Origin: a virus | Taxonomy: Duplodnaviria > Heunggongvirae > Uroviricota > Caudoviricetes | Length of the DNA stretch: 4,486 nt | Virus record (IMG/VR): IMGVR_UViG_2630968639_000001 | Location: 1-4,486 of that record | Strand: one strand, 5' to 3' | In this document: positions 1 to 4,486 of the stretch, one piece after another | How positions within the stretch are numbered: position 1 is the stretch's first letter | Layout: every line of letters begins with the position of its first letter | Notes under the pieces: generated by a model | What the model was told of the DNA's origin: nothing | The model's database searches: none | Seen by the model: only the letters and a program-made list of their open reading frames with translations | Made by a program: the position numbers and the translations under genes

Positions 1-446
1 GCACCTTTGTGTGTGATACGCAGGCGTGTACCGATGCCATTATTAATTGCGTTACCACCAGCAGCACCGGCAGCGTTACTACCACCATTGCCACCGCGTC
101 CATAGACAGTCACACCTGCGTTGATTACAAGGCTGATATAAGAGTTGGTAAGTGAACTCGGGAAATCTAAACATGGCACGCCGCTACTGGACGACACCAG
201 ATCCCCTGTAATGGTAACAACGACTGGCGTCGCCCCCTGGGATTTTAAATAGTTGATCAGTGTGTCTTTGTTGTAGTTATGATTCGCACCGATGCTGTAC
301 TGAACTTCTTTAGATCGCCCGGCCATTTGAGACATTGAACCAGCCGCTGGCAGTTGCACCGCCGTTCGAGCCGCACTCATCCATCTCTGGCCTGTCACAC
401 TGACAGCCGAAGACCCAATCCAACCGGGAACACCGACAATTGGCAC
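1..446 (-). CDS. Putative T2-type gp38-like tail-fibre adhesin, N-terminal part (3'-partial, continues beyond window start)
   Basis: Hand translation from GTG 446..444 gives MPIVGVPGWIGSSAVSVTGQRWMSAARTAVQLPAAGSMSQMAGRSKEVQYSIGANHNYNKDTLINYLKSQGATPVVVTITGDLVSSSSGVPCLDFPSSLTNSYISLVINAGVTVYGRGGNGGSNAAGAAGGNAINNGIGTRLRITHKG with no stop through position 1. AAGGAG (plus strand 454..459) sits 7 nt upstream of the GTG. The N-terminal VGVPGWIGSSAV..TGQRWMS motif and the glycine-rich GRGGNGGSN..GG motif match my recollection of T2/T6-type gp38 adhesins. The ORF track misses it because it is partial and GTG-initiated. Confidence 0.7.
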   Translation of the reverse strand, partial: MPIVGVPGWIGSSAVSVTGQRWMSAARTAVQLPAAGSMSQMAGRSKEVQYSIGANHNYNKDTLINYLKSQGATPVVVTITGDLVSSSSGVPCLDFPSSLTNSYISLVINAGVTVYGRGGNGGSNAAGAAGGNAINNGIGTRLRITHKG

Positions 447-453
447 ATCTAAT

Positions 454-459
454 CTCCTT
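454..459 (-). promoter_or_regulatory. Shine-Dalgarno (AAGGAG on minus strand) for the downstream adhesin-like ORF
   Basis: Plus strand ctcctt at 454..459 is AAGGAG on the coding strand, 7 nt upstream of GTG 446..444. Confidence 0.6.
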
Positions 460-480
460 TTTGATGTGAATATCCTGAAT

Positions 481-500
481 GGTGAGGGTGGCCCCTCACC
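481..500 (-). other. GC-rich intercistronic stem-loop (8-bp stem, 4-nt loop) between the fibre stop and the adhesin start
   Basis: GGTGAGGG (481-488) pairs perfectly with CCCTCACC (493-500). On the minus-strand transcript it lies 11 nt after the TAA and is followed by AUUCAGGAUAUU, with no U-tract. Confidence 0.4.
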
Positions 501-511
501 ATTCACCTTGA

Positions 512-3500
512 TTACATTTTTGCCTTCAGTTCGCGCACTTCCTCGCGCAGCTCTTTGACAGCCTCGACCAACATGCCGATAACGCCGTTGTAGTTAAGAC
601 GCAGACGAGGCTCTCCTGACTGATCGTTATGGTCAACCGTTACCAGTTCAGGCTGAACATTCTGGACGTCCTGAGCGATGAGGCCGCCAGACTGCTCATA
701 ACGGCCACAGACCTGAATCTCGTAGAGAACACCTTCGATCTGCTCCAGCTTGTCGAGCGCCCGCTCAATTTTGCGAATATTGCGCTTACTACGGCGGTCG
801 GAACGGATGTAAACGTCATTAAAACTACCGTTGCCTGCGCAAACCCAAGTGCCGTCGTTCTGGAGATAAGCGGCAGCGTCAGTGCCGTTTGCGGTACGTG
901 AGTTGTTGATCATGTAAAAACCAAACTGACTGTTTCCCAAGCCACCCAAGAAGAATTTGCGATCCGCGTGGTCTTGTCTCAACAACGCTTGTGCAGAGCT
1001 TGTACTTACAGCGTTCCTCCCGAAGATGACGTTCTGGTTACGCATATCTATCCACGCGCCAGAGCCGCTGTTGATGGAAAAACGGTTGGCGTAAACCCAC
1101 GCACTTGACGTGATGTCACCCGTTACACTCAACGGCTTAAGGCTTTGCAGCGTGCTATTAACGAACCTAAAAACATGGGCGCTATTGGCGTAAACATCCA
1201 GAATGCCATCTCCGTTCTGTTTAAAGCCGGTGTCATTGTCACCCAGAACAATGGAATTACCGCCAAGACCATTGACCACACCCAGCCCAAGACCACCGTT
1301 AACAACAGCACCATTGCCCATTGTTACTCTGCCATTAGTGAGATCTACATAAAATGGACGAAGCGAACCTATATCACCATTTTCTCCCTGGTCTTTTGCT
1401 GTCGGGATAAGGTAAAAATTATTTTCGGAACGGCGAAAAATCATCCCGTATGCCGCATCGTAAATGCGTAACCCATCCGTAGAGCGGATCTTAAGCTGTC
1501 CGGACATCGTACCGCCGCTGTTTTTCATAAATAGCGCATCAATCCAGCCTGCAAATCCCGACTTATTAATGTATAAATTTCCATCATTTGCCAGAATGCC
1601 TCCACCTTGCGTCTTGAGGGGCTGACTCACATTTTGCAGCGTCAGCACACCAGTCATTGTTCCGCCAGAAATCGGTAACGCACCGACATCAGCCGCAGTG
1701 GGTTTGAGAGCAGTGTTGTAATCTCTGCGCCAGGCAGGGGCATACGCGCTACCGTGATTAATATAGGTGAACTGAGCACTGGCAATACCACCTCCGGTTG
1801 TCGTTGTAGGCGTAGTAACTCGGATGGTCATTGCGCCTTCGTGACCTAAAACCTCGATAACCGCACCAGCAAGACAAATATTGCCGACACCTGTATCAGT
1901 GATAATTTTATTGTCGGCATATGACCAAGAGCCTTTCATCATCCAATACGGTACGGCGAAAGCACCACGCTCCTTCAGCCATGCGATAAATTCAGCGGTA
2001 GTCCAGTTGCCAGCCCCAGTACTGTATGACGCGCTAAACGTCTGTGCAGCCCCAACATCTTTCGCTGTGGGTTTATGAGCAGTGGTATAGACCTGCGCCC
2101 AACCAGACCAATTCGCTGTCGAAGTATCACGGCGTGAACGAACATAAACCGGTGCATGAGCACCATCCGTTCCGCTCCAGCCAACAAGCATCTCGCCCTC
2201 ACCAGAAGCACTCGCACCTTTCATGTGCAATACGTTGCCATACATGGTCGGGTAGCTATTGTTGTACGCCTCATACATTTGAATGCCAGCAGTGCCTTGA
2301 GTAGAGCCGCTTAACGCCGTAACTCGGCCACGAGATACCAATGTATTAATATTGATATCGCCTGAACCATCAAACTTAACACCATTGATGTTTCTCGCTG
2401 TTTGCAACTTCGTAGCCGTTGAAGCATTGCCATTCAAGCTACCATTTACGCCACCAGTAACATTGAGTCCATTAGCGATCGTAACAGCACCATTGGCATT
2501 GTTAATGATAAGCGGCCTTAAACTATTATAGGTTCCCAGGCTGTTACCCGAATTGGTCAACATGAAATATGTGTTTGAACCATCGTTTCGGATAAAGAAT
2601 CCGTAGCTTCCGTAGGCAATGCGCAGACCATTCGCCGATTTTGAAATGATCTCACCAGTAGCCGTTAAACCGCCGTTGAGATTTCCTCCGGTTATTGGTA
2701 ATGCGCCGACATCCGTGGCGGTCGGTTTAATGTGCGAACTGTAAATGACATATACCGTTCCATCAGTAAGACCAGTTGGTTTATTCGCTGTATAAGTTGG
2801 TGATGTATGAATCGTTACGCTGGCGTTACTGGTATAATCCCACTGAATATTAACACCTGTGGCGTAATTACCTATTTCAACATAAACATCATAGGTATCA
2901 CCGGATGTATTCACCCATGCAAAATTAGTAAATCCAACCGATGTCCGTCGCCATAATGCACCAGTAATACCCTTTGGATTTCCATTTCCGGCACGCAGAA
3001 CCAGCTCAGAGATGCCTGCTTGATGCGGGGAGCCAACGTTATACCCTGCACCACCAATCAGGCTTATGTAAACCACGGAACTGGCCTGTGGCATGGTTAC
3101 AGTTGCCAGCTTGAACCATCCGGCACCACCACTAAAAGATATTGTTGCTGAGTTGATCGTGCCTATAGACCTTGGAGTTAGCTCAATGTTTTTAGAACCG
3201 TCAAACGACACCCCATTAATAGTACGCGCAGTCTGCAACTTCGTAGCAGTAGCCGCATTACCTGTTGTATTCTGATTACCAGTCGTATTAACACCTGGCA
3301 AATTAATATTTGCAGTACCATCAAAGCTCACGCCGCCGATAGTTCTTGCCGTCTGTAGTTTTGTAGCAGTTGCGGCATTACCAGTGGTGTTCTGATTACC
3401 CGTAGTATTTACACCTGGAAGGTTGATATTTGCAGAACCGTCGAAACCAACTCCACCGATAGATCTTGCCGTCTGCAATTTCGTTGCTGTACTTGCATTA

Positions 3501-4486
3501 CCATTTAATGTTCCGGTGATACCACCAGTAACAGACAACGGACCTGAAACTGTTCCTCCGGTTGTTGGCAGTGCTCCAATATCTAACGGCGTCGGTTTCT
3601 GATGTGTGCTATACATCGTATAAACAACACCATAGGTAACGCTGGAAGGCTTACTCGCTGAATATGTTGGCGATGTATAAATAGAAACTGACGCATTTGC
3701 AGTACAATCCCAATGGATATTTACACTCGTCGCATAATTGCCAATTTCAACGTAAATATCATATGTATCGCCGGATGTGTTGATCCAGGCGAAATTCGCT
3801 AATCCGACAGCTGTACGCTTCCACAAAGCACCTGTAATTCCTTTGGGGTTTCCATTGCCTGCTCGTAGAACCAGTTCTGAAATGCCTGCCTGATGTGGGG
3901 AACCGACGTTGTAACCAGCGCCACCAATCAATGCGATGTAAACGATGGAACTCGCTTGTGGCATGGTAACCGTAGCCAGTTTGAACCACCCTGCCCCGCC
4001 AGAGAAAGACATCGTTACTGAATTTAAAGTACCAATATCTTTCGGCGTTAATGTGATATCCGCAGTCAGTGCTTTTCCGTTAACTTTTCGGTTAGATGGC
4101 ACCCTGCTATTCGCATTGTCATTGGCTGCTTTAACTGCTTTTGGCGTTGCGGCCAGCGATTCACTGGTGCTGTCGACAGCACTGCTAAGTTTCACAACAC
4201 CTTTAGTTGTAAGGCTTGCGTCTTCCATCGCAACTGCACCGGCAATCTCTTCAGCACGATCAGCAGCAGCTTCCGCACGGGTCGCAGCGGATTCAGCAGC
4301 AGTTTTGCTCTGAGATGCTGCCGTCGCACTGCCTGCCGCCTCTGTTGCCTTCGTGGATGCCGTCGTGGCGCTGCCCTTCGCTGCTGACGCCTGTCTGGTC
4401 GCCTCATCTTTTGAAGCAGACGCCGATGAGGCCGATGACGCCGCCGAACTGGCGGACGATGCGGCAGCCGTTTTTGAGGATTCTGC
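512..4486 (-). CDS. Side/long tail fibre protein, 5'-partial (N-terminus lies beyond window end); lambda Stf-like N-terminal region, repeated distal modules, C-terminal peptidase S74 intramolecular chaperone domain
   Basis: ORF track gives 1238 aa from ATG 4228..4226 to TAA 514..512. My hand translation of the minus strand over 4229..4486 in the same frame has no stop and reads AESSKTAAASSASSAASSASASSASKDEATRQASAAKGSATTASTKATEAAGSATAASQSKTAAESAATRAEAAADRAEEIAGAVA before MEDASLTT, so Met 4228 is internal. The following motif KGVVKLSSAVDSTSESLAATPKAVK matches the conserved lambda Stf-type motif from memory. KPTxxDVGALP motifs recur four times and ATKLQTAR tail-fibre repeats are present. No convincing SD precedes ATG 4228. 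Confidence 0.93.
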   Translation of the reverse strand, partial: AESSKTAAASSASSAASSASSASASKDEATRQASAAKGSATTASTKATEAAGSATAASQSKTAAESAATRAEAAADRAEEIAGAVAMEDASLTTKGVVKLSSAVDSTSESLAATPKAVKAANDNANSRVPSNRKVNGKALTADITLTPKDIGTLNSVTMSFSGGAGWFKLATVTMPQASSIVYIALIGGAGYNVGSPHQAGISELVLRAGNGNPKGITGALWKRTAVGLANFAWINTSGDTYDIYVEIGNYATSVNIHWDCTANASVSIYTSPTYSASKPSSVTYGVVYTMYSTHQKPTPLDIGALPTTGGTVSGPLSVTGGITGTLNGNASTATKLQTARSIGGVGFDGSANINLPGVNTTGNQNTTGNAATATKLQTARTIGGVSFDGTANINLPGVNTTGNQNTTGNAATATKLQTARTINGVSFDGSKNIELTPRSIGTINSATISFSGGAGWFKLATVTMPQASSVVYISLIGGAGYNVGSPHQAGISELVLRAGNGNPKGITGALWRRTSVGFTNFAWVNTSGDTYDVYVEIGNYATGVNIQWDYTSNASVTIHTSPTYTANKPTGLTDGTVYVIYSSHIKPTATDVGALPITGGNLNGGLTATGEIISKSANGLRIAYGSYGFFIRNDGSNTYFMLTNSGNSLGTYNSLRPLIINNANGAVTIANGLNVTGGVNGSLNGNASTATKLQTARNINGVKFDGSGDININTLVSRGRVTALSGSTQGTAGIQMYEAYNNSYPTMYGNVLHMKGASASGEGEMLVGWSGTDGAHAPVYVRSRRDTSTANWSGWAQVYTTAHKPTAKDVGAAQTFSASYSTGAGNWTTAEFIAWLKERGAFAVPYWMMKGSWSYADNKIITDTGVGNICLAGAVIEVLGHEGAMTIRVTTPTTTTGGGIASAQFTYINHGSAYAPAWRRDYNTALKPTAADVGALPISGGTMTGVLTLQNVSQPLKTQGGGILANDGNLYINKSGFAGWIDALFMKNSGGTMSGQLKIRSTDGLRIYDAAYGMIFRRSENNFYLIPTAKDQGENGDIGSLRPFYVDLTNGRVTMGNGAVVNGGLGLGVVNGLGGNSIVLGDNDTGFKQNGDGILDVYANSAHVFRFVNSTLQSLKPLSVTGDITSSAWVYANRFSINSGSGAWIDMRNQNVIFGRNAVSTSSAQALLRQDHADRKFFLGGLGNSQFGFYMINNSRTANGTDAAAYLQNDGTWVCAGNGSFNDVYIRSDRRSKRNIRKIERALDKLEQIEGVLYEIQVCGRYEQSGGLIAQDVQNVQPELVTVDHNDQSGEPRLRLNYNGVIGMLVEAVKELREEVRELKAKM
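515..802 (-). other. Peptidase S74 / intramolecular chaperone autoproteolytic domain (C-terminal 96 codons of the fibre CDS); predicted Ser/Lys dyad Ser 802..800 and Lys 787..785
   Basis: C-terminal sequence SDRRSKRNIRKIERALDKLEQIEGVLYEIQVCGRYEQSGGLIAQDVQNVQPELVTVDHNDQSGEPRLRLNYNGVIGMLVEAVKELREEVRELKAKM. The S-x4-K spacing and the GxIAQ..PELV...NYNG.IG.L.EA.KEL pattern fit the S74 chaperone domains of endosialidase tailspikes and T5 L-shaped fibre as I recall them. Confidence 0.8.
1295..1495 (-). repeat. Copy 2 of the paralogous 'GLRI...SLRP...NG.VT' module (aa ~912-978)
   Basis: IRSTDGLRIYDAAYGMIFRRSENNFYLIPTAKDQGENGDIGSLRPFYVDLTNGRVTMGNG; protein-level similarity only. Confidence 0.5.
2342..2440 (-). 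repeat. Isolated fourth, more diverged copy of the ATKLQTAR repeat unit
   Basis: Encodes SLNGNASTATKLQTARNINGVKFDGSGDININT (fibre aa ~597-629); nucleotide similarity to the array is visible around 2391-2440 against 3341-3390. Confidence 0.7.
2450..2650 (-). repeat. Copy 1 of a paralogous 'GLRI...SLRP...NG.VT' module within the fibre (aa ~527-593)
   Basis: ISKSANGLRIAYGSYGFFIRNDGSNTYFMLTNSGNSLGTYNSLRPLIINNANGAVTIANG aligns with the copy at 1295..1495; protein-level similarity only. Confidence 0.5.
2681..3187 (-). repeat. Copy 2 of the duplicated module of about 169 codons (fibre aa ~348-516)
   Basis: Protein IELTPRSIGTINSATISFSGGAGWFKLATVTMPQASSVVYISLIGGAGYNVGSPHQAGISELVLRAGNGNPKGITGALWRRT...KPTATDVGALPITGG. 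Plus-strand shadow ORFs 3093..3275 and 3945..4313 both begin MVTVASLNHPAPP, an independent sign of the duplication. Confidence 0.85.
3188..3502 (-). repeat. Tandem array of 120-nt (40-codon) repeats, about 2.6 copies, encoding ATKLQTAR-type tail-fibre repeats
   Basis: Units at 3383..3502, 3263..3382 and partial 3188..3262 encode GNA[AS]TATKLQTAR[ST]IGGV[GS]FDG[ST]ANINLPGVNTTGNQNTT. Blocks 3361-3420 and 3241-3300 align base for base with scattered mismatches. Confidence 0.85.
3551..4057 (-). repeat. Copy 1 of a diverged duplicated module of about 169 codons (fibre aa ~58-226)
   Basis: Protein ITLTPKDIGTLNSVTMSFSGGAGWFKLATVTMPQASSIVYIALIGGAGYNVGSPHQAGISELVLRAGNGNPKGITGALWKRT...KPTPLDIGALPTTGG aligns colinearly with copy 2. 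The nucleotide similarity is visible at an 870-nt offset, for example 3751-3810 against 2881-2940. Confidence 0.85.
4229..4486 (-). other. Ala/Ser/Thr-rich low-complexity segment of the fibre protein (lambda Stf-type shaft region), in frame with and upstream of Met 4228
   Basis: Hand translation codon by codon: 86 codons with no stop, dominated by A, S, T, K and E in short quasi-repeats (SAxxA, AAxSxx). Confidence 0.8.

What the first reader, a model, noticed from the sequence alone, without database searches (positions are those of the whole stretch)
1..802. T2-type 'process then cap' fibre tip: S74 self-cleaving chaperone followed by a gp38-like adhesin gene
The fibre ends in a predicted autoproteolytic S74 chaperone, and the next gene begins with a gp38-adhesin-like N-terminus and glycine-rich motif. 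In T2-type phages gp37 is C-terminally processed and the gp38 adhesin then binds the new tip and sets receptor specificity. Here that tip appears grafted onto a lambda Stf-type N-terminus. The adhesin's specificity-determining segments would lie beyond the window.
Basis: partly seen in the sequence, partly recalled or inferred. Interest (0 to 1): 0.7.

Follow-up and report, generated by a model that had tools for sequence, protein, structure and literature searches.

The report
Self-cleaving fibre tip plus gp38 adhesin
This is the far end of a tail-fibre gene from an E. coli phage-plasmid, followed by the start of a T2-type gp38 receptor-binding cap gene; the mechanism is a known one, but here it sits in a temperate phage and part of the gene is nearly identical to that of a virulent T-even phage.

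Summary
On the minus strand, a long fibre ORF ends at 512 with a Peptidase_S74 intramolecular chaperone (window 802-515). It keeps the Ser1229/Lys1234 pair and the DVYIR^SDRRSK site, which matches the known S16 and fPS gp37 cleavage sites. After a 65-nt spacer containing a hairpin, a GTG-started ORF (446-1, 148 aa) is a true T2-type gp38. It hits Pfam Gp38_N and GP38 and the S16 gp38 structure 6F45, and is 72-77% identical to T-even gp38s.

The context is an SSU5-like phage-plasmid, not a T-even phage. The same gene occurs in 87 PLSDB plasmids and 33 complete E. coli genomes, never on a chromosome. PGAP already names it "receptor-recognizing protein".

Three refinements:
- The segment before the cleavage site resembles phage Mu protein S, not T2 gp37.
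- The lambda Stf likeness is limited to the shaft.
- The gp38 gene is mosaic. From the first glycine-rich motif it becomes nearly identical in DNA to the OmpA-dependent T-even phage PaulHMueller, indicating recent exchange.

The window's last 23 nt match no relative, so its own receptor is unknown. Known mechanism, new context: moderate interest.

The parts
512..4486 (-). Side tail fibre gene. It is open at the 5' end, with 1324 codons in the window and the stop codon at 514-512.
   Evidence: The best DNA matches are fibre genes of SSU5-like phage-plasmids, at 92-96% identity with patchy coverage. Window residue 1 aligns to residue 369 of the 1455-aa fibre of CP059946.
4094..4486 (-). Lambda Stf-like Ala/Ser-rich shaft (residues 1-86) and Phage_fiber_2 motif (residues 91-131).
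   Evidence: Pfam Phage_fiber_2, E 3.3e-18. The equivalent region of the CP059946 fibre is 59% identical to lambda Stf residues 231-394. It is about 82% identical in DNA to side-tail-fibre genes of lambdoid phages.
1163..1270 (-). T2/S16 gp37-like distal shaft motif GLGGNSIVLGDNDTGFKQNGDGILDVYANSAHVFRF (residues 1073-1108).
   Evidence: It aligns to T2 gp37 GLGGNSITFGDSDTGIKQNGDGLLDIYANSVQVFRF and to 6f45_A residues 21-55.
821..1090 (-). Phage Mu S-like domain (residues 1133-1222). It sits between the gp37-like motif and the cleavage strand and is absent from T2 and S16 gp37.
   Evidence: PDB 5yvq_A (Mu tail fiber protein S), chain residues 340-445, E 2.5e-35; the close similarity fades after about residue 430. 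Alignment A3 shows a gap of about 105 columns in T2 gp37 here.
803..820 (-). Pre-cleavage strand NDVYIR (residues 1223-1228), the predicted new C-terminus and gp38 docking tip.
   Evidence: It is identical to the DVYIR strand of fPS phage gp37 and to NVYIR of T2. The same strand precedes the chaperone in 4 of 5 independent loci that carry a Gp38_N gene.
515..802 (-). S74 intramolecular chaperone of 96 aa. Predicted nucleophile Ser1229 (802-800) and Lys1234 (787-785); C-terminal helix LVEAVKELREEVRELKAKM.
   Evidence: Pfam PF13884, model positions 1-58 starting at Ser1229. S, D, R and K are invariant in the alignment with T2, JK1, S16 and SSU5. 6f45_A E 4.2e-12.
447..511 (-). 65-nt spacer between the fibre and adhesin genes, with a perfect 13-bp hairpin (476-505) and a GGAG ribosome-binding site (454-457).
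   Evidence: dG -29.9 kcal/mol, z -4.5, no U-run after the stem. A hairpin occupies the same place, with a different stem sequence, in an Enterobacter phage-plasmid and in T2 and PaulHMueller.
321..446 (-). Adhesin N-terminal attachment domain (Gp38_N, residues 1-42), with W9 and W22. Ser37 stands where T2, S16 and SSU5_022 have a third Trp.
   Evidence: Pfam PF21721, E 3.8e-15. W9 and W22 are invariant in alignment A1. The residue 37 column is shown.
1..308 (-). Adhesin middle domain and first glycine-rich motifs (GP38 PF05268, residues 47-148), truncated by the window edge.
   Evidence: Pfam E 1.1e-40, model positions 1-104 of 218. 6f45_D residues 6-147.
24..117 (-). Recombination junction and T-even-identical segment. 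DNA identity to T-even phage PaulHMueller jumps from about 55-80% to near 100% at the first glycine-rich motif; gene nt 358-423 are an exact 66-nt match.
   Evidence: In the full-length homologue CP059946 the 92-100% DNA identity continues to about nt 764 of 783.
1..23 (-). Last 23 nt of the ORF in the window. They diverge from every relative (6 mismatches, 3 of them synonymous) and encode ITHKG instead of the ITNNG seen in every phage-plasmid homologue examined.
   Evidence: Neither the exact nor the degenerate pattern was found in IMG/VR, and the exact pattern was not found in JGI metagenomes. None of the 7 homologues retrieved has it.

Best explanation
The window holds the distal end of the side-tail-fibre locus of an SSU5-like phage-plasmid, a temperate siphovirus of Enterobacteriaceae that replicates as a plasmid.

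Proposed mechanism:
1. The fibre protein trimerises with the help of its own C-terminal S74 intramolecular chaperone.
2. The chaperone then cuts itself off between Arg1228 and Ser1229, using Ser1229 and Lys1234. This releases 96 residues and exposes a flat tip made of three DVYIR strands.
3. One copy of the gp38-type adhesin encoded by the next gene docks on that tip through its N-terminal Gp38_N domain (W9, W22).
4. The adhesin presents its glycine-rich, hypervariable C-terminal domain to an outer-membrane receptor.

The portable unit is the cassette [DVYIR strand + chaperone + cap gene]. Here it is joined to a Mu S-like domain and a lambda Stf-like shaft. The cap gene is itself mosaic: a phage-plasmid-specific attachment half is joined at the first glycine-rich motif to a receptor-binding half that is exchanged with virulent T-even phages.

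Shown here: the homology, the conserved catalytic and docking residues, the gene order, the distribution and the mosaic junctions. Inferred: cleavage, 3:1 capping, presence of the adhesin in the virion, and the receptor. Close relatives probably bind OmpA; the receptor of this allele is unknown.
For: - Family assignments: Pfam S74, Gp38_N and GP38; PHROG 2056; PDB 6f45_D and 6f45_A.
- Similarity to T-even gp38: 72-77% identity by tblastn; 72% to JK1, 64% to T2 and 46% to S16 in alignment.
- Cleavage context: DVYIR^SDRRSK matches S16 DLNVS^SDRRIKK and fPS DVYIR^SDGRLKI, with invariant S, D, R and K.
- Complete homologues are 260 aa with the full GP38 profile, E 1.4e-70.
- Gene order in relatives is J, fibre, adhesin, holin/endolysin, with no tfa gene.
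- A Gp38_N gene directly follows an NDVYIRSD + chaperone fibre end in 4 of 5 independent loci.
- The same fibre tip (95% identity over the last 200 aa) in SSU5 is followed by a different 178-aa Gp38_N cap. That cap type is in 61 plasmids; the GP38 type is in 87 plasmids.
- The gene occurs only on plasmids: 33 of 5426 complete E. coli genomes, none on a chromosome.
- Mosaic and exchange: the receptor-binding half of the CP059946 adhesin is 96.4% identical in protein and 96.9% in DNA to PaulHMueller, against 66.7% in the attachment domain. The in-window part of the junction is shown.
- PaulHMueller depends on OmpA (PMC8594841). RB49-like gp38 binds OmpA and some O antigens (PMC9569957).
Against: - Nothing here shows proteolysis, capping or virion incorporation.
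- The tip that would be capped is preceded by a Mu S-like domain rather than the T2 or S16 gp37 structure. The docking geometry therefore rests only on the conserved DVYIR strand.
- A third Trp of the attachment domain, conserved in T2, S16 and SSU5_022, is Ser37 here.
- The chaperone itself is only about 45% identical to T-even gp37 chaperones and is closer (56-57%) to Stx-phage fibre chaperones. The fibre end and the cap gene therefore do not share one recent T-even origin.
- The window ends at residue 148 and its last 23 nt match no known allele, so an intact receptor-binding domain in this particular element is not demonstrated.
Confidence: 0.75

Rival explanations
1. Two receptor-binding sites. 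The Mu S-like domain just above the tip is itself a lipopolysaccharide-core binding module, and the gp38 cap adds or modulates a second, protein receptor. Under this reading the cap does not set specificity alone. This elaborates the main model rather than excluding it.
For: There is strong homology to the distal region of Mu protein S (5yvq_A, E 2.5e-35). SSU5 has a 95% identical fibre end and is described as specific for core lipopolysaccharide (Kim et al. 2014, cited in PMC13340146). The same Mu S-like domain is kept under three different cap types.
Against: Only Mu S residues up to about 436-445 are matched. The last roughly 60 residues of Mu S and its partner Tfa (gene U) are absent. Which part of Mu S binds lipopolysaccharide was not established here. 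In SSU5 the core specificity could equally reside in its own 178-aa cap.
Confidence: 0.3
2. The downstream protein is only an assembly chaperone, as T4 gp38 and lambda Tfa are, and is not part of the virion.
For: Some database records still label T2-type gp38 genes 'distal long tail fiber assembly catalyst'.
Against: Pfam lists no family other than GP38 and Gp38_N at E <= 0.01. The protein matches the structural adhesin of S16 solved in complex with gp37 (6F45). The fibre already carries its own intramolecular chaperone. Complete homologues carry the full receptor-binding glycine-rich domain, 96% identical to that of a T-even phage whose OmpA dependence is documented.
Confidence: 0.03
3. In this particular element the adhesin gene is a remnant or is disrupted just beyond the window, so the cap is not made.
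For: The last 23 nt of the window diverge from all relatives. They replace the two Asn of ITNNG, present in every phage-plasmid homologue examined, with His-Lys. No matching sequence was found in IMG/VR or JGI metagenomes. Partial or frameshifted copies exist in databases, for example P0072.
Against: The divergent stretch stays in frame. It is still 77% identical to relatives, and 3 of its 6 changes are synonymous, which is the pattern of a switch to another allele rather than a junction with unrelated DNA. The 423 nt upstream are 100% identical to an intact gene.
Confidence: 0.1
4. The window is a fragment of a T-even (Straboviridae) genome rather than of a temperate phage-plasmid.
For: Both the gp38 and the S74-ended fibre are hallmarks of T2-type phages.
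Against: All long, high-identity DNA matches are 105-146 kb non-mobilizable plasmids and SSU5-like phages. The fibre carries a lambda Stf-type shaft and a Mu S-like domain that T2 and S16 gp37 lack. GC content is about 48-54%, against 38% for the PaulHMueller gp37 gene.
Confidence: 0.02

Closest known systems
T2 / S16-type long tail fibre tip (gp37 with C-terminal intramolecular chaperone, plus gp38 adhesin; PDB 6F45)
   Same: The fibre gene ends in an S74 chaperone with the Ser/Lys pair and a (D/N)VYIR^SD or DLNVS^SD cleavage context. The next gene encodes Gp38_N plus GP38 with glycine-rich motifs. Identity is 46% to S16 gp38, 64% to T2 gp38 and up to 77% to other T-even gp38s.
   Different: The host element is a temperate siphoviral phage-plasmid, not a virulent myovirus, and the fibre is a side tail fibre encoded after gene J. 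A Mu S-like domain of about 90 aa precedes the docking strand. Ser37 stands where T2 (W37) and S16 (W36) have a Trp. The chaperone is only about 45% identical.
Salmonella phage SSU5 fibre (SSU5_021) and its 178-aa 'tail fiber adhesin' (SSU5_022)
   Same: It has the same genome type and locus. The fibre end is 95% identical over the last 200 aa, including the Mu S-like domain, NDVYIR and the chaperone. The next gene starts with a Gp38_N domain.
   Different: The SSU5 cap has no GP38 or polyglycine domain, overlaps the fibre stop codon instead of following a 65-nt hairpin spacer, and is followed by extra genes such as cor.
[quoted passage not shown]
   Same: They have the identical DVYIR^SD junction. 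The sequence upstream of that single strand is unrelated to S16 gp37, while the chaperone and gp38 are conserved. This is the same narrow mosaic boundary.
   Different: Those are Tequatrovirus long tail fibres. Here the upstream partner is a Mu S-like domain in a phage-plasmid.
Phage Mu tail fibre S with its assembly protein U (PDB 5YVQ)
   Same: Fibre residues 1133-1222 match Mu S residues 340-436 closely (E 2.5e-35), and a Gp34_trimer-type module lies upstream in both.
   Different: Mu S continues for about 60 more residues and needs a separate Tfa (gene U) that stays on the fibre. Here that end is replaced by DVYIR plus a self-cleaving chaperone, and there is no tfa gene.
Lambda Stf/Tfa, and the T4 gp37/gp38 chimera derived from it
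   Same: The Ala/Ser-rich shaft and Phage_fiber_2 motif are shared with lambda Stf, and the fibre gene follows the J gene in the phage-plasmid relatives. Conceptually this is the mirror image of T4, whose ancestral gp37 end and gp38 adhesin were replaced by lambda-type sequences (PMC3157838).
   Different: The closest complete homologue has no Pfam phage_tail_N domain, and there is no Tfa. The distal end is of the T2 type rather than the lambda type.

Membership tests
T2-type gp38 adhesin (Pfam PF21721 + PF05268) | N-terminal attachment domain (Gp38_N) with conserved tryptophans | tested here: met
   PF21721, E 3.8e-15, residues 1-42. W9 and W22 are invariant in alignment A1. One further Trp (T2 W37, S16 W36) is Ser37 here.
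T2-type gp38 adhesin (Pfam PF21721 + PF05268) | Middle domain and first glycine-rich motif matching the GP38 profile | tested here: met
   PF05268, E 1.1e-40, model positions 1-104. 6f45_D residues 6-147, E 1.8e-29.
T2-type gp38 adhesin (Pfam PF21721 + PF05268) | C-terminal array of glycine-rich motifs flanking hypervariable loops (the receptor-binding domain) | tested here: inconclusive
   This part lies beyond the window. Homologues that are 98-100% identical over the 148 aa have it (260 aa, PF05268 positions 1-217). The window's last 23 nt diverge from all of them.
T2-type gp38 adhesin (Pfam PF21721 + PF05268) | Gene lies immediately downstream of a fibre gene that ends in a self-cleaving chaperone | tested here: met
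   A 65-nt spacer separates it from the S74-ended fibre ORF. The same linkage holds in 4 of 5 independent loci.
T2-type gp38 adhesin (Pfam PF21721 + PF05268) | One adhesin monomer caps the processed fibre trimer and is present in the virion | not testable with these tools
   This needs co-purification, virion mass spectrometry or multimer modelling.
Peptidase S74 intramolecular chaperone | Profile match above the curated threshold at the extreme C-terminus of a fibre or spike | tested here: met
   PF13884, 43.6 bits against a cut-off of 22, residues 1229-1283 of 1324.
Peptidase S74 intramolecular chaperone | Ser nucleophile with a Lys five residues downstream (S-D-x-R-x-K) | tested here: met
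   S1229-D-R-R-S-K1234. S, D, R and K are invariant against T2, JK1, S16 and SSU5. The motif aligns to the S16 site DLNVS^SDRRIKK.
Peptidase S74 intramolecular chaperone | Autoproteolytic release after trimerisation | not testable with these tools
   This needs expression of the wild type and of S1229A and K1234A mutants.
Lambda Stf-type side tail fibre | N-terminal phage_tail_N domain (PF08400) | tested here: not met
   The N-terminus is outside the window. The closest complete homologue (CP059946, 1455 aa) gives no PF08400 hit, while lambda Stf gives E 2.7e-75. BLASTP finds no similarity to lambda Stf residues 1-200.
Lambda Stf-type side tail fibre | Ala/Ser-rich shaft followed by the Phage_fiber_2 motif | tested here: met
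   PF03406, E 3.3e-18. 59-72% identity to lambda Stf residues 205-394.
Lambda Stf-type side tail fibre | Separate Tfa assembly protein encoded downstream | tested here: not met
   The downstream gene is gp38-type, and Pfam lists only GP38 and Gp38_N for it at E <= 0.01. In relatives the next genes are holin and endolysin.
SSU5-like phage-plasmid | Closest full-length relatives are plasmids of about 100-120 kb with lambda-like tail genes, lysis genes and partition genes around the fibre locus | tested here: met
   For the window itself this rests on 92-99% DNA identity, because its flanks are not available.

The most novel reading that the evidence does not exclude
The single DVYIR strand, the self-cleaving chaperone and the Gp38_N domain together act as a universal plug and socket. 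Through it, temperate phage-plasmids living inside Enterobacteriaceae and virulent T-even phages that infect the same cells trade receptor-binding caps. The roughly 420-nt receptor-binding segment is 97% identical between an E. coli phage-plasmid and the OmpA-dependent Tequatrovirus PaulHMueller, with the junction at the first glycine-rich motif and partly visible inside this window. That would be a recent instance of such trade. If so, phage-plasmids are a resident reservoir of T-even host-range alleles, and T-even phages are one for them.
Probability: 0.5. Interest if true: 0.55.

Novelty: new member of a known kind. Interest (0 to 1): 0.4.

Why it matters
Reviews and recent large receptor screens treat gp38 adhesins as a feature of T-even (Straboviridae) phages. 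Here the same cap sits on the side fibre of a temperate phage-plasmid, a class of element known to spread antibiotic-resistance genes by infection (PMC9600943).

Three consequences follow:
- Receptor use of these phage-plasmids may be predictable from the gp38 rules worked out for T-even phages.
- There is a natural precedent for moving the cleavage strand, chaperone and cap as a unit onto unrelated fibres, which is useful for host-range engineering.
- Virulent and temperate phages share one pool of receptor-binding modules.

The mechanism itself is not new, and the gene is already named correctly by NCBI's annotation pipeline.

Tried and rejected
- Tfa-type chaperone reading: rejected. Pfam lists only GP38 and Gp38_N for the downstream ORF at E <= 0.01.
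- T-even origin of the window: rejected on DNA matches, fibre composition and GC content.
- NCBIfam: no hits for either protein or for their homologues.
- Rfam: nothing at gathering score.
- Promoter and terminator scan of 1-1000: no promoter-like site; the one terminator-like hit is a weak plus-strand match at chance level. The intergenic hairpin has no U-run, so a classical terminator reading was dropped.
- Recovering the window's own adhesin C-terminus:
  - The exact 26-mer was absent from IMG/VR and from JGI metagenomes.
  - The degenerate GTRLRITHKG pattern was absent from IMG/VR.
  - None of the 7 homologues retrieved from the large protein search has ITHKG.
- The genome-contig scan gave only 5 loci. 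One of them (L008) has a Gp38_N-like motif with no fibre upstream.
- Literature searches for gp38 together with SSU5, phage-plasmid, side tail fiber, temperate or siphovirus found no paper describing this arrangement.
- The S16 structure paper (Dunne 2018) is not held, so the docking details are quoted second-hand from PMC7917993.
- Structure prediction was not run. The tool folds single chains only, and the questions that remain concern a 3:1 complex.
- The direction of the transfer between T-even phage and phage-plasmid could not be decided from GC content.


Full report
**What is in the window.** All coding sequence of interest is on the minus strand. One long ORF enters the window at 4486 and stops at 514-512, giving 1324 codons in the window. 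After a 65-nt spacer, a second ORF starts at GTG 446, preceded by GGAG at 457-454. It runs off the window at position 1 after 148 codons.

**Checking the observation.** The long ORF is a tail fibre.
- Pfam finds Phage_fiber_2 (residues 91-131) and three Gp34_trimer stretches.
- At the extreme C-terminus it finds Peptidase_S74 (residues 1229-1283, E 3.6e-11, 43.6 bits against a cut-off of 22).
- The short ORF hits Gp38_N (residues 1-42, E 3.8e-15) and GP38 PF05268 (residues 47-148, E 1.1e-40).
- It also hits PHROG 2056 (E 1.6e-59) and the solved S16 adhesin 6f45_D (E 1.8e-29).
- By tblastn it is 72-77% identical to gp38 of many T-even phages. In alignment it is 72% identical to JK1, 64% to T2 and 46% to S16.
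- Pfam lists no other family, such as a Tfa-type chaperone, at E <= 0.01.

**The cleavage site.** The S74 model starts at Ser1229 (window 802-800), and Lys1234 (787-785) lies five residues downstream. In alignment with T2, JK1, S16 and SSU5 fibres the S, D, R and K of S-D-x-R-x-K are invariant. PMC7917993 reports that S16 gp37 is cleaved at DLNVS^SDRRIKK. It predicts cleavage after DVYIR in fPS phages (DVYIR^SDGRLKI) and proposes that the three DVYIR strands form the flat tip on which the gp38 tryptophans dock. The window reads NDVYIR^SDRRSKRN. I therefore predict cleavage between Arg1228 and Ser1229, releasing a 96-aa chaperone. This is inference from homology; no proteolysis was tested.

**Where it comes from.** The best DNA matches are not T-even phages. 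They are SSU5-like phage-plasmids.
- Matching phage records include Escherichia phage CMS-2020a, Cyrano and Salmonella phage SSU5.
- Some part of the window matches 458 plasmid records, 449 of them non-mobilizable.
- The adhesin gene plus spacer is found at 89% identity or more in 33 of 5426 complete E. coli genomes. It is always on plasmids (106-218 kb, nearly all 106-120 kb) and never on a chromosome.
- By protein search it is in 87 PLSDB plasmids: Enterobacter 40, Escherichia 30, Citrobacter 13, Salmonella 3 and Shigella 1.
- In these records the order is tail genes (L, K, I, J), fibre, adhesin, holin, endolysin, with no tfa gene. PGAP already names the gene 'receptor-recognizing protein'.
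- A complete homologue in CP059946, 99% identical over the 148 aa, is 260 aa. It covers the whole GP38 profile (E 1.4e-70) and has poly-glycine runs.

**Correction 1: the shaft.**
- The in-window N-terminal part is 59-72% identical to lambda Stf residues 205-394, which comprise the Ala/Ser-rich region and Phage_fiber_2.
- Window residue 1 corresponds to residue 369 of the CP059946 fibre, so the real N-terminus is not in the window.
- That homologue gives no hit to the lambda Stf N-terminal domain PF08400, which lambda Stf itself hits at E 2.7e-75.
- 'Lambda Stf-type N-terminus' should therefore read 'lambda Stf-type shaft'.

**Correction 2: the tip.**
- Searching solved structures with the last 362 residues gave an unexpected best hit, phage Mu tail fibre protein S (5yvq_A). 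The matched stretch is Mu S residues 340-445 (E 2.5e-35), with close similarity to about residue 430, and it corresponds to fibre residues 1133-1222.
- A five-way alignment shows the order of segments:
  - First comes a T2/S16-like motif, GLGGNSIVLGDNDTGFKQNGDGILDVYANSAHVFRF.
  - Then comes a block that T2 and S16 gp37 lack (a gap of about 105 alignment columns in T2), of which residues 1133-1222 are Mu S-like.
  - Then comes NDVYIR and the chaperone.
- The homology to Mu S fades in the last residues before the cleavage site. The last roughly 60 residues of Mu S and its Tfa partner have no counterpart here.
- The chaperone is about 45% identical to T-even gp37 chaperones but 56-57% identical to those of Stx-phage fibres.
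- The fibre end is thus a multi-source mosaic. What it shares with T2 at the docking point is essentially one beta-strand, the same 'tight cut' noted for the fPS phages.

**Correction 3: the cap gene is itself mosaic.**
- SSU5 has a fibre end 95% identical over the last 200 residues. It is followed by a different 178-aa protein that shares only the Gp38_N domain.
- That cap type occurs in 61 plasmids, mostly annotated 'hypothetical'.
- In species-representative genomes, 4 of 5 loci with a Gp38_N gene have it directly after a fibre ending ...NDVYIRSD(R/I)R.K plus chaperone. Three of them also have the Mu S-like domain and yet other cap bodies.
- Within the GP38-type cap, identity to the virulent Tequatrovirus PaulHMueller (Bas45) is uneven. 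It is 66.7% in the attachment domain, 81.6% in the middle domain and 96.4% in the receptor-binding part.
- At the DNA level, CP059946 and PaulHMueller are 55-75% identical up to gene nt ~340. From there to nt ~764 they are 92-100% identical, and 96.9% by megablast.
- The junction falls on the first glycine-rich motif (VYGRGGNGG), where GRM-mediated recombination between T-even gp38 genes has been described (PMC3157838).
- The start of this segment is inside the window. Gene nt 358-423 (window 89-24) match PaulHMueller exactly over 66 nt, whereas upstream identity is about 60-70%.
- A second phage-plasmid allele (CP149811 and Enterobacter plasmids) departs from the window at the same point.

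**Receptor.** PaulHMueller depends on OmpA (PMC8594841). RB49-like phages have a receptor-binding segment 87-92% identical in DNA to the phage-plasmid one, and their gp38 binds OmpA and some O antigens (PMC9569957). OmpA is therefore the best guess for the CP059946-type phage-plasmids. It cannot be transferred to this window with confidence:
- The last 23 nt of the window diverge from every relative. There are 6 mismatches, 3 of them synonymous.
- They encode ITHKG instead of ITNNG.
- The variant was found neither in IMG/VR or JGI metagenomes nor among the retrieved homologues.
- The pattern looks like a further switch of allele rather than a junction with unrelated DNA, but only the extended contig can tell.

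**How it most likely works.**
1. Three fibre chains fold with the help of their own C-terminal chaperone.
2. The chaperone cuts itself off at R1228|S1229.
3. One adhesin monomer docks through its N-terminal domain on the exposed DVYIR tip.
4. Its glycine-rich C-terminal domain binds an outer-membrane protein.

This is the T2/S16 mechanism as summarised in PMC9569957 and PMC7917993. A non-exclusive elaboration is that the Mu S-like domain contributes lipopolysaccharide binding, given that SSU5 is described as core-lipopolysaccharide specific. One difference may matter: a Trp conserved in T2 (W37), S16 (W36) and SSU5_022 is Ser37 here, and is Asn or Ala in three other phage-plasmid alleles (P0001, P0002, P0028).

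**Comparison with what is known, and novelty.** Both proteins are members of known families by every sequence criterion testable here. The arrangement is present and correctly named in many database records. I found no paper in the searchable library that describes gp38-type adhesins in SSU5-like phage-plasmids or their exchange with T-even phages. Recent work treats Gp38 as a Straboviridae feature. Conceptually this is the mirror image of T4, whose ancestral gp37 end and gp38 adhesin were replaced by lambda-type sequences. I rate it a new member of a known kind, of moderate interest. The most interesting element is the evidence for recent module exchange across the virulent/temperate divide.

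**Side observations.**
- A perfect 13-bp hairpin (window 476-505, dG -29.9 kcal/mol, z -4.5) follows the fibre stop codon.
  - A hairpin with a different stem sequence occupies the same place in an Enterobacter phage-plasmid.
  - A C(UUCG)G hairpin does so in T2 and PaulHMueller.
  - It has no U-run, and its role is untested. It might tune the ratio of fibre to cap.
- The fibre contains a duplicated domain of about 150 aa and four copies of a 40-aa motif. One module is extra relative to the CP059946 fibre.

Noticed in passing
window 821-1090 (minus strand; fibre residues 1133-1222): The domain immediately before the cleavage strand is homologous to phage Mu tail fibre protein S (PDB 5yvq_A, matched residues 340-445, E 2.5e-35). 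It is absent from T2 and S16 gp37. The same domain precedes the chaperone in SSU5, two Kluyvera plasmid contigs and a MAG contig.
   Followed up: yes
window 24-117 (minus strand; adhesin gene nt ~330-423): There is a sharp mosaic junction at the first glycine-rich motif. Upstream, DNA identity to T-even phage PaulHMueller is about 60-70%. Downstream it is near 100%, with an exact 66-nt run. In the full-length homologue CP059946 this continues for about 420 nt at 96.9% identity.
   Followed up: yes
window 1-23 (minus strand): The last 23 nt of the adhesin ORF differ from every relative (6 mismatches, 3 of them synonymous). They encode ITHKG where every phage-plasmid homologue examined has ITNNG. 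No match was found in IMG/VR, JGI metagenomes or the protein search, so the window's own receptor-binding allele is unknown.
   Followed up: partly
window 476-505 (minus strand), in the 447-511 spacer: A perfect 13-bp hairpin with a 4-nt loop (dG -29.9 kcal/mol, z -4.5) lies just after the fibre stop codon, with no U-run. A hairpin with a different stem sequence lies at the same place in an Enterobacter phage-plasmid (L015), and a C(UUCG)G hairpin does so in T2 and PaulHMueller. SSU5 has no spacer. Its function is unknown.
   Followed up: partly
window 336-338 (minus strand; adhesin Ser37): A Trp of the attachment domain that is conserved in T2, JK1, PaulHMueller (W37), S16 (W36) and SSU5_022 is Ser here. 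It is Asn or Ala in three other phage-plasmid GP38-type caps (P0001, P0002, P0028). W9 and W22 are kept.
   Followed up: no
window 2364-3852 (minus strand): The fibre has internal repeats. A duplicated module of at least 300 nt (2683-2982 and 3553-3852, 70% DNA identity) encodes the MSFSGGAGWFKLATVTMPQ... domain. There are also four copies of a GNA(S/A)TATKLQTAR.I.GV.FDG motif, three of them in tandem at 120-nt spacing. The window's fibre has one module more than the CP059946 fibre.
   Followed up: partly
window 515-802 (the chaperone), compared with phage records: The intramolecular chaperone is closer to those of Stx-converting phage tail fibres (56-57% identity) than to T-even gp37 chaperones (about 45%). 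The fibre end and the cap gene therefore do not share one recent T-even origin.
   Followed up: no
L002:9701-10234 (SSU5_022) and 61 PLSDB plasmids: An alternative 178-aa cap, with a Gp38_N domain and an unrelated body lacking polyglycine, follows the same fibre end in SSU5-type plasmids. Most are Enterobacter plasmids, and the protein is usually annotated 'hypothetical protein'.
   Followed up: partly
L008:7866-8555 (MAG 'Bacilli bacterium' contig): A Gp38_N-like motif (GWVGSSAVSETGQRWM...) lies inside a 230-codon open frame. No fibre gene lies directly upstream; the upstream ORF is small and looks like a lipoprotein. This differs from the other four loci.
   Followed up: no

Follow-up and report, generated by a model that had tools for sequence, protein, structure and literature searches.

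The bacteria that a phage, or a plasmid spreading as a phage, can enter are determined by its tail fibres and their tip adhesins. Phage-plasmids of the SSU5-like group occur commonly in Enterobacteria and can bring resistance genes with them, but the requirements that set their host range are poorly understood (PMC9600943). The group includes the Salmonella phage SSU5, with its fibre SSU5_021 and adhesin SSU5_022, as well as the E. coli phage Cyrano/pLF82 and CMS-2020a. A fibre tip of a related kind is found in T2- and S16-type phages, where the long-fibre protein gp37 carries the adhesin gp38 (PDB entry 6F45). The position at which S16 gp37 is cleaved has been given, and in the T-even fPS phages the equivalent sequence is DVYIR↓SDGRLK (the arrow marks the cut), with DVYIR the predicted docking strand for gp38 (PMC7917993). 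The attachment domain of gp38 holds three conserved Trp prongs, and the gp38 of T4 is very different in sequence from that of S16 (PMC6851490).

The window considered here is the whole 4,486-nt stretch of DNA at positions 1 to 4,486 of the Caudoviricetes record IMGVR_UViG_2630968639_000001. By DNA similarity and by synteny it is the fibre locus of an SSU5-like E. coli phage-plasmid. It matches 458 plasmids in PLSDB, 449 of them non-mobilizable, and also phages SSU5, Cyrano and CMS-2020a; five of the plasmids cover at least 80% of the window, and the matching plasmids whose records were examined are ∼106–120 kb long and belong to rep_cluster_488. The gene order is TMP-M-L-K-I-J-fibre-gp38-holin-endolysin, with the section from J through fibre and adhesin to holin/endolysin seen in four related loci (L001, L002, L006 and L007). 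Very probably, the window contains the distal 78% of a siphovirus phage-plasmid fibre gene and the start of its tip-adhesin gene, for a modular fibre that is matured by an S74 chaperone and tipped by gp38.

The fibre frame, 512..4486 on the minus strand, has 1324 sense codons before a TAA at 514..512 and is stop-free to the window edge; a frame of over 1300 stop-free codons that also has several family matches is far beyond chance. An exact scan with a 103-nt stretch from inside the window gave no match in genome_contigs or viral_contigs. The closest sequence, locus L007 on a public E. coli contig, aligns without interruption with window positions 16–4486 (99.2% DNA identity), and upstream of the window edge its frame stays free of stops for another 368 codons. 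The resulting protein, P0001, is 1692 aa long and 99.6% identical, so that the fibre gene is indeed cut by the window, as the first-pass annotation had proposed; by comparison with L007, its 5′ 1104 nt lie beyond the edge. In L007 the fibre gene directly follows a J-type tail-tip gene, and the tail genes around it are of the lambda-like siphovirus type. The N-terminus of P0001 (MWYKEGTITF...) is outside the window and is the SSU5-type anchor that follows the J gene: a Pfam search with its first 179 aa gave no match, hence no PF08400, the N-domain of lambda Stf, which is seen only in variants such as P0012.

The ORF lister reports only 512..4228, because it requires a start codon. Met 4228 is residue 87 of the longer frame, and the annotation had warned that gene callers would place the start there. 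Such starts are real in public records, several of which begin at MEDASLTTKGVVKLSS. For P0091, the single short record whose contigs were examined, the start does not reflect the preference of a gene caller faced with intact DNA: the contigs are broken in the Ala/Ser repeat and start ∼317–344 nt upstream of the Met, with the frame open to their edge. The converse proposal, that translation truly starts at Met 4228 to give a 1238-aa protein and that the Ala/Ser-rich frame upstream is a separate gene, agrees with those records and with the ORF lister, yet is exceedingly improbable. The Ala/Ser frame runs into Met87 without a stop, the intact relatives have one ORF of 1455–1692 aa that starts ∼90 nt past the J gene, and a fibre initiated at Met87 would be without any tail-attachment domain. 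On the absent stop, the single ORF of the relatives and the broken contigs, a separate gene from Met 4228 was rejected.

Table 1. Features of the window. Residues (res) are counted from the first codon of the fibre frame at the window edge.
Feature	Position	Strand	Evidence or remark
gp38 adhesin gene (T2/S16-type), first 148 codons, runs off the window	1..446	-	GTG start 446..444; AAGGAG 459..454
gp38 stretch 100% nt-identical to virulent T-even phage PaulHMueller (Bas45)	24..89	-	flanking upstream part ∼65–70%
Perfect 13-bp stem-loop in the 65-nt fibre-adhesin spacer	476..505	-	-29.9 kcal/mol, z = -4.5; no T-run after
Long (side) tail-fibre gene, 3′ 78%	512..4486	-	open frame; 1692-aa P0001 on L007; PHROG tail-fibre families at E=0
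C-terminal intramolecular chaperone Peptidase_S74 (res 1229–1324), predicted to be removed after trimerisation	515..802	-	43.6 bits against a cut-off of 22
Predicted autocleavage site DVYIR↓SDRRSK (res 1224–1234)	785..817	-	alignment with S16 DLNVS SDRRIK; same in SSU5 and sisters
Distal shaft/tip domain (res 1133–1228), homologous to Mu S res 341–445, ends in DVYIR	803..1090	-	1.5e-36
Module B2 (res 989–1098), divergent second gp34-like domain, ∼37% identical to B1	1193..1522	-	Pfam; self-comparison
Module D (res 807–935), homologous to the Mu S′ variable part	1682..2068	-	8JU3 res 198–328, 1.3e-50
Module C (res 714–806), aligned with distal T4 gp34, ends in hinge HKPTAKDVGA	2069..2347	-	gp34 alignment 585–833
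Fourth 40-aa repeat copy (res 687–713)	2348..2428	-	DNA repeat; sister-plasmid indel
Module B1 (res 598–686), like T4 gp34 C-terminal trimerisation domain and Mu S	2429..2695	-	Gp34_trimer 2.1e-32; 5YVQ; 4UXE/5NXF
Module A2 (res 437–613), second A copy	2648..3178	-	within the 831-nt segment missing from the closest sister plasmids
Three tandem 40-aa repeats NA(S/A)TATKLQTAR-IGGV-FDGS-NINLPGVNTTGNQNTTG (res 329–436)	3179..3502	-	DNA repeat families D2, D3; breakpoint 3195
Module A1 (res 135–323), ∼190 aa, predicted all-beta, ends in hinge KPTPLDIGALP	3518..4084	-	duplicate of A2
Phage_fiber_2 (res 91–131), as in lambda Stf, Mu S and P2 H fibres	4094..4216	-	PF03406 3.3e-18; Mu S 5YVQ res 105–156
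Internal Met codon (res 87), false start in public records from broken contigs	4226..4228	-	P0079, P0089, P0088, P0091 and P0004 start MEDASLTTKG
Ala/Ser-rich shaft (res 1–86), common to lambdoid prophage stf genes	4229..4486	-	DNA matches; contigs break here

Like lambda Stf, the fibre has an Ala/Ser-rich shaft followed by Phage_fiber_2 and is encoded after gene J. The Stf-like character claimed for the Ala/Ser stretch and the KGVVKLSS..LAATPKAVK motif is confirmed by both DNA and protein: positions 4113–4486 are ∼82% identical to stf of many lambdoid phages, and the motif is the PF03406 match (65 bits against a cut-off of 22). This segment is shaft, however, and not the N-terminus it was taken for, the true anchor being outside the window and different from PF08400; also unlike lambda Stf, the locus has no Tfa gene, and the distal end consists of S74 and gp38. 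The Ala/Ser segment matches 3811 of 5426 E. coli genomes, assemblies break in it, and it is likely to be a recombination substrate.

Much of the shaft that follows is repetitive. Residues 127–323 and 415–613 are an internal duplication with 65–91% identity, and within the second copy window positions 2721–3154 are 91.5% identical to Yersinia phage vB_YpM_39. An AlphaFold2 model of residues 127–323, built from a shallow 7-row alignment and reaching a pLDDT of only 51, suggests about nine beta strands; with this low-confidence model, a Foldseek search of the PDB returned no match below E=1e-3, and TM-scores were at most 0.38. The NA(S/A)TATKLQTAR repeat occurs four times, at residues 330, 370, 410 and 687, and its three tandem copies appear to act as an in-frame recombination linker. 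A second short motif, the KPTxxD(I/V)GA hinge, likewise has four copies (K297, K587, K805 and K928), including KPTPLDIGALP at K297 (window 3598..3566) and HKPTAKDVGA (window 2074..2042).

Mu S and S′ (5YVQ, 8JU3) and the P1 S family have homologous shaft and variable-part domains; 5YVQ matches at 2.1e-72 over three stretches and 8JU3 at 9.4e-61. Residues 83–134 (3.6e-08), 606–679 and 1133–1238 correspond to Mu S and residues 807–935 to Mu S′, the three stretches other than 83–134 having E-values of 1e-28 to 1e-50. Three stretches also match Pfam Gp34_trimer, the best being residues 584–661 (2.1e-32), and module B1 matches both Mu S (5YVQ residues 265–338) and T4 gp34 (4UXE/5NXF). Residues 585–833 align with the distal domains of gp34, including its ...PSDIGALP hinge. 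Whereas gp34 is the knee-proximal subunit of a four-protein fibre, here such domains serve as modules inside the shaft of a single-chain fibre. The alignment with Mu S is strongly conserved to about Mu residue 430 and ends at 445–446, where the S74 domain takes over, so that the last ∼60 residues of Mu S are replaced; unlike in Mu, no gene for a U-type assembly protein follows, and no invertible G segment was seen in the window. The first-pass description of a mosaic of Stf and T-even parts thus stands for both of its components, the T-even-like distal end being borne out by the three Gp34_trimer stretches, a gp37-like S74 chaperone and the cleavage motif, but its list was incomplete, as Mu S and Mu S′ modules are there too.

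At the C-terminus, Peptidase_S74 (PF13884) matches residues 1229–1283 above the gathering score (3.6e-11, profile positions 1–58 of 58), and the chaperone is 42–51% identical to the C-termini of T-even gp37 proteins. A Ser with a Lys five residues downstream is present at the domain boundary: Ser1229 and Lys1234 are the predicted S74 dyad, in a segment (S1229-D-R-R-S-K1234) that aligns with S-D-R-R-I-K of S16. The preceding DVYIR, identical to that of the fPS phages and NVYIR in Bas45 gp37, is the predicted C-terminus of the mature fibre and docking strand for gp38; just upstream of it, the sequence is Mu S-like and not S16-like. SSU5 and the four further S74-ended sister fibres that were compared all have the same cleavage motif, and with SSU5 the identity extends over GNGSFNDVYIR↓SDRRSKRNIRKI. 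Cyrano, which shares only window residues 1–448 and has neither S74 nor gp38, lacks the motif. SSU5 itself has the same type of genome, the same order of J, fibre, adhesin and lysis genes, and a fibre whose distal 870 aa are 64% identical to the window fibre; its adhesin also has the Gp38_N attachment domain. It differs in that the fibre is 1260 aa long and without a duplicated A module, and in that the adhesin is 178 aa long, with a non-polyglycine C-domain and no Pfam GP38 match.

The gene immediately downstream of the fibre gene encodes a gp38-type adhesin (PF05268 and PF21721), and in relatives it is followed by a holin-like gene. It is absent from the first-pass annotation. The fragment in the window matches Pfam GP38 (1.1e-40), Gp38_N (3.8e-15) and the solved virion-bound S16 adhesin (6F45_D, 1.8e-29), and a full 260-aa homologue covers profile positions 1–217 of 218 of PF05268 at 1.4e-70. 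Because this gene encodes an adhesin of the T2/S16 type, the fibre most likely presents gp38 instead of binding the final receptor itself. The opposite arrangement, in which the fibre tip binds the receptor and the downstream protein is only a non-virion assembly chaperone comparable to T4 gp38 or lambda Tfa, is very unlikely. Lambda Stf, Mu S and T4 gp37 do use such chaperones, the tip domain before the cleavage site is Mu S-like, and one Trp prong of the attachment domain is missing: W9 and W22 are present but the third position is Ser37 (Trp in S16, W37 in Bas45, W35 in SSU5). Against these points, the downstream protein fits the T2/S16 adhesin family over the whole profile and the solved S16 adhesin, from which T4 gp38 is so distant in sequence; residues ∼446–504 of Mu S have given way to the S74 chaperone; and DVYIR is shared with gp37 proteins of gp38-carrying T-even phages. 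A T4-type or Tfa-type chaperone was rejected on the full-length family match and the structural match. Ser37, together with the Mu S-like region before DVYIR, means that the docking geometry may differ from that in S16.

From these motifs we infer a pathway of trimerisation, release, docking and receptor binding. Following the S16/T2 and endosialidase paradigms, three fibre chains would trimerise with the aid of the C-terminal chaperone, which would then cleave itself off between Arg1228 and Ser1229. Cleavage would expose a hydrophobic tip, onto which one copy of gp38 would dock via its N-terminal helical domain, leaving the polyglycine C-terminal domain to bind an outer-membrane protein. At the other end, the N-terminal anchor outside the window would be expected to join the fibre to the J-type tail tip. 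The parallel with the T2/S16 tip covers the S74 domain with its SDxRxK sequence, the DVYIR/NVYIR strand that precedes the cut, the position of the gp38 gene right after the fibre gene, and the build of gp38 itself, in which an N-terminal attachment domain is combined with a beta-helix and polyglycine motifs. Unlike T2 and S16, which are T-even myoviruses, this virus is a temperate siphovirus-type phage-plasmid, and its fibre lacks the gp36-binding N-terminus and has Stf-, Mu- and gp34-like shaft modules. Given the SSU5-type anchor after J and the lambda-like siphovirus tail genes, the fibre would work as a gp37 tip does but is not a gp37 orthologue.

In the window, the N-terminal part of gp38 is ∼70–76% identical to the closest T-even gp38s among the matches listed. 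The full gp38 of the near-identical relative is 85% identical to that of the OmpA-dependent phage Bas45, and the gene appears to be a chimera. Its codons 1–108 have a GC3 of 0.52, which is resident-like, and 65% nucleotide identity to Bas45; codons 109–260 have a T-even-like GC3 of 0.28 and 94% nucleotide identity to this Tequatrovirus, with 97–100% in each 20-codon block of codons 121–200. At the protein level, residues 109–260, which hold the glycine-rich receptor-binding part, are 96.7% identical. The junction is also visible in the window, where positions 24–89 are 100% identical to Bas45. The receptor of the relative's gp38 is probably OmpA. The window allele is less certain in this respect, as its last 23 gp38 nucleotides differ at six positions from every allele found, and its receptor-binding domain may differ from the Bas45-like one; exact scans of genome_contigs, viral_contigs and metagenome_contigs found no copy of the first 26–44 nt of the window. 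Of 5426 complete E. coli genomes, 30 have the gp38 part, always on plasmids. A promoter and terminator scan of the window yielded fewer sites than in shuffled sequence. In the literature searched, gp38-type adhesins of SSU5-like elements appeared only in genome annotations.

Comparison with sister plasmids substantiates the module shuffling that had been claimed for these host-range genes: the fibres differ by insertions and deletions that keep the frame, with breakpoints located in the repeat and the KPTxxDVGA linker motifs. An 831-nt (277-codon) indel has as its ends the DNA repeat copies at 2364–2431 and 3195–3262, and L001 and L002 are without window 2432–3194, with the junction exactly in the 68-nt repeat. 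L004 and L005 are without module D, its two flanking KPT hinges being joined. In P0012, a lambda-type N-domain is fused to the same distal modules. The GC3 of the modules ranges from 0.33 to 0.63. Variation would arise by homologous recombination at the Ala/Ser region, the NASTATKLQTAR repeat, the KPTxxDVGA hinge and the glycine-rich motifs of gp38, inserting, deleting or swapping whole modules in frame.

Expression in this particular element is not guaranteed, since an SSU5-like element of E. coli proved non-inducible (PMC9600943) and some sister fibres are split or pseudogenised. On these grounds the plasmid prophage could be cryptic and the locus a non-functional relic in decay, retained only as material for recombination. 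The fibre of pPEC178_2 is split into a CDS and a pseudogene, and L004 and L005 list only a 133-aa C-terminal piece, although PLSDB gene tables are incomplete. Such decay is nevertheless unlikely here: the frame is intact over 1324 codons in the window and over 1692 in the 99.2% identical contig, as are the Shine–Dalgarno sequence and start of gp38 and the predicted catalytic and docking motifs, and SSU5 and Cyrano, with the same layout, are infectious or produced phages (phage records; PMC9928086).

It is a clear but ordinary case of host-range genes built from modules common to unrelated phages; the SSU5 fibre and adhesin are already annotated in this way, and nothing here is conceptually new. 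The comparisons suggest that fibre modules are swapped whole and in frame at a few linker motifs, and that the terminal receptor of SSU5-like phage-plasmids can probably be read from the T-even-type gp38. Fragmented assemblies, judging by the one record checked, leave fibres annotated too short, from an internal Met. These points can help annotation as well as the prediction or engineering of host range. More tentatively, and with the balance somewhat against it, virulent T-even phages and temperate SSU5-like phage-plasmids may now be swapping adhesin specificity domains; phage-plasmids would then be a lasting store of T-even receptor specificities and a partner in their exchange. The A copies and the Mu S′-like domain might, in addition, be secondary glycan-binding sites.

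The first-pass annotation, a mosaic tail fibre truncated by the window, is confirmed as an observation and supported in its interpretation, with refinements: the anchor is not Stf-like, modules like Mu S and Mu S' are also present, and a gp38-type adhesin gene lies downstream. The coding sequence discussed here lies entirely on the minus strand. The fibre frame (4486..515(-)) has 1324 sense codons, ends in a TAA at 514..512 and stays open as far as the window edge; the ORF lister gives 512..4228 only because it needs a start codon, and the codon it takes, Met 4228, encodes residue 87 of this frame. The closest E. coli contig (L007, GCA_043600325.2) matches window 16-4486 in one piece at 99.2%, whereas no identical sequence was found in the databases searched by exact pattern. 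Its fibre, P0001, is 1692 residues long and 99.6% identical to the 1324 residues of the window, and its frame goes on for 368 codons upstream of the window edge, starting ∼90 nt after the J gene. Neither a stop nor a frameshift interrupts it beyond 4486, in a relative rather than the source itself; CP059946 and Cyrano extend 1104 nt beyond the equivalent position.

The true N-terminus of the full-length relative (MWYKEGTITF...) falls in PHROG tail-fibre families and has no Pfam match, PF08400 (the lambda Stf N-domain) being absent. Of the proposed lambda Stf-like N-terminus, the Stf-like sequence is therefore real, but it is shaft and not anchor. The suggestion that Met 4228 invites a false start is likewise borne out in part. 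Five public proteins start MEDASLTTKGVVKLSS at this Met, one of them a cluster of 39 sequences, but in P0091, the one short record covered by the contig-break check, a caller's choice on intact DNA is not the cause: the contigs start only ∼317-344 nt upstream of the Met, the frame is open to the first base, and the false start arises artificially from assembly breaks in the Ala/Ser repeat. Lambdoid stf genes on chromosomes have this repeat too (with matches in 3811 of 5426 E. coli genomes). The window, whose frame is open to its edge within the repeat, is a parallel case.

Matches to the window occur in 458 PLSDB plasmids, nearly all of them non-mobilizable and with E. coli, Enterobacter, Citrobacter or Shigella as host; those whose records were read are ∼106-120 kb with rep_cluster_488. 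Phages SSU5, CMS-2020a and Cyrano, the pLF82 phage-plasmid of E. coli LF82 (PMC9928086), match as well. Annotated relatives have the gene order tape measure, M, L, K, I, J-type tip protein, window-type fibre, 'receptor-recognizing protein', holin, endolysin and Rz, followed by the plasmid genes TacAT and ParA. These matches and the gene order identify the element as SSU5-like, a phage-plasmid whose tail is of the lambda-like siphovirus type. The architecture is already known, SSU5 being annotated with a tail fibre and a 'receptor-recognising phage tail fiber adhesin', and the near-identical P0001 is already public.

In pPEC178_2 (L002, 8512-12375), one of the sister plasmids, the annotation shows a split or pseudogenised fibre, and a 133-aa C-terminal piece is all that is listed in L004 and L005 (3512-3913); real decay, sequencing errors in repeats or an incomplete PLSDB gene table could account for such entries. 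In a 130-kb Shigella sonnei contig (L010, GCA_020373665.1; region 1-21025), tail genes of lambda type and an Stf N-terminus with PF08400 run, within the Ala/Ser region, into window-type distal fibre modules, with gp38 and plasmid genes of SSU5 type (TacAT, ParA, DnaB-like) behind them. The arrangement is either a genuine hybrid of lambdoid phage and phage-plasmid or a chimera created by assembly through the repeat that both share.

Domain searches (Pfam) on the 1324-residue translation found the expected Phage_fiber_2 and Peptidase_S74 matches. For modules A1 and A2 no known family or solved relative was found, and an AlphaFold model of module A had low confidence (pLDDT 51) with no significant fold match. 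The hinges resemble the ...PSDIGALP of T4 gp34. GC3 ranges from 0.33 (repeats) to 0.63 (chaperone) between fibre modules, a strong spread of the kind expected from a mosaic origin. The Phage_fiber_2 match of the truncated protein is missing from the hit lists of full-length fibres with a long Ala/Ser region (L001, L003, L006), one possibility being composition bias in whole-protein scoring; the discrepancy is a caveat for domain-based annotation.

Features of the fibre and adhesin genes (window coordinates; fibre residues counted from the window edge at 4486)
Feature	Position	Strand	Evidence or remark
Ala/Ser-rich shaft	res 1-86	-	DNA ∼82% identical to many lambdoid stf genes
Phage_fiber_2 motif	res 91-131 (window 4094-4216)	-	Pfam 3.3e-18; also aligns with Mu S
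Modules A1, A2 (∼190 aa each)	res 127-323, 415-613	-	65-91% identical to each other
40-aa repeat NA(S/A)TATKLQTAR..., four copies	res 329-436 and 687-713	-	repeat search
Domains like T4 gp34 trimerisation domain and Mu S	res 584-686, 989-1098	-	Pfam, PDB matches, self-comparison
Segment aligned with distal T4 gp34	res 714-806	-	alignment
Mu S'-like module	res 807-935	-	∼70% identical to Mu S' part of S/S' chimera 8JU3, 1.3e-50
Mu S-like domain (Mu S res 341-445)	res 1133-1228	-	1.5e-36
Peptidase_S74 intramolecular chaperone	res 1229-1324	-	43.6 bits, cut-off 22
Hinges KPTxxD(I/V)GA	K297, K587, K805, K928	-	motif search
Spacer, fibre stop to gp38 start	65 nt	-	sequence
Perfect 13-bp GC-rich stem-loop	505..476	-	-29.9 kcal/mol, z = -4.5; no T-run after
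AAGGAG	459..454	-	upstream of GTG
Second frame (gp38-type)	GTG 446..444, off window at position 1	-	148 codons
Chimeric gp38 gene	window 1-89; L007 15146-15928; L011 3501-4283	- (window)	comparison with Bas45

At the S74 boundary the fibre reads ...GNGSFNDVYIR|SDRRSKRNIRKI, and the boundary Ser, with a Lys five positions further on, aligns with SDRRIK of S16 gp37, which is autocleaved at DLNVS^SDRRIKK (PMC7917993). The T-even fPS phages carry DVYIR^SDGRLKI (PMC7917993), with the same five residues before the cleavage site, and gp37 of the virulent T-even phage PaulHMueller (Bas45) has NVYIR|SDIRLK and a chaperone 42% identical to that of the window. Together with the gp34-like domains and the S74 chaperone, this bears out the T-even-like distal end; the domain preceding DVYIR, in contrast, is Mu S-like and not S16-like. 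The downstream frame has hits to Pfam GP38 (1.1e-40), to Gp38_N (3.8e-15) and, among solved structures, to the S16 adhesin 6F45_D (1.8e-29), and the 260-aa gp38 of relatives, with long polyglycine motifs, spans the whole GP38 profile (1.4e-70). Within the family, the cleavage motif is identical in every S74-ended fibre examined, and a Gp38_N-domain gene follows such a fibre in every locus examined; Cyrano, which has only the proximal 448 residues in common with the window fibre, has neither S74 end nor Gp38_N gene.

By analogy, this boundary likeness, the gp38 matches and their co-occurrence make a T2/S16-type mechanism most likely: the fibre would trimerise with the help of its chaperone, cleave itself after DVYIR and be capped by one gp38, which would bind the receptor. 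With an adhesin gene downstream, the fibre most likely presents gp38 instead of a terminal receptor-binding tip of its own. The stem-loop in the spacer might help to keep expression of fibre and adhesin at 3:1, or make the transcript more stable. Of three Trp 'prongs' described for gp38 (PMC6851490), the third is Trp in S16, Bas45 and SSU5 but Ser37 here (window 336-338, -) and in gp38 of the E. coli plasmid relatives.

The idea that modules are shuffled in these host-range genes is upheld by in-frame indels with junctions in repeat or hinge motifs. The closest sister plasmids, L001 and L002, are 97-98% identical to window 1-2431 and 94% identical to 3195-4486, with 2432-3194 missing. Their junction lies exactly in a 68-nt repeat unit, whose copies (2364-2431 and 3195-3262) are 831 nt or 277 codons apart, so that the window and L007 carry an extra in-frame block, A2 plus the first gp34-like domain. 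The A2 part (2721-3154) has 88-91.5% nucleotide identity with genes for a 'hypothetical protein' in the Yersinia pestis myophages vB_YpM_39, vB_YpM_5 and vB_YpM_6, so this module moves between phages of different morphotypes and hosts of different genera. In L004 and L005 the Mu S'-like module is absent, the K805 hinge being joined to the K928 hinge with 123 codons gone, while in other relatives the repeat copies number three to five, or unrelated cassettes separate the repeats. In P0012 a lambda-type PF08400 anchor is joined to window-type distal modules. These patterns fit the long-standing model of tail-fibre evolution via recombination at conserved motifs, reportedly that of Haggård-Ljungquist (1992), Sandmeier (1994) and Tétart (1998), with Trojet (2011) said to belong to the same line.

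The complete L007 gp38 and its Bas45 counterpart are 85% identical, and Bas45 depends on OmpA (PMC8594841). The differences are mostly in the attachment half, and residues 109-260, including the glycine-rich receptor-binding part, are 96.7% identical, which makes OmpA the best guess for the receptor of L007. For the adhesin of the window itself OmpA would be a weaker guess: window 89..24(-) is 100% identical to Bas45, but 6 positions in 1-23(-) differ from L007, CP059946 and Bas45 alike (RLRITHKG versus RLRITNNG). This allele was found neither in complete E. coli genomes nor in genome, viral or metagenome contig collections, and the adhesin may have another loop set or an undescribed receptor-binding domain. 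At the nucleotide level gp38 is a chimera: codons 1-108, the attachment half, are ∼65% identical to Bas45 (GC3 0.52), whereas codons 109-260 are 94% identical with a T-even-like GC3 of 0.28, reaching 97-100% in each 20-codon block of codons 121-200. The switch in identity lies near the first glycine-rich motif, and the chimera, too, fits the model of recombination at conserved motifs. It may mean that virulent T-even phages and temperate phage-plasmids have recently exchanged domains that set adhesin specificity.

Follow-up and report, generated by a model that had tools for sequence, protein, structure and literature searches.

Organization of the tail-fiber locus

The window, by which we mean the whole 4,486-nucleotide stretch of viral DNA analyzed here, carries on its minus strand a tail-fiber gene and, downstream of it, the gene for a gp38-type tail-fiber adhesin (Table 1). 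At least 1324 codons of the fiber open reading frame (ORF) are visible, and both the ORF list and in-frame translation show the frame to be open as far as base 4486, with no stop in the translation of positions 4229 to 4486. Because there is no upstream stop up to base 4486, the fiber gene is cut by the window, and numbering from the ATG at 4228 is arbitrary; residue numbers throughout are counted from this ATG, which gives a product of 1238 residues. An exact-sequence look-up returned no record for the 1238-amino-acid product, the real protein being longer, as the ORF leaves the window (the related fiber of CMS-2020a has 1576 amino acids). The best DNA matches were to the SSU5-like phages CMS-2020a (93.5%) and SSU5 (90.6%, in the 3' part of the fiber gene), and we used the records of both as context for the window-cut fiber. 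In sequence, the source resembles an SSU5-like phage-plasmid, without T-even myovirus character.

Pfam matches in the fiber were to Phage_fiber_2, Gp34_trimer (three copies), and Peptidase_S74, and the shaft is put together, mosaic-fashion, from repeats of the lambda-Stf type, the Gp34_trimer repeats, and a domain like that of phage Mu tail fiber protein S. In a phmmer search of the PDB, query residues 16 to 127 of this distal region matched residues 336 to 446 of Mu S (5yvq_A; E = 2.4e-36), with the likeness fading at ...DGTWVCAG.

The adhesin gene, of which 148 codons lie within the window, matches the Pfam families Gp38_N (E = 3.8e-15) and GP38 (E = 1.1e-40), the PDB entries 6f45_D (S16 gp38; E = 1.8e-29) and 9v85 (gp38; E = 8.4e-19), and PHROG 2056, "tail fiber protein; host specificity" (E = 1.6e-59). 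We prefer the GTG at 446 as its start codon because the Gp38_N profile begins with the first residue of the protein read from this codon and a GGAG lies 7 nt upstream; an ATG near 503, which lies inside a hairpin and is the mechanical ORF start in CMS-2020a, was rejected. The N-terminal helices of gp38 bear three conserved Trp prongs that insert into pockets of gp37 (PMC6851490), and two of the three are kept here (W9 and W22), the third position being Ser; it is Asn in CMS-2020a, and the Trp is kept in the SSU5 adhesin SSU5_022. Only the first glycine-rich motif of the adhesin, YGRGGNGGSN, falls within the window, and the full-length CMS-2020a homolog has the polyglycine runs GGGGGGGGG and GGGGGRPFGAGG. 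A Gp38_N gene directly follows the S74 fiber gene in all four relatives examined (five loci), with differing shafts, and some loci carry two tandem adhesins. The arrangement is that of the published paradigm, in which gp37 carries a chaperone domain and the adhesin gp38 is a protein of its own (bioRxiv 10.64898/2026.05.12.724579).

The 65-nt spacer between the two genes contains a strong hairpin (-29.9 kcal/mol; z = -4.5; none of 200 shuffles as stable) with no T-run after it. A promoter and terminator scan of the spacer found nothing, which rules the hairpin out as a canonical intrinsic terminator.

Table 1. Features of the tail-fiber locus (window coordinates; residues counted from the ATG at 4228)
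Feature	Position	Strand	Details
Tail-fiber gene	512..4486	-	Stop 514..512; 5' end beyond window
Distal shaft domain, homolog of phage Mu tail fiber protein S	836..1105	-	Residues ~1042-1131; adjoins cleavage module upstream
Last ten predicted mature-shaft residues, NGSFNDVYIR (1133-1142)	803..832	-	Column counts, 183 aligned homologs
Predicted scissile bond, Arg1142 (805..803)/Ser1143 (802..800)	800..805	-	Ser1143, predicted nucleophile; sequence and alignments
Peptidase S74 C-terminal intramolecular chaperone domain	515..802	-	96 aa, 11.06 kDa; predicted released fragment
Lys1148, predicted general base, 5 residues past Ser	785..787	-	Aligns with endoNF K916 and T5 K1269
Predicted long C-terminal alpha-helix, residues 1213-1237	518..592	-	DSSP on AF2 model
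13-bp hairpin in fiber-adhesin spacer	476..505	-	RNA fold
gp38-type tail-fiber adhesin gene	1..446	-	Start GTG 446..444, GGAG 457..454; 3' end beyond window

The fiber ends in a Peptidase S74 domain with an aligned Ser/Lys dyad

Judged by homology, the last 96 residues of the fiber make up a Peptidase S74 domain, a self-cleaving folding domain of an ordinary and well-known kind, which runs to the stop codon and so forms the extreme C-terminus of the protein. Residues 1143 to 1197 (window 638-802) match Pfam PF13884 over the whole profile (positions 1 to 58 of 58; E = 3.2e-11) with a score of 43.8 bits against a cut-off of 22, and profile position 1 is Ser1143. A preliminary description of the locus had placed the catalytic Ser at 802..800 and the Lys five residues on at 787..785, and this is what the minus-strand codons read: atc Ile (808..806), cgt Arg (805..803), tcc Ser (802..800), gac Asp (799..797), cgc Arg (796..794), cgt Arg (793..791), agt Ser (790..788), and aag Lys (787..785), all in frame with the stop at 514..512, for a local sequence of ...NDVYIR|SDRRSK.... 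The ~11-kDa fragment that it had predicted likewise holds up, the stretch from Ser1143 to the last residue comprising 96 amino acids with a computed mass of 11,062.5 Da.

The assignment of these two residues to an S74 dyad is borne out by the Pfam profile start, by alignment to four characterized phage proteins, and by fold matches. In the alignment to S16 gp37 (6f45_A; E = 8.8e-13), IR|SDRRSK faces VS|SDRRIK with Ser and Lys in register, and the reported cleavage site of S16 gp37 is DLNVS^SDRRIKK; that of fPS phage gp37 reads DVYIR^SDGRLKI (both PMC7917993). A 20-sequence profile run against the PDB matched 8jov, 7dc3 (E = 8.9e-6), and 3gud; Ser1143 pairs with the first residue of GA-1's released chaperone in 3gud and, in 7dc3, with the position of the mutated Ser of MyRF. 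The many profile matches to collagen and nucleoside-diphosphate-kinase, all at E > 0.1, were disregarded; rows with collagen repeats in alignment A1 are the most likely source of those to collagen.

Alignment to endoNF and T5 pb1 had been named in advance as the comparison that could overturn the prediction. When the fiber was aligned by MAFFT with both (K1F gp17 and T5 ltf, taken from their genome records), Ser and Lys fell exactly at the predicted positions (S1143 = S911 = S1264; K1148 = K916 = K1269), and the predicted scissile bond lay opposite T910|S911 of endoNF and T1263|S1264 of T5. Neither endoNF (3GW6) nor T5 pb1 (4UW8) was reached at E <= 10 in PDB searches with the single sequence or the 20-sequence profile, so the residue-level alignment to these two depends on MAFFT and on common membership of the Pfam family. 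In T5 it is the Thr1263-Ser1264 bond that is cut, such that the Ser leaves with the chaperone (PMC4690869, which also gives the T5 mutagenesis and mechanism); cleavage N-terminal to Ser1143 matches this choice of bond. From the homology we infer, on grounds that we regard as sound, that cleavage at Arg|Ser would release the 11.06-kDa fragment.

The dyad is widely kept. The S-D-x3-K triple is present in 171 of the 177 homologs aligned at these columns, with Ser in 172 of 177 and Lys in 176 of 183, and 28,172 library proteins match the S74 domain at E <= 0.001. Conservation also extends upstream of the site: NGSFNDVYIR and the chaperone domain are jointly conserved on unrelated shafts, and in alignment A1 collagen-type and Mu-S-type shafts converge at ...GNGSFNDVxIR. 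The NGSFNDVYIR segment is likely to be the last beta-helix turn and the adhesin docking end.

Predicted fold and the region upstream of the site

An AF2 monomer model of a 129-residue query gave pLDDT values above 90 over the S74 domain and below 50 over the strands just before the cleavage site. By DSSP, residues 104 to 128 of the query (pLDDT 92 to 97) form the long C-terminal helix. In T5 and endoNF the chaperone terminates in a triple coiled coil (PMC4690869), and on the model the terminal helix here is expected to contribute to a trimeric coiled coil. The best Foldseek match was the MyRF ICA domain (7dc3; E = 3.8e-5, TM = 0.63), followed by the endoNF chaperone (3gw6).

For endoNF and T5, a folding sensor has been proposed in which an Arg from the neighboring chain (Arg897 and Arg1250, respectively) acts with an Asp and the P1 Thr to form the oxyanion hole (PMC4690869). 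In the MAFFT alignment, the column of this sensor Arg (endoNF R897, T5 R1250) holds Ser in our fiber, the linker before the catalytic Ser has 6 residues fewer than in endoNF and T5, and P1 is Arg. The absence of the sensor Arg together with the shorter linker suggests that the trigger for cleavage may differ from that of endoNF and T5. S16 gp37 likewise departs from the endoNF/T5 sensor upstream of its site. The sensor is part of a mechanism proposed for two S74 members and lies outside the definition of the family.

Comparison with characterized and related systems

The closest characterized counterpart is the gp37/gp38 pair of S16 (T2/T6-type; PDB 6F45). The two have in common a C-terminal S74 domain with SDRR-x-K, alignable over its whole length, and, immediately downstream, a gene for a gp38 adhesin comprising Gp38_N and GP38; in S16 the chain is reported to be cut just before the aligned Ser. 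The S16 chaperone has 113 residues, whereas the one described here has 96, P1 is Ser in S16 but Arg here, and the third Trp prong of S16 gp38 is replaced. The source here, moreover, looks like an SSU5-like phage-plasmid and not like a T-even myovirus, and its fiber shaft is a mosaic.

The SSU5 fiber, SSU5_021, has the same IR|SDRRSK site and a nearly identical chaperone domain, although the extreme C-termini differ (...RELRGEISVLKGGN versus ...RELKAKM). It too is followed by an adhesin gene, but SSU5_022 (178 amino acids) shares only the ~45-residue Gp38_N part and lacks the polyglycine GP38 domain, and the two SSU5 genes abut, without the hairpin-bearing spacer seen here. Our literature search found no study of SSU5 fiber processing or of gp38 in SSU5-like elements and no experiment on this fiber protein or that of SSU5.

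EndoNF and T5 pb1 share with this fiber PF13884 and a Ser/Lys dyad with a spacing of five that opens a C-terminal domain ending in a long helix. Their domains are larger, however (133 and 154 residues, with long beta-hairpin "tentacles"), than the compact 96-residue domain here, in which the upstream D...R...T sensor is not conserved. In T5 there is no gp38 partner and the cleaved end is itself the receptor-binding domain (PMC4690869). The best structural match, MyRF ICA (7DC3), has its dyad in register and is similarly compact, but MyRF is a eukaryotic membrane-bound transcription factor rather than a virion fiber, and its domain has 22% sequence identity to this one.

A model for fiber maturation

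The domain homology, the match of the dyad residue by residue, the fold prediction, and the pairing of the two genes in relatives were all observed here. The explanation that best accounts for them is one that we consider highly probable: the S74 chaperone would fold the shaft trimer and cleave itself at Arg1142|Ser1143, and the end thus exposed would dock the gp38-type adhesin. Trimerization, cleavage, and capping are the inferred steps. Three copies of the S74 domain would nucleate the trimerization of the beta-helical shaft and its folding. In the folded trimer, the hydroxyl of Ser1143, activated by Lys1148, would attack the Arg1142-Ser1143 peptide bond, and each chain would shed a fragment starting SDRRSK..., leaving a shaft that ends ...NGSFNDVYIR. 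Removal of the chaperones would uncover a surface on which a single gp38-type adhesin molecule would dock, as in T2 and S16, and the product of the next gene, rather than the shaft end, would carry host specificity.

The preliminary description had taken ...NGSFNDVYIR to be the mature tip. It stands as the predicted C-terminus of the shaft polypeptide; since a gp38-type adhesin gene directly follows, ...DVYIR is probably not the functional tip, and by analogy with S16 and T2 the adhesin probably caps the cleaved shaft end.

Alternative explanations

One alternative accepts the same cleavage but makes the shaft end ...DVYIR the receptor-binding tip and the gp38-like protein an assembly factor or an unrelated product. 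In T5 the receptor-binding domain does lie directly upstream of the chaperone (PMC4690869), the domain in that place here is a homolog of the distal portion of Mu fiber protein S, and the adhesin has only two of the three Trp prongs. Yet both domains of the solved S16 adhesin, Gp38_N for attachment and GP38, are present in the downstream protein, the gene pairing persists in four of four relatives even though their shafts differ, and the shared module starts only ~10 residues before the site, which fits a docking element and not a binding domain. We regard this alternative as unlikely. Lower still do we place the possibility that a genuine S74 homolog is retained as a C-terminal trimerization knob or is cut past the Ser, to leave ...YIRS and a 95-residue fragment. 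The loss of the endoNF/T5 sensor Arg speaks for it, but Ser, Asp, and Lys are all present and hardly vary across the family, the released fragments of S16, T5, endoNF, and GA-1 all begin with Ser, and a chaperone left in place would occupy the end at which Gp38_N docks, making this reading very improbable.

That the Ser-Lys spacing is a chance motif with no autoproteolytic function is an idea to which we give almost no credence, homology having already refuted it. On its own the spacing is indeed unremarkable: the 1238 residues contain S-x4-K 3 times where shuffles predict 3.66, which is not significant, and SDxxxK once where they predict 0.14. Set against this are the PF13884 score, roughly twice its cut-off and starting at Ser1143, the residue-level agreement with five characterized homologs, the fold matches, and the conservation of the motif in almost all aligned homologs. 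Thus, the site stands above chance because of homology and not because of the bare motif.

A wider proposal is plausible but tentative, and we would not yet bet on it: a portable "tip cassette" would consist of the last ~10 shaft residues, the compact S74 chaperone, and an adhesin with Gp38_N, and would have its own trimer-sensing trigger. In temperate Enterobacterales phages and phage-plasmids, such a cassette may have been joined to shafts unrelated to one another, and adhesins may be swapped right after the chaperone stop codon. The shafts concerned are Mu-S-like here and collagen-like in Salmonella and Escherichia coli prophages. Because the endoNF/T5 sensor Arg is absent, the compact subfamily would use a different trimer-sensing trigger, possibly one involving the conserved P1 Arg.

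Implications

The analysis reveals no new biology: the S74 domain, its catalytic dyad, and the pairing of gp37 with gp38 were all known before, and automatic annotation already picks up every one of them. What it provides is a precise predicted maturation site for the fiber of an SSU5-like phage-plasmid, at Arg|Ser, with release of an 11,062-Da fragment from SDRRSK. On this prediction, host specificity is to be sought in the downstream gp38-type adhesin and not in the cleaved shaft end, and constructs for host-range engineering or fiber expression would have to include the chaperone domain and probably the adhesin as well.

The predicted processing site and its family

The C-terminal domain of the tail fibre is, by computation, an S74 homologue in which Ser1143 and Lys1148 are the homologous catalytic pair, and the predicted fold agrees. 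These residue numbers are counted from the ATG at 4228 for convenience only, because the frame, uninterrupted by any stop before that codon, stays open up to base 4486 (minus strand, 4229-4486), so that the gene is truncated by the window and the start in the ORF list is not the real one. The extension encodes an Ala/Ser-rich low-complexity stretch (AESSKTAAASSASSAASSASSASASKDEA...), and in the 1576-aa fibre of CMS-2020a ~338 further residues precede the point matching ATG 4228. Direct codon reading of the minus strand confirmed the peptide ...NGSFNDVYIR-SDRRSK... of the preliminary description, and the fragment from Ser to the last residue comes to the predicted 96 aa (11,062.5 Da, computed).

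Pfam Peptidase_S74 (PF13884) matches residues 1143-1197 over profile positions 1-58 of 58 with 43.8 bits (curated cut-off, 22 bits), and the profile starts exactly at Ser1143. With the last 106 residues as query, 28,172 proteins among 1.84 billion cluster representatives reached E<=0.001; when the best 150 of these were aligned with the earlier matches and SSU5, Ser, Asp and Lys stood together at the three motif columns in 171 of the 177 sequences with residues there. In PHROGs, the C-terminus groups with "long tail fiber protein distal subunit" families. Compared with shuffles, the fibre protein holds three S-x4-K (3.66 expected) and one SDxxxK (0.14 expected); the bare S-x4-K pattern is no more than chance would give, and the case for the predicted site rests on homology, which excludes a chance Ser/Lys motif.

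The last 129 residues were modelled as a monomer with AlphaFold2 (mean pLDDT 82). The pLDDT exceeded 90 in the chaperone domain, which terminated in a 25-residue helix, and was below 50 in the strands leading up to the predicted cleavage site, as would be expected where folding needs the trimer. Foldseek ranked two PDB structures highest, the MyRF ICA domain (E 3.8e-5, TM 0.63) and 3gw6, the intramolecular chaperone of endoNF, and apart from these two no PDB match had E <0.7.

Features mapped in the window
Feature	Position	Strand	Details
Tail-fibre reading frame	stop codon 514..512	minus	single long frame in ORF list
Codons around predicted cleavage site	Ile 808..806, Arg 805..803, Ser 802..800, Asp 799..797, Arg 796..794, Arg 793..791, Ser 790..788, Lys 787..785	minus	read directly
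Mu-S-like shaft domain	836-1105	minus	homologous to Mu S residues 336-446, E 2.4e-36
Internal duplication, 170 residues	3560-4069 and 2690-3199	minus	residues 54-223 and 344-513; 131/170 identical (SFSGGAGWFKLATVTMPQASS...)
Fibre repeat GNAxTATKLQTAR(x)I(x)G(x)FDG	3185-3502 and 2364-2431		four copies
Hairpin, perfect 13 bp, GC-rich (GGUGAAUGGUGAGGGGCCACCCUCACCAUUCAGG region)	476-505	minus	in 65-nt spacer from fibre stop to adhesin start
Adhesin gene	start GTG 446..444	minus	GGAG upstream; frame runs off window; 148 residues visible

Comparison with characterised chaperones

The C-terminal 212 residues matched S16 gp37 (PDB 6F45 chain A; E 8.8e-13), with IR/SDRRSKRNIRK opposite VS/SDRRIKKDIKA. 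Autocleavage of S16 gp37 has been placed between both serines of DLNVS^SDRRIKK, and that of gp37 from the fPS phages at DVYIR^SDGRLKI (PMC7917993); the five fPS residues before the cut are identical to those of the window fibre. A profile search built on 20 homologues placed Ser1143 opposite residue 1 of 3gud, the released neck-appendage chaperone of GA-1, and opposite the catalytic position of the MyRF ICA domain (7dc3), which carries an Ala substitution there. This search did not reach endoNF or T5 pb1, and we therefore took K1F gp17 (endoNF) and T5 ltf from genome records and aligned the C-termini directly with MAFFT. Ser1143 corresponds to endoNF Ser911 and T5 Ser1264, and Lys1148 to endoNF Lys916 and T5 Lys1269, so that in the alignment the preliminary description had named as its own test the catalytic residues fall where it had put them. 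In T5, the bond cut is Thr1263-Ser1264, Lys1269 activates the Ser, the Ser departs with the chaperone, and the S1264A mutation blocks processing (PMC4690869).

The same MAFFT alignment also revealed differences. The upstream Asp/Arg "folding sensor" of endoNF and T5 (D886/R897; D1239/R1250) is not conserved in the window fibre, which has Ser in the column of endoNF R897 and T5 R1250, a linker to the catalytic Ser six residues shorter, and Arg rather than Thr at P1. Such differences suggest that the coupling of cleavage to folding in this compact subfamily may differ from that in endoNF and T5.

Shaft architecture

The Mu-S-like domain sits just upstream of the cleavage module. Mu S depends on a separate chaperone, U, and has a different C-terminal part after the homologous domain, its chain continuing to residue 504, whereas in the window fibre an intramolecular chaperone follows the domain in the same chain; the comparison indicates a clear mosaic junction near ...DGTWVCAG. 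Farther upstream, the internal duplication corresponds to Pfam Gp34_trimer matches, and both copies also occur in CMS-2020a, set farther apart by additional sequence. Three copies of the fibre repeat form a tandem array that repeats exactly every 120 nt and share 68-75% DNA identity with the fourth.

The downstream adhesin gene and the fibre tip

In Pfam, the visible part of the adhesin matches Gp38_N (E 3.8e-15) and GP38 (E 1.1e-40); in the PDB, it matches the S16 gp38 chain 6f45_D (E 1.8e-29) and a PP01-type gp38. The PHROGs families to which the protein is assigned are named for "host specificity" and "adhesin". The full-length CMS-2020a homologue shows polyglycine runs, as is typical for adhesins of the gp38 kind. 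The attachment domain of gp38 has three conserved Trp "prongs": W9 and W22 are kept, but the third (window 332-340, adhesin residues ~36-38) is Ser here and Asn in CMS-2020a (locus L004, 2664-3443), whereas SSU5_022 (L001, 3428-3964) keeps Trp. The spacer hairpin (-29.9 kcal/mol, z -4.5) has no T-run and was not called a terminator by the scan; it might tune the 3:1 fibre:adhesin ratio. SSU5 has no spacer at this point, and its fibre and adhesin genes abut.

The best DNA matches of the window are SSU5-like elements (CMS-2020a, SSU5 and Cyrano), with 93.5% identity over 75% of the window for CMS-2020a and 90.6% in the 3' portion of the fibre gene for SSU5, whose genes RefSeq names "tail fiber protein" and "tail fiber adhesin." The SSU5 match stops at base 528, inside the last few fibre codons, and the 178-aa SSU5 adhesin lacks a polyglycine domain and resembles the window adhesin only over the ~45-residue Gp38_N part, which together suggest adhesin exchange by recombination at the end of the fibre gene. 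A literature search found no experimental work on SSU5-type fibre processing.

The adhesin gene is a conserved neighbour: a Gp38_N gene directly follows the S74 fibre gene in all four relatives looked up (four proteins, five loci; E. coli, Salmonella and Photorhabdus prophages). Their shafts are collagen-like, Mu-S-like or other, and in the alignment of 20 homologues differing shafts become alike only at ...GNGSFNDVxIR, ~10-12 residues short of the predicted cleavage site. S16/T2-type gp37 has a chaperone domain and does not itself form a receptor-binding tip; once the chaperone is removed, a face is exposed on which one gp38 monomer docks (PMC7917993; PMC6851490; bioRxiv 10.64898/2026.05.12.724579). 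The most plausible reading, therefore, is that the shaft polypeptide ends at ...DVYIR and that the adhesin docks there. Thus, ...NGSFNDVYIR, which the preliminary description took for the mature tip, holds as the predicted polypeptide end but is probably not the working tip. That the cleaved end is itself the tip, as in T5, is unlikely given the Gp38_N neighbour. Still more improbable is that the S74 domain is retained, or cut after the Ser, as the dyad is intact and the behaviour of S16, T5, endoNF and GA-1 counts against it.

By analogy with the family, three chaperone domains would drive the folding of the trimer, Lys1148 would activate Ser1143 for attack on the Arg1142-Ser1143 bond, each chain would shed its 96-aa fragment, and one adhesin would then cap the trimer. 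Separately, two Salmonella prophage contigs (L007, 3588-4900; L008, 3587-4899) carry two different Gp38_N genes in tandem after the S74 fibre gene, encoding 260 aa with and 170 aa without a GP38 domain, which may provide one fibre with alternative tips. The fibre site belongs to a well-known kind and is unsurprising to a specialist, and its prediction is useful for construct design.

Follow-up and report, generated by a model that had tools for sequence, protein, structure and literature searches.

How a single tail fibre came to carry two related copies of one module, on either side of a repeat array, is the question raised by the gene examined here, which lies on the minus strand of a 4,486-nt stretch of viral DNA (the window). 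The original prediction had accounted for the pair by an old duplication or by acquisition of two related modules rather than by a recent slip, and had proposed that the second copy provides an extended shaft or a second carbohydrate-binding site, and homology for length-changing recombination. In the reading favoured here, to which a probability of about 0.8 is assigned, the copies are two paralogous knobs, of which module 2, together with the spacer that follows it, was recently recombined in from a pAMPD01-like fibre at linker cores, lengthening the shaft. The features concerned are collected in Table 1.

Table 1. Features of the window, with positions counted from its first base
Feature	Position	Strand	Details
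Tail-fibre gene	512-4486	minus	Stop codon 512-514; 5' end cut by the window; 1,324 codons present
Phage_fiber_2 repeat, single	4094-4216	minus	Upstream of module 1; Pfam PF03406, E 3.3e-18
Module 1	3521-4057	minus	179-codon type-1 knob (predicted jelly-roll); ends in KPTPLDIGA junction motif 3572-3598
Linker array, three 40-codon ATKLQTAR repeats	3188-3502	minus	Tandem Repeats Finder, period 120; repeat search
TATKLQTAR cores of the array	3464-3490, 3344-3370, 3224-3250	minus	
Module 2	2651-3187	minus	179-codon type-2 knob (predicted jelly-roll); ends in KPTATDVGA junction motif 2702-2728
Beta-prism spacer, Gp34_trimer / Mu S type	2444-2650	minus	After module 2; Pfam PF21446, E 1.8e-24
Fourth ATKLQTAR repeat	2345-2431	minus	Core 2393-2419; holds crossover 1 (2400-2416); repeat search
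C-terminal intramolecular chaperone, Peptidase_S74	638-802	minus	Pfam PF13884, E 3.6e-11
Putative autocleavage-type motif, DVYIR^SDRR	791-817	minus	Compared with S16 and fPS gp37 sites
gp38-like adhesin gene, 5' part	1-446	minus	GTG start at 446; AAGGAG ribosome-binding site; runs off the window
Segment nearest to pPEC178_2 and CP059946	up to 2416		~98-100% identity
Segment nearest to pAMPD01	2400-3367		1 mismatch in 968 nt
Segment nearest to Cyrano, pPEC178_2, CP059946 and p2018-11-1BCC_2	from ~3357		96-100% identity
Recombinant tract: module 2, spacer, linker units	2400-3367	minus	99.9% identity to pAMPD01 (CP058309)

The fibre gene, its carrier and its tip

Since the minus-strand frame is open up to base 4486, as seen in both the open reading frame listing and the self-comparison of the protein, the ATG listed at 4228 is not the true start, which lies outside the window; relatives possess ∼377 further N-terminal residues, giving a full protein of ∼1,700 aa. 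The gene at 512-4486 matched PHROG tail-fibre families, and the best DNA and protein matches were to Escherichia phages CMS-2020a and Cyrano and to Salmonella phage SSU5; several hundred non-mobilizable plasmids matched also, with sizes of ∼105-120 kb among the matches listed. On sequence grounds the gene is identified as encoding the tail fibre of an E. coli phage-plasmid of the SSU5-like type, and the original prediction's reference to prophage fibres needs amending, the database relatives pointing to a phage-plasmid as opposed to an integrated prophage as the carrier. Annotated colinear relatives have a TipJ-like (J-like) tail-tip gene upstream of the fibre gene and a lysis cassette (holin, endolysin, spanin) downstream. 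DNA searches found the whole window in no database record. Preceding the Phage_fiber_2 repeat, an Ala/Ser/Thr-rich low-complexity stretch with tandem repeats of 9-21 nt (4229-4486) forms part of a ∼300-residue region in full-length relatives. Module-carrying fibre genes in pAMPD01 (NZ_CP058309.1, 5071-9168) and CP091393.1 are labelled 'short-chain fatty acid transporter', an evident annotation error.

The C-terminus of the fibre matched the S16 gp37 tip (PDB 6f45, E 1.9e-16); published cleavage sites in S16 and fPS gp37 are DVYIR^SDGRLKI and DLNVS^SDRRIKK (PMC7917993), and the DVYIR^SDRR of the fibre agrees with them. The product of the adjacent gp38-like gene matched Pfam GP38 (E 1.1e-40) and Gp38_N (E 4.1e-15), and the gene is annotated in relatives as encoding a 'receptor-recognizing protein'. 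A T2/S16-type tip is thus carried on an SSU5-like fibre; the sisters Cyrano, pAMPD01 and p2018-11-1BCC_2 end in different tips and lack a gp38 gene. Recognition of the primary receptor probably falls to the gp38-like adhesin, and this would dock on the tip once the C-terminal chaperone had been cleaved off. With that adhesin as the probable receptor binder, the modules, situated more than 700 residues upstream of the tip, would be shaft knobs rather than the primary receptor site. The interval between the fibre stop and the gp38-like start contains a perfect 8-bp GC-rich hairpin at 481-500, GGTGAGGG-GCCA-CCCTCACC (minus strand), with no T-run after it.

Two diverged modules and the linkers between them

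Alignment of the two modules proceeded without gaps over 179 codons, slightly longer than the ∼169 codons first proposed, and placed the copies in colinear order, 290 codons (870 nt) apart and with zero indels, essentially where they had been predicted on the minus strand. The strongest self-diagonal of the protein lies at an offset of 290 residues, with 39 of 40 residues identical in the best 40-residue window, and a repeat search independently returned the 870-nt spacing, so that the significant diagonal expected of such a pair is present. The three 40-codon ATKLQTAR repeats lie between the copies, as had been envisaged. The two modules share 77% identity as proteins (137/178; BLASTP E 3e-104) and 69.6% as DNA, with identities at the first, second and third codon positions of 80%, 88% and 40%. 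Synonymous sites are saturated (Nei-Gojobori pS 0.74), dN is 0.17 and dN/dS ∼0.05; in one 30-residue stretch the proteins are 100% identical with just 33% identity at third positions. The C-terminal third is the most divergent part (57-63% aa identity). Given the identity, the saturated pS and the low dN/dS, the similarity between the modules is far above chance, their divergence is old and both have been under strong purifying selection.

A fourth ATKLQTAR repeat, absent from the original prediction, lies beyond module 2 and its spacer. The linker array alone matched nothing in Pfam, and in the PDB the repeats yielded just one motif match, a non-significant one (E 0.18) to the C-terminal portion of the Dec protein of phage L. 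Assignment of the repeats to Phage_fiber_2 was considered and rejected, as the repeat segment gave no PF03406 match at E up to 1, the sole match in the gene being to a different motif at 4094-4216. A second junction motif, KPTxxDVGA(LP..GG), occurs four times after successive knobs (3572-3598, 2702-2728, 2048-2074 and 1679-1705). Blocks of homology to two relatives, L002 and L007, begin and end at KPTxxDVGA motifs, and the block at 2049-2729 is bounded by those at 2048-2074 and 2702-2728.

The notion that the linkers are 'recombination adaptors', conserved as nucleotides beyond the constraint on the protein, was also discarded: third-position identity in the linker cores is 0.39, versus 0.60 in a conserved module stretch, and the 13-codon core exists in 27 distinct DNA versions among 54 linkers. 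Since the linkers display no extra nucleotide conservation, crossovers would appear to exploit protein-driven homology as opposed to a dedicated DNA signal.

Efficient RecA-dependent exchange usually requires roughly 20-30 nt of identity. Since the longest exact match between the window's two modules is 11 nt, the modules are poor substrates for deletion, and the proposal that they supply homology for length-changing recombination is not borne out. Length changes occur instead at the linker repeats, judging from the crossover mapping and from the representative P0070 (both described below). The fibre of plasmid p2018-11-1BCC_2 presents a different case: its modules share a 47-nt exact patch (codons ∼556-575 and ∼846-865) that includes a rare F-A-Q variant in both, and module 1 leaves its own class exactly there, while the same stretch in the window's modules has many synonymous differences. 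By its sequence, the patch looks like a short gene-conversion tract between diverged copies.

Mosaic structure and the source of module 2

A protein query with module 1 matched 303 places in 298 phage records and 472 places in 458 plasmid records, indicating that one copy per genome is the rule; the single-copy variants that had been anticipated not only exist but are the norm. They reside in T-even gp37, in Felix O1-like fibres, in ST64B-like and lambda-like prophage fibres, in Yersinia myophages, and in P1-like and SSU5-like phage-plasmids. A representative search of 1.84 billion proteins gave 264 matches at E <= 0.001, of which 205 were retrieved for module counting; 156 of the 205 contained a near-full module and just 2 of these 156 contained two. 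Representatives with matches in several stretches were not multi-module fibres, the extra stretches comprising only the ∼30-residue KPT..GAL junction motif. One record labelled as an Enterococcus phage, OR844957.1 ('Enterococcus phage Efm 3-10', 1,843 bp), has a module with a percentage identity to the query equal to that of Salmonella ST64B-type fibres, and is likely to reflect contamination or mislabelling.

Relatives of module 1 have identities of 92-98% and then of 78% or less (one partial alignment reaching 84%), whereas those of module 2 range from 99% down to 81%, and by these sequence identities the two are placed in separate classes. The same order of module 1, linkers and module 2 was found in one of 5,426 complete E. 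coli genomes, on plasmid p2018-11-1BCC_2 (NZ_AP027904.1), which matches the window over 2,134 colinear nt at 94.3% and has a different distal end; three plasmid records and phage CMS-2020a carry both modules further apart. P0070, a 791-aa fragment and one of the two two-module representatives, has module 2, the beta-prism spacer and two ATKLQTAR linkers as a unit of 317 residues that is repeated in tandem with 100% aa identity. This points to a very recent duplication by unequal crossover, unless assembly produced it; in the former case unequal exchange at the linkers would generate true recent duplications as well. The two places per record in P1-like plasmids were rejected as tandem duplications, being inverted alternative ends of an invertible fibre segment with a recombinase gene adjacent. 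In the P1-like plasmid NZ_JBWLLS010000002.1 (locus 1-7624), for example, the module-2 cassette appears twice, inverted, in alternative fibre ends that flank tail-fibre assembly genes and adjoin a recombinase gene, as in a P1-type invertible segment.

Maps of sliding-window identity and of mismatches, drawn against the relatives, defined three segments with different nearest relatives (Table 1), crossover 1 being placed by mismatches to pPEC178_2, CP059946 and pAMPD01. At linker cores one nearest relative gives way to another, the flanks and the tract having no single shared history; the crossover intervals, 2400-2416 and 3357-3367, both fall within TATKLQTAR-core codons (2393-2419 and 3344-3370). 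No exact direct repeat in the window exceeds 14 nt, and the one of that length, at 2403 and 3234, is the ATKLQ-coding core. The pAMPD01 fibre has module 2 only, with an unrelated knob in module 1's place, and a P1-like phage-plasmid fibre (L009) likewise has module 2 only; module 1 alone is found in pPEC178_2, CP059946, Cyrano and the relatives L006 and L007. The closest relatives across both flanks, pPEC178_2 and CP059946, lack 831 nt of the window. Within the tract, the core at 2432-3194 has 99.9% identity to pAMPD01 and ∼97% to many plasmids of ∼90-118 kb, including one confirmed to be P1-like. At the amino acid level, module 2 is 99.4% identical to its counterpart in pAMPD01, 97.8% to that in the P1-like phage-plasmid fibre and 88% to those in Yersinia phages vB_YpM and phage JL22. 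Each copy thus has relatives of 95-99% identity in single-copy fibres, compared with 77% to its partner. Because the tract that holds module 2 has 99.9% identity to a fibre without module 1, and the flanks correspond to fibres with module 1 only, sequence comparison shows that the modules did not arise by duplication within this gene. Of the origins initially offered, the acquisition of two related modules is retained and an old duplication in place is not; that the pair is no recent slip is upheld.

An ancient tandem duplication in this lineage, with the copies kept by purifying selection and single-copy relatives derived by deletion, could feasibly yield copies that are colinear, in frame and indel-free, with saturated synonymous sites and low dN/dS. 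Perfect tandem duplication of the same cassette is seen elsewhere, in P0070, and types 1 and 2 do need some deep duplication or allele divergence in the history of the family. Such a duplication is nonetheless improbable as the origin of this pair, since it leaves unexplained the near-identity of the module 2 tract to a fibre with a different knob at module 1's site and the change of nearest relatives in the flanks exactly at linker cores; moreover, each type is abundant alone in unrelated groups (T-even, Felix O1-like, lambda-like, P1-like and Yersinia myophages), and pPEC178_2 is no simple deletion derivative, its third linker being just 78-82% identical to that of the window. More improbable still is an artefact of assembly, in which the fibre genes of two co-resident phage-plasmids were mis-joined at shared repeats to give a chimeric contig. 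Both junctions do lie in repeated sequence, where assemblers err, and no database record contains the whole window, but the putative parents share just ∼17 nt at junction 1, less than usual assembly k-mers, and the reading frame is intact across 1,324 codons. In addition, the complete plasmid p2018-11-1BCC_2 independently has the layout, and the four other records noted above carry both modules further apart.

Under the favoured reading of recent recombination, the recipient would have been a fibre already equipped with module 1 and an S16/T2-type tip, and the donor a pAMPD01-like fibre that contributed module 2 and the beta-prism spacer of Mu S / T4 gp34 type. Both crossovers lie within TATKLQTAR-core codons of the 40-residue linker repeats, and the outcome, relative to single-module fibres, is an in-frame gain of 277 residues. 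The module 2 cassette circulates among P1-like phage-plasmids also.

Predicted fold and comparison with known fibres

The module matched no Pfam family and, by sequence, no solved structure; its PHROGs matches were to tail-fibre or unknown-function families only. An AlphaFold2 model of one module as a monomer, based on a 39-sequence alignment of diverse representatives, is all-beta (pLDDT 92.4, pTM 0.84) and is predicted to be an eight-stranded jelly-roll, that is, a beta-sandwich of tailspike type. Foldseek comparison with predicted viral structures recovered the module fold in gp37-type fibres and EPS depolymerases. In WceF, residues 531-667 form an eight-stranded jelly-roll sandwich, one per chain, after a short triple beta-helix (PMC7949094), and from the aligned length this would be the domain matched by the module model. 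Both copies are paralogous members of a widespread family of ∼175-residue jelly-roll beta-sandwich fibre domains without a Pfam entry. In the trimer, each chain would form its own sandwich, such that a module would appear as a three-lobed nodule on the shaft.

The 69 residues that follow module 2 are, by phmmer, very similar to residues 268-340 of the Mu tail fibre S (5yvq, E 2.7e-29) and homologous to residues 1034-1122 of T4 gp34, a solved fold. The whole fibre matched PF21446 in three stretches (E 2.1e-32), and the fibre gene matched 5yvq (E 2.1e-72) and 4uxe/5nxf (E ∼1e-20) in the PDB. By these domains shared with solved fibres, and by the position of the locus in annotated relatives, the protein can be placed in the shaft class of T4 gp34/gp37, P1 S and Mu S.

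As regards function, the original suggestion of an extended shaft or a second carbohydrate-binding site fits the predicted lectin-like jelly-roll fold of tailspikes. The main effect of module 2 and the spacer would be a longer fibre, with 277 more residues in each chain; they may also provide a second glycan contact of low affinity. A bolder alternative, that the modules are functional receptor-binding lectin domains with different glycan specificities, selected for dual or broadened host range, seems unlikely: the fold does resemble tailspike and depolymerase beta-sandwiches and, weakly, galectins and CBMs, and the copies do diverge most in their C-terminal third, but receptor binding more probably lies with the gp38-like protein at the tip. 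The placement of the modules as shaft knobs is accordingly preferred. Similarly doubtful is a broader proposal, namely that the modules constitute an undescribed family of lectin-like shaft knobs, that ATKLQTAR and KPTxxDVGA form a plug-and-play grammar by which phage groups trade, stack and convert knobs, and that the two-knob state is selected. If true, the grammar would span T-even and Felix O1-like phages, lambda-like prophages, and phage-plasmids of the P1-like and SSU5-like kinds, and selection would favour two-knob fibres for an additional glycan contact or for tuned fibre reach.

The locus exemplifies an ordinary, well-known mode of tail-fibre evolution and entails no new mechanism or principle. 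What it adds is a well-resolved example from a phage-plasmid, two junction motifs and a domain family that has yet to be characterized: the rebuilding of a shaft can be read at base resolution, with a 968-nt cassette moved via crossovers within a nine-codon linker core to leave two homologous knobs. A widespread fibre domain of ∼175 residues, without Pfam model or solved structure, is flagged, and the ATKLQTAR and KPTxxDVGA motifs may serve as natural in-frame junction points for the engineering of chimeric fibres. The case also shows that SSU5-like and P1-like phage-plasmids, which are carriers of resistance genes in enterobacteria, take their fibre parts from a common stock.

That tail fibres swap segments at short conserved motifs is a classical observation in T-even phages, P1, Mu, P2 and lambda, and Tetart, Desplats and Krisch reportedly described in 1998 tail-fibre exchange by 'recombination between conserved motifs'. 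Shuffling of protein fragments in phage receptor-binding proteins has been described recently (PMC10684548). The present fibre resembles T-even gp34/gp37, P1 S and Mu S in having exchangeable domains with short conserved motifs between them, at which the breakpoints lie; a Gp34_trimer-type spacer is common to it, to Mu S (5yvq) and to T4 gp34, and some T-even gp37 proteins contain related modules. Unlike in T-even phages, the motifs are the 40-residue ATKLQTAR linker and KPTxxDVGA, as opposed to His boxes or the glycine-rich motifs of gp38, and unlike in the T-even, Mu and P1 S cases the carriers are SSU5-like and P1-like phage-plasmids and one shaft holds two copies of the same family. For the modelled jelly-roll, the comparators are WceF (6tgf) and the C-terminal sandwiches of Acinetobacter phage tailspikes (6c72, 8oq0 and 5w5p), with which the module has 11-14% sequence identity and no detectable sequence homology; whereas the WceF-type sandwich is C-terminal to an enzymatic beta-helix, the domain in the window is internal to the shaft and present twice.

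The tip is akin to that of Salmonella phage S16 and T2 (6f45; PMC7917993) in its Peptidase_S74 domain, its gp37-tip match, its cleavage-type motif and the gp38-like gene directly downstream. This likeness concerns the tip and not the modules, and the element that carries the fibre is a phage-plasmid, not a T-even phage. In the T4 gp37 adhesin, duplicating a small domain is said to expand host range (Tetart and colleagues, 1996). Common to that duplication and the present case are a repeated domain in a fibre protein and unequal recombination between short motifs, as in P0070 likewise; the copies examined here differ from it in that they are 30% diverged in DNA, were joined by exchange between different fibres, and lie away from the receptor-binding tip.

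Follow-up and report, generated by a model that had tools for sequence, protein, structure and literature searches.

Conserved 40-residue modules of variable number in the tail fibre of an SSU5-like phage-plasmid and their probable role as in-frame recombination joints

The ATKLQTAR repeats of the tail-fibre gene carried by the window (the whole stretch of 4,486 nucleotides of viral DNA that was analysed) are probably conserved 40-residue shaft modules, variable in number, which double as in-frame recombination joints and whose changes are rare and evolutionary, with no high-frequency rheostat. The cores of these modules mark the points where fibre genes begin or cease to be homologous, and homologous fibres vary in how many units they contain. 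The synonymous sites of the units are saturated, no pair of full units exceeds 85% nucleotide identity, most of the copy-number differences coincide with swaps of the downstream module, and the ends of high-identity alignments cluster, in the region compared, in or beside the units; taken together, these observations argue for conserved structural beads that also serve as in-frame joints.

The host range of phages is set by their tail fibres, and engineered fibres serve to direct phages, and particles derived from them, to new targets. A module of 40 residues tolerating whole-unit gain or loss would be a practical design rule for fibres of adjustable length, and a natural in-frame junction for distal-module swaps in SSU5-like and P1-like phage-plasmids would show where chimeric fibres can be cut and joined. 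The analysis further draws attention to a fibre repeat which, although very common, is without a curated family or structure. As variable-number shaft repeats and mosaic fibres are already well established, the observations should come as no surprise to the specialist.

The fibre gene and its repeat units

The gene encodes a tail fibre, long and mosaic, which belongs to an SSU5-like phage-plasmid of E. coli and has a gp37-gp38 tip of the T2/S16 type (Table 1). Inside the window lie 1324 of its codons, the N-terminus being located beyond the right end, and the full-length homologues of the fibre measure 1424-1770 aa. The succession of tip protein, fibre and gp38 adhesin is that of SSU5-like phage-plasmids, in which it is found on plasmids of ∼105-120 kb, and the S74 domain is placed at the C-terminus of the fibre. 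RefSeq annotation often splits these long mosaic fibre genes into fragments, although the frames are open.

About 2.6 consecutive units and an isolated fourth copy had been described in the initial annotation, and this description is accurate, as the array on the minus strand comprises two full units and a third 28-codon core, with a fourth core standing apart. Tandem Repeats Finder placed a period of 120 nt at 3243-3503 (2.2 copies, score 319), and the repeat search of the window returned a family of four copies (3426-3502, 3306-3382, 3186-3262 and 2355-2431), which are spaced by 120, 120 and 831 nt. The match between units 0 and 1 is far above chance (z ∼12), random pairs of 120-nt windows averaging 30.1 ± 5.2 matches. 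The repetition is tandem, in frame and of constant period, with a spacing of exactly 40 aa in 120 homologues.

Each module is made of a core of 27-28 residues, GNAxTATKLQTARxI(G/N)GVxFDGxxNIxL, and a linker of 12-13 residues, PGVNxxGNQxTT, which is rich in Asn, Thr and Gly. Over 30 distinct units the residues N, A, A, K, L, T, A, R, I, G, F and G are invariant. Comparison of the homologues revealed that internal units carry IGG and the linker, and that terminal units carry ING and have no linker; in the window, unit 2 displays ING in place of IGG and, without a linker, is directly joined to domain A'. The array is enclosed by an 870-nt higher-order duplication, consisting of a core and a 166-aa domain, which was absent from the earlier description. 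BLASTP pairs the degenerate stretch NRKVNGKALTADITL with the TKLQTARTINGVSFDGSKNIEL core.

Table 1. Position, strand and supporting evidence of the features of the window
Feature	Position	Strand	Residues (aa)	Sequence	Remarks and evidence
gp38-type adhesin gene ('receptor-recognizing protein'), start only	1..446	-			Downstream of fibre gene, exits window's left end; Pfam PF21721 + PF05268; RefSeq annotation of syntenic plasmids
Tail-fibre gene	512..4486	-			Open frame ending at stop codon; PHROG tail-fibre families; Pfam PF03406, PF21446, PF13884; syntenic fibre ORFs of E. coli SSU5-like plasmids
Peptidase_S74 intramolecular chaperone domain	638..802	-	1229-1283		Fibre C-terminus; PF13884; S16 gp37 tip match, PDB 6f45
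Isolated fourth core	2348..2431	-	686-713	GNASTATKLQTARNINGVKFDGSGDINI	
Domain A', copy 2	2684..3181	-	436-601		71% aa identity to copy 1; belongs to 870-nt higher-order duplication
Unit 2, terminal 28-codon core	3179..3262	-	409-436	GNAATATKLQTARTINGVSFDGSKNIEL	
Unit 1, full 40-codon unit	3263..3382	-	369-408	GNAATATKLQTARTIGGVSFDGTANINLPGVNTTGNQNTT	Shares 36/40 aa and 92/120 nt with unit 0
12-nt stretch in unit 1, second copy	3344..3355	-		CAGACGGCAAGA	Direct sequence reading
Unit 0, full 40-codon unit	3383..3502	-	329-368	GNASTATKLQTARSIGGVGFDGSANINLPGVNTTGNQNTT	nt-identical to unit 0 of locus L008
12-nt stretch in unit 0	3464..3475	-		CAGACGGCAAGA	Encodes QTAR; longest exact run shared by units 0 and 1
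Domain A, copy 1	3554..4051	-	146-311		Without Pfam family; upstream of array
One PF03406 (T4 gp12/gp34-type) fibre repeat, then degenerate core-like stretch	4049..4216	-	91-131 (PF03406)	NRKVNGKALTADITL (core-like stretch)	5' of domain A; Pfam; BLASTP

Divergence and number of the units

Strong purifying selection holds the amino acid sequence of the unit, and the synonymous sites have diverged to saturation. At 19 of the 36 positions where units 0 and 1 encode the same residue the codons differ, against 22.6 expected under random draw from the codon usage of the gene; the other pairs of units differ at 12-14 such codons, as compared to 12.5-15.6 expected at random. The conserved amino acid sequence and the saturated synonymous sites together indicate that the units in the window are old paralogues and not recent products of slippage. 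Within a single reading frame, no pair of full units with more than 85% nucleotide identity was found in ∼95 fetched loci, the maximum being 102/120 nt, and hence no recent duplication is seen.

Uniform repeat number and arrangement among the homologues had been named in the initial annotation as the mark of a fixed structural requirement, and such uniformity is contradicted by the occurrence of 1, 2 or 3 units at the array and of up to 5 in P1-like fibres. Among 62 IMG/VR and plasmid loci, domain A is followed by one unit in 2 loci, by two in 37 and by three in 17. The unit arrangements also differ among ten complete E. coli plasmids, whose fibres measure 1424-1770 aa, and P1-like Sv' proteins that are 97-100% identical, with 3, 4 or 5 units, are separated by clean 40-aa gaps. 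Tandem runs of 1-10 units were recorded across the family in 146 high-scoring representatives, a sample biased toward high copy number in which units were counted with a local HMM derived from the aligned units; the commonest spacing in these representatives is by far 40 aa (336 spacings), followed by 37 aa (56).

The suggestion that gain or loss of whole units would stay in frame is borne out, as whole-unit differences keep the frame, all variant genes retain one open frame, and two natural single-unit differences of 120 nt were mapped between near-identical genes. Locus L025 differs from L008 by a single exact 120-nt gap within 3 kb of ∼96.5% identity, and its chimeric unit corresponds to unit 0 over nt 1-27 and to unit 1 over nt 40-120, which places the crossover inside CAGACGGCAAGA. 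The same junction recurs in another, independent contig, where the module downstream is a different one. The other difference, between L085 and L086, is likewise a single exact 120-nt gap, with zero mismatches across ∼1.5 kb of flanking sequence. A simple unequal crossover between units 2 and 3 of L086 was rejected as the origin of its extra unit, as the chimeric make-up of the unit fits such a product and its position in the array does not; the change may therefore be a gain or a loss. The earlier remarks on silent-site divergence were sound in both respects: the divergence is real, and the caution that it may limit slippage is correct, in view of the saturated synonymous sites and of a mapped crossover that used the longest exact match available, of 12 nt only.

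Cores as joints between fibre modules

In the homologues, the terminal core joins at least seven unrelated downstream modules. In the region compared, high-identity alignments with the window end at 3513, 3343, 3330, 3234-3227 and 3198 and resume at 2431, all of these positions lying in or beside a unit; the ends given by megablast have a precision of a few bases. High identity with other fibres most often ends at 3343, directly after the CAGACGGCAAGA of unit 1, and high identity to four loci (L001, L003, L019 and L083) picks up again exactly at 2431, at the isolated fourth core. L001 corresponds to the window except for a stretch of exactly 831 nt (277 codons), which separates the third unit from the fourth core and is absent from L001. 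The window from 3502 to 2700 shows 96.5% nucleotide identity to a segment of P1-like Sv', and unit 0 is included in this match from its first base, with which the match opens.

Most of the copy-number differences accompany a different downstream module, and, to judge from these sequence comparisons, recombination of fibre genes with one another at the conserved cores appears to be the dominant process. The clustering of breakpoints in the cores is in part to be expected, since homologous recombination can take place in conserved stretches only.

By analogy with its distant relative, the spike of the phage L protein Dec, each unit would acquire its fold, a short intertwined segment of beta structure, in the trimer alone; the units may stack like beads along the fibre axis, and their number would then shift the length of the shaft by a fixed step. 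In-register recombination between cores, in the same or in different fibre genes, deletes or adds whole units, deletes or adds whole cassettes bracketed by two cores, and exchanges the receptor-binding distal modules, in each case in frame. Changes in unit number would be rare, occurring on evolutionary time scales via short microhomologies or through recombination with other fibre genes. A more far-reaching version is tentative and rather doubtful; it regards the ATKLQTAR unit as a widespread self-trimerising 'bead' and as a universal in-frame splice joint for receptor-binding cassettes across unrelated phages (SSU5-like, P1-like and others), which would also step the fibre length to the depth of the O-antigen or capsule.

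The initial annotation had proposed a fibre-length rheostat, of which the variation in unit number and the in-frame one-unit differences stand, whereas frequent reversible slippage is not supported, as no pair of full units exceeds 85% nucleotide identity and copy-number differences mostly go with module swaps. A true rheostat or contingency locus, in which frequent replication slippage would keep mixed fibre lengths in each lysate under quick selection, is thus very improbable. It could draw on the tandem, in-frame and constant-period arrangement, on the natural one-unit differences, and on the rapid in-frame tail-fibre duplications documented in EfV12-phi1 (PMC6365445); however, the units are not near-identical (77% nucleotide identity, longest shared run 12 nt), their synonymous sites are saturated, the absence of any full-unit pair above 85% in the fetched loci leaves no recent duplication in sight, and a single pure unit-deletion junction, present in two contigs, was recorded among the SSU5-like loci examined. 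A fixed structural requirement, by which the geometry of the fibre dictates the same number and arrangement of units in all functional homologues, is hardly credible when 1, 2 or 3 units occupy the same position, ten complete plasmids differ, runs of 1-10 units occur family-wide and proteins 97-100% identical differ by whole units, even though the sequence of the unit is extremely conserved and identical arrays recur within sub-lineages (e.g. 15 and 7 loci).

The units could also be ligand-binding sites, e.g. for a surface polysaccharide, with a copy number that tunes avidity and not length, a proposal compatible with the Asn-, Thr- and Gly-rich linker and with the ability of repeated fibre domains to bind carbohydrates. 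It is improbable, as the unit is near-invariant in fibres with many unrelated distal modules, whereas the receptor-binding elements of fibres are normally their most variable parts; the unit is also present in the capsid decoration protein Dec, as a trimerisation spike, and a gp38-type adhesin is encoded immediately downstream of the fibre here. That the copy-number differences are artefacts of the assembly or annotation of repetitive DNA has a negligible probability. Many of the comparison loci are draft or metagenome assemblies, and RefSeq often annotates these genes in fragments, but units of only 77% nucleotide identity should be too divergent for an assembly to merge them, two independent contigs contain the chimeric junction, complete circular plasmids differ as well, and one open frame is kept in all the variant genes. 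Conserved shaft modules doubling as recombination joints are the preferred reading.

Relatives of the unit and comparison with known systems

Searches of Pfam (E up to 10) and NCBIfam assigned neither the unit nor domain A to a family, and a full-text literature search for KLQTAR gave no relevant match, a general search on fibre repeats and length returning nothing specific. The unit is nevertheless widespread, with matches in 5277 representative clusters. When the PDB sequences were searched (hmmsearch) with the unit profile, the Dec-type motif NAxTAxKLxTARxI...FDGSxNI was recovered in residues 98-133 of phage L Dec (6e3c, E 1.7e-5), and a second match was obtained to residues 316-353 of PhiM1 gp47 (E 1e-3), whose motif region is not described in the PhiM1 paper. 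With phmmer of the array against the same sequences the match to Dec was only marginal, significance requiring the profile of 30 units.

As judged from this profile match, the trimerising spike of phage L Dec is the only structurally studied relative found. The spike segment of Dec is unfolded in monomers and formed only in the trimer, supplies almost every contact by which the trimer is held, and according to its circular dichroism consists of antiparallel beta structure (PMC11398494). Dec's C-terminal spike (PDB 6e3c; PMC6449081, PMC11398494) shares with the fibre unit the motif NAxTAxKLxTARTI...FDGSANI over ∼36-40 residues per chain, and with the proposed fold a beta-rich, trimer-only folding; its structure is of low resolution only and not atomic. 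Dec differs in carrying a single copy, which ends a capsid-binding OB-fold protein and has a 7-residue insertion as compared to the fibre unit, with no tail-fibre tandem array. An AlphaFold2 monomer model of domain A and the array, built from a 26-sequence alignment, reached a pLDDT of 46.7 and a pTM of 0.37; such a low-confidence monomer model is compatible with trimer-only folding, and is no demonstration of it.

The repeat of T4 gp12/gp34 (PF03406 Phage_fiber_2; Granell et al. 2017, PMC5537660) resembles the present unit in its length of ∼40 residues and its several tandem copies, and it builds trimeric fibre shafts. Assignment of the ATKLQTAR units to PF03406 was rejected, as the array alone gave no match at E up to 10 and PF03406 was detected only at aa 91-131; the T4 gp34 and gp12 chains were likewise not matched when the unit profile was run against the PDB. 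Furthermore, the gp34 repeat is a mixed alpha-beta domain, whereas an antiparallel beta structure is reported for Dec, the only relative of the unit whose fold has been studied.

Collagen-like and adenovirus-type shaft repeats were both rejected from the sequence, which has a period of 40 residues and displays neither a G-X-Y nor a 15-residue pattern. In the adenovirus fibre the number of shaft repeats varies between types and sets the length of the fibre, the whole-unit differences being in frame. The adenovirus repeat is a 15-residue triple beta-spiral of a sequence unrelated to the ATKLQTAR unit, and it is not known to act as a recombination joint between receptor-binding modules.

Changes of copy number in fibre genes are documented in the Enterococcus phage EfV12-phi1, in which rapid in-frame tandem duplications of the tail fibre arose during coevolution and length heterogeneity was seen in long reads (PMC6365445). 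The tandem duplications alter infectivity in this phage and, according to the citation of Tetart et al. 1996 in the same paper, so do those in T4 gene 37. As far as these accounts go, both systems share with the present fibre an in-frame tandem copy-number change inside the fibre gene; their duplications, however, are recent, identical DNA copies that appear within days under selection, whereas the units described here are ancient paralogues. A further likeness is to the glycine-rich motifs of T-even gp38 (Trojet et al. 2011, PMC3157838), which are reported as conserved motifs between variable modules at which homology starts and stops. As compared to these motifs, the joint in the present fibre is a 40-residue shaft unit which is itself tandemly repeated, so that the register of a crossover also alters the number of units.

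Anatomy of the fibre gene and its repeat array

The minus strand is coding across the whole window. The open reading frame carrying the repeats is a tail fibre, as evident from its matches to PHROG tail-fibre families and, among PDB sequences, to phage Mu fibre protein S, the C-terminal region of T4 gp34 and the S16 gp37 tip (6f45). The fibre end and the adhesin gene following it form a gp37-gp38 tip of the T2/S16 style, carried by an SSU5-like phage-plasmid. This source is assigned because the nearest DNA matches of the window are phage SSU5 and E. coli plasmids, circular and about 105-120 kb in size, in which the gene order is tail-tip protein, fibre and 'receptor-recognizing protein'; no record identical to the window was found in the collections searched. 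At its N-terminal end (4230-4486, minus) the fibre has an extended low-complexity region, rich in Ala and Ser and containing short imperfect repeats, reaching about 376 residues past the window in homologues (full ORF of plasmid locus L004). RefSeq annotation fragments the fibre genes of the comparison loci L001 (3512-7375), L002 (3512-7882) and L004 (3512-7838) into split pieces, pseudogene flags or an opposite-strand 'hypothetical protein' placed within; each is one unbroken open frame of 1424-1640 codons.

Tandem Repeats Finder detected a repeat at 3243-3503 with a period of 120 nt (score 319), and a repeat search of the window gave four in-register copies (3426-3502, 3306-3382, 3186-3262 and 2355-2431). 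Together with translation of the minus strand, these bear out the coordinates, the copy count and the ATKLQTAR motif of the initial annotation. Units 0 and 1 are identical at 36/40 residues and 92/120 nt, a z of about 12 against random pairs of 120-nt segments drawn from the window, which share 30.1 ± 5.2 matches on average. The array is enclosed by a larger, 870-nt duplication, which the initial annotation had missed. One copy is a core followed by the 166-residue domain A, the other a core followed by domain A'; synonymous sites of the two domains are saturated, and domain A belongs to no Pfam family. The array end carries a consistent signature in 120 homologous proteins (P0001-P0120): a unit preceding another unit has IGG and the linker LPGVNxxGNQxTT, and the unit that closes a run shows ING (or ISG/IAG) without linker. 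The corresponding window residues are aa 343-345, 383-385 and 423-425.

Features of the window and end points of its high-identity alignments with other loci
Feature	Position (nt)	Residues (aa)	Strand	Basis or remark
Tail-fibre gene	4486 (right edge) to stop at 512-514		minus	single open frame, 1324 residues, N-terminus beyond window
N-terminal short repeats	4249-4298, 4346-4368, 4419-4443		minus	TRF periods 21, 12, 9 nt
PF03406 fibre repeat, one copy		91-131	minus	Pfam
Domain A	3554-4051		minus	first copy, 166 residues
Unit 0, full 40 residues	3383-3502	329-368	minus	translation
Unit 1, full 40 residues	3263-3382	369-408	minus	translation
Unit 2, 28-residue core	3179-3262	409-436	minus	translation; straight into next domain
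Domain A'	2684-3181		minus	71% amino-acid identity to domain A
Isolated fourth core	2348-2431	686-713	minus	translation
PF21446 Gp34_trimer			minus	Pfam; three stretches of fibre
PF13884 S74 intramolecular chaperone domain	638-802		minus	Pfam; fibre C-terminal end
gp38-type adhesin gene, start	446-1		minus	PF21721 + PF05268; downstream of fibre
Alignment end point	3513			just before unit 0
Alignment end point, commonest	3343			immediately past QTAR of unit 1
Alignment end point	3330
Alignment end points	3234-3227			within KLQTAR of unit 2
Alignment end point	3198

Variation in unit number and age of the units

The repeat is in frame and conserved, and its unit number varies. In the 120 close protein relatives, the spacing is always exactly 40 residues, and 2, 3 or 4 units can be recognised per array. 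Among 62 loci of IMG/VR and E. coli plasmids with a readable array after domain A, two units occur in 37, three in 17, one in 2 and a variant first unit in 6, so that the number is not the uniform one which would have pointed to a fixed structural requirement and refuted the idea of variable length. The fibres of ten E. coli plasmids (1424-1770 residues) also differ in arrangement (e.g. uuu, uuu..u, uu..uu, uuu..u..u, u..u). A one-unit phmmer search of 1.84 billion representative proteins returned 5277 clusters at E <= 1e-3, and single proteins contained as many as 14 units. The 146 best hits, a sample skewed to high copy number because of ranking by summed score, have tandem runs of between 1 and 10 units; the spacing seen most often, by a wide margin, is 40 residues.

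The age of the units was assessed by comparing the differing codons among same-residue positions of two units with a random draw from the gene's own usage. Units 0 and 1 differ at 19 such codons against 22.6 expected, and the other unit pairs at 12-14 against 12.5-15.6. Units 0 and 1 have no exact match longer than 12 nt, and no pair of full units within the same reading frame shares more than 102/120 nt in the loci retrieved for this comparison. The unit protein sequence is therefore under strong purifying selection, and the DNA copies are old. The proposal that silent-site divergence limits slippage is thus right in outline. The frequent slippage implied by a fibre-length rheostat is not supported, as the divergence between units is too great for it and the loci fetched showed no recent unit duplicate. 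The rheostat idea holds for the in-frame, variable number of units; it overstated the tempo and missed a role of the cores as recombination joints.

Recombination at the cores

Differences in unit number mostly accompany a different downstream module. At least seven unrelated continuations follow the terminal unit, among them ...KNIELTPRSIG with domain A', ...ANISLSPANIGCPASPT, ...DITLTAAHVAAFARRA, ...DITLTPKDLDAYSKSE and ...GDININTLVSRGRVTAL. Within the region compared, high-identity alignments of the window with 60-odd loci end at the positions tabulated, and in several loci identity picks up again at 2431, where the isolated fourth core begins; the cores thus coincide with mosaic breakpoints. 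A cassette difference at 2432-3262 concerns L001 (and L019): L001 corresponds to the window with exactly 831 nt, or 277 codons, taken out between the third unit and the fourth core. This cassette, present or absent in frame, consists of domain A' and a Gp34_trimer-type domain with a core on either side. The conserved cores therefore serve as joints for in-frame recombination, and the register of recombination between two fibres also sets the resulting unit number. Furthermore, the array and A' (3502-2700) share 96.5% nucleotide identity with the Sv' segment of a P1-like phage-plasmid (L087, 1153-1955), the match beginning at the first base of unit 0, which points to cassette exchange between the SSU5-like and P1-like families.

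Exact unit deletions occur at microhomology. Loci L025 and L008 are about 96.5% identical over 3 kb, and their sole gap is exactly 120 nt, at the position of the window's array. Unit 0 of L008 is nucleotide-identical to that of the window, and the first unit of L025 is a clean chimera with nt 1-27 from unit 0 and nt 40-120 from unit 1. The ambiguous crossover interval, CAGACGGCAAGA, encodes QTAR and is exactly the 12-nt longest match of units 0 and 1 (3464-3475 and 3344-3355 in the window). As another, independent contig, whose downstream module is different, has this junction too, the chimeric allele appears genuine, having either persisted or arisen twice.

In P1-like phage-plasmids, Sv' adjoins a Cin-type invertase gene, and proteins that are 97-100% identical differ in carrying three, four or five units in tandem. 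L085 and L086 of this family differ by one exact 120-nt gap, with zero mismatches in about 1.5 kb around it. In the extra unit of the five-unit allele (L086, 3001-5190), the first half is similar to unit 3 and the second half to unit 2, with an exact run of 29 nt in either case; the place of this unit in the array is not what a simple unequal crossover of units 2 and 3 would give.

Folding of the unit and known parallels

No Pfam or NCBIfam model covers the unit. A profile of 30 distinct units gave only two matches among PDB sequences, namely the C-terminal residues 98-133 of the phage L decoration protein Dec (E 1.7e-5) and part of gp47, the PhiM1 tail fibre (E 1e-3). Dec, which the fibre unit resembles by this match, is a capsid decoration protein. 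Its tail of roughly 40 residues is unfolded in monomers and formed in the trimer alone, supplies nearly all trimer-holding contacts, and is antiparallel beta according to circular dichroism and to a trimer modelled with AlphaFold2, without an experimentally resolved structure (PMC11398494). By analogy, the fibre unit may be a small module that folds in the trimer only, which would explain the tolerance of whole-unit gain and loss. The low confidence of an AlphaFold2 monomer of domain A and the array (pLDDT 46.7) is compatible with such folding but no proof of it. The units would stack along the fibre axis, each changing shaft length stepwise, and fibre length would in turn matter for infection.

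New here are the 40-residue unit, very common yet uncurated, its link to the Dec spike, the mapping of natural unit and cassette differences, and the evidence for cassette sharing between SSU5-like and P1-like phage-plasmids. Variable shaft repeats, in-frame fibre duplications and motif recombination points are already known in kind. In adenovirus fibres, a variable number of shaft repeats sets fibre length. In-frame tandem duplications change infectivity in T4 gene 37 (Tetart et al. 1996, cited by PMC6365445) and in the fibre gene of Enterococcus phage EfV12-phi1, where long reads reveal mixed copy numbers (PMC6365445). For T-even gp38, conserved motifs are described as recombination points in fibre/adhesin genes (PMC3157838).

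Follow-up and report, generated by a model that had tools for sequence, protein, structure and literature searches.

Phage host range is set by tail-fibre mosaicism, and the origin of new domain combinations in these proteins is still argued, with limited homology and illegitimate joining followed by selection as competing explanations. This question is raised by a window of 4,486 nucleotides from a Caudoviricetes virus record, in which a tail-fibre gene repeatedly encodes the peptide KPTxxDVGALP. An initial annotation had described these peptides as hinges with conserved nucleotide tracts at the ends of modules and had proposed them as recombination joints of a mosaic gene.

The tail-fibre gene (512..4486; all features given here lie on the minus strand) is a single open frame with 1324 codons in the window, a stop codon at 512-514 and its 5' end beyond the window. 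The full-length tail fibre (P0001) has 1692 aa, and the window part matches it at 100%. Pfam analysis of the protein detected Phage_fiber_2, three Gp34_trimer matches and Peptidase_S74, the latter being an intramolecular chaperone domain at the C-terminus (638..802, aa 1229-1283) where PDB 6F45 matched aa 1202-1323. PHROG matches of the gene were tail-fibre families, and NCBIfam held no family for the protein. The gene is followed by the start of a gp38-type adhesin gene (1..446; Pfam Gp38_N and GP38, phrog_2056) that leaves the window, has GTG at 444-446 with AGGAG 7 nt upstream, and is annotated on plasmids as 'receptor-recognizing protein'. The same order of fibre and 'receptor-recognizing protein' is found in an SSU5-like set comprising Salmonella phage SSU5, Escherichia phages CMS-2020a and Cyrano, and ~110-kb plasmids of E. 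coli, Enterobacter and Citrobacter, which match the window patchwise at 90-98%. The exact module order of the window fibre occurred in no SSU5-like record, the best record covering 91%, and module order was permuted between near-identical phage-plasmid fibres. An SSU5-like phage-plasmid of E. coli is the source of the gene, which encodes a mosaic tail fibre.

Motif coordinates were determined by reverse-complement translation, with aa numbers counted within the 1324 window codons. Four copies of the motif were present at the positions first described, against a chance expectation of 9.4e-6 copies of KPT..D[IV]GA in random sequence of the same composition; only the start of the third copy, given as ~2048 for KPTAKDVGAA, had to be moved by 3 nt (true range 2045-2074). 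That each copy ends a module was likewise borne out. Copy 1 (KPTPLDIGALP, 3566..3598, aa 297-307) closes module A1 ahead of TTGG and a beta-helix/repeat region, while copy 2 (KPTATDVGALP, 2696..2728, aa 587-597) closes module A2, the second copy of the same duplicated module, and opens a gp34-P4-like / Mu-S-like segment. Copy 3 (KPTAKDVGAAQ, 2042..2074, aa 805-815) closes a gp34-P5-like domain, and copy 4 (KPTAADVGALP, 1673..1705, aa 928-938) closes a Mu-S'-like cassette and opens an ISGGTMTG distal shaft. The motif extends beyond its earlier description: an invariant Tyr precedes it by five residues, and three of the four copies continue into LPxxGG; at copy 3 the start of the S'-like cassette stands in place of the LP..GG tail. 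The full motif is Y-x4-K-P-[TS]-x2-[DE]-[IVL]-G-A, usually followed by L-P-x-x-G-G.

Modules A1 (3599..4021, aa 156-296) and A2 (2729..3151, aa 446-586) are paralogues of a duplicated, ~150-aa knob-type module (GGAGWFK...YSTHQ in A1), visible in the DNA as a direct repeat (D1, 2683-2982 versus 3553-3852) with 70% nucleotide identity. Both are opened by a degenerate cousin of the motif, LTPKDIGTLN (d1, 4022..4051, aa 146-155) and LTPRSIGTIN (d2, 3152..3181, aa 436-445), respectively. In the relative L004 a canonical KPTARDVGA is found at the place equivalent to d1, ahead of a GGAGWFK module. Almost no alignment endpoints fell inside A1, and HSPs of module-A relatives ended at 4011-4037, at d1. 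HSP ends at d2 were found at 3154-3167 in L072, L038, L044 and Yersinia phages, and A2 travels as a cassette between d2 and copy 2 (HSP 2697-3154 in L072, 2718-3167 in Yersinia phages). The gp34-P5-like domain (2075..2341, aa 716-804), which was aligned by phmmer to 4UXE, 5NXF and 9X3R, ends in ...NWSGWAQVYTTAH. The Mu/P1 S'-like cassette (1706..2041, aa 816-927; PDB 8JU3, 175 bits) is present in the window gene and missing from the relatives L210 and L211, and in L004 a GGAGWFK module takes its place. At copy 4 the extended motif has the tail SGGTMTG (1649..1669, aa 940-946), which recurs as SGGTMSG (1499..1519, aa 990-996). Three tandem 120-nt repeats (families D2 and D3, 3185..3544) encode GNAxTATKLQTARxIxGVxFDGSxNI, with a fourth copy at 2364-2431.

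The structural role of the motif was approached through T4 gp34. Copy 3 aligned residue for residue to gp34 1242-1252 (PPQPSDIGALP; 4UXE/9X3R), a stretch that lies between the P5 beta-prism (1146-1238) and the last triple beta-helix (1255-1271) in published structures (Granell et al., 2017, PMC5537660). The position of copy 2 aligned with gp34 ~1014-1027; further beta-helix stretches of gp34 were reported at 901-944 and 1014-1047 (Granell et al., 2017), and the protruding domain between these two is read here as P3. In Pfam analysis the whole fibre scored 112.5 bits in three stretches against Gp34_trimer (PF21446; gathering cut-off 27 bits). An 81-aa piece around copy 2 scored 64.5 bits (profile 38-95) and one around copy 4 scored 28.5 bits (profile 14-61), both spanning the motif; with 81-aa pieces around copies 1 and 3, no Gp34_trimer match at E<=1 was obtained and no Pfam model was reached. 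A monomer AF2 model of aa 716-990, calculated without an alignment, was unusable (mean pLDDT 31.5). The sequence alignment and the published domain limits, through which the role is carried over from T4 gp34, suggest that the motif serves as an exit connector from a protruding globular domain into the triple beta-helix or the next domain, which we consider likely jointly with the role as a permissive joint discussed below. The designation as hinge, by which the fibre would bend flexibly between its modules, is in line with the inter-domain position of the motif and its Pro and Gly residues. However, the equivalent gp34 residues are located away from the fibre knee, which is formed by gp35, and join P5 to a triple beta-helix that is intertwined and rigid, the bend reported for the gp34 structure lies near residue 881, and seven strictly conserved positions would be unusual for a flexible linker. 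The designation was not supported, and flexible bending at the motif is very unlikely.

A connector of this type is not restricted to the window gene. A search of IMG/VR with the back-translated motif, including the codon of the conserved Tyr, identified at least 120 viral contigs with open frames of median 735 aa, compared with 8 for a block-scrambled control. Among 142 non-identical viral occurrences Y, K, P, G and A were invariant by search design; at positions left free in the pattern, the frequencies were 62% for W at -9, 58% for N at -1 and 56% for L at +9. The motif was also found in Mu S', P1 S', Gifsy-1, Fels-1 and Vibrio phage fibres, and matches to the P2-type H fibre start inside it. 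Of 271 homologous proteins, 185 carried a total of 469 occurrences, with 10 domain families on the upstream side, 17 on the downstream side and 29 combinations of the two. The motif is thus kept at the protein level across unrelated flanking domains.

Evidence on recombination was obtained from three relatives in which junctions could be resolved to the nucleotide. L211 differs from the window gene by the lack of exactly 369 nt, with flanks 91-100% identical over spans of 60-900 nt, and its sequence passes from the copy-3 type to the copy-4 type inside AAACCCAC; copy 3 forms the left and copy 4 the right junction of the indel. L210 shows the 369-nt indel with another junction, the switch being in GCG; a point mutation at a later time might account for its difference from L211 (ACA versus ACT) in place of a second event. 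In L212 the indel measures 150 nt, its left and right ends are formed by the two copies of SGGTM(T/S)G, the nucleotides between them are missing, and the switch occurs in GGCGG; about 20 homologues lack aa 945-998. Each of these events may have been an insertion or a deletion. L004 carries another cassette between copy 3 and copy 4, and its HSPs end at 1684 and 2049. Gain, loss or swap of cassettes with junctions inside the motif supports the proposal that the motifs act as recombination joints.

Whether boundaries of similarity cluster at the motifs in general was analyzed separately for distant and close homologues. For the former, phmmer envelope endpoints against 150 representatives at 50% identity were used, and 21% of 958 internal endpoints lay within 10 aa of the four copies, which span 9.4% of the length, a 2.2-fold excess in which envelope ends partly track domain boundaries as such and homologues are not independent. 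Permutation yielded P values of 0.002-0.003 for all four copies as peaks and of 0.01-0.05 for their sum. Thirty-one domain starts fell into the bin aa 300-309 at copy 1, and copy 3 had 24 domain ends at -3 and 12 domain starts at +3. At copy 2 the P1 match stopped at 2713 and Yersinia phage matches began at 2718-2721, with blastn HSP ends at 2685 (L073/L077/L078), 2697 (L072) and 2728 (L044). At copy 4, high identity began exactly at K928 in six homologues, and the HSP of L004 ended at 1684. Further endpoint peaks were found by phmmer at places without a KPT motif, namely the ATKLQTAR repeats, aa 980-1000, 1050-1070 and 1120-1140. For close relatives boundaries were determined by two-state identity segmentation, as blastp HSP ends were uninformative with divergent modules aligning end to end. 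Only 8 of 43 boundary clusters had a motif at a distance of 10 aa or less (P=0.08), which is no significant enrichment, and not one was found within 10 aa of copy 1. The commonest recent boundaries were located in ATKLQTAR repeats, the main site of recent breakpoints where no KPT motif is present, or in module interiors. Clustering at the motifs thus holds for alignment endpoints of distant homologues, at all four copies, and not in general.

The distribution in close relatives, where most boundaries are away from motifs, would fit a purely structural connector without a role in recombination, with the real crossovers elsewhere in flanking homologous modules. In swaps of the L004 type, homology of the flanks extends over hundreds of nt, and the crossover could therefore have occurred anywhere within it. 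The 369-nt and 150-nt indels argue against this explanation: their ends lie inside two motif copies with flanks 91-100% identical up to the junction, and hence the joint itself is in the motif. We regard a structural role alone as unlikely.

If the motif is a joint, it might be so as DNA, kept as a linker of the Susskind-Botstein type that starts homologous recombination between fibre genes. The junctions observed within the motif, a ~24-nt patch with 4 mismatches in copies 3 and 4 (ACC/AAC ACT GCT CAT/CTC AAA CCC ACA/ACT GCG), and some bias in the Ala and Lys codons of the motif point in this direction. However, although 17 of 33 bases were invariant among the four copies, 15 of these are first or second positions of conserved-residue codons, leaving two invariant third positions (AAA for Lys and GAT for Asp). 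Of 48 same-residue codons only 19 agreed at the third position, and exact runs did not exceed 8 nt, far short of the minimal lengths for efficient pairing of 31-34 bp with RecA and 23-27 bp with Red-beta (PMC3945230). Across the 142 viral occurrences, Pro, Thr and Gly codons were spread over all four synonymous codons; the Ala (GCA/GCG) and Lys (AAA) codons deviated from the background of the same genes, which is attributed to putative effects of shared ancestry and sequence context. The missing enrichment of recent breakpoints also speaks against a DNA signal, which we consider improbable. The shared core ggta..gc.ccgacatc noted earlier is present in copies 2 and 4 but not in copies 1 and 3, and the 'conserved nucleotide tracts' proved to have scrambled synonymous sites. 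The shared nucleotide tract is codon constraint only.

Another DNA-based explanation regards the motifs as remnants of crossover sites of a Cin/Gin-type invertase, as present in the fibre genes of P1 and Mu. AAACC of the Lys-Pro codons resembles half of the AAACC-NN-GGTTT core, and P1 and Mu fibres have modules in common with the window gene. The annotated P1 cix crossover, however, lies in codons for ...VIQY|LGLRE..., at another place and in another peptide, AAACCNNGGTTT had no match in the window at up to one mismatch, and no invertase gene is located within the window. The P1 cix peptide and the lack of AAACCNNGGTTT in the window ruled out the reading of AAACC as a cix/gix relic, and an origin from invertase sites has a negligible chance of being correct.

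Taken together, the motif is probably a protein-level connector of trimeric phage tail fibres that doubles as a permissive joint for module exchange. Many unrelated domain families end and begin with the same connector, so that any two fibre genes could be joined there in frame and in structural register, making the motif a place where gain, loss, swap and re-ordering of modules survive selection. Joints would arise at 3-8 nt of microhomology provided by the codons of conserved residues, far below what efficient homologous recombination needs, and new arrangements, once made, would spread by ordinary homologous recombination in shared flanking modules. Selection for foldable products, and not a DNA signal, would concentrate junctions at the motif.

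The locus thereby represents a nucleotide-resolved case in which a 9-11-residue connector bounds modules of differing origin. Clean cassette indels between near-identical phage-plasmid fibres, with ends in two connector copies at 3-8 nt of microhomology, favour rare short-homology joining that is filtered by structural compatibility. The principle and the protein family of the motif were already known and what is new is a further case of fibre remodelling; the results therefore refine existing knowledge and come as no surprise. A full-text search of the literature for the motif peptide strings returned nothing relevant, and on fibre-motif joints only general papers on mosaicism were found. As a specific and widely conserved site, the connector could be tried as a fusion point in engineered fibres. 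More tentatively, and with some doubt on our side, Y-x4-KPTxxDVGA-LPxxGG might be a universal portable splice adaptor of trimeric fibres, and frequent motif-to-motif microhomology events might constitute an invertase-free receptor-binding cassette system. If so, receptor-binding modules would be added, dropped and re-ordered within phage-plasmid populations, and the motif would lend itself, as a general and rule-based site of fusion, to the engineering of chimeric fibres across phage families.

Short conserved motifs as joints have a precedent. In T-even gp37/gp38, such motifs within adhesin genes reportedly serve as joints at which specificity modules are exchanged (Tetart, Desplats and Krisch, 1998, J Mol Biol 282:543, as cited in PMC10879196), the same concept as for the joints described here. 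The motifs differ, since the T-even ones are reportedly His boxes and glycine-rich stretches instead of KPTxxDVGA. Mu and P1 S/S' (5YVQ, 9KI1, 8JU3) have three modules in common with the window gene, carry ...YTTTRKPSAGDVGAYTQ... ahead of the receptor-binding tip and have a degenerate FTKNIGA at the place of copy 3. Their tip is switched by invertase-driven inversion at cix/gix, which encode IQYLGL, whereas the window gene is without such a site. In T4 gp34 (4UXE, 5NXF, 9X3R; PF21446), residues ~1014-1266 align with aa 585-833 of the window fibre. gp34 contains one clear and one degenerate copy of the motif (MPININASG), compared with four canonical and two degenerate copies in the window fibre, where they separate modules of differing origin, Mu S/S'-like modules and a duplicated knob module that is not found in gp34.

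The fibre gene is read on the minus strand as a long open frame that enters from beyond position 4486 and ends at a stop codon at 512-514, giving 1324 codons in the window. Its product matches the Pfam families Phage_fiber_2 (aa 91-131), Gp34_trimer (three stretches) and Peptidase_S74 (aa 1229-1283) as well as many PHROG tail-fibre families, and an E. coli protein of 1692 aa (P0001) is 100% identical across the window part. A small variable patch at aa 73-105 (4172-4270, minus strand) spans an Ala/Ser-rich N-terminal stretch and the beginning of the Phage_fiber_2 repeat; here identity drops to about 67% in homologues whose sequence to either side is 96-99% identical. The fibre has a Peptidase_S74 chaperone and an S16-gp37-like tip at its end, and directly after it lies the start of a T-even gp38-type adhesin gene (1-446, minus strand; Pfam Gp38_N and GP38); this gene begins with GTG at 444-446 after AGGAG, leaves the window and has about 78% nucleotide identity to the T-even phages PaulHMueller and 236Ecol005PP. 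With this tip and the adjoining gene, a temperate phage-plasmid has a fibre tip in the style of T2 and S16. Patchy matches to the window DNA were found in the SSU5-like phage-plasmids Salmonella phage SSU5 and Escherichia phages CMS-2020a and Cyrano, and in 458 plasmid records of about 110 kb, mostly from E. coli. Of 5426 complete E. coli genomes, 3811 contained pieces of the gene, chiefly on chromosomes (5431 places versus 468 on plasmids); the exact module arrangement was absent from these 5426 genomes, the best match reaching 91% coverage at 95.7% identity.

All four peptides reported in the initial annotation were found at their sites on the minus strand: KPTPLDIGALP at aa 297 (copy 1, 3566-3598), KPTATDVGALP at aa 587 (copy 2, 2696-2728), KPTAKDVGAAQ at aa 805 (copy 3, 2042-2074) and KPTAADVGALP at aa 928 (copy 4, 1673-1705). 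The chance expectation of KPT..D[IV]GA in a sequence of the same composition is 9.4e-6. The motif is longer than had been described, with an invariant Tyr five residues upstream and LPxxGG after three of the copies. Degenerate versions, LTPKDIGTLN (aa 146-155, 4022-4051) and LTPRSIGTIN (aa 436-445, 3152-3181), open the first and second copy of a duplicated module of about 150 aa, and canonical copies 1 and 2 close these modules. In a relative (L004), a canonical KPTARDVGA stands at the degenerate-motif position, directly 5' of a module of the same family.

A conserved nucleotide core at these sites had been proposed as well, which did not hold as a separate signal. Over the four copies 17 of 33 bases are invariant; 15 of these occupy the first or second position in codons for conserved residues, and the other two are the third positions of AAA (Lys) and GAT (Asp). 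In pairwise comparison, third positions were identical in 19 of 48 same-residue codons, and exact runs shared by two copies reached 8 nt at most. Among 142 non-identical occurrences in viral contigs, Pro, Thr and Gly codons were spread over all four synonymous codons, and Lys and Ala codons were somewhat biased. Since synonymous codons are scattered and exact runs are short, the nucleotide similarity is a product of the protein motif and no independent DNA signal.

The motif sits within an existing Pfam family and within solved structures. The fibre matched Mu S (5YVQ, 9KI1), a Mu S/S' chimera (8JU3), the T4 proximal long tail fibre gp34 (4UXE, 5NXF, 5NXH, 9X3R) and S16 gp37 (6F45). In the gp34 alignment NWSGWAQVYTTAHKPTAKDVGAA lies opposite SWSSFVQVFDGGNPPQPSDIGAL, so that K805-A815 corresponds to gp34 residues 1242-1252, as checked on the full-length chain 9X3R. 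The gp34 beta-prism domain P5 spans residues 1146-1238, and triple beta-helix stretches lie at 901-944, 1014-1047, 1105-1128 and 1255-1271 (Granell et al., PMC5537660). Because copy 3 falls between P5 and the stretch at 1255-1271, the motif is predicted from this alignment to be the connector through which the chain passes from P5 into the last beta-helix. The position of copy 2 aligns to gp34 residues at about 1014-1027, where a beta-helix stretch starts after the preceding protruding domain, and copies 2 and 4 both lie under the Gp34_trimer model, at roughly equal profile positions. The proposed hinge function was not borne out: gp34 bends near residue 881, with no hint of a hinge at the motif. 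A predicted monomer structure for aa 716-990 had a mean pLDDT of 31.5, too low to be of use.

To scan IMG/VR, the back-translated motif plus the Tyr codon was used, and a shuffled arrangement of its blocks served as control. At least 120 stretches carried the motif, compared with 8 for the control. Among the matches listed, these lay within long open frames (median 735 aa), and the motif was followed by sequences as varied as LTDAQAAQKY, LPAGGTAVAA, LPLSGGQLNG and WTAAQSAASE. Although not required by the scan pattern, Trp at -9 and Asn at -1 occurred in 62% and 58% of the 142-148 non-identical contexts among the matches listed, which suggests on sequence grounds that in most cases the domain upstream is distantly related to the gp34 P5-type domain (W..W...Y). 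When the P5-like domain (aa 716-804, 2075-2341) together with copy 3 was used as tblastn query, matches in P7, D6, RCS47 and Goslar ended three residues before the motif, those in Gifsy-1, Fels-1 and the Vibrio phages continued through it, and those in P2-type H fibres and Yersinia phages began inside it.

The claim that mosaic boundaries cluster at the motif stood for distant relatives, but not clearly for close ones. When the whole protein was compared by phmmer with 150 representatives at 50% identity, the 958 internal envelope ends were sharply peaked and module interiors were nearly empty; 21% of the ends lay within 10 aa of the four copies, which account for 9.4% of the length. The probability of four random sites all reaching the observed counts was 0.002-0.003, and that of their sum doing so 0.01-0.05. 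Further peaks without a KPT motif were seen at ATKLQTAR repeats and at three places in the distal shaft. The motif occurred 469 times in 185 of 271 proteins, where it joined 10 families upstream to 17 downstream in 29 combinations. For close relatives, alignments to 120 homologues and 80 viral loci were split into stretches of high and low identity. Here 8 of 43 boundary clusters had a motif at a distance of 10 aa or less (P=0.08), and no cluster was near copy 1. Recent exchanges end mostly in ATKLQTAR repeats or within modules, as expected of ordinary homologous recombination. These repeats, three tandem 120-nt units at 3185-3544 and a fourth copy at 2364-2431 (minus strand), encode GNAxTATKLQTARxIxGVxFDGSxNI and hold more of the recent identity boundaries than the KPT motifs; their number differs among relatives, and aa 323-372 are missing in many.

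Several junctions could be read at nucleotide resolution. Locus L211, the gene for the homologue P0118, matches the window at 91-100% identity upstream of copy 3 over spans of 60-900 nt and at 97-100% downstream of copy 4. Exactly 369 nt (123 codons) are missing from it, corresponding to the Mu-S'-like cassette (aa 816-927, 1706-2041). The sole motif of L211, CAT AAA CCC ACT GCG GCT GAT GTC, is of copy-3 type through CAT and of copy-4 type from ACT on, which places the switch inside the shared AAACCCAC. L210 (gene for P0084) reads ACA GCG GCT, with the switch in GCG; this may mark a second event, or else a point change that came later. In L212 (gene for P0035) a stretch of 150 nt is missing between SGGTMTG (aa 940-946) and SGGTMSG (aa 990-996), and the switch falls in GGCGG; a 150-nt segment at 1511-1660 (minus strand, aa 943-992) is missing in about 20 close homologues. 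In L004 both flanks are kept and the cassette between copies 3 and 4 is swapped for a module of the duplicated family, the blastn match ending at 1684 and 2049, both within motifs. L072 and Yersinia phages share with the window only the cassette from the second degenerate motif to copy 2 (2697-3154). Phage-plasmid fibres that are otherwise nearly identical differ in the order of their modules, and the motif stands at every junction. The same modules are arranged differently in P0084, P0043, P0047 and related proteins of such SSU5-like elements, loci L210 and L211 among them: in P0084 the S'-like module precedes the P4/P5-like modules, and P0043 has one copy of the duplicated knob module close to its distal end.

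The motif is best read as a protein-level connector with a second role as a permissive joint. Junction microhomologies measure 3-8 nt, well short of the lengths quoted for efficient pairing by Red-beta (23-27 bp) and RecA (31-34 bp) (PMC3945230), so that new joints would arise as rare short-homology events. They would survive because joining within the connector preserves frame and trimer register, and selection for these would retain them; a small DNA-level contribution beside selection is possible. New arrangements could then spread via homologous recombination in the shared flanks.

A role of the motif as an invertase crossover site was considered and rejected. In phage P1 (L209, AF234172.1) the cixR crossover, at 36471-36490 of the record, lies in codons for ...AVIQY|LGLRELG..., a conserved fibre peptide different from the KPT motif, and the window gene has no equivalent site. 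No paper naming the KPTxxDVGA motif was found in a literature search whose reach did not include older key papers. Recombination at conserved fibre-gene motifs is itself already an established idea (Tetart et al. 1998, cited in PMC10879196; Sandmeier 1994 and Haggard-Ljungquist 1992, cited in PMC3945230); the chief value of the present case lies in its clean junction footprints and in a possible design rule for chimeric fibres.
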